Below, one piece after another: positions 1 to 64,000 of a stretch of DNA of 64,000 nucleotides. This DNA comes from an uncultured Rikenellaceae bacterium (GTDB taxonomy: Bacteria > Bacteroidota > Bacteroidia > Bacteroidales > VadinHA17), in NCBI GenBank assembly GCA_963802145.1, contig CAWDHN010000005.1, positions 188,023-252,022 on the forward strand, given 5' to 3'. The position numbers were made by a program, and so were the translations under genes. A model generated the notes under the pieces. It had not been told where the DNA came from. It did not search any database and saw only the letters and a list, made by a program, of their open reading frames with translations. Positions within the stretch are counted from its first letter, which is position 1. Every line of letters begins with the position of its first letter.

Positions 1-141
1 GACACCGGAGATAAGATCAAGGTAATCCCTGCCGTCACTGTCATACAGGAACGAGCCCTCGGCCCTCTCGATCTCAAGCATAAGGGGTGTTGGAGAGGTT
101 TTTCCGAGATGATCAAGGAAGAGCTGCCTCAGCGACGGCAT
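1..141 (-). CDS. Class III PLP-dependent aminotransferase (ArgD/ornithine aminotransferase-like), N-terminal part; runs off the window
   Basis: Manual translation from the ATG at 141: MPSLRQLFLDHLGKTSPTPLMLEIERAEGSFLYDSDGRDYLDLISGV. The 'ERAEGSFLYD.DGR.YLD..SG' segment is the class III N-terminal motif. The start directly follows the LytTR stop codon. Confidence 0.85.
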   Translation of the reverse strand, partial: MPSLRQLFLDHLGKTSPTPLMLEIERAEGSFLYDSDGRDYLDLISGV

Positions 142-852
142 CTAACGCGTCATTATGTTGATATAGTTCATTATCCCGTCACGGTACGATTTTCCGACGG
201 GCAGGATCTTGGGGTTGCTTCCAACGAAGATGGTCAGGCTGTTCTCACTTATAGACCTGATCACGCTCTTGTTAACGAGGTACGACCGGTGTATCCTCAC
301 GAAGAGGCCCGATGGAAGCTGCTGCTCTATGGCCCTCATGGTGAAGTGAATGGTATACTTCTCGTCGCGCGTGATTACACTGACATAGTTTTCCAGTGCC
401 TCTACATAGAGTATCTCCTTGAGCTTGAGGCGGACGAGTGATGATGCCTTCTTGATGAAGATCTCCTCCTCGCCCACGGCTGATGGTGCCTGGCGGGGAG
501 CATAGTATTTCATGATCTTCTCAACGGCCCTGCAGAAGCGGGGATAGGTGATTGGTTTGAGAAGATAATCGATGCCGTTGTAGTTGAAAGCCTTGTATGC
601 ATGCTCCTCGCTCCCTGATACAAATATTATAAGGGGAGGATTCTCAAGGCTTGAAAGGAAATCAAAACCGTCCATCTCCGGCATCTGGATGTCGAGGAAT
701 ATCAGCTCTATGTCCCTGCGTGACATCAGGAGGTTCCGGGCCGACAGTGACTCGGTGAAGCTTCCGATCAGGGAGAGGGATGCCGATTTGCCCACGAACT
801 CCTCAAGGGTTCTGAGCCAGACGGGGTCATCATCAACGATAATGCAATTCAT
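142..852 (-). CDS. LytTR-family response regulator (receiver + LytTR DNA-binding domain)
   Basis: Receiver motifs CIIVDDD, FLDIQMP and DYLLKP, plus the C-terminal FVRIHRSYLVN LytTR motif. Start placed at MNCII (852) rather than the longer ORF start at 891. Confidence 0.93.
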   Translation of the reverse strand: MNCIIVDDDPVWLRTLEEFVGKSASLSLIGSFTESLSARNLLMSRRDIELIFLDIQMPEMDGFDFLSSLENPPLIIFVSGSEEHAYKAFNYNGIDYLLKPITYPRFCRAVEKIMKYYAPRQAPSAVGEEEIFIKKASSLVRLKLKEILYVEALENYVSVITRDEKYTIHFTMRAIEQQLPSGLFVRIHRSYLVNKSVIRSISENSLTIFVGSNPKILPVGKSYRDGIMNYINIMTR

Positions 853-888
853 TACGGGCCTTTGCGGTTGCGTTAAAAGCGTGGTTAA

Positions 889-896
889 CAAATATA
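889..896 (-). promoter_or_regulatory. Bacteroidota sigma70 -7 element (TATATTTG) for the LytTR gene
   Basis: Exact TAnnTTTG match on the minus strand about 37 nt upstream of the start codon. Confidence 0.55.
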
Positions 897-952
897 CTAA
901 AAATAATAAGAATCAAAAACCGGCCTGAAATTTCAAATTCACAAAAAAATAA

Positions 953-971
953 ATGCCGTGCGTGACGGCAT
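953..971 (-). terminator. Second intrinsic terminator-like hairpin downstream of HU
   Basis: ATGCCGT-gcgtg-ACGGCAT stem-loop followed by a T-rich tract on the minus strand. Confidence 0.55.
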
Positions 972-990
972 CTGTTTTTACAAATAAAAA

Positions 991-1010
991 AGGGGTGCTG
1001 GTGCACCCCT
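991..1010 (-). terminator. Intrinsic terminator of HU
   Basis: AGGGGTGC-tggt-GCACCCCT 8-bp stem followed by TTTTT on the minus strand, 7 nt after the HU stop. Confidence 0.75.
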
Positions 1011-1017
1011 GAGACTT

Positions 1018-1290
1018 TTACTTCAGACCTTTTGTAAGAGCCGGAGCAGCTTTGAATTTAACGACCTTTTTGGCCGGTACATTCAGTTTGGCACCTGTGC
1101 GCGGGTTGCGGACTACTCTTGCGCTTCTCTTCTCAACTTTGAAAGTACCCATTGAGGGGAGCTGGAGCCTCTGGCCTTTTTTCATGGCGTCACCAAATGA
1201 ACCTACGAAAGCGTTCAAAGCGATGTTAGCATCTTTAAGTGAAAGACCTGCTTTTTTTGCAATGCTGCCTACTAATTCTTTTTTTGTCAT
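1018..1290 (-). CDS. hup: Histone-like DNA-binding protein HU
   Basis: MTKKELV...GTFKVEKRSARVVRNPRTGAKLNVPAKKVVKFKAAPAL is the canonical HU/IHF signature; 90 aa from the ATG at 1290. Confidence 0.95.
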   Translation of the reverse strand: MTKKELVGSIAKKAGLSLKDANIALNAFVGSFGDAMKKGQRLQLPSMGTFKVEKRSARVVRNPRTGAKLNVPAKKVVKFKAAPALTKGLK

Positions 1291-1333
1291 AGTAAATACA
1301 ATTTTAGGGTTAGACGAAATCTCTAATTGCATA

Positions 1334-1341
1334 CAAATTTA
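1334..1341 (-). promoter_or_regulatory. Bacteroidota -7 element (TAAATTTG) for hup
   Basis: TAnnTTTG match on the minus strand upstream of the HU start. Confidence 0.55.
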
Positions 1342-1560
1342 TTTCATTCTTTTTCAAATGCAAGTGTTTTGACTCTTTTTTACGCTGAGATGCCGATTTT
1401 TATTAGAAATGAGCGTTTCAAGGGGCAAAAAAGCCTTAATTTGTGACATAAGCCGCATTCGTACCGCTGTCAAAGGCCCATCCACGGGGAACTTCAGACG
1501 TGTGAAAAAAAGGTAAAAAGCCATAATTTCGCGCTTCAGGGAGGGAATACAAAAAAACAT

Positions 1561-1568
1561 TATATTTG
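1561..1568 (+). promoter_or_regulatory. Bacteroidota -7 element (TATATTTG) for tRNA-Ser
   Basis: Exact TAnnTTTG match about 77 nt upstream of the tRNA. Confidence 0.6.
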
Positions 1569-1644
1569 CACCCGCTGACTATTTTGGTGGCGACTCCTTA
1601 GAGGACTTCGGTGTTTTGGGGGCCGGCAGCCGGGAAGTGTCAGG

Positions 1645-1731
1645 GGAGAAATGGCAGAGTGGTCGATTGCGGCGGTCTTGAAAACCGTTGTCCGGGCGAC
1701 TGGACCGGGGGTTCGAATCCCTCTTTCTCCG
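1645..1731 (+). tRNA. tRNA-Ser (anticodon TGA)
   Basis: Acceptor stem GGAGAAA/TTTCTCC, D-loop GGCAGAGTGGTCGA, anticodon loop CTTGAAA, long variable arm (GTCCGGGCGACTGGAC), T-loop GGTTCGAATCC and discriminator G. CCA is not encoded. Confidence 0.97.
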
Positions 1732-1745
1732 CAGACCATAGCACT

Positions 1746-1776
1746 CCTGTTCCGTGAATGACGGAACAGGTTTTTT
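1746..1776 (+). terminator. Intrinsic terminator after tRNA-Ser
   Basis: CCTGTTCCGT-gaatg-ACGGAACAGG 10-bp stem followed by TTTTTT. Confidence 0.85.
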
Positions 1777-1850
1777 ATTTTACGGCATTCCGAACCGGGC
1801 TTGCCCGGGTGAGGGGTGACGGAAAATAAAAAGAGACTCATGCACCGGGG

Positions 1851-2082
1851 TGCATGAGTAAGTGCTATGGTCTGCAGGTTCCCCTGCAAGGGATCTCGAG
1901 CGAATGAAATGAGCGAGTAATCCCTCACAAGTCCCGAAGGGGCATTTAAGCTCTGAAGGTCCCCCGGTAAGGGATCACCGAAGGTAATCCCTCCTTGACA
2001 CCCCGCTGCATGAGTGAGTGCTATGGTCTGCAGGTTCCCCTGCAAGGGATCTCGAGCGAATGAAATGAGCGAGTAATCCCTC
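1851..2082. repeat. Two 76-bp direct repeats (1851-1926, 2007-2082; one mismatch) rich in hairpins, with a related third hairpin between them
   Basis: The unit TGCATGAGT(A/G)AGTGCTATGGTCTGCAGGTTCCCCTGCAAGGGATCTCGAGCGAATGAAATGAGCGAGTAATCCCTC is seen twice. AGGGATCACCGAAGGTAATCCCT lies between the copies. Confidence 0.9.
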
Positions 2083-2227
2083 CGCCCCTATAAGATTGCT
2101 CATGAGGAGAAGAAAGGTGTGCAGCCACATGAAAAATAATTCCGTGAAAAGACTAACACTGAATTCAAAATGTCAATAATTTTACCCACCCTTAATAGTA
2201 TATGTCTACTCTTAAAACCCCTGATTT

Positions 2228-3661
2228 ATGACCCCCCTGATCAAAGCGTTCCTCATTAAGAACGGTAAGCGGCTGCTTTTGATGGCCTTCATCCTTGTTG
2301 CCCCGGTTTATCTTTTTGCTGCGGGAGGTGAGATGCCTTCCATCGGACCTGTTCGTGTTGAATTTATCATATTCGGACTGATCCTTCTGGGAGTGGCACT
2401 ATTCCACAAACAGACATTCTGGGTGGCTGTAATAGGATTAACGGTGCTGCTGACATTCAAGCTCATTGTTGATCCCGGGTTTAACCTCCTTGAACATTTC
2501 TTTGGCACCACTCCCATGGGCGAACAGATAATGGATAAGGACTTACGGCAGGGTGAATGGGGAATCATCCTGAACCTGCTGGGATTACTGCTTGGATTTG
2601 CAGTACTTTCGAAAATTTTCGAAGAATCCGGGGTGCCTGACGTACTCCCTAAGTACCTGCCGGATGACTGGAAAGGTCCTTTCCTGCTGCTCATTTTCGT
2701 TTTCATACTGTCATCATTTCTTGACAATATAGCTGCCGCACTGATTGGCGGCACAATTGCACTTGTTGTTTTTAAAAACCGGGTGCATATCGGCTATATT
2801 GCTGCAATGGTGGCAGCAAGCAACGCAGGAGGATCAGGAAGCGTGGTTGGAGATACCACCACCACAATGATGTGGATTGACGGTGTCGCCGCATTCAATG
2901 TTCTCCATGCATATGTCGCGGCAGTTGTGGCTCTGCTCTTCTTTTCATGGTTTGCAGCTCACCAGCAGGACAAATATCAGCCGATCCAGAGGGATGCCGA
3001 TCCGAATGTGAAAATTGACTGGGTAAAATTATTCAGTGTGGCCCTGATCCTGGCAGGTGCCATCATTTCCAATATTCTCTATGATATGCCTGCATTGGGG
3101 GTCTGGATTGCCATCGTCATCGGCGCCTTCCTTCGCAAAATGCCTTGGAAAGAAGTTCCCGGGGCCCTCAAGGGGACCATCTTCCTGCTCAGCCTCGTCA
3201 CATGCGCCTCAATGATGCCTGTTGAAGAACTTCCGGGTGCCTCCTGGGTTACCGCATTCTCCCTGGGATTCCTTTCAGCTGTATTTGATAACATCCCATT
3301 GACCAAGCTATGCCTGGAGCAGGGACATTTTGACTGGGGCATGCTTGCATACACTGTCGGTTTCGGCGGATCAATGATCTGGTTCGGATCATCAGCCGGT
3401 GTGGCCATAACCAACAAATTCCCCGAGGCCCGCAATGTGGTCCTATGGGTAAAAAAAGGATGGTATGTCGCCGTGGCCTATGTCATTGGCTTCTTCGCGC
3501 TTTTACTGATCATGGGTTGGGAACCTGCTGATACCGGCAGGCATAAAATCGAGAACTGCCCGGTTCCGGGTTGCCCGGCTGCCGGGAATACCGAGACAGG
3601 AAAACCGGAGGCAGAACGGGAACCCGCATCAATAAGTTTCCCTGGGGAAGGACAATATTGA
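2228..3661 (+). CDS. ArsB/NhaD (ion transporter superfamily) permease
   Basis: Polytopic hydrophobic protein with the motifs SSFLDNIAAAL, ASNAGGSGSVVGDTTT, SAVFDNIPLT and GFGGSMIWFGSSAGVA, typical of NhaD/CitMHS-type permeases. Confidence 0.8.
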   Translation: MTPLIKAFLIKNGKRLLLMAFILVAPVYLFAAGGEMPSIGPVRVEFIIFGLILLGVALFHKQTFWVAVIGLTVLLTFKLIVDPGFNLLEHFFGTTPMGEQIMDKDLRQGEWGIILNLLGLLLGFAVLSKIFEESGVPDVLPKYLPDDWKGPFLLLIFVFILSSFLDNIAAALIGGTIALVVFKNRVHIGYIAAMVAASNAGGSGSVVGDTTTTMMWIDGVAAFNVLHAYVAAVVALLFFSWFAAHQQDKYQPIQRDADPNVKIDWVKLFSVALILAGAIISNILYDMPALGVWIAIVIGAFLRKMPWKEVPGALKGTIFLLSLVTCASMMPVEELPGASWVTAFSLGFLSAVFDNIPLTKLCLEQGHFDWGMLAYTVGFGGSMIWFGSSAGVAITNKFPEARNVVLWVKKGWYVAVAYVIGFFALLLIMGWEPADTGRHKIENCPVPGCPAAGNTETGKPEAEREPASISFPGEGQY

Positions 3662-4160
3662 CTTTTTCAACCTCGCAGAGGAGATGCTTCGCCCTCTCCT
3701 GCCTATCACAGACTTGAATCCGGCTGTTGAGCTTTTCCGGCGTTGACCGCAATGCCAGCCTTTCGCTTAATGCCAATTGGGAAATGACCCATGCCATGAA
3801 CATTAATAATTGCCTGGACACTGAGACAAGACTATTATGAAAAGCCCCACTCAGAAAGATAAAAGGCCAGCAGAAACAGCATGTTATTCAGATAACAGAA
3901 GAGAGTCCATTTCGCTCAGAAGTCGTTTTACTTTTATTCCCTGTAGAGATAATTTCACTCCGATTTTGAGTATCATAAACTCTACTTTATATCTACATAC
4001 CTAATATAATTGGCTTTACTACCTCTACATTAATATCATTTCCCCTTTTCTATATAGTTATTATTCAATTATCTATGTATTTCATATAACTCTACATAAT
4101 AGTAGTTACAATTCTATCTAAACTATATGAAAATAAAAACCCTCTGTTAAGTATATGGTT

Positions 4161-4168
4161 TATATTTG
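4161..4168 (+). promoter_or_regulatory. Bacteroidota -7 element (TATATTTG) for the phosphate locus
   Basis: Exact TAnnTTTG match 24 nt upstream of the DUF47 ATG. Confidence 0.6.
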
Positions 4169-4192
4169 AAGGCTAAATAATAAGGTTTTGCA

Positions 4193-4840
4193 ATGGCTTT
4201 ATTCAAGAATGCAAACAAGGTCGTCGATACTATTGAAAGATTTTTCAATACTATTGATCAGGGAGTTCTGGTTTTCAAGGAGGGGGTCAGCAACTATCTG
4301 CACGGCAATCAGGAAGCGTTTACAAACAATATTGCCAGCCTGGCAAAGCTTGAAGCAGAGGCTGACACTCTGAGGCGTGACATAGAGAACAAACTCTACA
4401 CTCATTCCCTGATGCCCCAGGTCAGAGGTGATATGTTAAGGCTTCTTGAGGAGATGGACAATATAATTGATACGGCAAAAAAGAATCTCTTTCAGTTTGA
4501 TGTTGAGACACCGAAGATCCCGGCAGAGCTTAATCAGGACCTGATACTCCTCACTGACATGTGTGTCTCATCGGTGGCTTCTGTAATCCCTGCCGCGAGA
4601 GCCTACTTCAGGTCGCCCGAGACGGTTAAGGATCAGATACACAGGGTCTATTTTTACGAGAAGGAAGCCGATAAGCTTGCAGAGGGAATTAAAAGAAAAG
4701 TGTTCAGGCAGATGCCGGGACTGAGATTAAGCGAGAAGTTTCATCTGAGGTACTTCACCCTTCACATCGAGACGGTTTCTGATACGGCTGAAAAGGTTGC
4801 AGATCTGCTTTCAATTATGGCTATAAAAAGAACTATATAA
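4193..4840 (+). CDS. DUF47 / PhoU-like Pit accessory protein (TIGR00153-like)
   Basis: 215-aa helical protein with LEAEADTLRRDIENKLY and YEKEADKL repeats. It lies immediately upstream of a PiT transporter, the usual DUF47-pit arrangement. Confidence 0.88.
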   Translation: MALFKNANKVVDTIERFFNTIDQGVLVFKEGVSNYLHGNQEAFTNNIASLAKLEAEADTLRRDIENKLYTHSLMPQVRGDMLRLLEEMDNIIDTAKKNLFQFDVETPKIPAELNQDLILLTDMCVSSVASVIPAARAYFRSPETVKDQIHRVYFYEKEADKLAEGIKRKVFRQMPGLRLSEKFHLRYFTLHIETVSDTAEKVADLLSIMAIKRTI

Positions 4841-4848
4841 GATAACAG

Positions 4849-6603
4849 GTGTTTTTCCTCTTTCTTACCAGCGGACTTTTTCTGGGGTGGTCATTGGGTG
4901 CCAATGATGCCGCCAATATATTTGGCACGGCGGTAGGGTCAAAAATGATCAGCTTCAAAAGGGCCGCTATAATTGCAAGTATTTTTGTCATTATAGGCGC
5001 AACTGCCCAGGGAAGCGGCACAACAACAACTCTCAGCAAACTCGGGTCTGTGGACGCCCTCGCCGGAGCCTTTACCGTGGCGCTGTCAGCAGCCATTGTG
5101 ATTTTTACCATGACCAAATACCTGATCCCGGTCTCAACCACACAGGCGATCGTGGGTGCTATAATAGGGTGGAATTTCTTTACCGGGCACAAAACAGATG
5201 CCGGCCTCCTTAGCACAATAGTTACCACATGGATTGCGGGACCATTGCTTGGGGTAGCTTTTTCAGCGGTATTGTATATTCTTTTCCGAAAGCTTCTTAT
5301 GCGTCTGCAGGTTCACCTGCTGATTCTTGATGCCTACATCAAATGGGGATTGATTATTGTCGGAGCCTTCGGGGCTTACAGCCTCGGGGCAAATAATATT
5401 GCCAATGTAATGGGTGTTTTCGTCGGCTCAGCTCCAGATATCATCATTGATCTGGGGCTCTTTACACTGGACGGTCCCCAGGTATTGTTTCTCCTCGGAG
5501 GAATTGCAATTGCCATAGGCATTATGACATACAGCAAGAACCTTATGATTGAGGTTGGCAACGGAATAATGGCTCTTACAGCCGAAGCTGCAATAGTTGT
5601 TGTACTTTCCCAGGCGATAGTTCTTTTCCTGTTCTCTTCAACCTCATTTTCGAACCTGCTGGCTGGCATAGGCCTGCCTCGCATCCCCCTCGTTCCTGTA
5701 TCCTCCTCCCAGGTTATCGTAGGTTCGATAATCGGAATAGGACTGGTTAAGGGTGTTAATGAAATAAAATTCAGTACCATAAGGGGAATTGCCGGTGGCT
5801 GGGTTCTGACACCTGTACTTGCAGGCCTGCTCTCATTTTTTGCCCTTTTCTTTGTAAAGAATATTTTCGGACTAAACGTGGGAAGTGAAGTAAAAAGCAG
5901 CAATGCCGTTCAGGAGGTCCCTGCAGGGATTATCGAAACTTTGCCTGAAACAGGCAGGTACATTAATTTGATATGGCCGGGAATTTCAGTGCTGGTACTT
6001 GTGGTTTTCGCCGCAGTTATCATTTATTCCCTTAACCAGCAAAAAAGAAGGCTTGCAGTAGAAAAGGAACTCCTGGAAAAAGAAAAGGAATACAACAATA
6101 CCCAGAAGGCTCTTACCGATGCAGAGATTAAAGCAATTCACCTCGAGAACTCTTTCCTTCACAGTGAAATAGAAGCAAAGCGTAAGGAACTTATTGAGTA
6201 TGCACTCAGCATCGTGGAGCAGAAGGAGTATTTTGAAAAGATCAGTGGTGACCTCAGATCTCTGCTTGATGACAGGAAACCGGAGGTCAGGGATGAAAAA
6301 ATCAGGAAGCTGGAGGTGAATATAAGGCAAAGAATGAGCTTTGACGACAAGGTCGAGGATTTCAACCTCCGCACTGAAAAAATGCACAGGGATTTTATCG
6401 GCAGGCTTACGCAGTTGTTCCCGGATCTTTCGTCAAATGAGAAGAAACTTGCGGTATTTCTCAGGCTGGGCATTTCATCGAAAGAGATAGCCACCCTGTT
6501 GAACATCTCGCCCAAAAGTGTGGAGATCAACAGGTACAGATTAAGAAAAAAACTTGGACTTGGCAAGGGAGCCAACCTTATTCAGTTTATAAACAACATC
6601 TAA
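4849..6603 (+). CDS. Inorganic phosphate transporter (PiT/PHO4) fused to a C-terminal LuxR-type HTH regulator
   Basis: GTG start. PiT signatures GANDAAN (aa 17-23) and GANNIAN (aa 180-186), PVSTTQAIVG and PVSSSQVIVG. An extra TM helix at aa ~372-395 is followed by a coiled coil and the LuxR HTH LSSNEKKLAVFLRLGISSKEIATLLNISPKSVEINRYRLRKKL (aa ~525-572). Confidence 0.88.
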   Translation: MFFLFLTSGLFLGWSLGANDAANIFGTAVGSKMISFKRAAIIASIFVIIGATAQGSGTTTTLSKLGSVDALAGAFTVALSAAIVIFTMTKYLIPVSTTQAIVGAIIGWNFFTGHKTDAGLLSTIVTTWIAGPLLGVAFSAVLYILFRKLLMRLQVHLLILDAYIKWGLIIVGAFGAYSLGANNIANVMGVFVGSAPDIIIDLGLFTLDGPQVLFLLGGIAIAIGIMTYSKNLMIEVGNGIMALTAEAAIVVVLSQAIVLFLFSSTSFSNLLAGIGLPRIPLVPVSSSQVIVGSIIGIGLVKGVNEIKFSTIRGIAGGWVLTPVLAGLLSFFALFFVKNIFGLNVGSEVKSSNAVQEVPAGIIETLPETGRYINLIWPGISVLVLVVFAAVIIYSLNQQKRRLAVEKELLEKEKEYNNTQKALTDAEIKAIHLENSFLHSEIEAKRKELIEYALSIVEQKEYFEKISGDLRSLLDDRKPEVRDEKIRKLEVNIRQRMSFDDKVEDFNLRTEKMHRDFIGRLTQLFPDLSSNEKKLAVFLRLGISSKEIATLLNISPKSVEINRYRLRKKLGLGKGANLIQFINNI

Positions 6604-6613
6604 TCAATTAATT

Positions 6614-8002
6614 ATGAAAAAACCACAACTATTAAGTTTCATGCTGCTGGTCGTTTTTATGATAACCACCGGCGGTGCAGTAATGGCACAGGATCCTGAT
6701 TCTGTACGTTACAACCAGTATGGCGTGCCCGTAAATCGGACAAAGCTGAACGTAGAATTACGAGGCGGATCACTTGTCTTTGAAACAGATGACCAGTCGA
6801 CAAGGATATGGACAGATGTCCGTGTTCAGGCTGACGGTGCAGTATTTTTCGGCGAGCCTCTGAATCCGATAGGGAACGGTACATCTATCCGCAGGGCCCG
6901 TTTTGGGATCAAGACCTACTTCCTGAACCATTGGTACGGTGAGTTTGATATGGATATTTCAAACTCAGAGCTTGAGGTCAAGGATGCCTATCTCGAGTAC
7001 AACTTCAAGAAGTACTCTGAAAACGGTGGTCTTCAACTGAGGGTTGGGAACTTCAAGGAGCCATTCTCACTTGAGATGAATACCACTTCAAGGTATCTGA
7101 CCTTTATCGAGAGAGCCAATGTGGTCGCTATTTTTGCACCTTCCCGCCATATCGGGACGATGGCTTCTTACCAGAAAAACTGGTTCGTAGGTTATGCCGG
7201 CATTCATTTCCAGGATATTGGCGGTCTTGAGGAGAGAACATTCTCCGAGGATAACAATAAAGACTACGGGATGGATGAGGGCTATTCATTCACGGGCAGG
7301 ATGGCGCTAATGCCCTTCTACAACAATCCTGATTACGGAATCCATCTTGGCGCTGCGGCCTCCTACCGCACTCCCACCACTGAACAGGAGATCCCCGGCA
7401 CTATAAGATACAGCACCAGGTCTCTGACATCGATCAACAGAAAGAAATATATTGATTCTGATGATATTGCAAATGTTGATCATGCACTTCTGGGTGGACT
7501 TGAGTTCGCTGCCTATTACAAGGGACTAAGGTTTCAGGGTGAATATATAATGAACAATGTGACAATAAAGAATGACGGAGGAACTGAAAAATTCAGCGGA
7601 TTTTATGTTTTTGGAAGCTGGATTCTCTTCGGAGGGAAGCATCAGTACAACACTAACGACGGCGAGTTCACACAGGTCGGCAGAGGAAAAAAATGGGGCG
7701 ATATTGAACTTGCATTCAGATACGACTACCTCACTCTCAACAGCAGAATGGAAGGCATCATGGGCGGCGCAGGCGATGGGTACACCTTCGGAATAAACTA
7801 TCATGCCAATGACAATGTCAAGATAATGTTAAACTATGCTTTGCTTAATCATGACAGGTATGCGAATGGCAGAGGAAAACTCTTTGTTGGTCACGACATT
7901 GACGGCAACCTGACAAAGAATCCCGCAACAGTAGTTGATGACGCAGGTACTGCCGGTAATGATTACAGTTTCCTGGGCGTGCGGTTTGAGGTCGATTTCT
8001 AG
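6614..8002 (+). CDS. Phosphate-selective porin, OprO/OprP family
   Basis: Signal peptide, the motifs IRRARFG, VKDAYL and GNFKEPFSLE..T.SRYLTFIER, alternating beta-strand patterns and a C-terminal Phe (RFEVDF). Confidence 0.85.
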   Translation: MKKPQLLSFMLLVVFMITTGGAVMAQDPDSVRYNQYGVPVNRTKLNVELRGGSLVFETDDQSTRIWTDVRVQADGAVFFGEPLNPIGNGTSIRRARFGIKTYFLNHWYGEFDMDISNSELEVKDAYLEYNFKKYSENGGLQLRVGNFKEPFSLEMNTTSRYLTFIERANVVAIFAPSRHIGTMASYQKNWFVGYAGIHFQDIGGLEERTFSEDNNKDYGMDEGYSFTGRMALMPFYNNPDYGIHLGAAASYRTPTTEQEIPGTIRYSTRSLTSINRKKYIDSDDIANVDHALLGGLEFAAYYKGLRFQGEYIMNNVTIKNDGGTEKFSGFYVFGSWILFGGKHQYNTNDGEFTQVGRGKKWGDIELAFRYDYLTLNSRMEGIMGGAGDGYTFGINYHANDNVKIMLNYALLNHDRYANGRGKLFVGHDIDGNLTKNPATVVDDAGTAGNDYSFLGVRFEVDF

Positions 8003-8056
8003 CATTCATTGCGCAAATAGCTGAGTAACATCAAAAATTTAAAAATCAATAGCGAT

Positions 8057-8878
8057 ATGAAAACCAAATATTTGTTTCTGTTTCTTGCCTCACTTGTAGT
8101 CGTTTTAAACGGTTGCGTTGAAGATGAGGTATTTGTAGGTCCTCCCACAATTTCAAATATGAGTATAGCACCGCAGGCACCTTCTACAACTGATGAGGTT
8201 ACGGTCTCAGTAAAGGTCACTGACCTGAAAGGCGTCTCCGAAGTCAAACTCTTGTATAAAGTCGGCGACGGCGCATATGTAAGTGTCACCATGACTGCCG
8301 GATCCAACTATACTTATACAGGTAAAATACCTCCCCAGGCACCTTCGTCAGTAGTGCAGTATTATGTCTCGGCCACCAATGTTTCAGATTTAACAGGAAC
8401 TCTTCCCGAGACTGCGCCAGCTGCGACAGCAGCATTTACTGTCGGAGCGCCGTCAATAGTCATAAATGAGGCCTATTCACGAGGGGCAGATCTGGAACTT
8501 GACTGGATTGAAGTATACAACAACTCTGACATTGCGGTAAATATCGGCGGCTATAAAATATATGACAATGGCGGTCAGGCCGGCACCAAACCCAAAATGG
8601 AATTTCCCGCAGGCACAACACTTCCTGCAAGAGGATTTTATGCCATAGTGGTCGATGATGCAGCTACGGCATTACCGACAGGATCAAACTTCGGTCTTGG
8701 CTCAGGCGGCGATGAGGTCTGGCTTGAGAGCCCGCAGGGTTTCGTCATTGACAATATGGTCATCCCGGCACTGGCTGCGGGCCAGTCATTCGGCAGCAAA
8801 CCTGACGGATCAGCAACCAGGTTCATCCTGCTTGAGAGAACAAAGGCAGCCTCGAACAACAATTCACCTACCCTGTAG
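8057..8878 (+). CDS. Lipoprotein with an Ig-like N-terminal domain and a lamin-tail domain
   Basis: Lipobox LNG-C20 followed by acidic VEDE. Lamin-tail motifs IVINEAY, DWIEVYNNS...VNIGGYKIYD and FGLGSGGDEVWL. Confidence 0.8.
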   Translation: MKTKYLFLFLASLVVVLNGCVEDEVFVGPPTISNMSIAPQAPSTTDEVTVSVKVTDLKGVSEVKLLYKVGDGAYVSVTMTAGSNYTYTGKIPPQAPSSVVQYYVSATNVSDLTGTLPETAPAATAAFTVGAPSIVINEAYSRGADLELDWIEVYNNSDIAVNIGGYKIYDNGGQAGTKPKMEFPAGTTLPARGFYAIVVDDAATALPTGSNFGLGSGGDEVWLESPQGFVIDNMVIPALAAGQSFGSKPDGSATRFILLERTKAASNNNSPTL

Positions 8879-8893
8879 GTAACCATGGTATTG

Positions 8894-8927
8894 GGTAATC
8901 AACGGCAGAACGCCGTTGATTACCTTT
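8894..8927 (+). terminator. Strong stem-loop between the outer-membrane genes and the CYTH genes (terminator or mRNA stabiliser)
   Basis: GGTAATCAACGGC-agaac-GCCGTTGATTACC is a perfect 13-bp stem with only a short T tail. Confidence 0.6.
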
Positions 8928-9008
8928 ATCCTAAGCATGATTTCAAGGGTGATTGCCTTGAGCAGTTAATTTTTTTATTCTGATAATTACATATTTAATA
9001 AAGGAAAA

Positions 9009-9650
9009 ATGTCAAAAGAAGAATTAAAAATCGGAGAGATTTCCAAACCGAGGTTTGAGTTCCGGTCATTCGGACAGGATTTTGAAAATGCTGCCAGAAG
9101 GATGGCCAGGTTTTCACTCCCCGTTCCCGAAAAGGTATGGGAGAGATACTCAGATGAGATTTACATACTCTCACGCACGAACGATGTCAACAACACCAAG
9201 ATACGTGACGGCAAGATGGACATTAAGACATACGTTCAGACTGTTGACGGTCTGGAACAGTGGAACCCGCTCATGAAGGGTGAGTTCCCTATTCAGGCCT
9301 CTGTTCTGAAGAACGAGGTTTTTCCTGCGTTTCAGGTAAAGATGCCGGAACTCACAAAAGATGTATATACATTTGAAGAGTTCATGGACATGGTAAAAAA
9401 CCATCCTGATCTGGCTGCGGTTAAGGTTCACAAGCAGAGATTCGGCTATATGGTCAATAATACAATATGTGAATTCGGGGCCGTGCTGATTAACGGTGCT
9501 AAGGTTTTCACCATAAATTCAGAGTCGACGGAAGTTGAGGACATTAAGAAAACCATAAAGGATATTGGTCTTGAGGGTGTTGAAAACATCAACTATCTTC
9601 AGGCAATCAAGAGAGTTATAGGAATGATTAACAAGCCTCTGGCTAATTAA
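9009..9650 (+). CDS. Hypothetical protein, probable divergent CYTH/triphosphate tunnel metalloenzyme fold
   Basis: RFEFR echoes the EXEXK motif. KIRDGKMDIK, VHKQRFGY and C-terminal NYLQAI parallel CYTH elements. The gene is adjacent to a canonical CYTH gene. Confidence 0.55.
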   Translation: MSKEELKIGEISKPRFEFRSFGQDFENAARRMARFSLPVPEKVWERYSDEIYILSRTNDVNNTKIRDGKMDIKTYVQTVDGLEQWNPLMKGEFPIQASVLKNEVFPAFQVKMPELTKDVYTFEEFMDMVKNHPDLAAVKVHKQRFGYMVNNTICEFGAVLINGAKVFTINSESTEVEDIKKTIKDIGLEGVENINYLQAIKRVIGMINKPLAN

Positions 9651-9660
9651 ATCGTAAGAT

Positions 9661-10128
9661 ATGGCACAGGAAATTGAAAGAAAATTCCTCGTTAAGGGGG
9701 AATTCAAGCAGCAATCGATAAAAGCGACCAGGATTACCCAGGGTTATCTCAGCTCAGTACCGGAGCGCACGGTAAGGGTAAGGATCAAGGGTGACAAGGG
9801 GTTCATCACAATTAAAGGGATAGGCAGCGCCTCAGGAGCATCACGTTATGAATGGGAGAAAGAGATCCCCTTAAGTGAGGTTGAACAGCTTCTGGCAATA
9901 TGTGAGCCGGGCGTCATTGACAAAACACGTTATCTTGTAAAGTCAGGCGATCACACATTTGAGGTTGATGAGTTCTATGGAGAAAACGAAGGCCTCGTCG
10001 TGGCTGAAATAGAGCTCGCATCTGAGGGCGAAGCCTTCATAAAGCCTGAGTGGCTTGGAGTTGAAGTTACAGGAGACGCCAGGTATTACAACTCAATGCT
10101 GATGAAGAATCCCTTTAAAAGCTGGTAA
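9661..10128 (+). CDS. CYTH-domain protein (short triphosphate tunnel metalloenzyme, inorganic triphosphatase-like)
   Basis: MAQEIERKFLV (EXEXK), ITQGYL, VRVRI, EWEKEI, KTRY, FEVDEF and AEIEL. Confidence 0.92.
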   Translation: MAQEIERKFLVKGEFKQQSIKATRITQGYLSSVPERTVRVRIKGDKGFITIKGIGSASGASRYEWEKEIPLSEVEQLLAICEPGVIDKTRYLVKSGDHTFEVDEFYGENEGLVVAEIELASEGEAFIKPEWLGVEVTGDARYYNSMLMKNPFKSW

Positions 10129-10141
10129 GGAAACCTGGATC

Positions 10142-11767
10142 ATGAATACGTCCGCAGATAACAACACTCAGCGCCGGGAGGGTTTTGACCCGCTCGACAT
10201 GAATAATTACAGAATTGAGAAACTGCCCAAGAGGGCAAAAGGACCTGTTGAAAGATGGCTTGCCATCCTGGGCATACCAATGGCAATCATCAGTTTTGTC
10301 CTTATTGCTTTCATTGTCAATATCCCCTTCCTGAGTGACATAGATCCTGAGAAACTGGTGTCAACAGCCGCTAAAAAAGCGTATGATTCTCTGGGCGCTG
10401 AGGGTTTTATGCGGACGAATATCATGATGCTTGCAATTTTTGCTGCTGCCCTGATTCTCTGGATCACCGAGGCGCTACCCAATTATCTCACATCCCTGAT
10501 TATAATTATAAGCCTGGTCCTGAGCGGGGTGTTGCCTGAGAAAGAGGCTTATGCACAGCTGGGCCATCCGGTGATGTGGCTGAATATCATGTCGTTTGTG
10601 CTGGCCAGCATGCTCGTGGCAACAGGAGTGGCAAAGAGGTTTGCATTGTGGTTCATCATAAAGTTCGGTAAGAACGCAGGTTCGATATTTGTAAGTTTCA
10701 TAATTATCAACCTCATTCTTTCGGCATTCATTTCAGCAACCACGGCAAAGGCAGCAATTCTGTTGCCGGTATTCATGGTCATCGCCTCCATTTACGGGGC
10801 TCATACGGGAAACAAAAACAATTTCGGACGCAGTATCGTGCTGCAGAACCTCCTTAACATCAATCTCGGCGCAGGCGCATTTGTAACAGGCTCCGGAGCC
10901 AATCTGCTTGCAGCTGCCCTTATTGGAGGTGCTATCGGAGGCAAAGTGTTTTTCGGCGACTGGATGATGGCAATGTTCCCGATAATGCTCGGACTGATGT
11001 TTGTTGGCTATTTCATAGCTATGAAAATCTACTTTCCCCTTGCTCCCGAGGAGAGACTTCCTCAGATCGAAGGGGGGATGGATAGATTGCGGCAGGAGTA
11101 TCAAAAACTGGGAAAGATTGACAAGCAGGAGGTTAAGGCAATCATTCTCTTTCTGTTCATTCTGGGTTTCTGGGCCACAGACCGCATCCACGGGATCAGC
11201 GCAACCTCAGTTGCCTTCGTGGGTGCCATTATCGCCCTGCTGCCCCGGGTTGGTATCGTGAAGTGGAATGATGTCGATATCCCCTGGCACCTGATGCTCT
11301 TCTCCGCAGGGGCCTATACCCTGGGTTCCGGACTTGACTTTACCGATCTGCCCTCCCTCAGCGTCAATGCCATTTTTGACCATCTGGGGATCGGAAACAG
11401 TACACCCTTCTGGCTGCTTTACATCCTCCTGACCGGTGTCATGGTATTCAGCGCTCTTCTGTTCCAGTCAAAGACAATGAGGGCAATGGTATTTATCCCC
11501 ATTGCAATAGGTGTTGCCAACAGGTTCGGATTCAGCATCATAAGCCTTGCACTTCCGGTCGCATTCATGATTGAGCATGTCTATGTGCTTCCCTTTAACA
11601 GCAAACCTGCAGCCCTGCTTTATGAAACTGACCAGTACAGTCTTTCAGATGCATTCAAATTCGGGATAACGATGATGGTCATTTCCTGGCTGATAATAAT
11701 TATTGCGGGCGAAACCTGGTTCAGGGTTCTGGGAATAACACCCAATGGGGTTTTTGGAATATTCTGA
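10142..11767 (+). CDS. DASS/SLC13-family anion permease
   Basis: Polytopic membrane protein with SAFISATTAKAAILLP, TGSGANLLA, W.DVDIPW and LPFNSKPAALLY motifs of the divalent anion:sodium symporter family. Confidence 0.85.
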   Translation: MNTSADNNTQRREGFDPLDMNNYRIEKLPKRAKGPVERWLAILGIPMAIISFVLIAFIVNIPFLSDIDPEKLVSTAAKKAYDSLGAEGFMRTNIMMLAIFAAALILWITEALPNYLTSLIIIISLVLSGVLPEKEAYAQLGHPVMWLNIMSFVLASMLVATGVAKRFALWFIIKFGKNAGSIFVSFIIINLILSAFISATTAKAAILLPVFMVIASIYGAHTGNKNNFGRSIVLQNLLNINLGAGAFVTGSGANLLAAALIGGAIGGKVFFGDWMMAMFPIMLGLMFVGYFIAMKIYFPLAPEERLPQIEGGMDRLRQEYQKLGKIDKQEVKAIILFLFILGFWATDRIHGISATSVAFVGAIIALLPRVGIVKWNDVDIPWHLMLFSAGAYTLGSGLDFTDLPSLSVNAIFDHLGIGNSTPFWLLYILLTGVMVFSALLFQSKTMRAMVFIPIAIGVANRFGFSIISLALPVAFMIEHVYVLPFNSKPAALLYETDQYSLSDAFKFGITMMVISWLIIIIAGETWFRVLGITPNGVFGIF

Positions 11768-11777
11768 TTGAGAAAAG

Positions 11778-13241
11778 GTGATTGAAAAATCTGTCAAGAT
11801 ACATGACCAGTTTTCGCTGGAGCTTAAGTTCGGATATGCCACGCGGCGAAAGCAGAAGGTAAATATGTTTGAGGTGAATACCTGGATATTCATCCCTAAC
11901 AGCCTTGACATAAACAGACTGACCTATGACAAGAGTGACTTCTATAAAGACCTGAAGTCAAATATCCGGTTAATCACGCCGGCATTTCTTCTCAGGGACA
12001 TAGCCGATCCAAAGAAGCCACCCTTCGTACATCTGGAGAATTCATTTATGACTCTGGCGGGTAATCCTGTCAGGACAAACATCAGGGAATATGAACATCA
12101 GCTCAAGATGTTCCACTCCATACTGAAATCATCACTCCGGGAACACAGGGAACATATAATCAGGAACATCCTCACGGAGGACCGGGAATACCTTATTTCC
12201 TCCTATCTTCTTAATACCAGGAGTATTATGTCCAACTACAGGGGGTTGAGGCATATTATTTCAGTTCCCACTGTCAGCAAGGAGCAGTTCAATATCTTCC
12301 TTTTAGGGGATGAATTTATGAGCAATCTCATTGAACAGCACACCTTTATCCTGGCAGATGACCTGGATAAGGGATATCCGGATGTATATGCGGAGGCCGG
12401 AAGCAGCCTGCTTGAACTGATAAGGTCAGAGAATGACTACCGGCGAACAAAGGGATTTCCCGTACCCGGGGTTGGAAATCCGGACCAGAACATGGAGCTG
12501 ATTTACCGGCGCGGTGTGCTGAAGAAATTGTTTGAGAGTCAGCTTTTTCTCTCAACCCGTAAGAAAAAGGACGGACTCATTTTTGAACAGCTTATCTACA
12601 GTGCAGCTGCCGGACTGGCTATGATCTTCGCCACGGGCATTGCTTTCGCTTTCCAGAGGAAGTATGGTAATTTTACCACCCCCCTGTTTTTCGCGCTGGT
12701 GGTAAGCTATATGTTCAAGGACCGGTTGAAGGATCTTATGAGGTTCTACTTTGCCGGTAAGCTAAAAAAGGTCTTCTTCGACCACAAGACAAAGATCATG
12801 GTTCGGAATGATCAGCCAATAGGATGGTGCAAGGAGAGCTTCGACTTTGTCTCTGAAGAAAAGATTCCGGCAGAGATTAAAAGCAAGCGTAAAAATTCAG
12901 TCCTGATGGAGTCGGAGTGTGCGGAAGGCTGGGAGAAGGTGATACTCTACCGGAAACTGATGCGGCTCGACCGTCCTTCACTTGATAATGTCTTCACTGA
13001 CTTCACAATCACGGGGGTGAATGACATCATCAGGTTCAATGTGTCTAACTATATCCAGAACATGGATAATCCCGAGATACCGGTGAGGCATCTCACAGAA
13101 TCGGGTTATGATGTGATAAGCGGCCCTAAAGTCTACTTCCTTACTTTGATCATTAACATCAATCATGACGGTGAAGTCCATAACAATGCATACAGGGTCA
13201 CCTTTAACAGGTCCGGAATCCGGAAGGTAGAATCCCTCTGA
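11778..13241 (+). CDS. Hypothetical protein, 487 aa, with a two-helix membrane hairpin near aa 270-325
   Basis: Long clean ORF with a GTG start 10 nt after the DASS stop. The hydrophobic segments are IYSAAAGLAMIFATGIAFAF and FTTPLFFALVVSYMF. No family recognised. Confidence 0.75.
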   Translation: MIEKSVKIHDQFSLELKFGYATRRKQKVNMFEVNTWIFIPNSLDINRLTYDKSDFYKDLKSNIRLITPAFLLRDIADPKKPPFVHLENSFMTLAGNPVRTNIREYEHQLKMFHSILKSSLREHREHIIRNILTEDREYLISSYLLNTRSIMSNYRGLRHIISVPTVSKEQFNIFLLGDEFMSNLIEQHTFILADDLDKGYPDVYAEAGSSLLELIRSENDYRRTKGFPVPGVGNPDQNMELIYRRGVLKKLFESQLFLSTRKKKDGLIFEQLIYSAAAGLAMIFATGIAFAFQRKYGNFTTPLFFALVVSYMFKDRLKDLMRFYFAGKLKKVFFDHKTKIMVRNDQPIGWCKESFDFVSEEKIPAEIKSKRKNSVLMESECAEGWEKVILYRKLMRLDRPSLDNVFTDFTITGVNDIIRFNVSNYIQNMDNPEIPVRHLTESGYDVISGPKVYFLTLIININHDGEVHNNAYRVTFNRSGIRKVESL

Positions 13242-13293
13242 TGAACTTCCGTGAGCTTCAGTGTCCAGGGGTCTGTGCCATTCACATTAATGC

Positions 13294-13301
13294 TAACTTT
13301 G
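13294..13301 (+). promoter_or_regulatory. Bacteroidota -7 element (TAACTTTG) for the RluA gene
   Basis: TAnnTTTG match 19 nt upstream of the ATG. Confidence 0.55.
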
Positions 13302-13320
13302 CCCCTGAAACATCACGATC

Positions 13321-14190
13321 ATGAAAAGCGATACCTCCCACACTGTCTCCGAAGCAACCACACTCATGCCTTTCCTCCTCGGGTCGCTGAAGAACAAGAG
13401 CCGTGACAACATAAAGTCGCTGCTTCGCAACAAGCAGGTCCTTGTTAACGGAGATCCGGTGACACAGTTCAACCATGAGCTGAACCCGGGAGACCAGGTG
13501 GGCGTCCGTGGAGAAAGACAGGCTGACGGTATCGTGGCACGCAACATGCGCATCGTCTTCGAGGATGAACACATTATTGTCATCGACAAGAACGCCGGAC
13601 TCCTCTCAATGGCATCAGACAACGAGAAGTACCTGACGGCATACAATATCCTCAGCAACTACGTCAAACAGCAGAAACCGTCAAACAGGATCTTCATCGT
13701 ACACCGGTTGGACCGTGACACCTCCGGTCTGATGATGTTCGCCCGAAGCGAGAAGGTGCAGAGCCTGCTGCAGCGCGACTGGAAGCACAACGTCACAGCA
13801 CGGACATACATGGCCCTGGTGGAGGGCGAGGTAGCCGAGCCGGAGGGGGTGATCAAATCCTACATCTATGAGAGCAAGGCGCTGATAATGCATTCAACGC
13901 GTAATCCTGATAAGGGCGATCTGGCCATCACCCGCTTCAGGAAAGTGAAGGGCAACAAGGATTATTCACTGCTGGAGGTGATGCTTGAGACAGGGAAAAA
14001 GAACCAGATAAGATTGCACATGCAGGAGCTGGGACACAGCATAGCGGGGGATAAAAAATACGGGGCCACCTCGAGTCCCATCGGCAGGCTTGGGCTTCAT
14101 GCCAGCGTACTGGCATTCATCCATCCCGTCACCGGGAAGGAGATGCGCTTCGAATCGAAAGTCCCGGCCAAATTCCGGCGACTGGTCTGA
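13321..14190 (+). CDS. RluA/RluD-family pseudouridine synthase with an S4 domain
   Basis: Catalytic VHRLDRDTSGL, IDKNAGLLS, LETGKKNQIRLHM and GDKKYG. Confidence 0.93.
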   Translation: MKSDTSHTVSEATTLMPFLLGSLKNKSRDNIKSLLRNKQVLVNGDPVTQFNHELNPGDQVGVRGERQADGIVARNMRIVFEDEHIIVIDKNAGLLSMASDNEKYLTAYNILSNYVKQQKPSNRIFIVHRLDRDTSGLMMFARSEKVQSLLQRDWKHNVTARTYMALVEGEVAEPEGVIKSYIYESKALIMHSTRNPDKGDLAITRFRKVKGNKDYSLLEVMLETGKKNQIRLHMQELGHSIAGDKKYGATSSPIGRLGLHASVLAFIHPVTGKEMRFESKVPAKFRRLV

Positions 14191-14198
14191 CTTCCCCT

Positions 14199-14708
14199 CT
14201 AGAAAGGCCAGAAGTTATTGTCATACCACACCTGCTCCCTGAGGTCCTTGTCGATCCTCATCAGCCACTTGTGGTGCCCCCTCTCCCACTCGGCAAGCAT
14301 GCCGTAGAGCTCCTTTTCATGGGGATCAGCAGCCGACACCGCGCGTGACGTGTAGAGTTCAACGGCTTTCGCCTCAAAATCCATGGCGGCGCTGATGGCT
14401 GCGGCTTCAAATCCTGCAGCGCTGATCTGGCTCATCATCTCATCAGAGAGAACCTTCCTTGCCACCTCATCAGGAGCTATTCCGGCCTGCAATGTGACAT
14501 CCATGAAGAAACTGTGCTTCTGGTAATGCCTGTACTGGTCCGACAGAAAGCGGATGTGCTGCTCTTCCTCATCAGCGATCATTGTAAAAATCCTCTTTAC
14601 GGCGTCGCTCTGAGTCTGGGCTGCAATATTGGCATAAAAGGCCCTGCCTCGCTGCTCGAGCAGTATAGCCTCTTTCAGAATGTCAGTGGTGCTTTTGGTC
14701 TCCATCAT
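14199..14708 (-). CDS. Ferritin-like / rubrerythrin-family di-iron protein
   Basis: Two E...EXXH motifs: AILLE..GRAFY / EEEQH and AMDFE.KAVELY / WERGH. Confidence 0.85.
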   Translation of the reverse strand: MMETKSTTDILKEAILLEQRGRAFYANIAAQTQSDAVKRIFTMIADEEEQHIRFLSDQYRHYQKHSFFMDVTLQAGIAPDEVARKVLSDEMMSQISAAGFEAAAISAAMDFEAKAVELYTSRAVSAADPHEKELYGMLAEWERGHHKWLMRIDKDLREQVWYDNNFWPF

Positions 14709-14772
14709 TTTTCAGTTTATGCGGTATAATCTACGGTTTAACAACTCCATGAAGTTTTTGTTTTTACGGTGG

Positions 14773-14899
14773 TCTACAATACTTAATGGTCTACGACCAA
14801 ATTTAACTTTCAGGATCCTGATCTACAATACCTAATGGTCTACGACCAAATTTAACTTTCAGGATCCTGATCTACAATACCTAATGGTCTACGACCAAA
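14773..14899. repeat. Tandem array of a 49-bp unit (about 2.6 copies)
   Basis: TCTACAATAC(T/C)TAATGGTCTACGACCAAATTTAACTTTCAGGATCCTGA starts at 14773, 14822 and 14871. Confidence 0.92.
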
Positions 14900-14972
14900 A
14901 CTTTTTCTCATCTTCAATCTGGTTATTTCTCCGCCAGTTGACAGTTTGGCTCTACTGCCGACTGCCGACTGA

Positions 14973-16796
14973 TTAGAACGTCTGCATCGCATACAGCTTC
15001 CTGTAGATGCCATCAGGATTAGCTATCAGCTCCTCGTGGGTGCCGCACTCCTCTATGCGGCCGTCTTCAACCACCACTATCAGATCAGCATGCTGCACGG
15101 TGGAGAGCCGGTGGGCAATGACAACCGACGTGCGGTTCTCCATCAGCTTCAGCATGGCATCCTGCACCAGCCGCTCCGACTCGGTGTCGAGGGCGGAGGT
15201 GGCTTCGTCAAGAATAAGTATCGGCGGATTGGCCATGATGGCCCTGGCAATGCTTATCCTCTGCCTCTGTCCGCCGCTGAGCTTGTTTCCGCCTTCACCA
15301 ACGGTGTTCTGATAACCCTCAGCCGTCTCCATGATGAACTCATTGGCATTGGCAATCGTTGCCGCCCTTGTCACACTCTCCCCGTCTGCCTCCTCATTCA
15401 GGGCAAAAGAGATATTGTTATAGAAGGTATCATTGAACAGTATGGCCTGCTGACTCACTATCCCCATCAGGTGCCGAAGGTCCCTGATGCTGACGTCGCG
15501 CAGGTCATGCCCGTCAATGAACACCGCACCCTTCTCCGGATCGATGAAACGGGGGATGAGGTCAGCGAGTGTCGACTTGCCGCCACCGGAGCGGCCCACC
15601 ACGGCAACAGTCTGACCCTTTTTGATTGTGAGGGAGACATCCTTTAGCACCGGCTCATGTCCATAGGAGAACCAGACATTCCTGAACTCGATGCTCTCCC
15701 GGAATCCGGTCAGTCTCACTGCATCAGGCTTCTCCCTAATTGTCTCCTCGGCTTCGATGACCTGGTTGATACGGTCAATCGAGGCCATCCCTTTCTGAAT
15801 ATTGAACCAGGCACTGGAGATCGCCTTTGCGGGCTGGATGATCTGTGAAAAGACCACAACGAAGGCAATGAGCTTGTCGGGCGACATGTTGCCTGTACCC
15901 TTCAGGGCCAGCATACCCCCGTACCAGATCACTATCAGCAGCACTATTGTCGAGAGGAACTCGCTGACAGGATGAGCCAGGTAAGCCTTGCGTGCCACCC
16001 TCCGGAAGATCTTTGTGTACTTCTCATTTGCACTGTTGAACTGTGATGACATCTTCTCCTCCGCATTGAAGCCCTTGATGATACGCAGGCCGGTCAGAGT
16101 CTCCTCAAGCACTGAGAGCAGCCTGCCCAGAGCCTGCTGCCCCACAAAGGAGGCACTCTTGAGAGTGCGGCTGATGCGTGCAATGGCCCACCCGCTGAAC
16201 GGCAGCATCACAAGGGCGAAGAGGGTGAGCTGCGGACTGGTGACAACGAGATAGGTAACGAAGATAATTATAGTGAAGGGGTCGCGAAACATCATCGACA
16301 GGGATGACACCACCGATATCTCAATCTCCTGGACGTCATTTGACACCCTGGTCATAAGGTCGCCCTTGCGGGCCTCCGAGAAATACGAGAGAGGCAGCCT
16401 GAGTATCTTGTCATAGATCTTTTTCCTGACATCCCTGATAGTGCTGGCCCTCAGGCTTGCCATGCAGTTGTTGGCGAGGAAGACCAGCAGGTTCTTCATG
16501 AAACTGGTGATGGCGAAGATGATGACCACTATCAGGAGTGTTCTCATCTCACCGTTTTTAGCTATCTGTGAAGCGAAGAACCAGTTCGCCCACTCGCTGA
16601 CATACTTCATTGAAAGGGTAAACGACCCCGGATGGGCAACCTCTCCTATCCTGCTGAAGAGAATCTGCAGAAAGGGTACAATGAGGGTAAAGGTAAAGAG
16701 AGCAAAAAAGGCGCTCAGGATATTGAATGTCATATTCTGCGCCGCAAGCCATTTATATGGCCTGAGGTACTGCAGAAGGATCTTAATGCTCTTCAT
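14973..16796 (-). CDS. ABC exporter, fused permease/ATPase (MsbA-like)
   Basis: N-terminal TM domain, Walker A GRSGGGKST, signature LSGGQRQR, Walker B ILILDEATSALD and the IAHRLST H-loop. Confidence 0.92.
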   Translation of the reverse strand: MKSIKILLQYLRPYKWLAAQNMTFNILSAFFALFTFTLIVPFLQILFSRIGEVAHPGSFTLSMKYVSEWANWFFASQIAKNGEMRTLLIVVIIFAITSFMKNLLVFLANNCMASLRASTIRDVRKKIYDKILRLPLSYFSEARKGDLMTRVSNDVQEIEISVVSSLSMMFRDPFTIIIFVTYLVVTSPQLTLFALVMLPFSGWAIARISRTLKSASFVGQQALGRLLSVLEETLTGLRIIKGFNAEEKMSSQFNSANEKYTKIFRRVARKAYLAHPVSEFLSTIVLLIVIWYGGMLALKGTGNMSPDKLIAFVVVFSQIIQPAKAISSAWFNIQKGMASIDRINQVIEAEETIREKPDAVRLTGFRESIEFRNVWFSYGHEPVLKDVSLTIKKGQTVAVVGRSGGGKSTLADLIPRFIDPEKGAVFIDGHDLRDVSIRDLRHLMGIVSQQAILFNDTFYNNISFALNEEADGESVTRAATIANANEFIMETAEGYQNTVGEGGNKLSGGQRQRISIARAIMANPPILILDEATSALDTESERLVQDAMLKLMENRTSVVIAHRLSTVQHADLIVVVEDGRIEECGTHEELIANPDGIYRKLYAMQTF

Positions 16797-16805
16797 GCTT
16801 TCTGA

Positions 16806-18143
16806 TCAGAAACCTGTATAATTGAACGGGGTGACAGCCTTCATCTCATCCCTGACCGCATCGCTTACATCAAGAGCATCAATGAATTTGCGTATCGCCT
16901 CTCCCGTGATCTTTTCATTGGTCCTGGTAAGTGCCATCAGCGCCTCATACGGTTTGGGGAAGCCTTCCCTCCGCAGAATTGTCTGCAGCGCTTCGGCAAC
17001 CACCACCCAGTTTTCTTCCAGATCGCTCCTGATTTTATCATGGTTGACGATGAGCTTTGCCAGTCCTTTTTTAACAGACTTCCAGGCTATGAGCGAGTGT
17101 GCCATTGCCACGCCTGTATTGCGTATCACCGTCGAATCGGTCAGGTCGCGCTGCAACCTTGATACCGGCAGCTTTGACGAGAGATGCCCCAGGAGCGCGT
17201 TGGCCACACCCAGGTTTCCCTCACCGTTTTCAAAGTCGATGGGATTAACCTTATGTGGCATGGCTGACGACCCGATCTCGCCCTTCACTATCGTCTGCTT
17301 GAAATAGTCGAGTGAGATATAGCTCCACACGTCCCTGCAGAGGTCGGTGATGATGGTGTTGATCCGGCTGATATTGTCAAACAGCGCTGCCAGTCCGTCA
17401 TAGTGTTCTATCTGTGTCGTCGTCTGCTGCCTCTCGAGTCCCAGCTGCTCATTCAGCAGCCTGTTGGCAAACTCCACCCAGTTGACAGACGGGTATGCCA
17501 CCTTGTGTGCATTGAGGTTTCCTGTTGCGCCGCCGAACTTGCCGCTGTATTTTGTCATCATCAGGGTCATAAGCTCAGCATCGAGTCTCTCGCTGAAGAC
17601 CGCCAGCTCCTTCCCCAGCCTGGTGGGCGTCGCCGGCTGACCGTGCGTGCGGGCCAGCATGGGCATGTCAGCCCACTCCTCTGCCATGGCTTCCAGAGCT
17701 TCGCGCAGCGAGACCAGCATGGGTATAATGACCTCCCTGACAGAGTCCCTGATGGCCATCGGGATGGCAGTGTTGTTGATATCCTGGGAGGTAAGGCCGA
17801 AATGGACAAACTCACTCCATCTGCCAAGACCCAGCGCCGAGGTCTTCTCCTTCACGAAGTACTCCACAGCCTTGACGTCATGGTTGGTGACAGCCTCCTT
17901 CTGCTTGATGAATTCGGCATCGGCCATGGAGAATTCGCGGTAAACGGATCTCAGCTCCTGCTCCTTCCCTTCCGGAAAGCCTGCAAACTGCTGCAGGCGG
18001 GCCTGAGAGAGGGCAATGAAGTACTCCGTCTCCACGAGCACACGGTAGCGCATCAGTCCAAATTCCGAATAATACGGGATAAGTTCCGTCACCCGCTCAC
18101 CGTAGCGGCCGTCGACCGGTGAAATTGCCTTTAAACGGTCCAT
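16806..18143 (-). CDS. purB: Adenylosuccinate lyase
   Basis: AISPVDGRY, TNHDVKAVEYF, HFGLTSQDIN, ARTHGQPA and the signature GSSAMPHKVNPIDFEN. Confidence 0.97.
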   Translation of the reverse strand: MDRLKAISPVDGRYGERVTELIPYYSEFGLMRYRVLVETEYFIALSQARLQQFAGFPEGKEQELRSVYREFSMADAEFIKQKEAVTNHDVKAVEYFVKEKTSALGLGRWSEFVHFGLTSQDINNTAIPMAIRDSVREVIIPMLVSLREALEAMAEEWADMPMLARTHGQPATPTRLGKELAVFSERLDAELMTLMMTKYSGKFGGATGNLNAHKVAYPSVNWVEFANRLLNEQLGLERQQTTTQIEHYDGLAALFDNISRINTIITDLCRDVWSYISLDYFKQTIVKGEIGSSAMPHKVNPIDFENGEGNLGVANALLGHLSSKLPVSRLQRDLTDSTVIRNTGVAMAHSLIAWKSVKKGLAKLIVNHDKIRSDLEENWVVVAEALQTILRREGFPKPYEALMALTRTNEKITGEAIRKFIDALDVSDAVRDEMKAVTPFNYTGF

Positions 18144-18255
18144 GGTATTATTTCCTCACCGTGATTTAATCAATGAATCAAAAAACAAAAATACTATTTT
18201 GTACTGGTGTAAAAAAATTGAACCTTTGCATTTATCTGCATGAGGAGCAAATGAG

Positions 18256-19023
18256 ATGGAAAAGATAAGGGTTTCAGCAGTCAAATACATTAACAGTTAC
18301 CCGTTCATGATAGGCCTTCGCGACGGTGAGGTGGCACGGATGATAGATCTCGAGGTCTGCCATCCCTCTGAATGTGCTGACAGGCTTATCGCAGGCCGGA
18401 CGGATATCGGGCTGATACCTGTTGCCACGATTGCTTCAATGAAGGAGTATCATATTGTGAGCGACTACTGTCTGAGCTCCGACGGCGAAGTGCGGACCGT
18501 TCTGCTCGTCAGCAACACTCCCTTTGAAGAGATTACGAAGATTTACCTCGACTACCGCTCGAGGAGCTCGGTGGCACTTTGCAGGATCCTGGCGGCAAAG
18601 GCCTGGAAGCGTGATTTTGAATGGCTCCCGGCTTCGGAGACGTTTGACATCACGGCCATGAAACAGGGCGAAGCGGCTGTCATGATAGGAGACCGCTGCT
18701 TTGAGTATGCACATCTGTTCTCATTCAGGCTCGATCTGGGTCTGGAGTGGAAAAACTTCACCGGCCTGCCGTTTGTCTTCGCATGCTGGGTCTCAACAAA
18801 GGCCCTTCCGGAGGAGTTTACGTCACTCTTCAACAAGGCACTTGGTGAAGGCCTCGACAGAAGGAATGAGGCGGTGGCGCTTCTTAAGGAGGACGCAGCA
18901 GCCACACCGGAAGAGGTCATCCGGTACCTGAACCACAACATCGACTTTTATCTTGACGACCGTAAAAGGGAGGCTCTGACAAAATTCATTAACTATATCA
19001 ACGAACTAAAAATAACTCCATGA
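18256..19023 (+). CDS. mqnA: Chorismate dehydratase MqnA (futalosine menaquinone pathway)
   Basis: VKYINSYPF, GEVRTVLL, SRSSVAL, MIGDRCF and DLGLEWKNFTGLPFVFACW match the MqnA/MqnD family. Confidence 0.82.
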   Translation: MEKIRVSAVKYINSYPFMIGLRDGEVARMIDLEVCHPSECADRLIAGRTDIGLIPVATIASMKEYHIVSDYCLSSDGEVRTVLLVSNTPFEEITKIYLDYRSRSSVALCRILAAKAWKRDFEWLPASETFDITAMKQGEAAVMIGDRCFEYAHLFSFRLDLGLEWKNFTGLPFVFACWVSTKALPEEFTSLFNKALGEGLDRRNEAVALLKEDAAATPEEVIRYLNHNIDFYLDDRKREALTKFINYINELKITP

Positions 19024-20445
19024 ATAAGCTCTTTATCCAACTCATAACATTGCTCTTCATCGTCTCCGTCACTATCCAGGGAGCAAAGGCTCAGTCGGGC
19101 CCCGACACCACGACGCTGGTGTACAAGGTGAAGATAGACAAGATGATAGCGGCGCCGCTGTGGCGCAGCGTGAAAAAGAGTTTCGTCGATGCCGACTCGG
19201 TGAACGCCGATTTTATGCTGATACACATGAACACCTACGGCGGACAGGTGGATATTGCAGACTCGATGCGCACCCTCATCCTGAACCACAACATCCCCGT
19301 CCTGGTTTTCATAGACAACCAGGCCATCTCTGCAGGTGCCCTGATAGCGATCTCTGCTGACAGCATATACATGCGGCCCGGCGCCAGCATCGGCGCCGCC
19401 ACCGTGGTTGACCAGGCCGGGACAAAGATGCCTGACAAGTACCAGTCGTTCATGCGGGGCATGATGAGAGCCACGGCGGAAGCCCACGGCAAAAAGCCAG
19501 TGGTGAAGGACGGCGACACAACATGGGTATGGCACCGAGATCCGGAGATAGCCCAGGCGATGGTTGACCCGTCAATAGTGTTAAAAGGTATCGTAGACAC
19601 CGGCCAGGTGCTGACGCTGACAACCCTTGAAGCCATCAAATACGGTTTCTGCGAGGGAGAAGCGGAGACAGTCGAAGATGTGATTGCGCAGGCCGGCATA
19701 AAGAATTACACTATCAGGGAGCTGAAGCTCTCAGGAGCTGACAGGATAATCATGTTCCTCGTCAATCCCGTTGTCTCAGGACTTGCTTATTATGCTGATC
19801 ATCGGTGGCATATACTTCGAGCTGCAGTCGCCCGGTGTGGGATTCCCCCTGGCAGCTGCTGTAGTGGCGGCGCTGCTCTACTTTGCACCGCTGTATCTTG
19901 AAGGTGTTGCCGCCAACTGGCACCTCATGATCTTCATCGTGGGGATAATCCTTGTGGCGGTAGAGATCTTTGCCATACCCGGCTTCGGTGTCACAGGCGT
20001 TTTGGGCGTTATAGGCATTGTGACCGGACTGGCCTTTGTCATGATTGATAAGATCGTGTTCAGGTTCGGCCCCTCGGGTGACGGTGTCAGGGAGGTGGTA
20101 GGAGCATTTTCAATTGTGGCGGTGGCCGCTGTCCTTTCATTCGGCCTGTCGCTCTGGCTCTCAAGCAAACTGTTTGCCCCGAACCGCCTCTTCGGAAGCC
20201 TGGCGCTTGAGACATCGGTGAACCAGGCTGACGGCTTTGTCAGCTTTGACATGGAGAAACTGACTGCCCTTGTCGGCAGCACAGGCACGGCACACACTGT
20301 CCTGCGTCCGTCCGGCAAGGTGATGATCGGCGGAGAGGTCTATTCTGCCGTGGCCGAAACCGGCTTCATCGCCAGGGGCACAGAGATCATTGTAAGAAGG
20401 GAGGAACAGGGTCAGCTCTATGTGGTGGAAGCCGGCAAGGCATGA
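19020..20445 (+). pseudogene. nfeD: NfeD-family membrane-bound serine protease, split by a +1 frameshift near 19783-19785 (possibly a sequencing error)
   Basis: The 5' ORF carries the ClpP-like NTYGG and AISAGALIA...SIGAA motifs. The 3' ORF carries the TM region (ELQSPGVG...EIFAIPGFGV) and the C-terminal OB fold (LRPSGKV). Removing one base restores a 474-aa ORF. Confidence 0.85.
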
Positions 20446-20451
20446 GAGGAG

Positions 20452-20895
20452 ATGAGTCAGATAACCGTCAGACATTATTCAGCGGGCGACTTCCCGGGCA
20501 TTATGGAGCTCTGGACAGCCACCGGCCTGAGCAGACCCGAGAGAGGCGATGATGAGGAGACGGTTGAACGGAGCATAGCAATGGGAGGAGCCATGCTTGT
20601 CATGTGCGACGCGAACACCGGCGGCAGCATAATCGGCACATCCTGGATGACCTTCGACGGCAGACGCATCCATATGCATCACTTCGGGATAACCCCGGCA
20701 TACCAGGGAAGAGGCCTCTCAGGAATGCTGCTGAAGGAATCACTGAGGTTCGTCAGGGAAAAGGGATACCAGGTAAAACTAGAGGTTCACAGAACAAACA
20801 AAAAGGCATTGCAACTCTATAAAAAAGCTGGATTTGAATATCTTGGCGACTACGACATATATATCATCAGGGATATTCAATCGATTGAAATCTAA
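20452..20895 (+). CDS. GNAT-family N-acetyltransferase
   Basis: Acetyl-CoA motif HFGITPAYQGRGLS and N..ALQLYKKAGF. Confidence 0.9.
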   Translation: MSQITVRHYSAGDFPGIMELWTATGLSRPERGDDEETVERSIAMGGAMLVMCDANTGGSIIGTSWMTFDGRRIHMHHFGITPAYQGRGLSGMLLKESLRFVREKGYQVKLEVHRTNKKALQLYKKAGFEYLGDYDIYIIRDIQSIEI

Positions 20896-20951
20896 AATGT
20901 TAAAATAACCTTAAAGAGATTTTTTTATTTCCCTAATCAAGAATTATTCAG

Positions 20952-20959
20952 TATATTTG
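20952..20959 (+). promoter_or_regulatory. Bacteroidota -7 element (TATATTTG)
   Basis: Exact match 23 nt upstream of the small HTH gene. Confidence 0.55.
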
Positions 20960-20982
20960 AAGAAATATATCCATTAGAAATC

Positions 20983-21228
20983 ATGGCACGAACAATCACT
21001 TTTGCAGATCTGAGAAAGATCAAGGACCAGCTTCCTGACGGGAGCATAAGGAAGATAGCCGATGAGCTTGATATGTCTGAGGAAACCGTCAGGAATTATT
21101 TCGGAGGCTGGAACTTTGATCGTGGGCTGAGTGCCGGGATCCACATAGAGAAAGGACCCGAAGGGGGCATAGTCACAATAGAAGATACTACAGTCCTGGA
21201 CCTTGCTGAAACTATGCTGCCACGCTAA
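20983..21228 (+). CDS. Small Bacteroidota DNA-binding (HTH) protein
   Basis: GSIRKIADELDMSEETVRNYF has an HTH pattern. The gene has its own promoter and a downstream hairpin. Confidence 0.75.
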   Translation: MARTITFADLRKIKDQLPDGSIRKIADELDMSEETVRNYFGGWNFDRGLSAGIHIEKGPEGGIVTIEDTTVLDLAETMLPR

Positions 21229-21248
21229 TTCATACCCCAACAGGTGAT

Positions 21249-21278
21249 AAAAAGCAAAAGTCCTTACTTTTGCTTTTT
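21249..21278 (+). terminator. A/T-rich inverted repeat after the small HTH gene
   Basis: AAAAAGCAAAAGT-cctt-ACTTTTGCTTTTT. It overlaps a TACTTTTG -7-like motif for the next gene. Confidence 0.55.
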
Positions 21279-21280
21279 TC

Positions 21281-21928
21281 ATGTCCATAATGCCACACCA
21301 CTTTATAGCCAATGCAGAGAACAGGTACAGGAGCATCCTCACAGAGGAGTGCAGGAGGCTCTTTGCCGGTACCCGCATGCCATCGCATGACCTGCATCAC
21401 CATGAGCGGGTATGGGATAACGCATCCCTACTGCTGCAGCGTCTTTACGACTCCGGTGAGGCGGATGACCCGCGGCTGGCAGAGAAGGCCATCATCGCGG
21501 CCTTCTTTCATGACACCGGACTCACTGTGAACCATGGTCCGGATCACGGTCGCGAGAGCCGGGAAATATGCGCAGCTTTCCTCGTAAACAGTGACTTCAG
21601 TCCTGAAGAGCGCCAGGAGATACTCAATGCGGTGGAACGGCATGACGACAAGTATTATCAATCCACCTCCGATCCCTCCTCCCTCGCAGCCATAATTTCG
21701 GTTGCTGATGACATGGATGCCTTCGGACAGACAGGCATCGGGCGCTATACCGAGATCTATTCGATGCGGGGCACCACTGCTGAGGAGATGCCGCAGCTGA
21801 TCATCCCCAATGTCATGTCACGGCTGAGACATCTTGAGGAGACCTTCCGTATGTTCCCTGATATTGTCGCGGAACAGAGAATGAGAGCCGCAGAAGTAAC
21901 CGACTACTTTACAACCAATACAAAATGA
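21281..21928 (+). CDS. HD-domain phosphohydrolase
   Basis: HDLHHHERV, AAFFHDTG, ERHDD and VADDMDA. Confidence 0.85.
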   Translation: MSIMPHHFIANAENRYRSILTEECRRLFAGTRMPSHDLHHHERVWDNASLLLQRLYDSGEADDPRLAEKAIIAAFFHDTGLTVNHGPDHGRESREICAAFLVNSDFSPEERQEILNAVERHDDKYYQSTSDPSSLAAIISVADDMDAFGQTGIGRYTEIYSMRGTTAEEMPQLIIPNVMSRLRHLEETFRMFPDIVAEQRMRAAEVTDYFTTNTK

Positions 21929-23706
21929 AAAAGTACCTCCTGACATTCCTGTTTGCAGTAATTATAACCCTGAGTATCACGGCACAGGAGAAGAGTAAAA
22001 CTCCTGTTCTCAGGTATGATGAGAACCACAGCCTCACCTGGGAGGAGGCAATCAGCTTCTATGCCGACCTTGACAAGAGATACCCTGAGGCCAGGCTCAT
22101 AGAGATGGGCATGACCGATGCCGGCAGGCCGCTTCACCTCTTCATCATCTCAGGTGACGGGGAGTTTGAGCCGGAGACTATCCGCACCAAGGGCAAAGCC
22201 ATCGTGCTCATCAACAACGGTATACACCCGGGCGAGCCTGAAGGCATCGATGCCAGCGCACTTTTTGCAGCTGACCTTCTCGAAAACAAGGACGGGATGA
22301 AGAAATACCTCCGCAACACCGTGGTGGCGATCATCCCGGTATATAATATAGGCGGAGCCCTGACCCGGAGCCAGTACTGGCGGATAAACCAGAACGGTCC
22401 CGATGAGAAGGGTGCCCGGCGCAACACCAGGTTCCTGGACCTGAACCGCGACTTCGTCAAGCAGGATTCGCGTGATGCGCGGGCCTTCGCCGCGATTTAC
22501 AGTTACCTCGATCCGGATGTTTTTCTTGATACGCACACCACCAACGGTTCTGACCACCAGTTTACGGTCACACTCATTGCTACCCAGCCCGAGAAGATGC
22601 ACCCTGAGATGCAGGAGTTCTTCCGCGGCAGTATGCTCCCCGAACTCTACAACCGCATGAAATCGGCACATAAGAATGAGATGGTACCGTATGTCCAGTA
22701 CACTGACAGGGGCGAGATCAAGGCTATTATCGGCTTCGAGGAGCATGCATACTACTCAACCGGATACTCCGCTCTCTTCAACTCCTTCGGCTTCATGACC
22801 GAGACACTGGTATACAAGCCTTACCCGGAACGCGTTGAGGGGACCATGCAGTTTATCACCGAGCTTGTGCGCTACACCTCCATGAACCATAAGGAGATCC
22901 TCAGGCTGAGGGCTGAAGCCAACAGGCAGACTGTCAACGCACACGAGTATGTGCTGGACTGGGAACAGGACACTACCCGGTGGGACCTGGTGGAATACCA
23001 CGGGTACCGGTATGAAGAGACGACCACACCCATCACAGGCAGGAAATCGGGTTTTTATAATCGTGACAGGCCATACACTGATACCATCAGGTACTACAAC
23101 TACTTCAACCCATCCCTCACCGTGACCGTCCCTGCGGCTTACATCGTGCCTTTCGCGTGGGAGGAGGTCATTGAAAGGCTGCAGGCTAACGGCGTGGTGA
23201 TGCATCAGCTTCAGAGTGACACGACCATGACGGTTGAAGCCTATTACATTGACAGCTTCGAACCGGCAAAAAGGGCCACCCAGGGCCATTACTTCAACAG
23301 CAGGGTTCAGATGCGTGCCGTGACCCGGGAGGTTGACTACCTGAAGGGAGACTATGTGATTCCCATGAACCAGAGGGCGAACAAATATATTGTCACCATG
23401 CTTGAGCCGCAGAGCGAATCGGGCTTCTTTGCCTGGAACTTCTTCGACTCGTTCCTCGAGGGGCAGGACTGGTATTCCGTTTGGGGGTTTGAGAGCCATC
23501 TTAAGGAGCTTCTCGACCACGACCCGGTACTCAGGGCTGCCTTTGACGAAGCCCGCAGCGAAGACGAACGGATGGCCGCCGACCCCGTGGTGCAGCTTCA
23601 GTGGCTATATCAGAACACCCCGTTATCCGAGATGGAGAACCGTACAAGGTTATATCCCGTGGGCAGGATCATGCGGGAAGGACATTTGTTAAACGGCAGT
23701 AAGTGA
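21925..23706 (+). CDS. Secreted M14-family zinc carboxypeptidase
   Basis: Signal peptide, Zn ligands GIHPGE (HXXE), DLNRD and FLDTHTT. Confidence 0.88.
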   Translation: MKKYLLTFLFAVIITLSITAQEKSKTPVLRYDENHSLTWEEAISFYADLDKRYPEARLIEMGMTDAGRPLHLFIISGDGEFEPETIRTKGKAIVLINNGIHPGEPEGIDASALFAADLLENKDGMKKYLRNTVVAIIPVYNIGGALTRSQYWRINQNGPDEKGARRNTRFLDLNRDFVKQDSRDARAFAAIYSYLDPDVFLDTHTTNGSDHQFTVTLIATQPEKMHPEMQEFFRGSMLPELYNRMKSAHKNEMVPYVQYTDRGEIKAIIGFEEHAYYSTGYSALFNSFGFMTETLVYKPYPERVEGTMQFITELVRYTSMNHKEILRLRAEANRQTVNAHEYVLDWEQDTTRWDLVEYHGYRYEETTTPITGRKSGFYNRDRPYTDTIRYYNYFNPSLTVTVPAAYIVPFAWEEVIERLQANGVVMHQLQSDTTMTVEAYYIDSFEPAKRATQGHYFNSRVQMRAVTREVDYLKGDYVIPMNQRANKYIVTMLEPQSESGFFAWNFFDSFLEGQDWYSVWGFESHLKELLDHDPVLRAAFDEARSEDERMAADPVVQLQWLYQNTPLSEMENRTRLYPVGRIMREGHLLNGSK

Positions 23707-23712
23707 TCGTTT

Positions 23713-25170
23713 ATGACAGCCAGTGATCTTAATCACACATATGACAGTGAAGAGTTCCGAAGTCAGGGGCATGAACTCATAGATATTCTTGCCGACTATC
23801 TGCGTGAGGCTGCCTCGCGAAGCGATATGCCGGTGCTGCGGGATGTTGAGCCTGACGATCTGGTGAGGGAGTTCGCCTTTGACAATCCCGCCAACAGGGA
23901 TCTGCCGCTGAGCAGTTTCATCCGGAAGGTCATCGCAAACATGAACCACATGCATCATCCGCGCTTTGTGGGGCATCAGAACACACCTCCGCTGACGGCG
24001 GGAATAATTGCGCAGATGTGCACCACCCTGCTGAACAATGGCGTTGCCGTTTACGAGATGGGACCGGCATCGATGGCTGCTGAGCGTAATGTCGTCAGGT
24101 ATATGGCACGGCTCATCGGCTTCAACGAAGCGGCTGACGGCATCTTCACCCATGGAGGGAGCGCAGGCAACCTGACAGCACTGCTTGCAGCACGTCAGGC
24201 CATGAGCGACTACAACATCTGGGAGGAGGGCGTGAGACATGACAGGCCGGTGGGGATAATCATCTCCGACCAGTCGCATTACAGTGTCTCCCGCAATGCC
24301 AGGGTGATAGGCCTGGGCGGAGGATCGGTAATCAGGATACCCTATGACAGCCGTTATGCCATGCAGACACGGCTCCTGAGGGAGACAATGGCAAAGGCGG
24401 AGGAGAAAGGGATAAGGGTGATATGCGTGGCTGCCAATGCCTGTTCAACAGCTACCGGGACCTATGACAACCTGGAGGAGATTGGTGCTTTCTGCCGTGA
24501 AAACAACCTCTGGTTCCATGTTGACGGCGCACACGGACTGGGAGTGCTGTTCTCTGACAAATACCGTCACCTTGTCAGAGGCATTGAACATGCTGACTCG
24601 GTGGTGCTCGACTTCCACAAGATGCTGCTAACGCCCGGACTGAATACCATGGTGCTTTTCCGTGACGGACAGCGATCATATGAGACCTTTGCCCAGAAAG
24701 CAGGGTACCTGTTTGACAGACAGGACGAAAATGAGTGGTACAACGGGGCCAAAAGAACACTGGAGTGCACAAAGAGCGCGCTGGGGATAGTGGCATGGGC
24801 AGTGATCAGGTACTATGGTGAGGAGGCTCTCGGAAAGTATGTTGAAAGCCGTTACGACATTGCCTCACGGTTCGCGGATGCAATCAGGGCCGAAGATGGG
24901 ATGGAGCTGGCAGTAACCCCTGAATCAAATATAGTTTGTTTCAGGTATGCACCTGCCGGGTGCAGCAGCGGGAGGTTGAACGAACTCAACAGGATGATCA
25001 GAAAGAAGATAGTCAGGAGCGGTGAGTTCTACCTCGTCCAGACAGAGCTTGACGGCACAATATGGCTGCGTACTGCACTGATGAACGCCATGACTGATGA
25101 CAATGACCTCGCCAGGCTGATCAGTGCAATAAGGAGACATGGGGCGGAGCTTGCAATCGGAACTCCTTGA
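23713..25170 (+). CDS. Group II PLP-dependent amino-acid decarboxylase
   Basis: HHPRFVGHQ, GIFTHGGSAGNL, SDQSHYS, WFHVDGAHG and the PLP lysine in DFHK. Confidence 0.9.
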   Translation: MTASDLNHTYDSEEFRSQGHELIDILADYLREAASRSDMPVLRDVEPDDLVREFAFDNPANRDLPLSSFIRKVIANMNHMHHPRFVGHQNTPPLTAGIIAQMCTTLLNNGVAVYEMGPASMAAERNVVRYMARLIGFNEAADGIFTHGGSAGNLTALLAARQAMSDYNIWEEGVRHDRPVGIIISDQSHYSVSRNARVIGLGGGSVIRIPYDSRYAMQTRLLRETMAKAEEKGIRVICVAANACSTATGTYDNLEEIGAFCRENNLWFHVDGAHGLGVLFSDKYRHLVRGIEHADSVVLDFHKMLLTPGLNTMVLFRDGQRSYETFAQKAGYLFDRQDENEWYNGAKRTLECTKSALGIVAWAVIRYYGEEALGKYVESRYDIASRFADAIRAEDGMELAVTPESNIVCFRYAPAGCSSGRLNELNRMIRKKIVRSGEFYLVQTELDGTIWLRTALMNAMTDDNDLARLISAIRRHGAELAIGTP

Positions 25171-25281
25171 TAAGCTAATCAGCGAGTTAAATAACGCAAA
25201 GGGATTTCGGAATGGTATCAGGGAGCCTCGCAGCAGTAGCGAGTCCCTCGAATAGATTTCAGGCAGGGCCACACCGGTTAG

Positions 25282-25893
25282 CTACCTGACGAAGAAATCG
25301 AGCACGGTCTCACCTTCGAGCCGTGCCACAAGGTTATCACCCTGACTGACAGGCCCAACACCTGAGGGAGTCCCGGTAAAGATCAGATCGCCGGTCTTCA
25401 GGGTATAATACCTGGAAACGTATGCAATTATATCGTTGAATGAGAAGATGAGATCGGAGGTGTTGCCACTTTGTTTCCTGGCGCCGTTAATGTCAAGGGT
25501 GAAATTTATGTCTGCCATATCAGCAAACTTTTCCTTCGCGATGAAGGTGCCGAGAGGCGCCGATCCGTCGAAGGTCTTGGAGAGCTCCCACGGGTGGCCG
25601 GCTGCCGAGAATTTACGCTGCAGGTCGCGGGCAGTGAAGTCTATTCCCACAGTCAGTGCATCAAAATAGCGGGAGGCATACCTGGCCGCAATGCCTTTGC
25701 CCAGCTTAGAAATGCGAAGCACTATCTCTGCCTCGTACTGAAGGTCTTCAGAAAAGTCAGGGAGGAAGAAGGGCTTGTTCTTTTTAAGGATTGCCGAATC
25801 AGGCTTGAGGAATATCATAGGCTCAGCCGGCACAGGGCGGTTCATCTCTGCCGCATGCTTCCGGTAGTTCAGGCCAACACATATTATTTTCAT
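25282..25893 (-). CDS. Fumarylacetoacetate hydrolase-family protein
   Basis: CVGLNYRKH, FLKP, YEAE, GIDFTARDLQ and GDLIFTGTPSGVG. Confidence 0.93.
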   Translation of the reverse strand: MKIICVGLNYRKHAAEMNRPVPAEPMIFLKPDSAILKKNKPFFLPDFSEDLQYEAEIVLRISKLGKGIAARYASRYFDALTVGIDFTARDLQRKFSAAGHPWELSKTFDGSAPLGTFIAKEKFADMADINFTLDINGARKQSGNTSDLIFSFNDIIAYVSRYYTLKTGDLIFTGTPSGVGPVSQGDNLVARLEGETVLDFFVR

Positions 25894-25900
25894 GATGCTG

Positions 25901-26671
25901 TCAGGCTTTCCCGAACGAACGCAGCTTAATGGCAGTGAGCACCTGTTTGGTGTTCAGCGGGAAGTCGCCGTTCATCATCCATGAATAGTACGAAGGTTCC
26001 TCCTTGAAGACCATCTCCACAGGCTTGCCCTTGTGCTTGCCGAAGTTGAAGACCTCCACACCCTGCTCGTTGAAGACGATTCGGCCGGCAAGGTCAGCAT
26101 TGTTGTTGAAAGCGCTGAAGGATGACAGTTTTTCGATATCATTCTCAAGGTCGGGATACCTGTCGAGCTGGGCTTTCAGTATTTCATATGTGGCTGCCGT
26201 ATCTGCCTGTGCACTGTGGGCGTTCTCCAGCTCCCTCTGGCAGTAGAACTTATATGCGGCGCTGAGGGTTCTCTGCTCCTTCTTATGAAAGATGACCTGC
26301 ACGTCGACATACCTGTGGCGTGCCGGGTTGAAATCGACATTCACCCTCAGGAACTCCTCACAGAGGATGGGAATATCAAATTTCATCGAGTTGAAACCTG
26401 CCAGGTCGCAGCCTTCCAGGAAAGCCGCGATCTTCCTTGCAACATCCTTAAAGTGAGGCTCATTGGCTACATCCGCATCAGTAATTCCGTGTATGCGCGT
26501 TGCCTCGGGTGAGATCGGAATGCCCGGGTTGATCCTCAGGGTAAGCCACTCCTCAGCTCCTCCCGGCGTCACCTTAAGGGCGGAGAATTCCACGATTCGG
26601 TCAGAAGCGATGCTTACCCCCGTAGTCTCAAGATCAAGGATGACCAGGGGTTTTTTCAGGTTAAGCTCCAT
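25901..26671 (-). CDS. DEDDh 3'-5' exonuclease (DNA polymerase III epsilon-like)
   Basis: ExoI LDLETTG, AGFNSMKFD and ExoIII AHSAQADT. Confidence 0.92.
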   Translation of the reverse strand: MELNLKKPLVILDLETTGVSIASDRIVEFSALKVTPGGAEEWLTLRINPGIPISPEATRIHGITDADVANEPHFKDVARKIAAFLEGCDLAGFNSMKFDIPILCEEFLRVNVDFNPARHRYVDVQVIFHKKEQRTLSAAYKFYCQRELENAHSAQADTAATYEILKAQLDRYPDLENDIEKLSSFSAFNNNADLAGRIVFNEQGVEVFNFGKHKGKPVEMVFKEEPSYYSWMMNGDFPLNTKQVLTAIKLRSFGKA

Positions 26672-26684
26672 ATCTTCAGGGATC

Positions 26685-27815
26685 TCAGGTGTTGATCATC
26701 ATCGGCATGAGAAGCATAAGGAGGTCCTCCTCCTCATTGGCAGCCTCGGCAGGAAGGAAGAGACCTGCCCTTGTGGGATCTGCCAGCTCGATGATAACAT
26801 CCTGTGATGCTATATTGGAGAGAATCTCAATAAGGAAGACCGACTTGAACCCTATCTCCATGTCGTCACCCTCATAGAGGCACTTGTGACGTTCATAGGC
26901 CGAGATGGAGAAATCGACATCCTGTGCTGAGACGGTTATCTGGTTGGGGGTGAACTGCAGCTTGACGAGATTGCTGGCCTGGTTCGAGAAGACGGAGACC
27001 CTGCGGAGGATATTATACAACTCCAGCCTGTCTATACGCACCTTCCGGGGGTTGTTCTTCGGGATCACCGAATTGTAGTTCGGGTAGTTGCCCTCCACAA
27101 GACGGCACACAACTTTGTAGTCAGCGAGATTGAAGAATGCATTCCTGTCATCGAACTCCACCGACACCATGCCGCTCTCCCTGGGGAGGATGTTCTTAAG
27201 GAGCGAGGCGGGTTTCTTGGGGAGAATGAAGGAAGCATTGTCATCAGCCTTTGCGTCACTCCTCTGGTATCTCACCAGCTTGTGGGCATCGGATGCCACG
27301 AAGGTCAGCTTCTCGGTGGAGGCCTCAACAAGAATGCCACCCATGACCGGGCGGAGCTCATCGTCAGCAGTGGCGAACAGTGTCCTGGTTATGCCTGACA
27401 GCAGTACATCTGCAGGGACATTGAAGCCAAAACGCTTCTCCTTCTTGATGACAGGCAGCACCGGGAAATCGATCCCGTTCTGGCCTACGATGCTGAAGCG
27501 GCCGTTCTCCGAGTTGATGACCACGGCCATCGTATCGGGATTGATATCAAAGGTCAGGGGCTGTTCGGAGAACTCCTTCAGGGTATCAAGCAGTATCCTG
27601 GCAGGCATTGCGATGGTCCCGCTGCCCGTGATATTGTCAAGCCGCATGCGGGTGATAAGAGTCGACTCAAGGTCGGAAGCCGTTATCTCCAGTTCATTGC
27701 CGCTGATGTTAAACAGGAAATTGTCAAGGATCGGAAGGGTATTCTTCGAACTGATCACCCTGCTTATCGCCTGAAGATGACCCAGCAGGTCTGTACTTGA
27801 TACAACAAATTTCAT
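26685..27815 (-). CDS. dnaN: DNA polymerase III beta sliding clamp
   Basis: LPILDNFLF, ASDLE, RPVMGG, VASDAHKLV, GNYPNYNSVIP and LLMPM. Confidence 0.97.
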   Translation of the reverse strand: MKFVVSSTDLLGHLQAISRVISSKNTLPILDNFLFNISGNELEITASDLESTLITRMRLDNITGSGTIAMPARILLDTLKEFSEQPLTFDINPDTMAVVINSENGRFSIVGQNGIDFPVLPVIKKEKRFGFNVPADVLLSGITRTLFATADDELRPVMGGILVEASTEKLTFVASDAHKLVRYQRSDAKADDNASFILPKKPASLLKNILPRESGMVSVEFDDRNAFFNLADYKVVCRLVEGNYPNYNSVIPKNNPRKVRIDRLELYNILRRVSVFSNQASNLVKLQFTPNQITVSAQDVDFSISAYERHKCLYEGDDMEIGFKSVFLIEILSNIASQDVIIELADPTRAGLFLPAEAANEEEDLLMLLMPMMINT

Positions 27816-27942
27816 ATTGTCATTATTTTAAGTTATCCCGAATTATGTCCATTATAACCGCCAACTCATTGATTTAGTGAATTGTCTGCTTTAAAAGCCG
27901 GTTTATCAATATTACAAAAAAATATCATACCCTCAAAGAAAT

Positions 27943-30345
27943 TTATTTCACTGAAATATAATGCCTTCGCCTGAGGCTGTAATAGGCCACTCCGGCAAGG
28001 ATGATAAGGACCACCGGCACCAGGGTGTTCACAAGCTGCCACATGGTCCGCTGACTCTTTATCCTGGCCTGATCGAGGAGCCTGGGTTTGATCTCCCGCG
28101 AACGCATCTCAATGAGTCCGTTGTCATTTACGAGGTAATTGACACAGTTCACAAGGAAGTCCTTGTTGCCGAAGGTCTGCATGGTATACCTGTCGAGGCC
28201 GAGGGTAAGCGGTTCGGCAACACCCCCTGACCAGCTCACCTCGTTCCTGATGATATCTCCGTCAGCGACGACGATCATCTTAGTAGGCTTGCTCTCAGTC
28301 ACAATCTCCCTGCCTGCGTCGCCCATGATGCTCTCCGTCATCCTGTTAGTGAATACTGACCGGAAGGTACCCTCGAGCAGCACTGCCACCGGCAGCGCAC
28401 CGGCGGTGAACATCTCCTCGGGGAGCATCTCCTCGGCCTCATCGAGCGATATCACCACCGGCGGGGACACTGTGCGCGTCTGGCCTGAGGTTGTAAGCAG
28501 GATACTCTTTTTTATGCCGGGGTCACGTCCAACGGTGTCAACGGTGCCGGCAAACTCCGCCTTGACCCTGTTGAGATTTCGCGTCAGCGGATGCCCTTCC
28601 GAGGGCCGCAATAAAGGGTAGTAAATCCACGGTGAAGGCATATACTGAGCCTCACCCCCGGGGTTGGTCACTTTCAGCGGGATGAGCAGGCATTCTGCAT
28701 CCTGGACGATGACAGGGTTGATCCTGGCCCCGTACCTGAAGAGCATGTCGCTGAAGGTCAGGGGCGCATAGAGTGCCACCGTCGATCCGGCGGTGAGGCT
28801 GTCGGCGTTCACTGCCACCTCCTCGGCCAGCCATAGCACCCGGCCTCCGTTCATGATGTACTGGTCTATGATAAACTTATCCTTCTCATCAAACGGCTTG
28901 TCCGGTGCTGCAATGATGATGGCCGCATAATGATCTATGATGCCCGGCCTGCCTCCTATGACCCCCCGGTCGATGTTGAAGAATTTTGCCAGTTCAAGGG
29001 TAAGGTCGGCAACATAGACCTCCTCAAGCTCGCCATGGCCCTCGATGAATGCCACCGTATGTATTGTGTCAGCCGTTGCCGTGGCAATGGCCTGTATGAT
29101 CTCATATTCAAGCCCTTCCGTTGAATGGAGGAGGTTGGTCTCTGCAGGCAGTGACGGGTTGTTCCTCAGGAAATTGACAGGTATGACCGTCTCGCCGCTG
29201 GTGACGGTGAGCGACGGGAAGATGCGTTTCTGTGTTCTGCCTCCCTCGCCGTCGGAAGCCATGACATTGACCGGCATCAGTCCTCGGCTCACGAGGTCGC
29301 TGTGAAACTTCTCCCGTTCAGCGCGGTCAGATGACCCTGAGGGGTTGATAAAGTCGTACGAGATCTTCCTGCCGGAGATGATGCGGAACTCATCAAGATA
29401 CTGTCCGGCGCTGCGTCGCAGCTTCCTGAAGCCGACGGGCATCTCGCCGTCGAGGAAAACATCCACCTGAACATCCCTGTCCAGTTCCTTCAATATCTTC
29501 CTTGTGGGTTCAGCAAGGGTGAAACGCCTGTCTTCAGTGAGATCGATCCTGATATGGAAGAGAGAGATGATTATGGTGGCGGCTGCCACGGCAGCTATTA
29601 CTGAGAGCGGTTTCTTCAGGGAGCTGCGGCGGAGTGATATCCGTGCTGCCTCGTTGAAGAGCACCGTCACAAATATGAAATAGGCCACGTCGCGTATGTC
29701 GAGCACTCCCCTGCTGATCGACTTGTAATGCTCGTTGATACCCATCGCGGATACCTCCTCACCTATTGACGACAGGCCCGGCAGCAGGGAGAGAGAGTCA
29801 AACCCGGTGAACATTATGAATGAGATCACGGCAGCCAGGATAAAGGCAATTACCTGGTTGCCCGTCAGTGACGAGGCAAAGAGGCCGATGGCGGAATAGA
29901 CGGCTGCCAGCATCATCAGTCCGATGAATGATCCTGCGGTGCCTCCCCTGTCGAGATTGCCGGGTGTCTCTCCCAGGATCCATACGGAGATGACGAACAC
30001 GATGCACGGCAAAAGCGCAAGAGCGACCAGTGCCACTGAAGAGAGGAACTTACCGTAGATAACGGCACCGTCGCTCACCGGGCGCGACCATAGCAGTTCC
30101 ATGGTCCCCGACCGTCGCTCTTCCGAAAAAAGCCTCATGGTGACGGCAGGCACAAGGAAGAGAAATATCCAGGGGGAGAGGACAAACAGCGTGTCGAGAC
30201 CTGCATACCCGCTGTCGAGCAGGTTCCACTGGCCGGGCATGATCCACATGATCAGGCTGTTTGCCAGGAGGAAGACGATCATGACAATGTAGCCTGTGAG
30301 CGAGCTGAAAAATCCTGCTACCTCTTTTCGTAAGAGAGTGAACAT
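27943..30345 (-). CDS. gldG: Fused GldF (ABC-2 permease) - GldG (ABC accessory/periplasmic) protein
   Basis: The N-terminal ~240 aa are GldF-like (RKEVAGFFSS, TMRLFSEERRSGTMELL, NQVIAF). The rest is GldG-like (DLTEDRRFTL, FIEGHGEL, IDQYIMNGG, VVADGD, FLVNCVNYL). The gene lies upstream of dnaN. Confidence 0.85.
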   Translation of the reverse strand: MFTLLRKEVAGFFSSLTGYIVMIVFLLANSLIMWIMPGQWNLLDSGYAGLDTLFVLSPWIFLFLVPAVTMRLFSEERRSGTMELLWSRPVSDGAVIYGKFLSSVALVALALLPCIVFVISVWILGETPGNLDRGGTAGSFIGLMMLAAVYSAIGLFASSLTGNQVIAFILAAVISFIMFTGFDSLSLLPGLSSIGEEVSAMGINEHYKSISRGVLDIRDVAYFIFVTVLFNEAARISLRRSSLKKPLSVIAAVAAATIIISLFHIRIDLTEDRRFTLAEPTRKILKELDRDVQVDVFLDGEMPVGFRKLRRSAGQYLDEFRIISGRKISYDFINPSGSSDRAEREKFHSDLVSRGLMPVNVMASDGEGGRTQKRIFPSLTVTSGETVIPVNFLRNNPSLPAETNLLHSTEGLEYEIIQAIATATADTIHTVAFIEGHGELEEVYVADLTLELAKFFNIDRGVIGGRPGIIDHYAAIIIAAPDKPFDEKDKFIIDQYIMNGGRVLWLAEEVAVNADSLTAGSTVALYAPLTFSDMLFRYGARINPVIVQDAECLLIPLKVTNPGGEAQYMPSPWIYYPLLRPSEGHPLTRNLNRVKAEFAGTVDTVGRDPGIKKSILLTTSGQTRTVSPPVVISLDEAEEMLPEEMFTAGALPVAVLLEGTFRSVFTNRMTESIMGDAGREIVTESKPTKMIVVADGDIIRNEVSWSGGVAEPLTLGLDRYTMQTFGNKDFLVNCVNYLVNDNGLIEMRSREIKPRLLDQARIKSQRTMWQLVNTLVPVVLIILAGVAYYSLRRRHYISVK

Positions 30346-30378
30346 ATATTCAAGTTTGTGTAAAAATATCCAAAAGTT

Positions 30379-31531
30379 TCAAGGCCTCACCGGCCTGCGT
30401 GCATTTTTGATGTCAGTTATCGTGGTTCCCGGATAATAAAATCCGGTAATGTTTTCATAGGTGACCTTCTTCTCCGCCATGGCCTTCGCGCCATCCTGGC
30501 ACAGTCCCACTCCATGCCCGTATCCCCTTCCGTTTACCGTCAGGCTATCGCCCGCCGGGGTGAGGGTAAAGTATGCCGACCGGAGCCCGAAGCGCACCCT
30601 TATCTCCTCGCTGGTTATCGTTTTCCCCGGGACCGGGCGGTTCATCATCCTGACCGGCTTGCTTCCGGAGGGCACATATAGTGCAGCCTCCGCTCCGGGT
30701 GCGATGCCCTTGGACTTCAGAAAAGCGTTCCATTCTTCCATCGACAGGTTCTTCTTCCACACTGACGATGCCGAGTATCCGCACCACGGGTCAGTGACGC
30801 TGACAAGGTAGGGGTATCCTGCCAGCCATACATCAGCCGATGAGGCGGTCACACCGCCGCAGTTGCCGTGAAACGCCGCCACAATGAGCATGCTGTCGCG
30901 GTCAATGACCACCTGCCCTGCCGTTGAATGGCAGGCATCGATAATCGGCATCTCGCTGATAATTCCTGGATAGACCTGGCAGTGGATGTCATCACAGAGA
31001 TTGTAGCCGTCGAGCTCATGCCTGTCTATATTCCGGTACACATATGAGCGTGCAACCACAGCCTGAGCACGGAAGTAATCCGGCGGACCGTATTTTCCTG
31101 CCTCGGCCCGCACAACACCGGGCAGATAGCTCTCTATTGAGGTGAGGTTGAGTATCTGCAGTGATCCGGGGAACGACTTAACCTTCAGCACGCCGTCAAG
31201 GGTCTTTACGGCCTCGTCTCTTCCCGGCGCCCGTACCCTGAAGAGGGACTTGTCATCGACAGGCGTAAATGTAAGTGAGTCAGCCACACCCGATCTGCCG
31301 GAGAGGGTCATGTACATCACCCTCCCGTCATGGCGTGTGACGGCAACGGTTTCGCCGGCAACCACTCTTATATTTCCTGACAAACCGTCGCTTAGACAGG
31401 TATTCTCCCCGGTCAGGGGTAAACACCACGGTAAGGGGCCTGGTACGGGCAAATATCCGTATTGAGACCTCACTACTGGCACTCAGGGGAATAAGCGCAA
31501 TCAATATGGTTATGAATGCCTTTATTATCAT
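30379..31531 (-). pseudogene. SpoIID/LytB-domain lytic transglycosylase-like protein, split by a +1 frameshift at about 31396 (possibly a sequencing error)
   Basis: The signal peptide is in ORF 31328-31531. The catalytic part (YLPGVVRAE, AQAVVARSY, CQVY, GYGHGVGLCQDGA) is in ORF 30379-31482. Removing one base gives 383 aa. Confidence 0.85.
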
Positions 31532-32661
31532 TTTGCCTGCGGTTCCTTCAGGTTCCTTACCATATCCTCTGCAACCCTCGACGAGGCTCCCCTGCCACCC
31601 AGAATGCCGCGGAGCTCATGGTAGTCTCTCCTGATTATTTCATGCCTGTACCCGGTTACGATTATCTCCAGGAGCTCAGAGTGAAGCCTGGCCTGGTTCA
31701 GGTCGTCCTGTATCAGTTCCCTGACAACCTCCCTGTCCATTATCAGGTTGACAAGGGAGAGAAACCGCACCCTTACAAATCGTTTCGCAAGCGTATATGT
31801 CAGTGAGCTGGTCCTGTAGCATACCACCTGCGGCACATCGAAAAGTGCGGCCTCGAGGGTGGCTGTGCCTGACGTCACCAGCGCTGCCTCCGCAACTGAC
31901 AGGAGATCGTATGTTTTCCCGTTAATCACCCTGACAGGATCCGATCCGATTATTTCCTTATACAACCCTGCAGGCAGGTGATCCATCGCCGCAACCACGA
32001 ACTGGTAATCAGGAAAGCCTCCCGCCACACTGACCATCGGCGGCAGTATCTTACTGACCTCCTGGAGCCTGCTTCCCGCCAGGAGGGCGATAACAGGCCT
32101 TTTGTCAAGGCCGAGAGAGGCTTTGACGGTATCACGGCCCGGAGCAGAACTGCGCCATGCCTCAACATGGTCCAGGAGCGGGTTTCCGAGGTAGGTGACA
32201 CCGTAATCGTGACGCTTGTAGAACTCCTGTTCAAAAGGGAAGATCACATACAGTCTGTCGACGAAACTCTTTATCTGGCTGACCCTCCCCTCACGCCATG
32301 CCCATAGTTTCGGCGATATATAATAGAATACCCTGATACCCAGTTGTTTCGCCCAACGGGCTATCCTCAGGTTAAAACCGGGGTAATCGATAAGGATCAC
32401 CACATCGGGTCTCATCTCTGCAATCTGACTGTGGCACTCGCGGAAGTTGGCTTTTATCCGGCGGATATTCACAAGCACCTCCCAGCCCCCCATGAAGGCC
32501 GTCTCGCGGTAGTGCTTCAGCAGCCTGCCTCCCGCCTCTCTCATGAGGTCACCCCCCCAGCATGCTATGTCGGCTGCCGGGTCAGCCATGATCAGGTTTC
32601 TGACGAGGTTCGAACCGTGAAGATCGCCTGACGGCTCTCCGGCTATGATAAAATACTTCAT
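31528..32661 (-). CDS. lpxB: Lipid-A-disaccharide synthase
   Basis: IAGEPSGDLHG, IDYPGFNLR, SPKLWAWR, LLAGSR and VTSGTATLE. Confidence 0.97.
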   Translation of the reverse strand: MKYFIIAGEPSGDLHGSNLVRNLIMADPAADIACWGGDLMREAGGRLLKHYRETAFMGGWEVLVNIRRIKANFRECHSQIAEMRPDVVILIDYPGFNLRIARWAKQLGIRVFYYISPKLWAWREGRVSQIKSFVDRLYVIFPFEQEFYKRHDYGVTYLGNPLLDHVEAWRSSAPGRDTVKASLGLDKRPVIALLAGSRLQEVSKILPPMVSVAGGFPDYQFVVAAMDHLPAGLYKEIIGSDPVRVINGKTYDLLSVAEAALVTSGTATLEAALFDVPQVVCYRTSSLTYTLAKRFVRVRFLSLVNLIMDREVVRELIQDDLNQARLHSELLEIIVTGYRHEIIRRDYHELRGILGGRGASSRVAEDMVRNLKEPQAK

Positions 32662-32662
32662 C

Positions 32663-32959
32663 CTAGAGCAGCTTTATGCCGAAAACGACGAAGGCCCAGA
32701 CAATGGTAACGCCCAGTACGCCTTTGGAGGCCCTCAGCATATCAAAACGATTGAACAGAAGGAAAATCAAAATGTTGGCAAAGACTGAGACACTCATTAC
32801 CTCGGTTACATTATCAGCTTCGATCATCCTGCGGATGTAAGGTTCCAGGGTCAGGCCGTGCCTGGTCACAAGGAAGAAGATGAAAAAGGCCGCCACCGGG
32901 ATAACGATGCCCGAGATGACTCCTGTCAGGGCGTTATTGTACTTTTGTCTGAAATCCAT
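32663..32959 (-). CDS. Small hypothetical membrane protein
   Basis: Three hydrophobic segments; tightly packed between surE and lpxB with 1-nt gaps. Confidence 0.75.
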   Translation of the reverse strand: MDFRQKYNNALTGVISGIVIPVAAFFIFFLVTRHGLTLEPYIRRMIEADNVTEVMSVSVFANILIFLLFNRFDMLRASKGVLGVTIVWAFVVFGIKLL

Positions 32960-32960
32960 T

Positions 32961-33737
32961 TCAGAATTTCGTTTTGAGAATGCCGATGAAATTGTGGGCA
33001 GTCATGTCAGTGGTAACCGGCACAACGGAGACATAGCCATTATGGATTGCCCATTCATCGGTATCAGTCGATTCCGGCTCATGGTTTATAAATCTGCCCG
33101 TCAGCCAGTAGTAAGTCTTGCCTGCCGGGTCTTTTCTCTTCTCGAACTCCTCCTGCCAGCTACCCATTGCCTGGCGTGCCACCACCATTCCTTTTATCTC
33201 ACGTGCGGTCAGTGCCGGGATGTTGACGTTCAGGCATATACCGTCAGGGAGAGGCTCGCGAAGGAGCTGGCTGCACACTTTCCGTATGTACTCTTCGCAT
33301 ACCGAGAAATCGGCTGTTGCTGAGTAACTGTTAAGGGAGAACCCCACCGAGGTGATTTTGTAGAGGCACCCCTCCAGGGCTGCTGCCATTGTTCCCGAAT
33401 AGAGAACGCTGGCGGAGGCATTTGACCCGTGGTTAATGCCCGAGACTATCAGGTCAGGCCTGCGTTCCAGGAGCTGGTTTACGGCCAGTTTCACTCCGTC
33501 AGTGGGTGTGCCGCTGCATGCATAGACGCGCTTCTCTTCATCCTCCTCAAGCAGCTTGACCCTCAGGGGATGCTTGACGGTGAGTGCCTGTGACATCCCG
33601 CTCCGGCTCTCCGTGGCCGATATGACCACCAGCTTACCGAACTCCTTCATTATGCTGATGAGCGTCCTGAGGCCGGCAGCATACAGGCCGTCGTCATTGG
33701 TTATGAGTATCAGCTTGTCTTTATCCTCTACTTTCAT
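32961..33737 (-). CDS. surE: 5'/3'-nucleotidase SurE
   Basis: LITNDDG, GTPTDGV, VSGINHGSN and YSGTMAAA. Confidence 0.96.
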   Translation of the reverse strand: MKVEDKDKLILITNDDGLYAAGLRTLISIMKEFGKLVVISATESRSGMSQALTVKHPLRVKLLEEDEEKRVYACSGTPTDGVKLAVNQLLERRPDLIVSGINHGSNASASVLYSGTMAAALEGCLYKITSVGFSLNSYSATADFSVCEEYIRKVCSQLLREPLPDGICLNVNIPALTAREIKGMVVARQAMGSWQEEFEKRKDPAGKTYYWLTGRFINHEPESTDTDEWAIHNGYVSVVPVTTDMTAHNFIGILKTKF

Positions 33738-33756
33738 GTGGCAATTTGTTGACGTG

Positions 33757-33764
33757 CAAATATA
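33757..33764 (-). promoter_or_regulatory. Bacteroidota -7 element (TATATTTG) for surE-lpxB
   Basis: Exact match on the minus strand 19 nt upstream of the ATG. Confidence 0.55.
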
Positions 33765-33820
33765 ACGATAATGATCATCCGATTAATAAAGCGGGTATGA
33801 TGCCTCTAACCTTTTTTCCT

Positions 33821-33828
33821 TACTTTTG
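33821..33828 (+). promoter_or_regulatory. Bacteroidota -7 element (TACTTTTG) for pheT
   Basis: Exact match 31 nt upstream of the ATG. Confidence 0.55.
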
Positions 33829-33859
33829 CATGTTATAAAAAACAGATAATTATACCACG

Positions 33860-36310
33860 ATGAAGATTTCTTATAACTGGCTCAGGGAGTATCTTAACTT
33901 CGATGCGGGAGTTGAGGAGTTGTCGGCAATACTTACGGGCCTGGGACTGGAGGTGGAGGGTGTTGAGGAGTGGGTCTCCGTCAGGGGAGGCATGAAGGGT
34001 ATTGTTGTCGGCAGGGTTCTCACATGTGAACGCCACCCTGATGCGGACAGGCTGAGTGTCACCACCGTTGACGCCGGGGGGACCGAACCGCTGCATATCG
34101 TCTGCGGTGCTCCCAATGTTGCTGCCGGGCAGCTTGTTCCGGTTGCGCTACCGGGCACGATGGTCTTCCATGGCACAGAACAGTTCGAGATAAAGCGCTC
34201 AAAGATCCGCGGTCAGCTCTCGGAGGGAATGATCCTTGCTGAGGATGAGCTGGGCATCGGCACCGACCATGAGGGTATCATCGTCCTCGACAGCTCGGCC
34301 AGGGTCGGGTCACCTGCCTCAGAATACTTCGGAGTGACCAGTGATACAGTCTTCGAGATAGGGCTGACACCCAACCGCATAGACTGCAGCTCGCATTACG
34401 GCGTAGCCCGTGACCTGGCAGCATTCTTCAACCTGCAGAAACCGGTCAGGGCAACTCTCCCCCCGGTAACATCCTTCAAAAAGGAGAGGGCTGACGGAGC
34501 CATCAGCGTCACCGTTGAGGCGGAGGATGCCTGCATAAGATACTCAGGCCTGACAATAAGGGGAATAACCGTGGGCCCATCGCCTGCCTGGCTGCAGAAC
34601 AGGCTCAGGGCAATCGGACTGAATCCCATCAACAATGTAGTTGATATAACCAACTTCGTTCTGCATGAGACGGGACAGCCGCTGCATGCCTTCGATGCTG
34701 CAGCCATCACCGGCAACAGGGTGATCATAAGGAGGCTTCCTGAGAAGACGAAATTTGTAACCCTCGACGGCGTTGAGCGAGAGCTCTCCTCCTCAGACCT
34801 GATGATCTGCAATGAGAAGGAAGGGATGTGCATCGCCGGTGTTTTCGGCGGACTGAGTTCAGGCGTAACGGGCTCCACCACCGATCTCTTCCTCGAGAGC
34901 GCCACCTTCAGCCCGGTGTCAGTGCGTCGTACGTCGCGCCGGCATGACCTGCACACTGATGCCTCGTACAGGTTCGAGAGAGGCACTGATCCGGAGATGA
35001 CAATCTATGCCCTCAGGAGGGCAGCCCTGCTGGTCAGGGAACTGGCCGGAGGTGAGATAACCGGCGATATAATGGATGTTTATCCTGCACCGGTCGGCAA
35101 AGCAGTGGTCAGATATTCGCTTGACCGGATGGCCCGGCTTATCGGAAAGGATATACCTGTCGAAACGGTAAAGACCATCCTCTACAGCCTCGACATACAG
35201 ATCACCGACGAGACACCTGACCTCCTGACCCTCGCCATCCCCTCCTACAGGGTTGATGTGACACGCGAAGCTGACGTCACGGAGGAGGTTCTCAGGATCT
35301 ATGGTTATGACAATATAGGCATCAGCAGCGAAATGCATTCAATGCTTTCACACCCTGACAAGCCGGACCGCGAGAAGGTGGAGGCCAATATGGCAGAACT
35401 GCTTACCGGGAACGGATTCTCAGAAATAATGTGCAACTCGCTGGTACCGGCAGCATGGTTTGAGACCACCGGCGATTTTGACGCTGGGTCAATGGTGAGG
35501 CTGGCCAACCCCCTGAGCAGCGACCTCAATGTCATGCGAATGTCACTCCTGCCAGGCATGCTGAGCACCATATCCAGGAACATAAACAGGCAGAACGGCG
35601 ACCTGAGGTTGTTTGAGCTCGGTTATTCCTACAGCAGAAAACCCGGCAGGGGAACGATGGAGATCACTGACAACTACAGCGAGAGGCCGTTCCTTGCGCT
35701 GGCCGTTACAGGCAACATCAACGAAAAGAGATGGAATGCAGCGGAGACCCCGTCAGGTTTCTTTCACATAAAGGGATATACCGAACTCGTTCTCTCCCGC
35801 TTCGGCATAAATGGGAGGGAGATCACATCAGCCCCTGAGAGCGCAGGATGGTTCGCTGAAGGGATGAGGTACAGTGCAGGAGGATCAGATGTGGCATCAT
35901 TCGGCCGGGTCTCGAAGAAATACCTTGCTATGTTCGACATTAAGCAGGAGGTGTGGTACGGTGAGATCAACCGGGAAAACATCATACGAATAATCAAGGA
36001 GAGAAAGATCCGGTTCAGCGAGCTGCCGAAGTACCCATGGGTACGCCGCGATCTCGCGCTCCTGCTCGATAAATCAGTAATGTTCAGCCAGATACGTGAT
36101 ATCGCCTTTAAGACTGAACGTCATATTCTGAAGGAGGTCGACCTCTTTGACGTTTATGAAAGTGAGGCTATGGGCAAGGATAAAAAGTCATACGCCGTGA
36201 GCTTCATACTGATGGATGAGAGGCAGACCCTCACCGAGAAGAACATTGAAAAGGTAATGGGTGCTTTCATTAAAGCCTTTGAGCGGGAGCTCGGGGCAAC
36301 TCTGAGATGA
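33860..36310 (+). CDS. pheT: Phenylalanine-tRNA ligase beta subunit
   Basis: MKISYNWL, HPDADRL, VCGAPNV, TPNR.DC, FERGTD and the C-terminal RRDLALL/KSYA anticodon-binding domain. Confidence 0.97.
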   Translation: MKISYNWLREYLNFDAGVEELSAILTGLGLEVEGVEEWVSVRGGMKGIVVGRVLTCERHPDADRLSVTTVDAGGTEPLHIVCGAPNVAAGQLVPVALPGTMVFHGTEQFEIKRSKIRGQLSEGMILAEDELGIGTDHEGIIVLDSSARVGSPASEYFGVTSDTVFEIGLTPNRIDCSSHYGVARDLAAFFNLQKPVRATLPPVTSFKKERADGAISVTVEAEDACIRYSGLTIRGITVGPSPAWLQNRLRAIGLNPINNVVDITNFVLHETGQPLHAFDAAAITGNRVIIRRLPEKTKFVTLDGVERELSSSDLMICNEKEGMCIAGVFGGLSSGVTGSTTDLFLESATFSPVSVRRTSRRHDLHTDASYRFERGTDPEMTIYALRRAALLVRELAGGEITGDIMDVYPAPVGKAVVRYSLDRMARLIGKDIPVETVKTILYSLDIQITDETPDLLTLAIPSYRVDVTREADVTEEVLRIYGYDNIGISSEMHSMLSHPDKPDREKVEANMAELLTGNGFSEIMCNSLVPAAWFETTGDFDAGSMVRLANPLSSDLNVMRMSLLPGMLSTISRNINRQNGDLRLFELGYSYSRKPGRGTMEITDNYSERPFLALAVTGNINEKRWNAAETPSGFFHIKGYTELVLSRFGINGREITSAPESAGWFAEGMRYSAGGSDVASFGRVSKKYLAMFDIKQEVWYGEINRENIIRIIKERKIRFSELPKYPWVRRDLALLLDKSVMFSQIRDIAFKTERHILKEVDLFDVYESEAMGKDKKSYAVSFILMDERQTLTEKNIEKVMGAFIKAFERELGATLR

Positions 36311-37179
36311 AGAAGCTGTTTGACAGTGCAGGCAAATACCTCTCGCTTGTCAGGTTCAGTCACACTGTCTTCGCGATGCCGTTCGCCCTTGTGGGTTATT
36401 TCCTCGGTGCCACCAATCCCGGTCTCGGTTTCAGTTTGAGGACATTCCTTCTTATGCTCGCCTGCATGGTTTTTGCGCGCAGTGCAGCCATGGCCTTCAA
36501 CAGGTATGCCGACGTACGCTTTGACAGCCTTAACCCCAGAACCGCAGGACGGGAGATACCGTCAGGAAAGATATCGCAGCGCAACGCCCTGGCTTTTGTC
36601 ATAGCGAGTTCACTGCTTTTCATGGCAGCAGCAGCCTTCCTGAACAGGCTGACCCTCATCCTCTCGCCTCTGGCGCTGATCATCATACTCGGCTACAGTT
36701 ACACCAAGAGGTTTACCCCCCTCTGTCACCTGGTGCTGGGTCTGGGGCTGAGTCTTGCCCCCATAGGAGCCTATATTGCCGTCACCGGCACATTCGCACT
36801 CCTCCCGCTGATCTATTCGTTTATAGTGCTTACCTGGGTCAGCGGGTTTGACATCATCTACGCACTTCAGGATGATCAGTTCGACCGTGATGCCGGACTC
36901 TATTCCATCCCCGCGGTGATGTCAAGGAAAGAAGCCCTGGCGGTCTCGGTGGCGCTGCATGCGGTCTCGTTCATGCTCGTGTCAGCGGCAGGGATCATAG
37001 GGCAGTCGGGCCTCATTTACTGGGCCGGTGCGCTGATATTTACAGGAATGCTGACATACCAGCACATGATTGTGAAGCCGGATGATCTCAGCAGGGTAAA
37101 TATGGCCTTCGGAACCACAAACGGGGTGGCGGGCGTAATCTTCGGACTGGCAGTTATACTGGATATTCTGCTCTTCTAG
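36307..37179 (+). CDS. UbiA-family prenyltransferase (4-hydroxybenzoate octaprenyltransferase-like / MqnP-like)
   Basis: FSHTVFAMPFA, ARSAAMAFNRYAD..D..NPRT..REIP, YSYTKR and GFDIIYALQD. Confidence 0.88.
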   Translation: MKKLFDSAGKYLSLVRFSHTVFAMPFALVGYFLGATNPGLGFSLRTFLLMLACMVFARSAAMAFNRYADVRFDSLNPRTAGREIPSGKISQRNALAFVIASSLLFMAAAAFLNRLTLILSPLALIIILGYSYTKRFTPLCHLVLGLGLSLAPIGAYIAVTGTFALLPLIYSFIVLTWVSGFDIIYALQDDQFDRDAGLYSIPAVMSRKEALAVSVALHAVSFMLVSAAGIIGQSGLIYWAGALIFTGMLTYQHMIVKPDDLSRVNMAFGTTNGVAGVIFGLAVILDILLF

Positions 37180-39077
37180 AACTTAAAGATAAAAGAGAGA
37201 CCGAGGAGCTCCTTGAACTGCAACATGGGAGCCTTCTTCTGTTTTCCGTCAGTACCGAGGACCGGTTCGCCGTCCTCAAAAACAGGCAGCATAGTGTCGT
37301 CATCATAAATGAGATGCACATTAAGCCTCAGGTCAGTGAACCAGTTGAGGCTGGTGGTGGCAATCATCTCCCACTCCACATCAACATTCTGAGGATTTGA
37401 AAGGAAGTTGCTGAACAACTGTATCCTGTTGACCATATTCACCTTCTCAAACAGCACAAGCCTGCTGTTAAGTGTCAGGTAGGCTCCAAGTTCGTTCTTC
37501 GACGTTTTATCGGCCGCAATACCGTACTTCGTCTGATTGATATTGGCAGTGTCAGGCACAAAGGTTCCCTTGTACGATAACGGCGAAAAGCTGATGGAGG
37601 TGTTCTTGTCAGGCTTGTATTCAAGGCCGTAGCCAAAGAGAAAGGTAGCAGGGTTGAAGAACTTCGAGACTTTAACCGAATCATTGGGGTAGTTGTACCC
37701 GGGCAGGAACTGTGTCTTGAACTGGAAGATGCCGGAGAGGTCAAATTTACCGAAAGCCTTGTGGTTGACTTTTGAGTTTATCTCCAGAATATCAAGGTTT
37801 TTCCTGATATAGCTCTGGCCTCCTGACGCCTGCAGGCCAAGGGCAAACCTGCCCCAGGTGGAGGAATTGACTTTTGTGGCCTTGTTATTGTAATTCATGG
37901 CGGAGGTAATGTCAAGGACCGATGAAATGTTGTTCTCTCCTCCTTTTGCCCAGTTCGATACCACCCCCTGGGAAAGCAGGTAGGAAATATCAGTCCTGAA
38001 CTTCCAGTAATCAGGTTTGATCTTGCTCAGGGCCACCCTCCGGAGCTCCTCTTCCTGCGCCGTGGTGACGTTCACACGTGTATCCACATAGGTGTCGTGC
38101 CATAGTTGCTTTTTAAACAACACCCCCGCTTCGGCTCTCAGCGAAACGGCGTTTCTCCCGGGACTGCCGAGCCAGACGGTCACCGAATCACCTTCACCGT
38201 CAGGCAGCCAGAACCTGACAAGATTGTCGGACAGGCTGTTGAGCCACATGTCGGTGCCCCTGCCGGTCTCCCCGGTGAACCTTAAAAGAGTGGAGTCGCG
38301 GGTCTCAAGATACCCTATAAGCGAGCTGACGGCTGCCTCAAGCGAGTCGGCCACATATGGATTCCTCAGATACCGGAAGGGGAAATCACTCCGGTTCAGT
38401 GATGCCTCGGGCAGAGTGTCGGTTATCACCAGCACTATCGTGTCATTGGTATGGTGCGGCAGCTGTGCCGGGATAAAATCCTTCATCAGGATGTAAACTG
38501 AATCATTTAGCCTCAGCGTGTCATTGTGCGTGACCGGCTTCGAATCTGCCGACAGTTTGACCTTTTGCAGATTCTTCCCGGCCTCGATGAACATCTCCCC
38601 TGCCCCGTCAATTACGGCAGCGCTGTCAGTGGAGGAGGAGTCAGGCTGGATGACCGGGAGGATAATCCGGATGGAATCGAACAGATAATATTTTTCAACG
38701 GGCACCCTGATATTGTCAAAGCCATACCCTGAAAGGTAACTCATAAGGGAGTCAGCAGGGGGCCTCGAAGCAATCCAGATCAGGTTCCTGATTGCCTCGC
38801 GCAGAGGATCATTGTTCTTCTTCCACATCGGGGCCGAGGAATAGATCTTTTCAAGAAACCTAAGTGAGGCATCCCGGTCAAGGTGTATATCCTGGGGGCC
38901 GCCGATGGCCGGCACCGGCGTTCCCCTGACCGGTTTCAGGTAAGATGCCGTGGCCTCAAGGGTGTCAGCAGCCACTACCGGCAAGGTCACCGGTGCGTCA
39001 ACAACCTGTGCCTCGAGAATCAGGCCTGCAGACATGCAAAGAAAGAACAGAAGAATCTTTATGGTTCTCAATCTCAT
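37176..39077 (-). CDS. Secreted DUF3078-domain outer-membrane protein
   Basis: Signal peptide. The C-terminal region has SNWAKGGEN, QFKTQFLPGY, FFNPA and LFSNFL..PQNVDVEWE, as recalled for DUF3078. Confidence 0.75.
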   Translation of the reverse strand: MRLRTIKILLFFLCMSAGLILEAQVVDAPVTLPVVAADTLEATASYLKPVRGTPVPAIGGPQDIHLDRDASLRFLEKIYSSAPMWKKNNDPLREAIRNLIWIASRPPADSLMSYLSGYGFDNIRVPVEKYYLFDSIRIILPVIQPDSSSTDSAAVIDGAGEMFIEAGKNLQKVKLSADSKPVTHNDTLRLNDSVYILMKDFIPAQLPHHTNDTIVLVITDTLPEASLNRSDFPFRYLRNPYVADSLEAAVSSLIGYLETRDSTLLRFTGETGRGTDMWLNSLSDNLVRFWLPDGEGDSVTVWLGSPGRNAVSLRAEAGVLFKKQLWHDTYVDTRVNVTTAQEEELRRVALSKIKPDYWKFRTDISYLLSQGVVSNWAKGGENNISSVLDITSAMNYNNKATKVNSSTWGRFALGLQASGGQSYIRKNLDILEINSKVNHKAFGKFDLSGIFQFKTQFLPGYNYPNDSVKVSKFFNPATFLFGYGLEYKPDKNTSISFSPLSYKGTFVPDTANINQTKYGIAADKTSKNELGAYLTLNSRLVLFEKVNMVNRIQLFSNFLSNPQNVDVEWEMIATTSLNWFTDLRLNVHLIYDDDTMLPVFEDGEPVLGTDGKQKKAPMLQFKELLGLSFIFKF

Positions 39078-39124
39078 TTCTTAATGTTTAAACAATTCCG
39101 GATTGTACCCCAAACATAAAAAGT

Positions 39125-39132
39125 TATCTTTG
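39125..39132 (+). promoter_or_regulatory. Bacteroidota -7 element (TATCTTTG) upstream of tnaA
   Basis: Exact match, implying a leader of about 190 nt. Confidence 0.5.
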
Positions 39133-39291
39133 TAAAAATAGCCTATTCGGATGATTTTTCATTTTCAAACGGTAATAAACCGGAAGCTGATATACATGAA
39201 CATCAAGAACAGGGACGCATTCTGAACCCCGGGGGTTGCATATCTTCATGCCCTTTCACCCCCTCCCCCCTCACAACTGTTAAATATTCTT

Positions 39292-39322
39292 AATCGAAAA
39301 TCGCAAATCGAAAATCGCAAAT
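39292..39322. repeat. Heptamer run (AAATCGA/AAATCGC) directly before the tnaA start
   Basis: AATCGAAAATCGCAAATCGAAAATCGCAAAT followed by ATT-ATG. Confidence 0.8.
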
Positions 39323-39325
39323 ATT

Positions 39326-40705
39326 ATGACTTTGCCATACTGTGAACCCTTCAAGATAAAGATGGTTGAATCTGTCCGTCAGAGCACCCTCGCCGAGCGT
39401 CAGGAGTGGATAAAAACAGCTTCATACAATCTCTTTAACCTGCGTTCAGAGCAGGTATTCATTGACCTCCTCACCGACTCCGGCACCGGGGCGATGAGTG
39501 ACAGGCAATGGGGTGCCATCATGACCGGCGATGAAAGCTATGCCGGAGCATCATCATACTTTAACCTGAAGGAAGCCATCAGGGATATCACCGGATTTGA
39601 ATATTTCCTCCCCACGCACCAGGGCAGGGCTGCGGAGAATGTTCTCTTCTCCGTGCTTGTCAGGGAGGGTGACGTCATCCCCGGTAACGCCCACTTCGAC
39701 ACCACCAAGGGGCACATTGAGTTCCGCAAGGCCAGGGCGGTCGACTGTACAGTATCATACGCGATGGATCTGAGCAACCTCGATCCCTTCAAGGGCAATG
39801 TCGATCATGAGAGGCTTGAGCAGGTGCTGAAAGAGACGCCCCGTGAGAAGCTGGGGTGCATAATAATGACCGTCACCAACAATACGGCAGGCGGGCAGCC
39901 TGTCAGCATGGCTAACCTGCGGGGCGTAAGGCAGCTGGCCGACAGGTACGGCGTGCCTGTGATAATAGACTCTGCACGCTTTGCGGAAAACGCTTATTTC
40001 ATTAAGACACGCGAAGAGGGATACGCAGACAGGAGCATAAGGGAAATTGCCCGCGAGATGTTCTCCTATGCCGACGGCATGACAATGAGCTCCAAGAAGG
40101 ACGCCATCGTCAACATAGGAGGGTTCATCGGGTTCAGGGACAAGGAGCTGTTTCGCAAGGCTTCGACCTTCAACATCATGTTCGAGGGGTTCGTCACCTA
40201 CGGAGGGATGGCGGGGCGTGACATGAACGCCCTCGCACAGGGTCTCTGCGAAGGTACTGAGTTCGACTATCTGGAGTCGCGCATCCGGCAGGTGGCGAGG
40301 CTGGGTGAAAAGATCAGGGCTGCAGGCGTGCCTGTGCAGGTACCCTTTGGCGGACATGCCATCTTCATCGATGCCGGAAAATTCCTTTCGCAGGTCCCAA
40401 CCGCGGAATTCCCTGCCCAGAGACTGGCGGTGGAGCTGTACCTTGAAGGAGGCGTCCGGGGCACTGAGATAGGTACACTGATGGCTGACCGCGATCCTGT
40501 CACACGCATGAACAGGCACCCTGAGCTGGAACTGGTCCGCCTGGCCATACCAAGGAGGGTATATACAGACAACCACATCGATTACGTGGCCGCGGCGGTA
40601 TGCAACGTATGGGACAGACGGCACCAGATCACAAGGGGACTGGCCATCAGATGGGAAGCTCCGATAATGAGGCACTTCACCGTGGAGCTCGACCTTCTCT
40701 CCTGA
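39326..40705 (+). CDS. tnaA: Tryptophanase (beta-eliminating lyase; tyrosine phenol-lyase not excluded)
   Basis: EPFKIKMVE, IDLLTDSGT, THQGRAAE, HFDTT, PLP lysine MSSKKD and ELVRLAIPRRVY. It resembles Bacteroidales tryptophanases as recalled. Confidence 0.82.
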   Translation: MTLPYCEPFKIKMVESVRQSTLAERQEWIKTASYNLFNLRSEQVFIDLLTDSGTGAMSDRQWGAIMTGDESYAGASSYFNLKEAIRDITGFEYFLPTHQGRAAENVLFSVLVREGDVIPGNAHFDTTKGHIEFRKARAVDCTVSYAMDLSNLDPFKGNVDHERLEQVLKETPREKLGCIIMTVTNNTAGGQPVSMANLRGVRQLADRYGVPVIIDSARFAENAYFIKTREEGYADRSIREIAREMFSYADGMTMSSKKDAIVNIGGFIGFRDKELFRKASTFNIMFEGFVTYGGMAGRDMNALAQGLCEGTEFDYLESRIRQVARLGEKIRAAGVPVQVPFGGHAIFIDAGKFLSQVPTAEFPAQRLAVELYLEGGVRGTEIGTLMADRDPVTRMNRHPELELVRLAIPRRVYTDNHIDYVAAAVCNVWDRRHQITRGLAIRWEAPIMRHFTVELDLLS

Positions 40706-40716
40706 CATAAAAAACC

Positions 40717-40724
40717 TATCTTTG
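40717..40724 (+). promoter_or_regulatory. Bacteroidota -7 element (TATCTTTG) for yicC-gmk-nadD
   Basis: Exact match 22 nt upstream of the ATG. Confidence 0.55.
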
Positions 40725-40746
40725 CCATTGGCATAACTGAATCACA

Positions 40747-41622
40747 ATGATTAGATCAATGACCGGCTATGGCAAAGCCATGCTGGAGACACCCCACCGT
40801 AAGATCACTGTTGAAGTCAAATCGCTCAACAGCAAACAGGCAGATATCAATACGAAGATGCCATGGATCTATAAGGAGAAGGAACTGGAGATAAGAAACA
40901 TGGTCATCAGAAGGCTGGAGAGAGGCAAGATCGATCTGATGATCTCCTTTGACGCCATGGGTGACGAACCTGCTCCGGTGATAAGCAAAAGTATCGTGAG
41001 GGACTACTACAATCAGCTCAGGGAGATAAGTAACGAGCTGGGCATCAAAAGTGACAGTGAGCTGCTGGGAATTGTTATGCGGCTGCCCGAGACTCTCAGG
41101 ACCGAGAGGCCGGAGCTGACGGAGGAGGAATGGAGCAGGGTTTCAAAGCTTATTGACGATGCCCTTTCAATGACCGACCTGTACCGCCTGGAGGAGGGCA
41201 GGGCAATGGAGGCCGACCTTACCAAGTCAGTAGCCGGCATCCAGCGATACCTTGAGAACATCAGCAGCGTCGAAGGCGACCGTCTGACGCGCATGCGCGA
41301 CAAGCTTACAGCATCACTCAAGGAGACCGTCGGAACGGAAAACATCGACCAGAACCGCTTTGAGCAGGAACTGATCTTCTACCTCGAAAAGCTTGACATC
41401 AATGAGGAAAAGGTGCGCCTGAAGAAACACTGCGACTACTTCATAGAGACAATGAACGGCAGCGGTCAGAACGGCAAGATGCTCAACTTCATCTCGCAGG
41501 AGATGGGACGCGAGATAAACACTATCGGTTCGAAAGCCAATGACGCCTCGATGCAGAAGATGGTGGTGATGATGAAAGACGAGCTGGAAAGGATAAAGGA
41601 ACTGTCACTGAATGTGCTTTAA
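40747..41622 (+). CDS. yicC: YicC/YloC-family endoribonuclease
   Basis: MIRSMTGYG, KSLNSK, KLDINEE and LNFISQEMGREINTIGSK; lies upstream of gmk. Confidence 0.93.
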   Translation: MIRSMTGYGKAMLETPHRKITVEVKSLNSKQADINTKMPWIYKEKELEIRNMVIRRLERGKIDLMISFDAMGDEPAPVISKSIVRDYYNQLREISNELGIKSDSELLGIVMRLPETLRTERPELTEEEWSRVSKLIDDALSMTDLYRLEEGRAMEADLTKSVAGIQRYLENISSVEGDRLTRMRDKLTASLKETVGTENIDQNRFEQELIFYLEKLDINEEKVRLKKHCDYFIETMNGSGQNGKMLNFISQEMGREINTIGSKANDASMQKMVVMMKDELERIKELSLNVL

Positions 41623-41626
41623 ACCC

Positions 41627-42208
41627 ATGAAGAGAAGGACGGACACGAGAGTACTGATCATTTCCGCTCCCTCCGGAGCCGGCAAATCAACTCTTGTCAA
41701 CCATCTTCTCAGTGCCGGCCTCCCCCTCCTCTTCTCGGTGTCGGCAACCAGCCGGAGACCGAGAGGTTGCGAGACCGATGGCAGGGAATACTATTTCATA
41801 ACGTCGGCAGAGTTCAGGAAGAGGATAAGGAAGGGGGAATTCATAGAATGGCAGGAGGTGTACAAGGATCATTATTACGGCACTCTCAGTAGCGAGATTG
41901 AACGGATCACCGGGGAAGGAAAGACACCTCTCTTTGATGTTGACGTGCAGGGCGGCATTAACCTGAAGAAGATCTTCGGCGAAAAGGCACTGGCCATCTT
42001 CATCATGCCTCCCTCGGTGGAGGAATTGCGGGCAAGGCTGGTGAAGCGCGGAACCGACTCGCCGGAAAAGATCGAAATGAGGGTGGAGAAGGCAGCTTCA
42101 GAGATCCTGCTGGCCGACAGGTTTGACCGCGTGATTGTGAATGACGATTTGGAGAGGGCCTGCAGCGAGATAATGACTGAGGTTACGGGTTTCATTAAGC
42201 AAGGGTGA
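41627..42208 (+). CDS. gmk: Guanylate kinase
   Basis: SAPSGAGKST, SATSRRPR.CE.DGREYYF, YYGT and VIVNDDL. Confidence 0.95.
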   Translation: MKRRTDTRVLIISAPSGAGKSTLVNHLLSAGLPLLFSVSATSRRPRGCETDGREYYFITSAEFRKRIRKGEFIEWQEVYKDHYYGTLSSEIERITGEGKTPLFDVDVQGGINLKKIFGEKALAIFIMPPSVEELRARLVKRGTDSPEKIEMRVEKAASEILLADRFDRVIVNDDLERACSEIMTEVTGFIKQG

Positions 42209-42798
42209 TGGAGACAGGACTCTTTTTCGGATCATTCAACCCGGTGCACATAGGGCATATGGCAATTGCCAATTATATTGCCGAATACTCCGCACTGAAG
42301 GAGATATGGTTTGTTGTCAGTCCTCATAACCCGCTTAAAACCAAGGAGTCGCTCTTAAAGGACCGCGACAGGCTTTACATGACTGAGCTTGCCATAGGAG
42401 ATGATCCGCGGTTCAGGGTATCGGATGTTGAGTTCACACTGCCGCAGCCCTCATACACGATTGACACGCTGGCCTGGCTGACTGAAAAGCACCCTTCGCG
42501 CCGCTTCACGCTGATCATGGGCGAGGATAACCTGACCACGCTTCACAAGTGGAAGAACGCCGAATTACTGGTGAAGCAATACCCGATTGTAGTTTATCCG
42601 CGTCTCTACCCGGGCAGCAGCAGCAGCAAGAGACTTCATGAGATTTTAGCGCAGGCATCGGTTCAGATGATCGAAGCACCGGTGATGGAGATCTCCGGCA
42701 CATTCATCCGCGGTGCGATAAAAGAGGGAAAGGATGTCTCGTGGTTTGTACCGGCACCCACCTGGCGGTACATACGGGAGATGCACTTCTATGAATAA
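42208..42798 (+). CDS. nadD: Nicotinate-nucleotide adenylyltransferase
   Basis: FGSFNPVHIGH, VVSPHNP, PSYTIDTL, IMGEDN and ISGTFIR. Confidence 0.95.
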   Translation: METGLFFGSFNPVHIGHMAIANYIAEYSALKEIWFVVSPHNPLKTKESLLKDRDRLYMTELAIGDDPRFRVSDVEFTLPQPSYTIDTLAWLTEKHPSRRFTLIMGEDNLTTLHKWKNAELLVKQYPIVVYPRLYPGSSSSKRLHEILAQASVQMIEAPVMEISGTFIRGAIKEGKDVSWFVPAPTWRYIREMHFYE

Positions 42799-42880
42799 TT
42801 TGCGATGTGCGATTGTCGATTGTCGATTTAAAGGCCTCCTCAATCGCAAATCGCAAATCGCAAATCGCAAATCGCAAATC
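42799..42880. repeat. Inverted heptamer arrays forming a long imperfect hairpin between the convergent nadD and oxidoreductase genes
   Basis: The left arm TTTGCGA-type x4 (42799-42829) faces the right arm AAATCGC x5-6 (42842-42880). Confidence 0.85.
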
Positions 42881-43424
42881 AAGAGACTTGTTTAATCAAA
42901 TCCATCCCCCTGTTGATCGCTTCCTCATTCATGGGAATAAGATGATGGTAGCGGTCAGGGAGTGATTTTTTAAGTCCCTTTATAACATATTCGGTCTTGA
43001 GTATGGGTTTGACCTTCATGAAGCCGCCCATGACAAACATATTGAAGACCTTCTGCATCTTCATTTTCGAAGCCTCTTCAGCCGCATCTATACGGTAGAT
43101 GGTAATGTCCTTCCTCTCCGGGTGCCTTGTTATTCCGTTGCCGTCATAAATAAGCGTGCCTCCGGGCTTGACGGAATGCTCGAACTTGTCCATGCTCTGC
43201 TGGTTCAGGATGATGGCCGTATCAAAGCTCCTCAGGATGGGCGAGCTGATCCTCTCGTCGCTGAGTATAACATTCACGTTTGCTGTTCCGCCTCTCATCT
43301 CAGGACCGTATGAAGGCATCCAGCTAACCTCCATCTCCTGCATCATTCCTGAATAGGCCATTATCTTACCCATTGAGAGCACGCCCTGTCCGCCGAAGCC
43401 TGCTATAATTATCTCTTCTGTCAT
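42879..43424 (-). CDS. 2-oxoacid:ferredoxin oxidoreductase gamma subunit
   Basis: IAGFGGQGVL, PSYGPEMRGGTA and N..A...G. Confidence 0.93.
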   Translation of the reverse strand: MTEEIIIAGFGGQGVLSMGKIMAYSGMMQEMEVSWMPSYGPEMRGGTANVNVILSDERISSPILRSFDTAIILNQQSMDKFEHSVKPGGTLIYDGNGITRHPERKDITIYRIDAAEEASKMKMQKVFNMFVMGGFMKVKPILKTEYVIKGLKKSLPDRYHHLIPMNEEAINRGMDLIKQVS

Positions 43425-43464
43425 GATCTAACGCATTAATTAAAAATCATTTGTGCCATTTCGC

Positions 43465-43486
43465 GAGGGCGCAGCACGCTGCGTCT
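43465..43486. repeat. REP-like palindrome inside the oxidoreductase operon
   Basis: The minus strand reads GAGACGCAGCGTGCTGCGCCCTC, a stem-loop. Single copy in the window. Confidence 0.45.
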
Positions 43487-43495
43487 CCCCTTTAA

Positions 43496-44275
43496 TTATT
43501 TTTCGGCCGGAACCTTTATGTCGCCGAGGGGATAGAACGGGAACATGTTCTCCTCCATCCACTTGTTTGATTCCACCGGTGTCATCTTCCATCCCGAGGG
43601 GCAGTTTGAGACCACCTCGATGAAGCAGGTGCCTCTCTTCTCGTTCTGGTACTGTACTGCTTTTTTAAGGGCTCTCTTCAGCTTTCTCGCTCCTCCGGCG
43701 GTGTTGACGCTCTGGCGCGTGACATAGCAGGTACCGGGCAGCAATGCTACGATGTCGGCCATCTTGATGGGGGAACCCATTGAAGAAATATCGCGGCCGT
43801 AGGGTGATGTTGATGATTTCATCCCTTCGAGTGTTGTCGGTGCCATCTGTCCGCCGGTCATGCCGTAGATACCGTTATTGACGAACAGGATGAGGATATT
43901 TTCTCCCCTGTTGCATGTGTGAATGGTCTCTGCCGTTCCGATGGCAGCCAGGTCACCGTCGCCCTGATATGTAAATACGAACTTGTCGGGCATGAGCCTT
44001 TTGACAGCGGTGGCCAGTGCAGGAGCCCTTCCGTGAGCAGCCTCCTGGAAGTCGATATCAATATAGTTGTACATCAGCACTGAGCAGCCGACAGGGGTGA
44101 TGCCTACGGTTCTTTCCTGCAGGTTCTCCTCCTCCAGCACCTCTGCCAGCACCTGGTGAGCAGTTCCGTGTCCACAGCCCGGGCAGTAGTGCATGACATT
44201 GTCCGTCATCAGCTTAGACCTGGTATAAGCCAGGTTCTCCGGCTTAATTATATCATTGAATGTAATCTCTGCCAT
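43496..44275 (-). CDS. 2-oxoacid:ferredoxin oxidoreductase beta (TPP-binding) subunit
   Basis: YCPGCGHG, PVGC, HGRA, TPP motif QGDGDLAAIG...NN.IYGMTGGQ and CPSGW. Confidence 0.93.
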   Translation of the reverse strand: MAEITFNDIIKPENLAYTRSKLMTDNVMHYCPGCGHGTAHQVLAEVLEEENLQERTVGITPVGCSVLMYNYIDIDFQEAAHGRAPALATAVKRLMPDKFVFTYQGDGDLAAIGTAETIHTCNRGENILILFVNNGIYGMTGGQMAPTTLEGMKSSTSPYGRDISSMGSPIKMADIVALLPGTCYVTRQSVNTAGGARKLKRALKKAVQYQNEKRGTCFIEVVSNCPSGWKMTPVESNKWMEENMFPFYPLGDIKVPAEK

Positions 44276-44280
44276 CTCTC

Positions 44281-45348
44281 TTATCCTTTAATAAATGACT
44301 TCATGTTTTCAAGCACCTCTTCGGGGGTGGGTATCATGCCGCCCATCCTTCCGTAGTGGCTGACACGTGTTTTCCCGTTTACCGAGAGCATCACGTCCTC
44401 CACCATCTGTCCGGCGCTCATCTCCACTGCAAGCATGCCTTTCACTTTGTCAGCCAGCTCGTTCAGTCTTTTCGTCGGATAGGGAAAAAGTGTTATCGGC
44501 CTCAGCAACCCGGCCTTGATTCCCTCAGCCCTTGCCAGTTGCAGTGCCTTCTGGCAAATTCTTGCGCTGGTGCCGTAGGCGACGAAGAGGTATTCGGCGT
44601 CATCGGTCATGAACTCCTCGAAACGCACCTCATTCTCCTTCATCTCGCGGTACTTGGCGATAAGTTTGAGGTTGAACTTCTCCTGGCGCTCTGAATCGAG
44701 GTCCAGCGATGTGATGATATTTCTCGGGCGGGAGGCCGGTTTACCTGTAGTTGCCCATGGAAGAATCTCTTCCGATCTCTTCTTCTGAGGCTTAAGCCAG
44801 ACTTTTTCCATCATCTGCCCGATAGCGCCGTCAGAAAGGATCATAACAGGATTCCTGTATTTGAATGCCAGGTCGAAGCCCAGCTCCACGAAGTCAGCCA
44901 TCTCCTGAACTGATGCAGGTGCCAGGACAAGAAGGTGGTAGTCGCCGTGTCCGCCTCCCTTGGTAGCCTGAAAATAGTCGCTCTGTGCCGGTTGGATGGT
45001 GCCGAGGCCAGGACCGCCGCGGACCACGTTGACGATAAGGCAGGGCAGCTCGGCACCTGCTATATATGTTATTCCCTCCTGCTTGAGGCTTATTCCCGGT
45101 GATGATGATGACGTCATTACCTTTTTGCCGCACCCTGCTCCGCCGTAAACCATGTTTATGGCAGCAACCTCGCTCTCTGCCTGCAGCACCACCATCCCGG
45201 TGGTTGCCTCGGGATTGGCCTCCATAAGATATTCAAGTATCTCGCTCTGCGGAGTGATGGGATACCCGAAATAACCATCGGCACCGGCGCGTATCGCCGC
45301 CTCGGCGATAGCTTCGTTGCCCTTCATCAGTCTCAGTTCCTTTTCCAT
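44281..45348 (-). CDS. vorB: 2-oxoacid:ferredoxin oxidoreductase alpha subunit (VorB-like)
   Basis: GNEAIAEAA, GYPITPQSE, QAESEVAA, SSSPGISLKQE and RGGPGLG.IQPAQ.DY. Confidence 0.9.
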   Translation of the reverse strand: MEKELRLMKGNEAIAEAAIRAGADGYFGYPITPQSEILEYLMEANPEATTGMVVLQAESEVAAINMVYGGAGCGKKVMTSSSSPGISLKQEGITYIAGAELPCLIVNVVRGGPGLGTIQPAQSDYFQATKGGGHGDYHLLVLAPASVQEMADFVELGFDLAFKYRNPVMILSDGAIGQMMEKVWLKPQKKRSEEILPWATTGKPASRPRNIITSLDLDSERQEKFNLKLIAKYREMKENEVRFEEFMTDDAEYLFVAYGTSARICQKALQLARAEGIKAGLLRPITLFPYPTKRLNELADKVKGMLAVEMSAGQMVEDVMLSVNGKTRVSHYGRMGGMIPTPEEVLENMKSFIKG

Positions 45349-45372
45349 TAAATTATTGTTTTCATATTCCTG

Positions 45373-45600
45373 TTATCCCACTTTTACCTTGTAAACGGTG
45401 ATAACGCCGTCAGGGCATACCACCGCGCAGTTGGAGCAACCGATACATGCATCGGGGTTAGCGGCGTAAGAGTAATGATACCCCTTGGCATTAACCTCAA
45501 CTGCCAGAGCCAGTGTCTCGGTAGGGCACGTCACCACGCACACCTCGCACCCCTTGCACTTCTCCCTGTCTATAACAACAGCACCTTTTATCTTAGCCAT
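45373..45600 (-). CDS. 2[4Fe-4S] ferredoxin-type delta subunit
   Basis: CKGCEVCVVTCP and CIGCSNCAVVCP; first gene of the four-subunit set. Confidence 0.93.
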   Translation of the reverse strand: MAKIKGAVVIDREKCKGCEVCVVTCPTETLALAVEVNAKGYHYSYAANPDACIGCSNCAVVCPDGVITVYKVKVG

Positions 45601-45636
45601 CTCTTTTGTATTTATACCGTGATAAAAATATATGAT

Positions 45637-46959
45637 TTACTCGATTGTGGGATTGTTTTCCCTGAATAGTTTCAGCCGCTCTTCCAGCAGCGGCAGCTGT
45701 TTTTTTCTTATCTGCGAGACGCAGGCCCTGAGTCCTTCATGCCTTTCGCTGCCACAGATGTTAAGCGTGATGGCAGCTATGCCATGAGCCATGAGCTCCT
45801 GCAGCAGCTCACCGCCGCTCATCCCGGGGTATGAAATCGTGAAATAAAAACCGTCAGCAACAGGCCTGTCAATGTCCATGTCATAGACTATCCTGAATCC
45901 GTTGCTGATAAACATCTCCTTCATTCTTGCCGCCTTCTCGCCATAGACCCGGGTGTTGTCCACAAAATTATACAAACCGTCGTTCACAGCCTTGAGAATG
46001 GCGGTGAATCCGTACTGGGCCGAATGGGCCACGCCGGAAGAGAGGGCATACAGAGCCCCGAAAATCATGGCCCTCCCGAAGATGTCGGTGGAATAATACC
46101 TGAGAAGGTCGGGATAACGGCGGTTGTAGAGGTGGTCAGACATCACCAGGAGTCCGATCCTCTGGCCTGCATAACTGAAAATCTTGGAGCTGGATATGAG
46201 CAGGATATAGTCATCGCAGTATCTGGCCACGGTGGGCTGGAACGGGGGCACCCCCGGAACGGAATAATTCTCCCGGAAATCCATCCCGAAATATGCCAGG
46301 TCCTCAATCACAATGGCATCGTATTTACGTGCCAGGGTCCCGATGGTGCGTAGCTCATCTTCCGTAAGGCATATCCATGAGGGGTTGTTGGGGTTGGAAT
46401 AGAGTATAGTTGAGACTTTTCCGCACTGCAGGATTGACTCAAGCTTGGGACCCATTTTATCTCCCCTGTAATTGTAAACATCAAACGACCGGTAATCCTG
46501 TCCCAGGATCCTGGTCTGCGTCTTCTGAACCGGGAATCCGGGGTCAATGAAGAGTGTCCCTTCCTTTGTCCTGTCATTCCTGTTGGCCACCATGAAGCTG
46601 GCCATCCCTCCCATCATTGCTCCGCCGGTTGGAACGCAGCAATCAGGCTGCACCTCAACGTCAAGGAAGTTCTTTACAAAGCGCGCTGCCTCGGTCTTCA
46701 TCTCCGGCAGCCCTTCTATGTCAGGATATTTTGATGCGACACCCTGTTTTAGCGCCTCTATCTCAGCTTTTATCCCGACCTCCGCCGACGGTAGTCCCGG
46801 CACACCCATCTCCATCCTGATGAATTCAACGCCGGTTTCCTTTACCAGGACATTTACCAGCTTGACTATCTCGCGTATGCTCGCATAACCCAGATCGGTG
46901 ATGCCGCTCGAAGTTATTGCCCTGCTTACTGTTTCACGATTTATGGGGGTATTTTTCAT
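45637..46959 (-). CDS. Class I/II PLP-dependent aminotransferase
   Basis: YSNPNNPSW, IEDLAY and PLP lysine SSSKIFSYAGQRIG. Start taken at MKNTP. Confidence 0.88.
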   Translation of the reverse strand: MKNTPINRETVSRAITSSGITDLGYASIREIVKLVNVLVKETGVEFIRMEMGVPGLPSAEVGIKAEIEALKQGVASKYPDIEGLPEMKTEAARFVKNFLDVEVQPDCCVPTGGAMMGGMASFMVANRNDRTKEGTLFIDPGFPVQKTQTRILGQDYRSFDVYNYRGDKMGPKLESILQCGKVSTILYSNPNNPSWICLTEDELRTIGTLARKYDAIVIEDLAYFGMDFRENYSVPGVPPFQPTVARYCDDYILLISSSKIFSYAGQRIGLLVMSDHLYNRRYPDLLRYYSTDIFGRAMIFGALYALSSGVAHSAQYGFTAILKAVNDGLYNFVDNTRVYGEKAARMKEMFISNGFRIVYDMDIDRPVADGFYFTISYPGMSGGELLQELMAHGIAAITLNICGSERHEGLRACVSQIRKKQLPLLEERLKLFRENNPTIE

Positions 46960-47046
46960 AAATTTTTCATTTAGAGCCCGCATCTGTGGCTCTAAGATAG
47001 AAATTTATAAGAGAACGATTGCTGCTATTTGTCATATTAAATAGGT

Positions 47047-47146
47047 GAAAGTCGAAAGTCTGTAAAGTCTCGAAAATTTGCGATTTGCGATTTGCGATTT
47101 GCGAATTTGGATAAAATCGAAAATCGAAAATCTGAAATCTGAAATT
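47047..47146. repeat. Heptamer arrays with an inverted arrangement
   Basis: GAAAGTC-like units are followed by TTTGCGA x4, a short loop, then AAATCGA/AAATCTG x4. Confidence 0.8.
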
Positions 47147-47149
47147 CTT

Positions 47150-47845
47150 CTATTGCCTCTTAGCAGATCCTGCAGCCAACGCGAGAATGACCCCAAGCAC
47201 GGTGCTGTAAAGTGCCGCTACCAGTATCCTGAACTCCTCCGGCAGCAGGAAATTGATTGTCTGTGCCGGAATCCAGAAGATGGGGATGCTCTTTTTCAGT
47301 ACGATACCCCACATGCTGTTCCAGTCGATCGATGCCAGGAGCCTTGTCACATCGGGGACTGTCATCAGTTTACGCCGGTCGCCTGCTGCCGCAGCAATAT
47401 GAAGATCGCTCACCCTGTGTGTCACCATCAGTAAGGGAGCGTAAAAGATATTGAGGAAGGCGCTTATGGCAAAGGCCAGCAATACCCTGGCGCCGGTCAC
47501 CGGGCCGGCCATTACCGCTGCCGGACTCTCCATGCCAAAGTGGGAAGCTATCAGGGGCACGCCGCCGCCGAAGATCATAAAGGCAGCCTTGACGGTCATC
47601 CCGAGGAATCCCCATATGACAGCGCGGTACAACAGTGCAAAGCCTTTCGGCAGGTAGACGCCTGTCCTGATCCTGCTGCCGAGCATCTCTCCCATTGTTG
47701 CCAGCAGTGCAAATTTGATGAAGCTGGCAGTGAAGGCCCAGTCAGTGCTGAACCAGAGAAAAAACTCATACAGCTTGTCAGACAGAAAAAACGGAACAAA
47801 TAATCCGACAAAAACAATTATGAAAACTATATCAGAACGATTCAT
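47150..47845 (-). CDS. Mpv17/PMP22-like membrane protein
   Basis: Polytopic. The C-terminal PIFWIPAQTINFLLPEEFRIL resembles the Mpv17/PMP22 'W.P.Q..NF...P...R' motif. Confidence 0.6.
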   Translation of the reverse strand: MNRSDIVFIIVFVGLFVPFFLSDKLYEFFLWFSTDWAFTASFIKFALLATMGEMLGSRIRTGVYLPKGFALLYRAVIWGFLGMTVKAAFMIFGGGVPLIASHFGMESPAAVMAGPVTGARVLLAFAISAFLNIFYAPLLMVTHRVSDLHIAAAAGDRRKLMTVPDVTRLLASIDWNSMWGIVLKKSIPIFWIPAQTINFLLPEEFRILVAALYSTVLGVILALAAGSAKRQ

Positions 47846-47848
47846 GGG

Positions 47849-47890
47849 GATTTGCGATTTGCGATTTGCGATTTGCGAATTTCGATTTTT
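47849..47890. repeat. Heptamer run directly before the start codon of the Mpv17-like gene
   Basis: The minus strand reads AAAAATCGAAATTCGC(AAATCGC)x3 AAATC-CCC-ATG. Confidence 0.8.
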
Positions 47891-47922
47891 GGCCGGGTAA
47901 GGTCTGGTTTTAATCCTTTTTT

Positions 47923-48104
47923 TACAATACTTAAAGGCCTACGGCCTATTTTTAAACTTTGCTCTACAATACTTAAAGGCCTACGGCCTATTTTCAGACT
48001 TTGCTCTACAATACATAAAGGCCTATTTTTGAACTCTGAGCTACAATACATAAAGGCCTATGGCCTATTCTTGAACTCTGCGCTACAATCCTTAAAGGTC
48101 TATT
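47923..48104. repeat. Tandem array of five units (spacing 42/42/35/42 bp)
   Basis: TACAATACNTAAAGGCCT(ACGGCCT)ATT... starts at 47923, 47965, 48007, 48042 and 48084. It abuts the acyl-CoA ligase stop codon. Confidence 0.9.
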
Positions 48105-50184
48105 AATGAATGCCTACTGAAGGCTGGAGACTGGAGACTCTTATCCTTGCATCTACCGCAACTATCTTATCCGGCGTTCCCAGCAGAGGATTAATATCCA
48201 TCTCGACTATCTCAGGTGCTGTTTCGAGCAGCGCTGACAGTGAGGTGATCACCCTGGCAAATGCTTCCTCGCTGACTCCTGCGGCTCCGCGGATGCCCTT
48301 TATGATCTTATACGATTTCAATGACCCTATCATTGACCTGGCCTCCTGGTCAGAGACAGGCACCAGTGCCGTGGCGACATCCCTGAAGACCTCGATGAAG
48401 ATGCCACCCATGCCTGCCATGACAAGGTGACCGAACCTCCCCTCCCGCTTAGCGCCGCAGAAGAGCTCCATACCACTGATCATCTTCTGCACCAGCACTG
48501 CGGTTACACCCGGCAGCTTCATCATCCTTCCGTACTCTGCACTGACCTCTGCTGCGCTGTTAACGTTCAGCGTCACACCGCCGATGTCTGATTTATGTAC
48601 CGGCCCCACGACCTTCATCACCACCGGGTATCCCATCTTTTCCGCCGCCTTCACGGCTTCTTCGGATGAAATGGCAACACTCTCGGGAACAGTGGGGATA
48701 CCTGCAGCATCAAGCAGGATGTTCACTTTTTCGGGAGCAAGGTATCCCTCCCCGGCATTGTCAATCACGGCCCTTATGACTTTAGTGCCGGTACTGGCAA
48801 TAAAGGCATCCGTATCTGACGGTGGCGGTGTTGCATTCACCCTGCAGAGAGCCCTGCCGAAAAGTACCTCGTCGGTGAATATCGCATTCCCGTGGGCAAT
48901 GAAGTCTGCTATCTCCCTCTTGACATTTATGACGGAAGGCAGTATCGGGTATATCGGTTTCCGGCAACTGCGTATCTTGTCATGCAACAGGCTGTAGACG
49001 TCATCCACCGGAAAGAGTCCGGGACTGCCGAATATGACTGCCATGGCATCAATCTCATCAAAGTCATTCTCGCATGCATCGAGGATAAAACCGAGCTGTT
49101 CAGCGGTGCCGGTAGCCAGGAAGTCGATCGGGTTCGCCACCGAGGAACCCGGGAAGAGTTTCTCCAGAAGGCTGTCAGCTGACTTTCCTGAGAGACGCGG
49201 TATCTCCATGCCTCCCTCGCTGAGGGCATCAGTAAGCATCACCGCCGGTCCGCCGGCATGCGTGACAATCGCTATTCTTTTTCCGCTCAGCTGTCTATAG
49301 GTAAAGAGTGCGGCCACATATGCGAGCTCTGTGCGGTTGTGGCATCTGACTATCCCTGCCTTCCGGAACAGCGCCTCAACGGCTGTGTCAGGCGATGCCA
49401 TCGCACCAGTATGCGATGAGGCTGCACGCGAGCCTGCCTCGGAGGTGCCGGCCTTGATGGCGGCAATGCGGCACCCTTTTCTGATGAGTGAAGCAGAGTG
49501 CTTCAGGAATCTGGCAGGATCTGCAATATTCTCAATGTACAATAACTTAATTTTCGAACTCGTTTCGCGATCGTAGGTTTGATCGAAATGTTCCAGCACA
49601 TCCTCAACACCGATCTGGGCACTGTTTCCCACCGACCATACGCTTGAGAAGGGCAGGCCGCTGGTGATGGCAGCTTCGAGAATAAATACGGCAGTCGCAC
49701 CGGATCCTGAGATGAAGTCTATGCCCCCGGCTGACAGTCTTGGTATCGGGGATGTAAAAACCCCGTGATAGTTATTGTTAAGAAAACCAATGCAGTTTGG
49801 ACCGATGAGCGAACCTCCCGTCTGCCTGACGGTCTCGACTATCGACCTCTCGAGAGCGGCGCCCTGCTCATCTTCCTCGCTGAAGCCGGCTGAGAGTATA
49901 ATGAAGCCCCCTGTCTTCTTTTCATACGCCAGGGTTTTCACTATGGCCGGGCAGTGACGCGCTGCCACAGCAAGTATTGCCATGTCTGTCTCCGGTAGCA
50001 GTGACACATCTGCAAAGGTCGGAATACCCTGTACTACAGATGCTTTGGGATTGACGACATAAATCTCTCCACTGAAGCCACCGGACAGAAGGTTCAGGAG
50101 GACCTTCCCTCCGGCTTTGGTGATGTCATCGGAGCCGCCAATTACAGCAATATTTTTGGGATTCAATAACTTAGCACTGATCAT
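48103..50184 (-). CDS. ADP-forming acetate/acyl-CoA ligase (fused alpha/beta subunits)
   Basis: CoA-binding N-terminus (IAVIGGS), IGPNCIG, SVGNSA, phospho-His SHTGA, NPIDFL, and an ATP-grasp domain with GYPVVMK..HKSD.GGV and EMDINP. Confidence 0.92.
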   Translation of the reverse strand: MISAKLLNPKNIAVIGGSDDITKAGGKVLLNLLSGGFSGEIYVVNPKASVVQGIPTFADVSLLPETDMAILAVAARHCPAIVKTLAYEKKTGGFIILSAGFSEEDEQGAALERSIVETVRQTGGSLIGPNCIGFLNNNYHGVFTSPIPRLSAGGIDFISGSGATAVFILEAAITSGLPFSSVWSVGNSAQIGVEDVLEHFDQTYDRETSSKIKLLYIENIADPARFLKHSASLIRKGCRIAAIKAGTSEAGSRAASSHTGAMASPDTAVEALFRKAGIVRCHNRTELAYVAALFTYRQLSGKRIAIVTHAGGPAVMLTDALSEGGMEIPRLSGKSADSLLEKLFPGSSVANPIDFLATGTAEQLGFILDACENDFDEIDAMAVIFGSPGLFPVDDVYSLLHDKIRSCRKPIYPILPSVINVKREIADFIAHGNAIFTDEVLFGRALCRVNATPPPSDTDAFIASTGTKVIRAVIDNAGEGYLAPEKVNILLDAAGIPTVPESVAISSEEAVKAAEKMGYPVVMKVVGPVHKSDIGGVTLNVNSAAEVSAEYGRMMKLPGVTAVLVQKMISGMELFCGAKREGRFGHLVMAGMGGIFIEVFRDVATALVPVSDQEARSMIGSLKSYKIIKGIRGAAGVSEEAFARVITSLSALLETAPEIVEMDINPLLGTPDKIVAVDARIRVSSLQPSVGIH

Positions 50185-50278
50185 AATCCGGAGTTGAGTT
50201 CTTCTCGAAAGTTAGAAACATTTTGAAATATAACAAATGATTGTAACCGTATCGCAGATTGCAGGTTATCATGATAAG

Positions 50279-50539
50279 AGTCGGCAGCCGGCACAATCAG
50301 TCGCCAGTCGGCAATCGGCACAATCAGTCGCCAGTCGGCAATCGGCAGCCAAAATCAGTCCAAAGTCGGCAATCGGCAGCCGGCAGTCGGCAATCGGCAG
50401 TCAAAATCAGTCCACAGTCGGCAGTCCACAGTCGGCAGTCAAAATCAGTCCACAGTCGGCAGTCCACAGCGGCAGTCTTAACTAATTGATTTATTGATGC
50501 TTGGAAACTGAAGACTGAAGACTGAGGACTAAAGACTGA
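50279..50539. repeat. Mosaic of heptamer-like units in the divergent promoter region
   Basis: GTCGGCA/ATCGGCA/GTCCACA/AAAATCA units at 50279-50477, then ACTGAAG-type x4-5 at 50507-50539. Confidence 0.85.
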
Positions 50540-50557
50540 TAATATGTTGCATAATAT

Positions 50558-50565
50558 TATCTTTG
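50558..50565 (+). promoter_or_regulatory. Bacteroidota -7 element (TATCTTTG) for the C69 peptidase
   Basis: Exact match; a second match (TATTTTTG) lies at 50591-50598. Confidence 0.5.
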
Positions 50566-50616
50566 GTGACCTGAATTCAGCCCATCGGGTTATTTTTGCT
50601 ACCAAACAACTAAAGT

Positions 50617-52245
50617 ATGACAAGTAATACCAGAATCTCAGCTGCAAGAGCAGGACTCATTCTCCTCATGGCAATATTCCCGCTGCTTGCCGGCGGACAG
50701 ACTACAAGAGATATTGATCCCGACGGCCCGGGGTATGCAGAAAACTGTACAAGCATCATGGTTGGCAGGCTGGCCTCCACCGACGGGTCGGTGATGACCT
50801 CGCATACATGTGACGGAAGATACCGCACCTGGCTTGAGGTTGTTCCCGCCATGAAGTTCGCAAGAGATACTGTACATCATGTCTACTGGGGCACCTTGCA
50901 GACCGAGGCCGCCTGGGATATGACCAACGTGACGCACAAGGGTGAGATCCCGGAAGTCAAATCAACATATGCCTTTCTCAGCACCGCCTATCCCTGCCTT
51001 AATGAAAAGCAGCTGGCAATTGGCGAGACAACCATCTACGGGCGCAGGGAACTGATCAATACAGACGGCCTTTTTCTCATCGAGGAGCTTGAAAAGATCG
51101 CCCTGCAGAGATGCACCACGGCACGGCAGGCAATTGCCCTGATAGGATCGCTGGCTGAGCAGTACGGTTACGGCGACATGGCAGAGTGCATCACCATAGC
51201 AGACCCTAAAGAGGTCTGGCAGCTAGAGATAGCCGGATCGGGACCGGGCAAACCATCGTCACTGTGGGTCGCCCAGAGGATTCCCGATGACCATGTGGGC
51301 ATCGCCGCCAACATACCGAGAATCTCCGACGTGAAGTTCAATGACCCTGACCAATTCATGACCTCAGGGGACCTGCGCAAGAAGGCAAAGGATCTGGGCT
51401 ACTGGGACGGTAAGGAACCCTTCAAATTCTATAAAGTAATCGGCACAGGAAAGCCCTACGCAATCAGGGAGTTCTACGTACTGAATAAACTGGCACCGGG
51501 ACTGAACCTGACGATGGAGATGGAGGAGCTGCCCTTCTCTGTAAAACCAGACAGTAAACTATCAGTAAGCGATGTGATGGCTCTCTTCCGTGAGACCTAC
51601 GAGGGCACCCCATGGGACATGACGAAGAACCTGATGATCACTGTAAAGAAAAAGGATGAAGCCGGCAACGAGATAACTGAGACGGTGAAGTCGCCTGCCT
51701 TCAATAACTGGATGAACAACGACATCCGCACCCTGGTCAATGAGCTGAAACCAGGCACCATTGAGAGGCAGAGGACCATCGCCATTGCAGGGTGCTCCTA
51801 CTCGCATGTCATACAGTGCCGCGAATGGCTCCCCGATGAGGTGGGAGCCGTGGCATGGTTCTCGTTTGACAACCCGGGCCAGAGTCCTCGGATTCCAATA
51901 TTCTCGGGCACCATGTCTCTTCCCGAGAGTTTCAGGATATGCGGGCAGCACCGTTACCGCGAGGATGCAGCCATATGGTCATTTCGCGAGGCCAACAGGC
52001 TCTCAACGGTGAACTGGGAACGCGGCCGCAAGCTCATCGAGCCGGCCGTGGCAGAGATGGAACAGAAAGCGTTGAGCGAGATGCCTGCACTGGAAGAGAA
52101 AGTTAAATCTCTTGTGAAGGAAGGTAAAAATGAAGAGGCCAGGAAAGTTGTAACGGAATATACCAACTCCTTCGCCTTTGCCTCCATGACCCGCTGGCAG
52201 GAGATGAAAAGGACCCTCTGGCAGATGTTCGGAAGGGGGTTCTGA
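50617..52245 (+). CDS. C69-family dipeptidase (Ntn-hydrolase)
   Basis: Signal/pro-peptide followed by the nucleophile CTSIMVG..A..DGS. Also LNEKQLAIGETT, W.A.RIPDD and AN..RI. Confidence 0.88.
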   Translation: MTSNTRISAARAGLILLMAIFPLLAGGQTTRDIDPDGPGYAENCTSIMVGRLASTDGSVMTSHTCDGRYRTWLEVVPAMKFARDTVHHVYWGTLQTEAAWDMTNVTHKGEIPEVKSTYAFLSTAYPCLNEKQLAIGETTIYGRRELINTDGLFLIEELEKIALQRCTTARQAIALIGSLAEQYGYGDMAECITIADPKEVWQLEIAGSGPGKPSSLWVAQRIPDDHVGIAANIPRISDVKFNDPDQFMTSGDLRKKAKDLGYWDGKEPFKFYKVIGTGKPYAIREFYVLNKLAPGLNLTMEMEELPFSVKPDSKLSVSDVMALFRETYEGTPWDMTKNLMITVKKKDEAGNEITETVKSPAFNNWMNNDIRTLVNELKPGTIERQRTIAIAGCSYSHVIQCREWLPDEVGAVAWFSFDNPGQSPRIPIFSGTMSLPESFRICGQHRYREDAAIWSFREANRLSTVNWERGRKLIEPAVAEMEQKALSEMPALEEKVKSLVKEGKNEEARKVVTEYTNSFAFASMTRWQEMKRTLWQMFGRGF

Positions 52246-52313
52246 AAAAAAATCAGTCAGGGCATGAACAATCCGGCTAAAAGTATGTTATTGTTGCAAG
52301 GTTAATTGTTGTC

Positions 52314-53402
52314 ATGGCTTCAGGACTTTCGGTAATACTCGACAAAAACAATTACGACAGGTCAGACATTCTGGCCTTGCTGCAGTGCGGTGAGGAAGAT
52401 GCACCTCAGCTCTATCGCAGGGCTGCTGCCGTAAGAGACATGCACATTGGAAACAATGTCTATCTCAGGGGGCTCATAGAATACTCGAACATATGCGGCA
52501 AGAACTGTCTCTACTGCGGCATAAGGCGTGAAAATCACCACATCGACCGATACACAATGACCAACGACGAGGTCATTGAGGCAGCCATGACAGCCTACAG
52601 GCTCAACTACGGATCAATAGCCATCCAGTCGGGCGAAAACCAGTCGAAGGCATTTGTTGACAACATCGAGGAACTTGTACGGACCATCAGGCAACTGACC
52701 GGAGGGAGACTGGGAATAACCCTTTCCCTCGGGGAGCAGTCCCGGGAGACCTACCAGCGGTGGTACGATGCAGGTGCTCACCGGTACCTTCTGCGTGTTG
52801 AGGCTGCGAGCGAGGCCCTCTACCGCAAGGTGCACCCTGATGACGACATGCACAGGTACAACAGGCGAATAGAGTGTCTCAGGACAATACAGGAGACAGG
52901 TTACCAGACGGGTTCAGGGGTTATGGTAGGGTTGCCATACCAGACTATGAGCCACCTTGCAGATGATATTATTTTCATGCGCGATTTTGACATTGACATG
53001 TGCGGCATGGGGCCCTTTATTGAACACTCTGACACCCCGCTGGGCGCAAGGGGAACTGACAACCTCTTCATCAAGGAACGCTTTAATCTGACTCTCAGGA
53101 TGATCGCCATTATCAGGATCATCATGAAGGATATCAACATCGTCGCCTCCACTGCCATGCAGACCATTGACCCTTCCGGCCGCGAGAAGGCAATTGCCTG
53201 CGGGGCAAATGTGGTGATGCCCAACCTCACCCCGGCGCGTTACAGGCCAGGCTATCAGATCTATGAGGGCAAGCCCGGCTTCAGTGAAATAAATGAAACC
53301 AACATCAGTGGCCTTAACTTTAGCCTCATCCCGGGAATAACCCTCGGCCTTGGAATATGGGGCGATACTCCCCACTTCAACAGAAGGCAGGCCAGGCAGT
53401 GA
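52314..53402 (+). CDS. hydE: [FeFe]-hydrogenase maturase HydE (radical SAM)
   Basis: RGLIEYSN.C.KNC.YCGIR (CX3CX2C), MVGLPYQT, GMGPFIEH.DTP, GANVVMPN and Y.IYEGK. Confidence 0.9.
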   Translation: MASGLSVILDKNNYDRSDILALLQCGEEDAPQLYRRAAAVRDMHIGNNVYLRGLIEYSNICGKNCLYCGIRRENHHIDRYTMTNDEVIEAAMTAYRLNYGSIAIQSGENQSKAFVDNIEELVRTIRQLTGGRLGITLSLGEQSRETYQRWYDAGAHRYLLRVEAASEALYRKVHPDDDMHRYNRRIECLRTIQETGYQTGSGVMVGLPYQTMSHLADDIIFMRDFDIDMCGMGPFIEHSDTPLGARGTDNLFIKERFNLTLRMIAIIRIIMKDINIVASTAMQTIDPSGREKAIACGANVVMPNLTPARYRPGYQIYEGKPGFSEINETNISGLNFSLIPGITLGLGIWGDTPHFNRRQARQ

Positions 53403-53482
53403 ATATGTTGCAGAACTAATCTGCGTTGTAACAACCGATCTCATTTTTTCCGAAATTGCCGGACAATCTCAAACCTGACCTG

Positions 53483-56054
53483 ATGAAAAAGATACTCCTT
53501 TCATCTCTGATGCTGCTTGTATCACTGATGATGAATGCCCAGACCGGATTAAGCTATTACCTGCCGGCAAATGCGGATTACAACAATGATGTGCCCGCTC
53601 CTTCATCATTTATAGGGCATGAAGTGGGCGAGTGGCACGTGACCCATGACAAGCTGGTTGGGTATATGAAACTTCTTGATGCCATATCGGGAAGGGCACT
53701 CTGGGAAGAATATGGTAAGAGCTGGGAAGGCAGACCCCTGGGGCAGCTGATTGTCACATCGGAGGAGAATATGGGCAGGCTTGAGGAGATACGCCTTGAG
53801 CACCTCAGGCTCTCTGACCCTGCAGTCTCAAAATCGGTTACGACAGACAATATGCCCGTCATCATCAAGCTGGGATACGGGGTGCACGGCAATGAGTCCA
53901 GCGCACAGAACGCTTCCCTGCTCACTGCCTATTATCTTGTCGCCGGAGAAGGCGCTGAGATTGACAAAATATTGGCCAACGCAGTTATCCTGATTGACCC
54001 GGCACTGAATCCTGACGGCCTGCAGCGTCACTCGACGTGGGTCAATATGTACCGTGGCACGACCCTCACCACCGATCCGGCCGGCAGGGAGTTCAATGAG
54101 GCGTGGCCAGGCGGCAGGACAAATCACTACTGGTTTGACCTGAACCGCGATTACCTCATGCTGCAACAACCTGAGTCGGTGGGCCGTGTCCAGGCCTTCT
54201 TCCGCTGGATGCCCAACATTAACAACGATCACCACGAGATGGGCGCCAACTCTACCTTCTTCTTTCAGCCAGGCGTACAGTCGAGAAACAATCCCGTCGT
54301 TCCGCCGGAAAACCAGAAGTTAACGGCTGAGATCGGAAAATACCATGCAAGTCATCTTGACTCCATCGGAAGCCTTTACTATACTGAAGAGAGCTTTGAT
54401 GACTATTACCTCGGCAAGGGATCATCCTATCCCGATGTCCATGGCTCTGTCGGCATCCTCTATGAGCAGGCCGGAGTGAAAGGACATCTGCGTGATGTCC
54501 CCGGAGGAGTGCTCTCATTTCCATTCGCCATACGAAACCAGTTCACGGTGACCCTTTCTACAATCGAGGCCGGTATTGCGATGAGAACCAAGCTCCTGAA
54601 CATGCAGCGCGACTTCTATCTCTCGGCAATAAAAGAGGCGGAGGCCTTCCCGGTGAAAGGCTACATCTTCAATGCAGGGGATGACAGGAGTGCCGCCGGC
54701 AAGTTCATCGAGAACCTTCTGAGGCACAGGATTGAGGTTTACAGGTGCGGAAAGAACATAACCAAAAGCGGGGTAAGCTACACCACTGCCGACAGCTGGT
54801 TCGTCCCGATGAACCAAAAGGAGTTCCGGTTTGTCAGAAGCCTCTTTGAACCTGTCTTCACTTTTGCAGACACGGTCTTTTATGACATATCCACCTGGGT
54901 CATGCCCATGGCCTTCAACCTGAGCTATACTGCACTTAACGGCGGTGAGGCTACCGGAATGACCGGAGAGAGAGTGACTGAGGCGCCCATGCCGGAGGGA
55001 CGGATGGCAGGTGTTGAAAATCCTTATGCATGGCTCTTCGAATGGACCGACTCCTATTCACCGAAGGCACTCTATAAGATACAGCAGGCCGGAATTACGG
55101 CCCGGGTTTCGGCCAGACCATTCACTGCCACAACGGAAGGGAAAGAGAAGAAGTTCGGTTACGGTACTATAATGGTCCATTCAGGTGAGAATCTCCTTTC
55201 ATCTGAGGAGATGAAGGCCTTTATGGCCAATGTGGCAAAAGAGTGCGGCATAACCGTCTACGGTGTCTCCACCGGCCTCACTCCTTCAGGCATTGACCTG
55301 GGCAGCAATGATTTCGTTGTCCTCTCGAAGCCTTCGGTGCTGCTTCTGACAGATGAGGGCATCCCCAGCGATGATGCCGGCGAGATCTGGCAACTCCTGG
55401 ATGTGCGTTACGGCATGCAGGTCACCCTGATGCCTGCCTCAAGGATGTCGTCGGCCGCCCTGGCGAAGTATAATGTGATAATCATCGCAGGAAATCCTTC
55501 CATGCCTCAGGCAACCGTTGACCGGATCAGGGAGTGGAACCGTGGCGGAGGCACCATCCTGGCCTATAAGGGTGGCAACAGGTGGGTAGCCGGTAACGGT
55601 TTCGCCGACATAAGTTATATAGATAATGCAGCGGTTCCGGCCACTGTGGAGCGCAGTTATGCCAACAGGTCTGCAGACAGGGCCCTGCATACGATCCCGG
55701 GCTCTATATTCAGGACAAAACTGGACCTGACGCACCCTCTCTGTTACGGATACACAACAGAGTATCTGCCGGTGTTCAAGAGCGAGTCCACGGCAGTGAA
55801 GATGACCGGCAACACCTGGAACAACCCGGTAAGATATACCTCCGATCCGCTGACTGAGCGGATTTTCCTCAAAGGAAAACACTGAGAGGATAAGCAACAG
55901 TGTCTTTGCCTGCGTGCACCAGGGGTCAGGCAGGGTGATATCGATATATGACGACACCAACTTCCGGGCTATATGGTTCGGTACGCAAAGGATATTTGCC
56001 AACGCTGTTTTCTTCGGGCAGACGCTCAGGCAGGGAAGCAGATACGACCAATAG
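53483..56054 (+). pseudogene. Secreted M14 zinc carboxypeptidase with a C-terminal GATase-like domain; +1 frameshift at about 55853 truncates the last ~65 aa (possibly a sequencing error)
   Basis: VHGNES, DLNRD and NNDHHEMG. After ...SDPL the shifted frame continues LSGFSSKEN...GSGRVISIYDDTNFRAIWFGTQRIFANAVFF to a TAG at 56052-56054. Confidence 0.82.
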
Positions 56055-56550
56055 CTATATCCTCGATCTCACGCAGGGCTTTCTCAAGGGAGACAAACTG
56101 TGTCCTGTCGCCTGCCAGCTCAAGAAGTATCAGTCCGGCGGGCTCGCCGAAATATACTTCATTCACACCCAGCCTGGTCCTGATGACACATCCGAAAGTG
56201 GTAAGCAGCTTCTGAACCTGTATCCCAAGGTCGTCACGCCGTGGCACAAGGGCGCCGAGCAACGTGATGCCGTCACATTCCACCGGCGCATCAGAGGGGC
56301 CGTGAGAGAAGGCCATCTCATCCACGGAGATGCCCTCCATCTTTTGCAGTTTTGCAGCCAGCTCTTCACAGTCGTCAGCGAGGCCTGCAAGGTGTATGAC
56401 CATATACCCTTCGCGGCTGCACCGCTCTTCGCTCAGCTCGTGAAAACCAAGGCGTGTGCTGATGACGCCGGCGTGATCAGACAGGGCTTTCTGAACCAGC
56501 CCTGCCTCCTTGATCCTGTCGGTGATCTTGATTCCGATTATCCTGACCAT
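56026..56550 (-). CDS. TM1266-family iron-only hydrogenase system putative regulator, tandem duplicated domain
   Basis: Two repeats: IIGIKITDR..A..VQ..LS.....I.TRLGFHE and LLGALVPRR......VQKLLT.FGCVIRTRLG.NE. The gene lies downstream of hydG. Confidence 0.8.
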   Translation of the reverse strand: MVRIIGIKITDRIKEAGLVQKALSDHAGVISTRLGFHELSEERCSREGYMVIHLAGLADDCEELAAKLQKMEGISVDEMAFSHGPSDAPVECDGITLLGALVPRRDDLGIQVQKLLTTFGCVIRTRLGVNEVYFGEPAGLILLELAGDRTQFVSLEKALREIEDIAIGRICFPA

Positions 56551-56561
56551 AGTACAATTAT

Positions 56562-57983
56562 TTAGTAGTAAAGGTCCCGCTCACCGTTCCTGATGCGGTC
56601 AATCTTCTTCCTGATACTCTCCTTCATTCCCTCGTCGAGGTCTGCCATATTCTTCTCTATGGCCTTCCATCCCTTCTCGGCCAGGGCGGGGGAGGCATAG
56701 TCAACGATATATTCTGACAGTGTCAGTATGGCGTTGGGGGTGCAGTAACGCTTGATGAATCCCGGGACGGAGAACTCCATGAAATGTTCGCCGGTGCGTC
56801 CGAGCCTGTAGCAGGCGGTGCAGAACGATGGGATATAATCATTGTCGATGAGCTCGTCAATTACATCGGCAAGCGATCTTTCGTCATTGATCTTGAACTG
56901 CTCGCGGTTGAGGTTCTGCTGCTCGTTCCTTGAGGCGGAGTAACCGCCGAGCTCCAGCTTTGTACCTCCGTCTATCTGCGACACTCCGAAAGCCATGGCC
57001 TCCGCCCTGACATCAGGCGTCTCACGTGCTGTGAGAATCAGTCCTGTATAGGGAACTGCAAGACGCAGTATGGCAATCAGCTTCTTGAAATTGTCGTCGC
57101 TGACATAATATTTGCCGTTCAGGTTCAGCATGGATGCATCCTTGATCCTTGGAAACGAGATGGTGTGCGGTCCGACATTATAACAGGCCTCGAGGTGGTT
57201 GGTATGCCTCACCAGTCCCAGGACCTCGAACCTCCAGTCGTACAGTCCGAACAGCGCCCCGATGCCCACATCGTCAATGCCGGCCTCCTGGGCCCTGTCA
57301 AGGGCAGTGAGCCTCCAGTTGTAATCACTCTTCTTACCTCCAAGGTGATAAAGCTTGTATGCATCCGGGTCATAAGTCTCCTGGAAGATCTGGTAGGTGC
57401 CTATGCCTGAACGGCCAACAGTCCGGAAGCCGTCAATGTCTAGAGGTGCGGCATTGATATTGACCCTTCTTATCTCCCCTCTGCCTTTTCTGATACTGTA
57501 AACAAGCTTTACTGTATGGGCAATGAATTCCGGATCATACTCAGGATGCTCGCCGTAAACCAGTATAAGTCTCTTCTGGCCGTTATCCTCGAGTGCCTCC
57601 ACCTCAGCAGTTATCTCCTGGTCGCTGAGGGTCTTGCGTCTTGCCTCCTTGTTGGTCACCCTGAATCCGCAATACTGGCAGTTGTTGCTGCACTTGTTAC
57701 CTATGTAGAGTGGGGCAAAGAGCACTATCCTGTTGCCATATACCTTTTTCTTAAGTTCGCGTGCCCCGGCCTTGATCTCCTCAACCAGTTCGCCTTCAGC
57801 GTTGATAAGGGATGCCGTCTCGGCAAGGGTGAGACGCTCCTTCGACAGTGATTTTGCGATCAGTTCCCTGACCCTTGCCTTATCAGCCTTTGCATTGTTT
57901 ATTATCGACCACAGCTCGGCGGGATCAATGAAAGATTCCATCCGCCGGTCCGGTATACTCAGTTTTTCAGGATTAAATTTCAT
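56562..57983 (-). CDS. hydG: [FeFe]-hydrogenase maturase HydG (radical SAM)
   Basis: LFAPLYIGNKCSNNCQYCGF, RRVNINAAP, QETY, GPHTISFPR, C-terminal SFCTACYR...FC/YCTPNA and GERDLYY. Confidence 0.95.
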   Translation of the reverse strand: MKFNPEKLSIPDRRMESFIDPAELWSIINNAKADKARVRELIAKSLSKERLTLAETASLINAEGELVEEIKAGARELKKKVYGNRIVLFAPLYIGNKCSNNCQYCGFRVTNKEARRKTLSDQEITAEVEALEDNGQKRLILVYGEHPEYDPEFIAHTVKLVYSIRKGRGEIRRVNINAAPLDIDGFRTVGRSGIGTYQIFQETYDPDAYKLYHLGGKKSDYNWRLTALDRAQEAGIDDVGIGALFGLYDWRFEVLGLVRHTNHLEACYNVGPHTISFPRIKDASMLNLNGKYYVSDDNFKKLIAILRLAVPYTGLILTARETPDVRAEAMAFGVSQIDGGTKLELGGYSASRNEQQNLNREQFKINDERSLADVIDELIDNDYIPSFCTACYRLGRTGEHFMEFSVPGFIKRYCTPNAILTLSEYIVDYASPALAEKGWKAIEKNMADLDEGMKESIRKKIDRIRNGERDLYY

Positions 57984-58022
57984 CTTCTCATCTATTGAAT
58001 TCTTCCCCCTCGGATTAACACG

Positions 58023-58030
58023 CAAAGATA
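58023..58030 (-). promoter_or_regulatory. Bacteroidota -7 element (TATCTTTG) upstream of hydG
   Basis: Exact match on the minus strand about 40 nt upstream of the ATG, suggesting an internal hydG promoter. Confidence 0.5.
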
Positions 58031-58062
58031 CTCTTTTTCAGGCCAGGTTGCTCCCTGACAGA

Positions 58063-58974
58063 TCAGAATATCAGCTCCTGCACCTCCATTACGCCTTCCG
58101 CAAGAAGCTTGTCTGCCGGCATGTCAGCATTGGAAGCATCAAGCCGTTTATGAAAGAAAAGGGTCATTCGTTTCCCCGGTATATCATCCTCATAATTCTC
58201 AAGATGCAGGTATATGTCAGGCAACAGTGAACCATTACCGGGTATGTAGACCATACCCCTTGAAAAAAATGTCTCCGCCGCACATGAGACTGCATAAAGT
58301 CCCGGTGGGGGGACCAGCTTTGTCCGCTCAGTAACAGGTATCTTAATAAGGGGCACGACGGGTGTTATGCCGGGGTCCTCTTTCACAGCCGTACCGATGA
58401 TAAGGTAGTAATGATCGAGGTACGCATTGGCGCGTTGTATATAGCCTGCAGAGAGAGCCTCTCTTATGCGTGTTGAGCTGACGGTCTCGTTCTGTACCTC
58501 CTGCATGGGTATCTCCTCGGCTTCAAAACCGTATTTGCCTCTCCACTCCCACAATGTCCGGTAATCGCCCTCCTGGTTATACCCGAAGTGGTGATTATGG
58601 CCCACCACAATCACTTTTGCCTTCAGTATACCACAAAGGATATCCCTGACAAACTCTTCGCTGGTGATGCGCGAGAACTCATGTGTGAACCCGATTATTA
58701 TGACATTGTCGAGTCCGGCCTTACGCAGCATTTCGATCTTCTCCTCTCCGGAACAGATCAGTTTCAGTCCCTTCCCGGCGCTCTCGGGATAGAGCACCAC
58801 CCTGGGGTGAGGATCGAATGTAATCAGGACGCTTTCACCGCCGGCATCTGCTGCCAGTTTCTTAAGGCGTCTTATGATGGTTTTGTGCCCGATATGGACT
58901 CCGTCGAAAGTGCCTGTCGTGACAACAGGTGAACTGATCACCGCTGCCTCCTCAAAGCTTCTGAAAATTCTCAT
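58063..58974 (-). CDS. ribF: RibF-like FMN adenylyltransferase (FAD synthetase) with a degenerate riboflavin-kinase domain
   Basis: The N-terminal GTFDGVHIGH, TFDPHPR, VVGHNHHFG and VSSTRIR motifs are intact. The C-terminal kinase motif G..IGFPTAN is not recognisable. Confidence 0.8.
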   Translation of the reverse strand: MRIFRSFEEAAVISSPVVTTGTFDGVHIGHKTIIRRLKKLAADAGGESVLITFDPHPRVVLYPESAGKGLKLICSGEEKIEMLRKAGLDNVIIIGFTHEFSRITSEEFVRDILCGILKAKVIVVGHNHHFGYNQEGDYRTLWEWRGKYGFEAEEIPMQEVQNETVSSTRIREALSAGYIQRANAYLDHYYLIIGTAVKEDPGITPVVPLIKIPVTERTKLVPPPGLYAVSCAAETFFSRGMVYIPGNGSLLPDIYLHLENYEDDIPGKRMTLFFHKRLDASNADMPADKLLAEGVMEVQELIF

Positions 58975-58985
58975 TGAGCTGGCGG

Positions 58986-59609
58986 CTACCTCTTTTCCTT
59001 GACAAAATAGGCCACCTTCTCTATGGAGGTGATCATGTCAAACTCCTCGAGCCAGACATTGTCAGGCACATTCAGCGGGACGGTGGTGAAGTTCATTATC
59101 CCCTTGATACCGTTGCTCACAAGCATTGCCGTCACCGTCACTGCCTGGTCCGGGGGAACGGTCAGCACCGCAATCGTAATATCCAGCTCGCTCTTGAGCT
59201 TCTTCATCTGGTCAAGGTGGTAGCACTTAACCCCCGCAACCACCTTGTCAACCTTCTGAGGGTCGACGTCAAGGGCAGCAACCACGTTCATGTTGGTGCG
59301 CTTTCCCCTGAAGTACCCTGTTATGGCCCGGCCCAGGTTGCCCATGCCTATTATTGCCACGTTCAGTCCGCTGGGAGCGTCGATTATTGACCCGATTGTT
59401 TTTATCAGTTCCCTCACGTCATATCCCTTGCGCATCACGCTGCCATACCCGATAAGCATCAGATCGCGCCTGACCTGCACGGCTGTTATGTGAAGCATGG
59501 CTGCAAGCTCGTGTGAAAAAACATAATTGCGGTTCACCGCAAGCGAGGATATCAGTGCCCGTCTGTACTGACTGAGGCGTTCGACTGTCTTTCCCGGTAG
59601 TGTCTTCAT
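58986..59609 (-). CDS. rex: Redox-sensing transcriptional repressor Rex
   Basis: TVERLSQYRR, S.ELA.......QVRRDL..IG.G....GY, Rossmann IGMGNLGRA, and GIKGIMNF. Confidence 0.93.
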   Translation of the reverse strand: MKTLPGKTVERLSQYRRALISSLAVNRNYVFSHELAAMLHITAVQVRRDLMLIGYGSVMRKGYDVRELIKTIGSIIDAPSGLNVAIIGMGNLGRAITGYFRGKRTNMNVVAALDVDPQKVDKVVAGVKCYHLDQMKKLKSELDITIAVLTVPPDQAVTVTAMLVSNGIKGIMNFTTVPLNVPDNVWLEEFDMITSIEKVAYFVKEKR

Positions 59610-60754
59610 AATTCTGCCTTTAGGTTGGTGACCTGTGATTTTGGAATTATAACCTTAAAAACTGACCCCTTGTCAGGGATGCTCTCCACGTCAATGACCC
59701 CGTGGTACAGCTCCACCACCTTTTTGACGATGGAGAGTCCGAGGCCGCTGCCGCTGATATTACGTGTCTTGTCATTCTTTATGCGTGAAAACTCTTCGAA
59801 GAGTATGTCGCGCTCATCGGCATTCATTCCTATTCCGGTATCCGCCACCGAGAATATGAACTCACTGTCATTGCAGTCGACCGTAATAGTCACCGTTCCT
59901 CCTGTCCTGTTGTACTTAACTGCATTTGACACAAGATTGTTCATAATGATCTCAAAATCATTCGGATCAGCCCATATGGTCTCACATCCCCTTATGTCAG
60001 TCACGAAGTGGATATCCTTGTGTATCGCATATGGACTGACGGTCACCACTGCCATCGAGACCAGGTCCTTCAGGTTTACATTCTGCAACTTCTCGAGCTG
60101 GCGCTCGAAACTCACCTTGGTAAAGTCGAGGAGGTCCATGATCAGGTTACGCATGCTGTCAATGCGCTGCAGCGATCTCTCTATGGCAGATGCATACTCG
60201 TCAAGGGAGTCGCCCATCTGCCTCTCCTGCATCATCTTCAGGTAACCCTCTATGGCATTCAGCGGCGCCTTCAGCTCATGTGAGAGTACTGAGAGGAACT
60301 GGAACCTCACCTTTCTTCCCTCCACCTTGAGCTTGTGGGTTATCCTCCTCAGGTACTGCTGCTTGGTGATCTGTTCTATCGAGGCCTTGAGCTCCTGCGG
60401 GGTAAATGGTTTGGGGATGAAGTCAATGGCACCGTCATTGTGTGCCCTGACCGCTACATCAATCGAAGCGTATGACGTTATCATCGCCACCACGATATCA
60501 TAGTTCTTCTTCCTCACGTACTCGAGGACCTCCACACCCTGAATGCCGGGGAGCTTGTTGTCAAGCAGCAGGATATCAGGCATCTCGCGGTCTATGATCT
60601 CAATACCCTCTTCACCGGTAGCCGCTTCCAGGATATTAAAAGTGTAGTCTTCGTCCATGAATGGATAGGTGACATGGAAGTTGCCAAGGATCCTGGTCAC
60701 GCCTGACCTGATGCCGGGTTCATCATCCACCACAAGTATTTTTAGCTGTGCCAT
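59606..60754 (-). CDS. Hybrid receiver-histidine kinase (Rec-HisKA-HATPase)
   Basis: ILVVDDE, LLDNKLPG, DFIPKPF, H-box SHELKAPL, NLVSNAVKY, DTGIG and GSGLGL. Confidence 0.92.
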   Translation of the reverse strand: MAQLKILVVDDEPGIRSGVTRILGNFHVTYPFMDEDYTFNILEAATGEEGIEIIDREMPDILLLDNKLPGIQGVEVLEYVRKKNYDIVVAMITSYASIDVAVRAHNDGAIDFIPKPFTPQELKASIEQITKQQYLRRITHKLKVEGRKVRFQFLSVLSHELKAPLNAIEGYLKMMQERQMGDSLDEYASAIERSLQRIDSMRNLIMDLLDFTKVSFERQLEKLQNVNLKDLVSMAVVTVSPYAIHKDIHFVTDIRGCETIWADPNDFEIIMNNLVSNAVKYNRTGGTVTITVDCNDSEFIFSVADTGIGMNADERDILFEEFSRIKNDKTRNISGSGLGLSIVKKVVELYHGVIDVESIPDKGSVFKVIIPKSQVTNLKAEL

Positions 60755-60755
60755 T

Positions 60756-61151
60756 TCAGATCTTCAGTAGTTTTTTGATTTCAAGGTCAAGCTGTTCGGG
60801 TCTCACCCCCTTTTCCAGGTAGAGGTCTGCCCTGATCCACTCGCGGTCCTGGCCGCTGTTCAGTCCAAAAGTTATCCCGGTCTCCCTTGAGACTGCCGTG
60901 GCCAGTATTACAGGCACCTCCGGGTATTTTCTCTTAAGCTTGTAACAGAGGATAAAGCCGCTGTCATCACTCTCCATCATCAGGTCGAAGACAGCGATAT
61001 CAGGTTTCATCTTTGCGATCACCTGCTCAGCCTCCGCCTGGCTCTCCACAGCCACCACCTCATAGCCTGCCCTGCGAAGGTGAAAGGCTACCTGGAAGAG
61101 GTAGTCGGGGTCATCATCGGCAAGCAGGACTGTATATATTTTACTGCTCAT
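60756..61151 (-). CDS. Single-domain response regulator (receiver only)
   Basis: VLLADDD, phospho-Asp in AVFDLMM, ILATAV and LEK. Confidence 0.9.
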   Translation of the reverse strand: MSSKIYTVLLADDDPDYLFQVAFHLRRAGYEVVAVESQAEAEQVIAKMKPDIAVFDLMMESDDSGFILCYKLKRKYPEVPVILATAVSRETGITFGLNSGQDREWIRADLYLEKGVRPEQLDLEIKKLLKI

Positions 61152-61206
61152 TATATGTGTAAGTTATCGTTATTTCATTTAATATAAACCAGGCGAGCCG
61201 GTATCT

Positions 61207-63171
61207 CTACTCAGGCCTCCTGGGAAGTATTATCTTAAAGGTTGTGCCCGTGGGTCCTTTTGACGGTTCATTGTTTGTCTCAACGGTGATCTGTCCCTTG
61301 TGCATCTTCACTATTCCATAGGTGGTGGCCAGTCCCAGACCCGTTCCCTTGCCAAGGCCCTTGGTGGTAAAGAAGGGTTCGAATATCTTCGGTTTATCCT
61401 CCTCCCTTATGCCGGTTCCTGTGTCAGAGACGATAAAAATAACGTCGCTGACCGTATCCTCAAGGCATATCTTAAGCGTTCCGCCGTCAGGCATTGCGTC
61501 GATGGCGTTCCTGAACAGGTTGGTGAGCACCTGGGTCATCTGTTCAGAGTCTATGGCAGCGTCAGGGCTTGTGGTGCGGTCTTCAATTACAGTACTGATA
61601 TTTTCCGGGAACACCACTCCGGCAACACTGCTCTCAGTCAGTTTTCTTATGTCAATAACCTGGTGGTTAACCTGGTTCTTGCGGGCAAAGTTAAGCAGTC
61701 CGCCCACGATCTTCTTGCAGCGTGCCGCCTGTTCAACGATAAGCTGGATATCATCGCGCAACGGATCCTCCGGTTTGACCTCATCGAGGAGTATGTTGCT
61801 GTACATGATCACCACTCCCAGGGGGTTATTGAGTTCGTGTGCTATGCCTGCAGATAGCTGCCCCATGTGTGCAAGCTTCTCCGACTGTTTGAGGGCGTTC
61901 TGCATGGTTGTCAGTTTGGCGTTGGAGAGTGCCAGGTCCTGCACTGACCTGTGCAGCTTCTCAATGGTATATGGCAGGCACATCTCCTCCTCGGCCAGTC
62001 CCTTGACAATTGCCAGGGCATGGTCATAGCAGGTGTCATAGCCGCATGCGCCGCAGTTCAGATGGTCTTTGGGCGTCAGCTTTCCCATGGAGGCGAGAAC
62101 CTTAATCACCTCTCCCTCTTCACCGATCATCTGGCGCTTATCTTCCGGCTTAAAGCGCACAGAAAGGTCAAGCTTGTCATAGGTCTCCAGGTTTTTGCTC
62201 CAGTCATCCATGTCGAGGCTGGTCATCTTCTGCTGTGCATAGGTGCTTACCAGTGCCCTCCTGTTGTACTGTTTGCCTCCCTTGCTCATGCCGGGGCCCA
62301 TTATGCATCCTTCACAACATAGCAGTTCGAGGTGCTGTCCGCCTATCATCCCCTCCTCAAATTCCTTTATGGCCTCCTGGAAGTCAATCCTTCCTTCGGC
62401 AGCTATAATGTTTCCGGTAATGGCGTCATCATTCACGCCGGCTGTCTGAAGGAGTCCTCTCGTCACCGGGAAGATGGCTCCGCGTCCTCCCAGCGGCGGG
62501 TCGAACTCTGAAGGAGCCACCGTTTCAGGAGTGATACCGGCTGTTTCAAACATCTCGCGCAGCTCGAGGAATGTAATGGCGACGTCGACCTCAGTGTTCT
62601 CGGCTTTCTTTGCCACGCAGGGCCCGATGAATACAACAGGCAGGTCCTCTCCGTGTTTTTCCCGCATCACCCTTGTCATAGCCACCATGGGCGAGACAAC
62701 CGGGATGAGGTTCTGAGTGAGGTCAGGGTGGTAGAACCTGATAAAGGAGACGATGGCGGGGCAGTCTGATGAGATATAGTTTTCCGCTCCGGCCTCGCTG
62801 ATCAGGTTGCGGTAGCGGTGTGCCACCAGATCGGCGCCGAAGGAGACCTCGACGACATAATCAAAGCCGAGGGCCCTGATCATGCCAACCACCTTCTGAT
62901 GGTCAGTCACGTCATGGAACTCTGCCGGAAAGCTGGGTGCCACCAGTGCCGCCTTCCTGCCGGGTTTCTCAAGTACCTTGGTCACCATTTCAACGGTGTT
63001 CACGAACACCTTGGCGCCCTGGCTGCACACCTTCGTGCAGTTGCCGCATGCCACGCACCTCTCGGTGATCACCTCCGCCTGTCCGCCTACAATGCGTATG
63101 GCACGCGCCGGGCACTCCCTCACGCAGGTGTAACAGGTACGGCATAATTCTTTTATGGTATATACTAACAT
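61207..63171 (-). CDS. Putative sensory [FeFe]-hydrogenase fused to a histidine kinase (group C1-like)
   Basis: 2[4Fe-4S] (CRTCYTCVRECP, CVACGNCTKVC), H-cluster motifs SSDCP / GPCVAKKAE / ELLCCEGCIMGPG, an FeS motif CGACGYDTC...C, H-box AHELNNPL and the HATPase motif FFTTK..GKGTGLGL. Confidence 0.9.
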   Translation of the reverse strand: MLVYTIKELCRTCYTCVRECPARAIRIVGGQAEVITERCVACGNCTKVCSQGAKVFVNTVEMVTKVLEKPGRKAALVAPSFPAEFHDVTDHQKVVGMIRALGFDYVVEVSFGADLVAHRYRNLISEAGAENYISSDCPAIVSFIRFYHPDLTQNLIPVVSPMVAMTRVMREKHGEDLPVVFIGPCVAKKAENTEVDVAITFLELREMFETAGITPETVAPSEFDPPLGGRGAIFPVTRGLLQTAGVNDDAITGNIIAAEGRIDFQEAIKEFEEGMIGGQHLELLCCEGCIMGPGMSKGGKQYNRRALVSTYAQQKMTSLDMDDWSKNLETYDKLDLSVRFKPEDKRQMIGEEGEVIKVLASMGKLTPKDHLNCGACGYDTCYDHALAIVKGLAEEEMCLPYTIEKLHRSVQDLALSNAKLTTMQNALKQSEKLAHMGQLSAGIAHELNNPLGVVIMYSNILLDEVKPEDPLRDDIQLIVEQAARCKKIVGGLLNFARKNQVNHQVIDIRKLTESSVAGVVFPENISTVIEDRTTSPDAAIDSEQMTQVLTNLFRNAIDAMPDGGTLKICLEDTVSDVIFIVSDTGTGIREEDKPKIFEPFFTTKGLGKGTGLGLATTYGIVKMHKGQITVETNNEPSKGPTGTTFKIILPRRPE

Positions 63172-63182
63172 TATCCTTTCAC

Positions 63183-64000
63183 TTAAAGCAGTACATCGCG
63201 TTTGCTGAAATGTGTATGGAACAGCGTCTTATCAGCAAGCTCGGAGCACTGTTCAAATACCTTGCCATAGAGGTCCGAAACCGAGGCAGACTGTTCAGGA
63301 CCGCGCACCGCCTCCTGGTCGTCGGTCTGCCATATGAATCTCGATCGCAGGCGTACGGCCTCCTTCGAGCCTGCAGGGAGCATTCCTCCCCCGTTTACGC
63401 AACCGCCGGGGCATGCCATCACCTCCACAAGGTCATAATGTGTTCCACCGTCAAGCATCTGCCTCAGCTTCTCCAGTCCCTTCAGTCCGTCCACCACGGC
63501 TACGGTATAGGTTACCCCACCGGCGGTAACCATGGCTTCCCTGAAGCTGCCGTTATTGCGCAGCTTTTTGACGGCCGGTTTGTCAGCCTCCTTCTCTCCT
63601 GCCCTGACAGCGATGGAACGGAGGACAGACTCGGTGATGCCTCCTGCGGCTTCGGCAAGCAGTGAGGCTGAGCTGCGGAGAGCCATGGGTTCGTCTGCAG
63701 GCTCGGGATCGATGTTTGTTATGTCGATACCATACAGGATGATCAGCCTGGCCAGCTCCCTGACAGTAAGAACGGTGTCAATGTCACTGATGCCCTTCCT
63801 GGTCATGCTGTCACGGCGCGCCTCGAACTTCATCGCTGTGCAGGGTGTGACCGAAACGGTGTATACCCTCGATTTATCAGCCGTTGCCGGGACAACTGAC
63901 TTAATGATTGCGCCTGAGATCTGCTGCGGCGTCTTCAGCGTTGACAGCAGCGGCAGCAGCTCCGGGGTGAACTGTTCGCAGTATTTGACCCATGCCGGAC
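63183..64000 (-). CDS. [FeFe]-hydrogenase (group A-like) H-domain, C-terminal part; start lies beyond the window
   Basis: The frame is open to the window edge: (C)PAWVKYCE...KTPQQ...VTPCTAMKFE...D.VLTVRELA...EVMACPGGCVNGGG...LFHTHF. Confidence 0.85.
   Translation of the reverse strand, partial: PAWVKYCEQFTPELLPLLSTLKTPQQISGAIIKSVVPATADKSRVYTVSVTPCTAMKFEARRDSMTRKGISDIDTVLTVRELARLIILYGIDITNIDPEPADEPMALRSSASLLAEAAGGITESVLRSIAVRAGEKEADKPAVKKLRNNGSFREAMVTAGGVTYTVAVVDGLKGLEKLRQMLDGGTHYDLVEVMACPGGCVNGGGMLPAGSKEAVRLRSRFIWQTDDQEAVRGPEQSASVSDLYGKVFEQCSELADKTLFHTHFSKRDVLL

Follow-up and report, generated by a model that had tools for sequence, protein, structure and literature searches.

A conserved eight-gene operon of Bacteroidota with a possible role in scavenging inorganic and condensed phosphate

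What might a bacterium achieve by placing two inner membrane anion carriers, an outer membrane porin, a surface lipoprotein and two triphosphate-tunnel (TTM) proteins side by side? The question is raised by a locus in a 64,000-nt stretch of DNA from an uncultured Rikenellaceae bacterium (the whole stretch is referred to as the window), in which eight + strand open reading frames span positions 4193-13241, with gene-by-gene gaps of 8, 10, 54, 130, 10, 13 and 10 nt. An earlier note on this DNA had described eight co-oriented genes behind one TAnnTTTG promoter and had named most of their domains. All eight frames do lie on the + strand, with the sole intergenic box ahead of them, and Pfam matches were obtained for DUF47, PiT plus LuxR, the OprO/P porin, the lamin-tail domain (LTD) lipoprotein, CYTH and DASS. 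The genes are as follows.

4193..4840, + strand: gene 1, DUF47/PhoU_div protein, 215 aa (PF01865, 84.8 bits versus a cut-off of 24.4)
4849..6603, + strand: gene 2, PiT-LuxR protein, 584 aa (PHO4, 198.4 versus 33.7 bits; GerE, 27.3 versus 23.5 bits)
6614..8002, + strand: gene 3, OprO/OprP-family outer membrane porin (PF07396 Porin_O_P, 148.9 versus 20.9 bits)
8057..8878, + strand: gene 4, LTD lipoprotein (PF00932, 55.5 versus 34.3 bits; lipobox LNGC, acidic residues after the Cys)
9009..9650, + strand: gene 5, predicted divergent TTM-fold protein, 213 aa (AF2 model, Foldseek; signal peptide absent)
9661..10128, + strand: gene 6, canonical CYTH/TTM protein, 155 aa (PF01928 CYTH, 54.4 versus 23.2 bits)
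10142..11767, + strand: gene 7, DASS/SLC13-type permease (PF00939 Na_sulph_symp, 183.4 versus 27 bits)
11778..13241, + strand: gene 8, protein of an unnamed family, 487 aa (AF2 pLDDT 86)

The same gene set, in the same order and on the same strand, recurs in 80 loci from other Bacteroidota species, and the eight-gene arrangement is therefore far beyond chance. Across these best 80 loci, genes 5 and 6 were present in 80, the DASS gene in 69, the porin in 65, the LTD gene in 58, DUF47 in 48 (many loci being truncated), PiT in 47 and gene 8 in 40, shortfalls falling mostly at contig ends; relatives of gene 5 occur in at least 506 species genomes, and carriers of the locus include a cultured species, Cloacibacterium rupense (L050). 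A second locus form has the order 5-6-7-1-2-3-LTD and a different regulator, and this permuted order under other control argues that the gene set is one functional unit. Failure to recur in other genomes had been named beforehand as a refuting result, but the set was found to recur in both the 80 loci and the permuted form. The order 5-6-7, which places the tunnel pair beside the carrier, is common to both locus types. The eight genes are thus a real, strongly conserved and uncharacterised Bacteroidota operon, and a literature search found no paper on the locus.

The earlier description of a PUL-like pathway holds for one conserved eight-gene unit; with the SusC/SusD pair missing, it stands as an analogy only. 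Neither a SusC-like TonB-dependent transporter nor a SusD-like lipoprotein was found among the eight products or the recurrent extra genes. SusCD PULs and the Flavobacterium phosphate utilisation clusters PusCD (PMC8115612) share with this locus the logic of a surface lipoprotein, an outer membrane channel, an inner membrane carrier, cytoplasmic hydrolases and a cis-encoded membrane regulator; unlike them, it has a diffusion porin as its channel. The PusCD paper makes no mention of CYTH or of the present gene set.

We tentatively favour the reading that the locus is an accessory, self-regulated, envelope-spanning system for inorganic phosphate scavenging, whose distinctive cargo would be condensed phosphate, in the form of tripolyphosphate, of short polyphosphate or perhaps of pyrophosphate. 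The phosphate theme suggested by the matches (DUF47, PHO4, Porin_O_P, a NeuTTM homologue and the TTM fold) is best read in this way, as are the dedicated oxyanion sensors of both locus forms. Against a condensed cargo, PiT and DUF47 are orthophosphate-related rather than polyphosphate-related families, and the DASS family includes the Pi carrier Pho90, a precedent under which the cargo of gene 7 could be plain Pi. A hairpin/terminator-like element also splits genes 1-4 from genes 5-8, and the direct repeats found upstream are unusual for LuxR-type HTH domains.

At the cell surface, the gene 4 lipoprotein would hold a polyanionic or particulate phosphate source. Its Ig-like region lies at the N terminus and its lamin-tail domain at the C terminus; relatives carry one to five LTD copies and some are T9SS-secreted. 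In many relatives its partners would include further LTD proteins and a beta-propeller lipoprotein of YjiK/phytase-like type: multi-LTD proteins, T9SS-secreted LTD proteins and the beta-propeller lipoprotein were found in 26 of the 80 type-1 loci and in 7/9 re-examined loci (L094-L100). These surface proteins suggest a polymeric outside substrate. The porin would then admit Pi, PPi and short chains to the periplasm. Gene 3 has an N-terminal signal peptide and shares the Porin_O_P family, and a place in a phosphate-related operon, with OprP and OprO of Pseudomonas aeruginosa, narrow anion channels of the Pho regulon that are selective for phosphate and for pyrophosphate/polyphosphate. Unlike these, it is neither beside pstSCAB nor visibly under PhoBR, and it is too distant from OprP for reliable residue alignment.

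Condensed phosphate would be imported across the inner membrane by the variant DASS carrier. Gene 7 aligns over its full length to VcINDY and falls just under the TIGR00785 cut-off (195.3 versus 198.6). N151, part of an SNT motif in VcINDY, is a ligand of both Na1 and the substrate (PMC13394699). Judged from the alignment, SNT#1 of gene 7 has become S-A-T-T-A-K (FISATTAKA) and SNT#2 S-K-T-M-R (QSKTMRA); a PFNSKPAA motif is also present, and 59 orthologues show little or no variation at the motif residues. The DASS/SLC13 family, with VcINDY, NaDC3 and NaS1 among its members, is marked by two Ser-Asn-Thr (SNT) motifs that bind Na+ and substrate at the hairpin tips. In gene 7 both are replaced by invariant or near-invariant Lys/Arg-bearing motifs, a change newly described here, with conserved Lys/Arg in the place of the Na+/carboxylate-binding Asn. 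The proposed link to yeast Pho87/90/91, which are SPX-DASS phosphate carriers, was not borne out as a specific relation: gene 7 gave no match to an SPX domain, and no Pho90 chain was among its 14 PDB matches.

In the cytoplasm, the TTM pair would cut the cargo, gene 6 acting by homology as a NeuTTM-like triphosphatase and gene 5 adding a second specificity or serving as a non-catalytic partner; the resulting PPi would pass to one of the genome's pyrophosphatases, a soluble PPase or a membrane-bound H+-PPase. Gene 6 carries EIERK (ExExK) at aa 4-8, and all 16 orthologues compared share R39, R41, K52, E64, E66, K88, R90, E101, D103, E116 and E118. It matched NeuTTM NE1496 of Nitrosomonas europaea (3TYP/2FBL), a characterised PPPi-specific inorganic triphosphatase, at E 1.5e-21, and no adenylate cyclase or thiamine triphosphatase was among its sequence matches. 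The kinship with short CYTH/tripolyphosphatases that had been claimed is supported by this homology, and gene 6 is a probable inorganic triphosphatase. It shares with NeuTTM the 155-aa length, ExExK and tunnel residues; unlike NeuTTM-type enzymes, it is always paired in these loci with an ExExK-less tunnel protein inside a transporter/porin operon.

That partner, gene 5, had been labelled CYTH-like, a label upheld by predicted fold and not by sequence profile. It has no Pfam or NCBIfam match and no PDB sequence match at E<=10, and its hhalign probability against the gene 6 profile is only 0.5%. Its AF2 model (pLDDT 87) gave 38 Foldseek PDB matches at E<=1e-3, all TTM/CYTH or RNA-triphosphatase entries except those of Mediator Med18/20; the best (1yem, 2gfg, SaTTM, AtTTM3, ThTPase) have E from 3e-6 and TM of 0.44-0.57. 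The modelled fold is the eight-stranded tunnel, and it is the fold only that gene 5 appears to share with the known short CYTH/TTM inorganic triphosphatases NeuTTM, CthTTM, YgiF, SaTTM and AtTTM3. ExExK is replaced by R15-F-E17-F-R19 (family-wide pattern R-[FW]-E-[FWY]-R), while K64, R66, K73, K142, R144, E17, E155 and E172 are retained family-wide, the basic tunnel residues among them. Identity across orders is 80-93%, with 0.86, 0.93 and 0.42 at codon positions 1, 2 and 3; the protein is strongly conserved although synonymous sites are near saturation, which is newly noted here.

Gene 8 would be a membrane-anchored partner of the triphosphatase. In its AF2 model both terminal domains are beta-rich, and a long bundle of helices and a TM hairpin spanning 267-328 are also present. 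The earlier label of unknown membrane protein fits this predicted helix pair and the failure to find a family, with no Pfam or NCBIfam match and no PDB fold match at E<=1e-3; the gene 8 family itself comprises 1968 clusters at 50% identity. In two genomes without genes 5 and 7, a gene-6-type CYTH gene adjoins gene 8 among housekeeping genes. That CYTH and gene 8 also exist as a pair apart from the rest is newly noted here, and since the pair occurs without the transporters it could take part in turning over endogenous tri-/polyphosphate.

Control of the operon would be exercised by the PiT-LuxR protein with DUF47, the usual partner of PiT carriers, which together would sense phosphate at the membrane and switch the operon on. 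Gene 2 consists of a PHO4 core (aa 17-329), an extra TM helix (~aa 374-392), a coiled coil and a LuxR/GerE HTH (aa 527-579), and the GerE domain is retained in all six type-1 orthologues tested, even where the PHO4 part has decayed. It reads as a membrane-tethered one-component regulator, apparently the locus's own sensor-regulator, in keeping with the claim of PiT-based sensing. It is predicted to bind 11-bp-phased CTACA repeats upstream of a weak promoter. The non-coding features are as follows.

3980..4118, + strand: direct C(A/T)CTACA-type repeat array, proposed binding site of the gene 2 LuxR domain
4161..4168, + strand: Bacteroidota-type -7 promoter box TATATTTG, 24 nt ahead of the gene 1 ATG
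8893..8975, + strand: two hairpins in the 130-nt gene 4/gene 5 gap (MFE -38.7 kcal/mol, z = -4.6)

Exact CTCTACA copies lie at 4023-4029 and 4090-4096 and degenerate copies begin at 3980, 3991 and 4112, giving offsets of 0, 11, 43, 110 and 132 bp, all near multiples of 11. Among 48 orthologous upstream regions, CACTACA was found in 24 (1.0 expected) and CTCTACA in 19 (0.7 expected), and 45 of 62 repeat spacings deviated by no more than 1 bp from a multiple of 11 bp. The repeat was not found in seven loci whose PiT lacks LuxR. The 11-bp-phased C(A/T)CTACA repeat, newly described here, is restricted to loci whose PiT bears a LuxR domain, and repeat and domain co-vary. Within the genome itself, such repeat pairs occur in non-coding AT-rich DNA at only three places, one being the site upstream of the locus; no phosphate gene was near the cluster at the one other place examined. 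An equivalent TAnnTTTG box is retained in close relatives (L011, L016, L017 and L022), and the region's one other intergenic + strand copy, at 13294, lies ahead of rluA; across the window the 8-mer shows no significant excess (35 copies against 23 +/- 5 expected). In the gene 4/5 gap, hairpin 1 (14-bp stem, 8893-8925) is followed by TTTAT and hairpin 2 (stem 8942-8962) by a T run. A long hairpin with a U tail, different in sequence, occupies the same place in the same four relatives, and the element may be a partial terminator or a processing site.

The second locus form is preceded by a regulatory trio, made up of a kinase, a sigma-54 activator and a periplasmic binding protein of the PhnD family that is most similar to ArrX, PtxB and AioX; GGCA(C/T)-N5-TTG(C/T), a -24/-12 element, lies ahead of gene 5. 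Such a trio characterises the AioXSR and ArrXSR three-component oxyanion sensors; in this window the trio is missing, and the PiT-LuxR fusion and CTACA repeats are found instead.

The main rival to condensed-phosphate scavenging is scavenging or homeostasis of orthophosphate only, a possible but doubtful alternative in which Pi would be the cargo of the porin, of PiT and of a Pho90-like DASS carrier alike, the TTM pair and gene 8 would draw on tri-/polyphosphate reserves inside the cell when Pi is scarce, and the operon would replace the Pst system missing from this genome. Beyond the Pi-linked families of genes 1 and 2, PstB of the classical Pho regulon (PstSCAB-PhoU under PhoBR control) was not found above cut-off in this 97.6%-complete genome, and it is missing from 6/8 related genomes with gene 5 versus 13/33 without, a weak comparison of genomes that are not independent. 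PPK1 is present and the exopolyphosphatase Ppx-GppA was not found in the genome, and the mobilising of the cell's own polyphosphate could therefore fall to the TTMs; the housekeeping setting of the CYTH and gene 8 pair likewise speaks for an endogenous function, at least of these two genes. On the other hand, two plain PiT genes already exist outside the locus, many relatives lack both Pst and the locus, and order 5-6-7 is retained in both locus types. The surface proteins, with their suggestion of an outside polymer, and the loss from gene 7 of the Asn of both SNT motifs also sit poorly with a Pi-only system.

Uptake of organic or triphosphorylated cargo (NTPs, phytate/inositol phosphates or DNA-derived phosphate), with the TTMs trimming terminal phosphates inside the cell, seems to us very unlikely. 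It would draw on a tandem adenylate kinase gene inside six related loci, the match of the optional lipoprotein to SdiA-regulated (YjiK) and phytase-like beta-propeller families, a weak match of an LTD region to the extracellular nuclease ExeM, and the hydrolysis of NTPs by some short TTMs. Against this, no nuclease, phosphodiesterase or nucleoside-handling gene was found in any locus variant examined, the closest match to gene 6 is NeuTTM, an enzyme specific for PPPi, and OprO/P pores are narrow. A machine for polyphosphate synthesis or export, which would be a bacterial counterpart of eukaryotic VTC (a membrane channel bearing two tunnel domains, of which one is active and the other inactive) and would operate alongside a Pho91-like DASS carrier, is scarcely credible: the locus does combine a canonical TTM protein and an altered one with two membrane proteins, and gene 8 travels with a CYTH gene, but genes 5 and 6 have no VTC-family match in Pfam, Vtc4 is missing from the 50 best fold matches of gene 5, the closest resemblance of gene 6 is to a hydrolase, and porin, surface lipoproteins and sensors better suit uptake.

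We know of no bacterial genes for a route that scavenges phosphate together with tri- or short polyphosphate. An extension of the favoured condensed-phosphate reading, which we consider unlikely, is that the locus secures not only phosphorus but also the energy of phosphoanhydride bonds: tri-/short polyphosphate would be imported intact, cut by the tunnel enzymes to pyrophosphate and used via a membrane H+/Na+-pyrophosphatase or PPi-dependent enzymes. Carriers of the locus are mostly anaerobic, and through the adenylate kinases of some loci the energy gained would reach the adenylate pool. If this extension were true, environmental polyphosphate would be an energy substrate for these bacteria.

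Eight open reading frames (genes 1 to 8) lie on the + strand between positions 4193 and 13241 of the window, separated by intergenic gaps of 8, 10, 54, 130, 10, 13 and 10 nt and preceded by a Bacteroidota −7 box (TATATTTG) at 4161 to 4168. Pfam gave a family to six of the eight; genes 5 (213 aa) and 8 (487 aa) had no match in Pfam or NCBIfam.

Pfam assignments within the eight-gene set (4193 to 13241, all + strand)
Gene 1, + strand: PhoU_div/DUF47
Gene 2, + strand: 584-aa chain with a PHO4 core (PiT; aa 17 to 329) and a C-terminal GerE/LuxR helix-turn-helix (HTH; aa 527 to 579)
Gene 3, + strand: Porin_O_P
Gene 4, + strand: lipoprotein with a lamin-tail domain (LTD)
Gene 6, + strand: CYTH
Gene 7, + strand: Na_sulph_symp/DASS

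The reading frames, Pfam matches and −7 box bear out the description of these genes in the earlier note, whose terms “CYTH-like” and “unknown membrane protein” also stand. The sole other nearby intergenic + strand copy of the box is at 13294, directly 5′ of rluA, and the unit therefore ends before that gene; rluA, with its own promoter box and absent from all 80 related loci surveyed (0/80), was rejected as a member. The upstream gene at 2228 to 3661, found in 1/80 loci, was likewise rejected. This gene shares the operon's strand, is 530 bp away from it and encodes a permease of the ArsB/NhaD superfamily, with weak matches to CitMHS and NhaD. Within the operon, the 130 nt that separate the LTD gene from gene 5 contain (8893 to 8975) two hairpins, the first with a 14-bp stem and TTTAT on its 3′ side, the second trailed by a T run (z = −4.6 for hairpin plus U tail). 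Four close relatives carry a hairpin of different sequence at the equivalent position, indicating that structure is what is kept; it may set separate levels for the envelope and cytoplasmic genes.

To establish how far the set is conserved, the best 80 loci carrying a gene 5 relative were taken from a tblastn census. Genes 5 and 6 occurred in all 80, the DASS gene in 69, the porin in 65, LTD in 58, DUF47 in 48, PiT in 47 and gene 8 in 40 (shortfalls largely reflect contig ends), with gene order and strand always as in the window. Hundreds of species of Bacteroidota, inhabitants of lakes, digesters, sludge and animal guts, carry the operon. A gene 5 relative was present in 13/400 high-quality genomes drawn evenly across the phylum and in 2/24 congeners, which makes the locus an accessory unit that few genomes have. 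Of the 13 carriers in the phylum-wide draw, eight have a 38 to 44% identical form of gene 5, and fetched loci of this form are rearranged (genes 5-6-7-1-2-3, LTD, beta-propeller lipoprotein, LTD) and lack gene 8. That the set survives such reshuffling argues strongly that it has a single function. The beta-propeller lipoprotein (YjiK/SdiA-regulated, phytase-like) was found in 26/80 loci with the window's gene order (type 1) and in 7/9 re-fetched loci (L094 to L100); other recurrent extras in related loci were multi-LTD and T9SS-secreted LTD proteins, and a tandem adenylate kinase in six. Literature searches found no paper describing this gene set.

Gene 5 has at least 3,545 clusters of close relatives by sequence search, all annotated as hypothetical. 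When its AlphaFold model (pLDDT 87) was compared with the PDB, nearly every match was a triphosphate-tunnel (TTM/CYTH) structure or a related RNA triphosphatase (among them 1yem, 2gfg, SaTTM, AtTTM3 and thiamine triphosphatase; E values from 3 × 10−6, TM 0.44 to 0.57). No sequence or profile method linked gene 5 to CYTH, and comparing the profiles of genes 5, 6 and 8 with one another revealed no similarity. Where ExExK is expected, gene 5 has R-F-E-F-R. In an alignment that took in 37 to 44% identical paralogues, E17, R19, R66, K73, K142, E155 and E172 were invariant and K64 and R144 nearly so; the predicted tunnel is thus basic, with fewer metal ligands than usual. Gene 5 is 80 to 93% identical across Bacteroidales, Chitinophagaceae, Saprospiraceae and Weeksellaceae. 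Identity was 0.86 and 0.93 at the first and second codon positions and only 0.42 at the third; the likeness thus reflects ancient lineages kept alike by very strong constraint, not recent transfer.

Gene 6 is a 155-aa CYTH protein with EIERK and all tunnel residues, the single CYTH found in the source genome, and matches NeuTTM, a characterized specific inorganic triphosphatase, at an E value of 1.5 × 10−21. The gene 8 family comprises 1,968 clusters at 50% identity, annotated only as “hypothetical protein”; its model (pLDDT 86) has beta-rich ends, a long helical bundle and a transmembrane hairpin, and found no match in a PDB fold search at E ≤ 1 × 10−3. Two genomes from the source's order, neither of which has gene 5 or gene 7, still carry a gene-6-type CYTH (63 to 70% identical) beside a gene 8 homologue among housekeeping neighbors (mnmG, guaA); triphosphatase and gene 8 are therefore a separable pair whose role does not depend on the uptake genes. 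In eight loci an unrelated 920-aa membrane protein stands in for gene 8, and profile-profile comparison found no similarity between the two.

Related loci with a separate pair or a gene 8 substitute
L107 (G070:C16), 6109 to 9464: CYTH and gene 8 pair in a genome without genes 5 and 7
L108 (G166:C1), 7971 to 10458: CYTH and gene 8 pair in a genome without genes 5 and 7
L012, 12986 to 15748, and seven similar loci without gene 8: 920-aa membrane protein with no Pfam match, 3′ of the DASS gene

In the DASS carrier VcINDY, the Asn of the SNT motif is a ligand of Na1 and of the substrate (PMC13394699). Aligned to VcINDY, gene 7 has S-A-T-T-A-K in place of the first SNT motif, S-K-T-M-R in place of the second and P-F-N-S-K-P in place of the later P-x-x-T-P-P-N, and 59 orthologues show no or almost no variation at these residues. 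Fixed positive charges thus occupy positions that in VcINDY hold Na+ ligands, an exchange that would fit a more anionic cargo and Na+ independence.

Upstream of gene 1, CTCTACA is directly repeated (4023 and 4090), with degenerate versions at 3980, 3991 and 4112 (offsets of 0, 11, 43, 110 and 132 bp). Among 48 orthologous upstream regions, CACTACA occurred in 24 and CTCTACA in 19 (∼1 expected), mostly in forward orientation, and 45/62 spacings were multiples of 11 bp to within ±1 bp, although the nominal P value overstates the signal because the loci are related to one another. The source genome has only three such repeat pairs in noncoding AT-rich DNA, one being the operon's own, so the site is essentially locus specific. 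A CTTTACA pair spaced by 67 bp, as at the operon (G000:C10:1406198-1406272, outside the window), lies 5′ of a capsule/EPS cluster and is probably a chance match. With three noncoding sites, and the one other examined preceding that cluster, a general Pho box was rejected. Rearranged loci lacked a CTACA-type repeat (0/7 upstream regions), and the one PiT scanned from them (L095) had no HTH. These loci instead carry a GGCA(C/T)-N5-TTG(C/T) element ∼70 nt before gene 5 (6/7) and a divergent upstream trio of PhnD-family binding protein, histidine kinase and sigma-54 activator (5/9); the nearest solved relatives of the binding protein are ArrX, PtxB and AioX. Since the repeat covaries with the LuxR fusion, it was assigned to the LuxR domain as a putative site, and gene 2 is read as a candidate membrane-tethered sensor-regulator derived from a phosphate carrier. 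An extra transmembrane helix at about aa 374 to 392 would put the HTH on the cytoplasmic side. The GerE domain was kept in all six type 1 orthologues tested (6/6), even where the PHO4 part had decayed to or below the Pfam threshold. Orthologues of the latter kind (L051, L050, L036 and L089) come from Alistipes-like and some other lineages, and suggest a carrier turned pure sensor.

Judged from sequence and predicted structure, our preferred but tentative reading is that the operon serves self-regulated scavenging of inorganic phosphate species, with the DASS carrier and tunnel pair handling tripolyphosphate or short polyphosphate. The main rival, uptake of orthophosphate (Pi) alone with the tunnel proteins mobilizing internal reserves, appears less likely. 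The source genome encodes PPK1 and both a membrane and a soluble pyrophosphatase, and Ppx-GppA exopolyphosphatase was not found in it. Four genes there belong to the PHO4 family (gene 2, two genes for plain PiT carriers and a 753-aa ORF that contains the fourth match), and no PstB scored above the cutoff in this 97.6%-complete assembly; a role as plain Pst replacement was at best weakly supported across 41 relatives. A cargo of organic triphosphates or phytate is improbable, less likely than Pi uptake alone. A VTC-like machine for synthesis and export also ranks below Pi uptake alone and is very hard to credit. The earlier note had called the locus PUL-like; a PUL has a SusCD pair whereas this operon has none, leaving a likeness by analogy only.

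Sediments, wastewater, food additives and the gut are rich in polyphosphate and tripolyphosphate, whose use by bacteria is thought to require prior hydrolysis outside the cytoplasm. No genes dedicated to taking them up are known. The operon is a concrete, testable candidate route for condensed-phosphate uptake. Three further features are each open to standard assays: a candidate membrane transcription factor that would descend from a phosphate carrier and is paired with a specific DNA motif; a DASS permease whose binding site has been remade; and two large protein families (genes 5 and 8) that carry no annotation at all, one of them as strongly constrained as almost any protein these genomes encode.

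Follow-up and report, generated by a model that had tools for sequence, protein, structure and literature searches.

Downstream of the genes for a HydABC-type hydrogenase, a sediment Bacteroidales genome encodes a hydrogenase-like protein that ends in a histidine kinase, which raises the question of what this protein senses and where its signal goes. The ORF, termed hydHK here (protein P0001), is located at 61207-63171 on the minus strand of the window, the whole 64,000-nt stretch of DNA that was analysed, and translates into 654 aa with no internal stops. All features below lie on the minus strand unless stated otherwise. The N-terminus is a 2x[4Fe-4S] ferredoxin-like domain (aa 4-53, 63013-63162) matched by dicluster models of the Fer4 family, and its cysteines 10, 13, 16, 20, 39, 42, 45 and 49 are invariant or nearly so in our alignment. 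The H-domain follows (aa 75-293, 62293-62949) and matches PF02906 (Fe_hyd_lg_C) with an E-value of 1.6e-43 and a score of 149.5 bits, the cut-off being 22.1. Further downstream we found a Cx2Cx4Cx16C motif for a [4Fe-4S] cluster (C373, C376, C381 and C398, 61978-62055) within a PF04060 FeS match at aa 371-400, all four cysteines being invariant in the alignment; the same motif has been described for M2e and M2f hydrogenases (PMC8163306). The transmitter (61216-61866) is made up of HisKA (aa 436-499, 49.5 bits) and HATPase_c (aa 541-652, 85 bits), each above its Pfam cut-off, with H445 in the H-box IAHEL and with the ATP-binding N, G1, F and G2 boxes present in the translation (NLFRNAIDAM, DTGTGI, FEPFFTTK and GTGLGL). 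Judged by these sequence features, hydHK qualifies as a HisKA-type sensor histidine kinase.

The Pfam search of the 654-aa protein yielded no PAS domain, and the AlphaFold model (monomer, cofactor-free, pLDDT 87.8) explains how the two halves are joined. According to DSSP, one continuous signalling helix leads from Cys398 into DHp helix 1 with His445 (aa 399-464, 61780-61977), and as these residues form a single unbroken helix there is no space for a PAS fold. The Pfam result together with this helix also rules out a PAS domain hidden between the FeS motif and HisKA, so that the direct, PAS-free fusion of a sensor-type [FeFe] hydrogenase to HisKA/HATPase claimed in an earlier note on this DNA is borne out. 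In Foldseek searches the N-terminal 430 aa resemble solved [FeFe] hydrogenases, the H-domain matching CbA5H, DdH, CpI and the HydA of HydABC with a probability of 1.00 each, and the C-terminal 240 aa resemble ZraS, with a TM-score of 0.81 and 30% identity to its cytoplasmic domain. Of the features typical of sensory group C (M2f/HydS-like) hydrogenases, the sequence thus characterized has the two N-terminal [4Fe-4S] motifs, the Cx2Cx4Cx16C motif, a small residue at Met353, a residue other than Met at Met497 and a group A proton path that is not conserved, and it lacks the C-terminal PAS domain. We consider it probable, at roughly 0.6, that P0001 is a soluble histidine kinase with a complete sensor-type [FeFe] hydrogenase as its input module.

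The three motifs quoted in the earlier note are all present in the translation, as SSDCP (aa 134-138), GPCVAKKAE (aa 183-191) and ELLCCEGC (aa 282-289). The cluster ligands are C137, C185, C286 and C289, K188 and E191 are the equivalents of CpI K358 and E361, and the H-cluster cysteines are invariant or nearly invariant across 34 and 145 sequences (alignment and motif table of representatives, respectively). In the third motif the replacement of Met497 by Leu (L284) holds as described there, but the register needed correction, with the second Cys of the 'CC' (C286) and the last Cys (C289) as ligands; the motif in this family is CxGC, and the CxGGC of group A is one residue longer. The note had also presented three residues as alterations of the catalytic motifs, D136 at the Cys299 position, G183 at the Met353 position and L284. 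The Asp is indeed unusual, but Gly and Leu are the family norm, found in 134 and 98 of the 145 representatives, respectively.

A Leu at position 497 also brings up the reading that the H-domain holds no [2Fe] subcluster and serves as a plain Fe-S redox or O2 sensor, like the eukaryotic hydrogenase-like proteins Nar1/IOP. The CpI variant M497L has no properly inserted [2Fe] cluster (PMC10055695), and H-cluster motifs are hardly detectable in some group C1 proteins (PMC11406978). We regard this as very unlikely for hydHK, since C137, C185, C286, C289, K188 and E191 are conserved family-wide, TamHydS binds the cofactor despite a Leu at the Met497 position (PMC8163306), and the maturases HydE, HydF and HydG are all encoded, each with a match above its curated cut-off. 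HydG, a radical-SAM H-cluster maturase, is the last gene of the operon described below (56562-58025, TIGR03955, 474.6 bits against 312), HydE lies 3 kb away on the plus strand (52314-53402, TIGR03956, 324.9 bits against 254.6) and HydF is found on contig C7.

The codon at 62764-62766 specifies Asp136, which aligns with the proton-relay Cys299 of CpI. All 116 full-length close homologues share this Asp, as do loci down to 57% identity, and it is absent from all 144 other 50%-identity cluster representatives; from these counts it is a clade-specific residue, invariant inside the clade. Asp136 could itself act as a proton relay. The group A proton-path residues E279 and E282 are not kept, the region being deleted or replaced in alignments of hydHK to 7P5H and 8A6T. 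In prototypical enzymes, activity survives the replacement of Cys299 only if the new residue is Asp (PMC10055695), and solved CpI C299D structures (PDB 6GLZ and 8PVM) are among our Foldseek matches. They share with hydHK an Asp in place of the relay Cys beside a cluster-ligand Cys, but are engineered variants of a fast group A enzyme with its proton path intact, whereas the Asp of hydHK is natural, clade-conserved and set in a sensor scaffold without E279/E282.

The neighboring HydA is itself modified in this clade, with Cys299 replaced by Ala, Met353 by Thr and Lys358 by Met. The resulting motifs SACPAW and TPCxAMKFE are invariant at all loci with a sensor identity of at least 68%, and more distant loci are canonical. 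One might therefore read the locus as a swap of roles, HydA being crippled and hydHK, with its Lys kept and an Asp relay, being the main H2-reactive site that feeds HydABC as well as the signal source. If so, 'enzyme' and 'sensor' would be partly exchanged, and hydHK would serve the complex as its H2-reactive module and at the same time signal by its kinase. However, Asp136 predates the changes in HydA, as loci L067 and L074 pair it with a canonical HydA; moreover, the remaining proton path is absent from hydHK, the sensor-type enzymes characterized to date are slow, and the same genome encodes two further, canonical group A hydrogenases. We therefore think such an exchange highly improbable.

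The gene context is compact. The 3' part of hydA (63183-64000) ends 11 nt upstream of hydHK, a spacing seen in every locus compared, and the window stops before the rest of hydA, hydB and hydC as well as the promoter and the Rex boxes (locus L004). Downstream of hydCBA, the genes for hydHK, a stand-alone receiver (REC), a REC-kinase, Rex, a RibF-like FAD synthetase (58063-58974, PF06574, E-value 4e-43) and HydG form a tight predicted operon. A scan for terminators and sigma-70 promoters in 55800-64000 gave counts at or below those of shuffled sequence and is thus uninformative on internal transcription units. A 49-bp tandem repeat was considered as a possible CRISPR array, a reading we dropped because whole units repeat without unique spacers. 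The order PP2C <- HydS2 | HydC-HydB-HydA-HydHK-REC-REC/HK-Rex-RibF-HydG is shared by about 45 Bacteroidales MAG species at 57-99% identity, HydS2 being a second sensor that neighbors the locus and carries a PAS domain (PAS_10, 22.3 bits). The HydHK-REC-REC/HK triad persists down to about 41% identity, even with differing flanks. Direct fusions at 38-39% identity are instead paired with an NtrC-type DNA-binding regulator, as would be expected if the fusion is a working sensor kinase.

The constant position of hydHK 11 nt after hydA is also the first of several points in favor of a different input. Instead of free H2, hydHK might sense electron flux or redox state, either docked on HydABC as a fourth 'T' subunit or exchanging electrons with ferredoxin via its two N-terminal clusters, and report the reduction of the pool to the kinase. 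An equivalent protein has been treated as the subunit BfuT (PMC11406978), electrons usually enter [FeFe] hydrogenases through the N-terminal dicluster (PMC8163306), and the tuning of the locus to redox balance is evident from the Rex gene within the operon. The residues holding the [2Fe] subcluster have nevertheless all been retained and a maturase is part of the operon, which is more than a plain redox sensor needs, and we take this reading to be possible but rather unlikely.

If hydHK is an H2-responsive kinase, the question of its target arises. As the earlier note had described, hydHK is followed by a lone receiver and a receiver-kinase, and Pfam detected no DNA-binding output domain in hydHK, REC or REC-kinase. 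The receiver P0002 (131 aa, 60756-61151, PF00072, 56.4 bits) has residues D12/D13/D14, D56, T85 and K114, invariant in 54 orthologues. P0003 is a REC-HisKA-HATPase protein of 382 aa (59606-60754, Pfam) with D65 as acceptor and H159, and its N and G1 boxes are intact; these residues are conserved in the 50-53 orthologues covering them. The multi-step phosphorelay proposed for these genes did not stand up, as no Hpt or Spo0B-like domain was found by Pfam in P0001-P0003 and the REC of P0003 is N-terminal with an intact kinase core. The N-terminal REC and the intact H-box and ATP-binding boxes rather make P0003 a candidate second kinase tier; a census of the 36 receiver domains of the genome singled out none as its target. 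Triads of a sensor kinase, a single-domain receiver and a REC-kinase, with no DNA-binding output, also adjoin bacteriophytochromes of Rhodopseudomonas and Rhizobium. These respond to light and use other kinase families, so that the likeness to the hydHK triad is a lead only.

The next gene encodes the NADH/NAD+-sensing repressor Rex (58986-59609, NF003995, 186 bits, cut-off 126), and its first 4 nt are shared with the 3' end of the REC-kinase gene. A predicted Rex operator, TTGTTAAT-AAAA-TAACAA, is constant in position at about 35 loci, some 85 nt upstream of hydC, and overlaps the -33 element, a TTTG 19 nt ahead of a TAnnTTTG box. The operator has at most one mismatch to TTGTTAANNNNTTAACAA, which is a consensus of Clostridia and not of Bacteroidota. 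At this threshold only two sites are present in the 3.7-Mb genome, and searching the whole genome with two Rex consensus sequences (PMC8457756, PMC7366714) gave too few good sites for defining a regulon. With a conserved operator over the -33 element, Rex is the visible DNA-binding element of the locus, and the operon is probably repressed by it. These observations bear on control of the operon and not on a link from the kinases to Rex, through which the earlier note had suggested that the signal might act.

From the domain make-up, residues, gene order and operator observed here, we infer the following course of events for an H2 sensor. HydE, HydF and HydG would assemble the H-cluster in the H-domain, where H2 would react slowly, with Asp136 as local proton acceptor and the accessory clusters receiving the electrons. 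Transmission of the redox state from the C-terminal [4Fe-4S] cluster would then be mechanical: Cys398, the fourth ligand of this cluster, caps the 66-residue helix with His445, and reduction of the cluster may thereby alter the DHp helix and hence autophosphorylation. The lone receiver (at Asp56), the REC-kinase (at Asp65) or both may accept the phosphoryl group, and the REC-kinase would act as second tier with its own target outside the locus. Rex on two operators over the -33 element would probably repress the ten-gene operon, which includes hydC, hydB, hydA, hydHK, REC, REC-HK, rex, ribF and hydG, and would thereby bring in NADH/NAD+ as another input.

Proteins of the kind described here are already known, though only from genome surveys, and are widespread; we found the kinase-fused kind in 23 of the 400 genomes sampled from the phylum. 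HisKA-fused sensors beside group A3 operons have been assigned to HydDB group C3, not to the C1 named in the earlier note, and were termed 'BfuT' (PMC11406978, 2024), and a C1 protein was noted near hnd genes in Petrimonas (PMC7768429). In sub-type V BfuABCT clusters of Hydrogenedentota, Calditrichota and Bacteroidota the kinase-bearing sensor hydrogenase directly follows the A subunit, as in our locus, and in three Bacteroidota a second bfuT lies upstream of bfuC, the two-sensor arrangement also found here; receivers, Rex and the Asp at 299 are not discussed in that survey (PMC11406978). A similar logic, in which a slow hydrogenase acts via a histidine kinase on hydrogenase genes, is known from the regulatory [NiFe] group 2b system HoxBC/HoxJ/HoxA (PMC5665086, PMC5037454). 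Its metal site and fold are unrelated to those of hydHK, however, sensor and kinase are separate with a PAS-like joint, and the DNA-binding regulator is known.

Two sensor-type enzymes have been studied, and both bind the H-cluster and react with H2 at a low rate (PMC10055695, PMC8163306). TmHydS of Thermotoga maritima (M2f, group C; PMC10055695) shares with hydHK the two N-terminal [4Fe-4S] clusters, the Gly at Met353, the absence of the relay Cys, the C-terminal four-Cys cluster and a HydABC neighbor, but has a C-terminal PAS domain, Ala at 299 and Ser at 497, whereas hydHK is a kinase without PAS and has Asp and Leu at these positions. TamHydS of Thermoanaerobacter mathranii (M2e, 'group D'; PMC8163306) likewise has no PAS domain, a Leu at the Met497 position and the Cx2Cx4Cx16C motif, and its gene lies upstream of a bifurcating hydrogenase with a kinase-like ATPase alongside. 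Unlike hydHK it is a stand-alone protein with Ser at 353, the kinase-like partner being a separate gene. With a PAS domain or no further domain at the C-terminus, these two enzymes have no directly assayable output, whereas the direct kinase fusion of hydHK offers a simple read-out of the proposed H2 sensing, namely autophosphorylation under H2 versus argon. Because the kind is common and present in the literature, the value of hydHK is that of a test object rather than of a discovery, and it adds a natural Asp at the relay position, a conserved two-receiver wiring and a clear predicted Rex-controlled promoter. A TamHydS-like locus is also present in the same genome, on contig C10.

The hydHK product (P0001) is a 654 aa protein encoded on the minus strand at window positions 61207-63171. 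Translation and Pfam search confirmed the earlier note's description of a hydrogenase sensor fused to HisKA/HATPase without a PAS domain: a 4Fe-4S dicluster domain (aa 4-53) is followed by Fe_hyd_lg_C (aa 75-293, E 1.6e-43), the PF04060 Fe-S motif (aa 371-400), HisKA (aa 436-499) and HATPase_c (aa 541-652), and no PAS domain was matched in P0001 by Pfam. The three motif strings quoted in that note, SSDCP, GPCVAKKAE and ELLCCEGC, were all found in the protein. P0001 was aligned to 33 full-length fused relatives and to 145 sequences, each representing a cluster at 50% identity. All four H-cluster cysteines (C137, C185, C286 and C289) are conserved in these alignments, as are K188 and E191, the equivalents of CpI Lys358 and Glu361, all eight cysteines of the N-terminal diclusters and the C-terminal motif C373-x2-C376-x4-C381-x16-C398. 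The gene is real, intact and strongly conserved. An unlikely rival explanation is that the H-domain lacks the [2Fe] subcluster and P0001 works simply as an Fe-S sensor.

Two of the motif changes are the norm in the family, with Gly at Met353 in 134 and Leu at Met497 in 98 of the 145 representatives (CpI numbering). The family has CxGC as its third H-cluster motif, which is shorter by one residue than the group A form; of the two adjacent Cys ('CC'), the second is therefore the ligand. Residues at the Cys299 position differ between family members (Ala, Pro, Thr, Ser) and Asp is confined to the P0001 lineage, where it is present in 116/116 full-length close homologues and kept in all loci down to 57% sensor identity; none of the 144 other cluster representatives has Asp at this position. 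According to PMC10055695, prototypical enzymes remain active with Asp in place of Cys299 but with no other replacement, and sensory enzymes most often have Ala, Cys, Pro or Ser at this site. Of the other residues in the group A proton path, E279 and E282 are not conserved in P0001.

The sensor lies in an operon that starts beyond the window end with hydC (NuoE-like), hydB (NuoF-like) and the remainder of hydA. HydHK follows hydA after 11 nt, the lone REC gene (P0002) after another 55 nt and the REC-HisKA-HATPase gene (P0003) after 1 nt; rex overlaps the latter by 4 nt, and ribF (gap 11 nt) and hydG (gap 37 nt) end the operon. HydE is encoded at window 52314-53402 on the plus strand and HydF on contig C7. 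A 205-aa ORF convergent with hydG (window 55948-56565, plus strand) has no match in Pfam or NCBIfam. The adjoining HydA (minus strand, window 63183-64000 continuing at L004:1206-2921 in the extended locus) is itself altered, reading SACPAW and TPCTAMKFE (Cys299 to Ala, Met353 to Thr, Lys358 to Met), and scores 551 against the NCBIfam A6 cut-off of 765, below which it falls. These motifs are invariant in every locus at ≥68% sensor identity, and canonical ones are found in the more distant loci L067, L074, L078 and L081. Two further rivals, both less likely than the mechanism proposed below, are that P0001 binds to HydABC and senses flux or redox state, or, least likely, that P0001 and the altered HydA have swapped roles. 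As a side observation, in two metagenome loci (L068, L069) the HydA of HydABC itself naturally has Asp in place of Cys299 (SGDCPAW, SSDCPAF), and HydA of L070 and L077 reads TSCSPGW with Ser at the position of ligand Cys300.

Three genes divergent from hydC are located just past the window end (L004:5716-9074, plus strand). They encode a small thioredoxin-like [2Fe-2S] ferredoxin, a second sensor-type hydrogenase (HydS2, 627 aa) with a C-terminal PAS domain (PAS_10, 22.3 bits) and 40% identity to P0001 across the hydrogenase part, and a SpoIIE/PP2C phosphatase. One hydrogenase operon is thus flanked by two sensors with different output types. A third sensor-like hydrogenase of the genome (464 aa, without PAS, M2e-like) is encoded on contig C10 within the run HATPase, sensor, DRTGG, PHP, HATPase, small ORF, HydB and HydA (588606-596272; L061:4607-12273), whose HydA has the canonical TSCCPGW and MPCLAKKYE.

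P0001 belongs to an already known kind of protein, its function being predicted from sequence. In HydDB three groups are classed as putatively sensory, namely C1 (kinase-linked), C2 and C3 (PMC5037454), and group C proteins with HATPase or His-kinase domains have been reported, the operon-linked ones as BfuT (HydDB C3); three Bacteroidota have two bfuT genes, one lying downstream of bfuA and the other upstream of bfuC (PMC11406978), an arrangement shared by the window locus. A C1 hydrogenase near hnd genes was described in Petrimonas (PMC7768429). Of the two characterised relatives, TmHydS is of the PAS type, in contrast to P0001, whereas TamHydS lacks PAS but stands alone and is not fused to a kinase. 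Three features set this lineage apart: Asp conserved at position 299, an altered HydA adjoining the sensor and a well-defined putative Rex promoter.

In the census of the hydrogenase part (150 nearest cluster representatives, 145 aligned) the kinase directly follows the Fe-S motif in 36 and lies further on in 10. When 400 other genomes were sampled evenly across the phylum, 23 had a full-length fusion; with the window's genome counted in, fusions occur in 19 of 180 genera. About 45 genomes or contigs, counted at species level, share the eleven-gene arrangement at sensor identities of 57-99%, and the triad of sensor-kinase, lone REC and REC-kinase persists down to 41% even with different flanks; at 41-43% the REC-kinase carries an additional PAS domain. 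Next to direct fusions at 38-39% identity an NtrC-type regulator (REC, sigma-54 AAA+, HTH_8) replaces the REC and REC-kinase pair (L084:10047-11405, L086:9615-10997). Every orthologue that spans the relevant positions retains all phospho-acceptor and catalytic residues of both receivers and the second kinase. In two MAG contigs (L043, L044) the sensor-kinase frames contain 41 and 23 stops with intact neighbours, for which assembly indel errors seem likelier than decay.

The AlphaFold2 model of P0001 (34-sequence alignment) has a mean pLDDT of 87.8. About the first 430 residues match solved [FeFe] hydrogenases in the fold search, and about the last 240 match the cytoplasmic domain of ZraS (TM 0.81, 30% identity); no solved structure of a sensor-type [FeFe] hydrogenase was among the sequence or fold search matches. 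An unbroken single helix (residues 399-464) begins directly after Cys398, which is the last of the four ligands to the C-terminal cluster, and includes the H-box His445. This monomer model without cofactors suggests that the link from cluster to kinase is direct and mechanical. In the mechanism we consider most likely, the redox state of the accessory clusters would be set by a slow reaction between H2 and the H-cluster, a shift of the signalling helix by the C-terminal cluster would alter phosphorylation of His445, and the phosphoryl group would pass to one or both receivers (in P0002 and P0003), with P0003 as a second tier and Rex contributing an NADH/NAD+ input at the promoter.

Rex is encoded at 58986-59609 and scores above the curated cut-off. 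In about 35 loci we found the palindrome TTGTTAAT-AAAA-TAACAA at a constant position about 85 nt upstream of hydC, with ≤1 mismatch to a Rex consensus that PMC8457756 cites for Clostridiaceae and that does not derive from Bacteroidota. It is followed by a second, weaker Rex-like box, and both overlap a TTTG located 19 nt before a TAnnTTTG box, a spacing that corresponds to the -33/-7 layout of Bacteroidota promoters (PMC7366714). Only two sites with ≤1 mismatch exist in the 3.7 Mb of the window's genome, one of them being the hydC site. Because a conserved consensus site of such rarity lies on the promoter, Rex probably represses the entire operon, and with it the rex gene, through this predicted operator. 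A Rex-box-like site is also present in the longer gap between sensor-kinase and lone receiver in the clade at 69-70% identity (L034:8767, L036:12073, L043:12037, L065:10083), which hints at a possible sub-operon under Rex control in that clade; no such site occurs in the 55-nt gap of the window.

The window (contig C5, 188023-252022) is part of a 97.6%-complete genome whose nearest public relatives are uncultured Rikenellaceae/Bacteroidales MAGs, and several studies have metagenomes from sediment or freshwater sediment that contain near-identical DNA. In its operon 5' leader, between promoter and hydC, a 49-bp unit containing the hairpin ACCGC-GTA-GCGGT is repeated 4.7 times (98% matches, L004:5346-5573), so that the distance from the Rex boxes to hydC is 285 nt instead of about 85 nt. 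The array is absent from the 99%-identical relative L005 and from one contig of run X6, and copies of the unit are dispersed over contigs C7, C8, C9 and C10.
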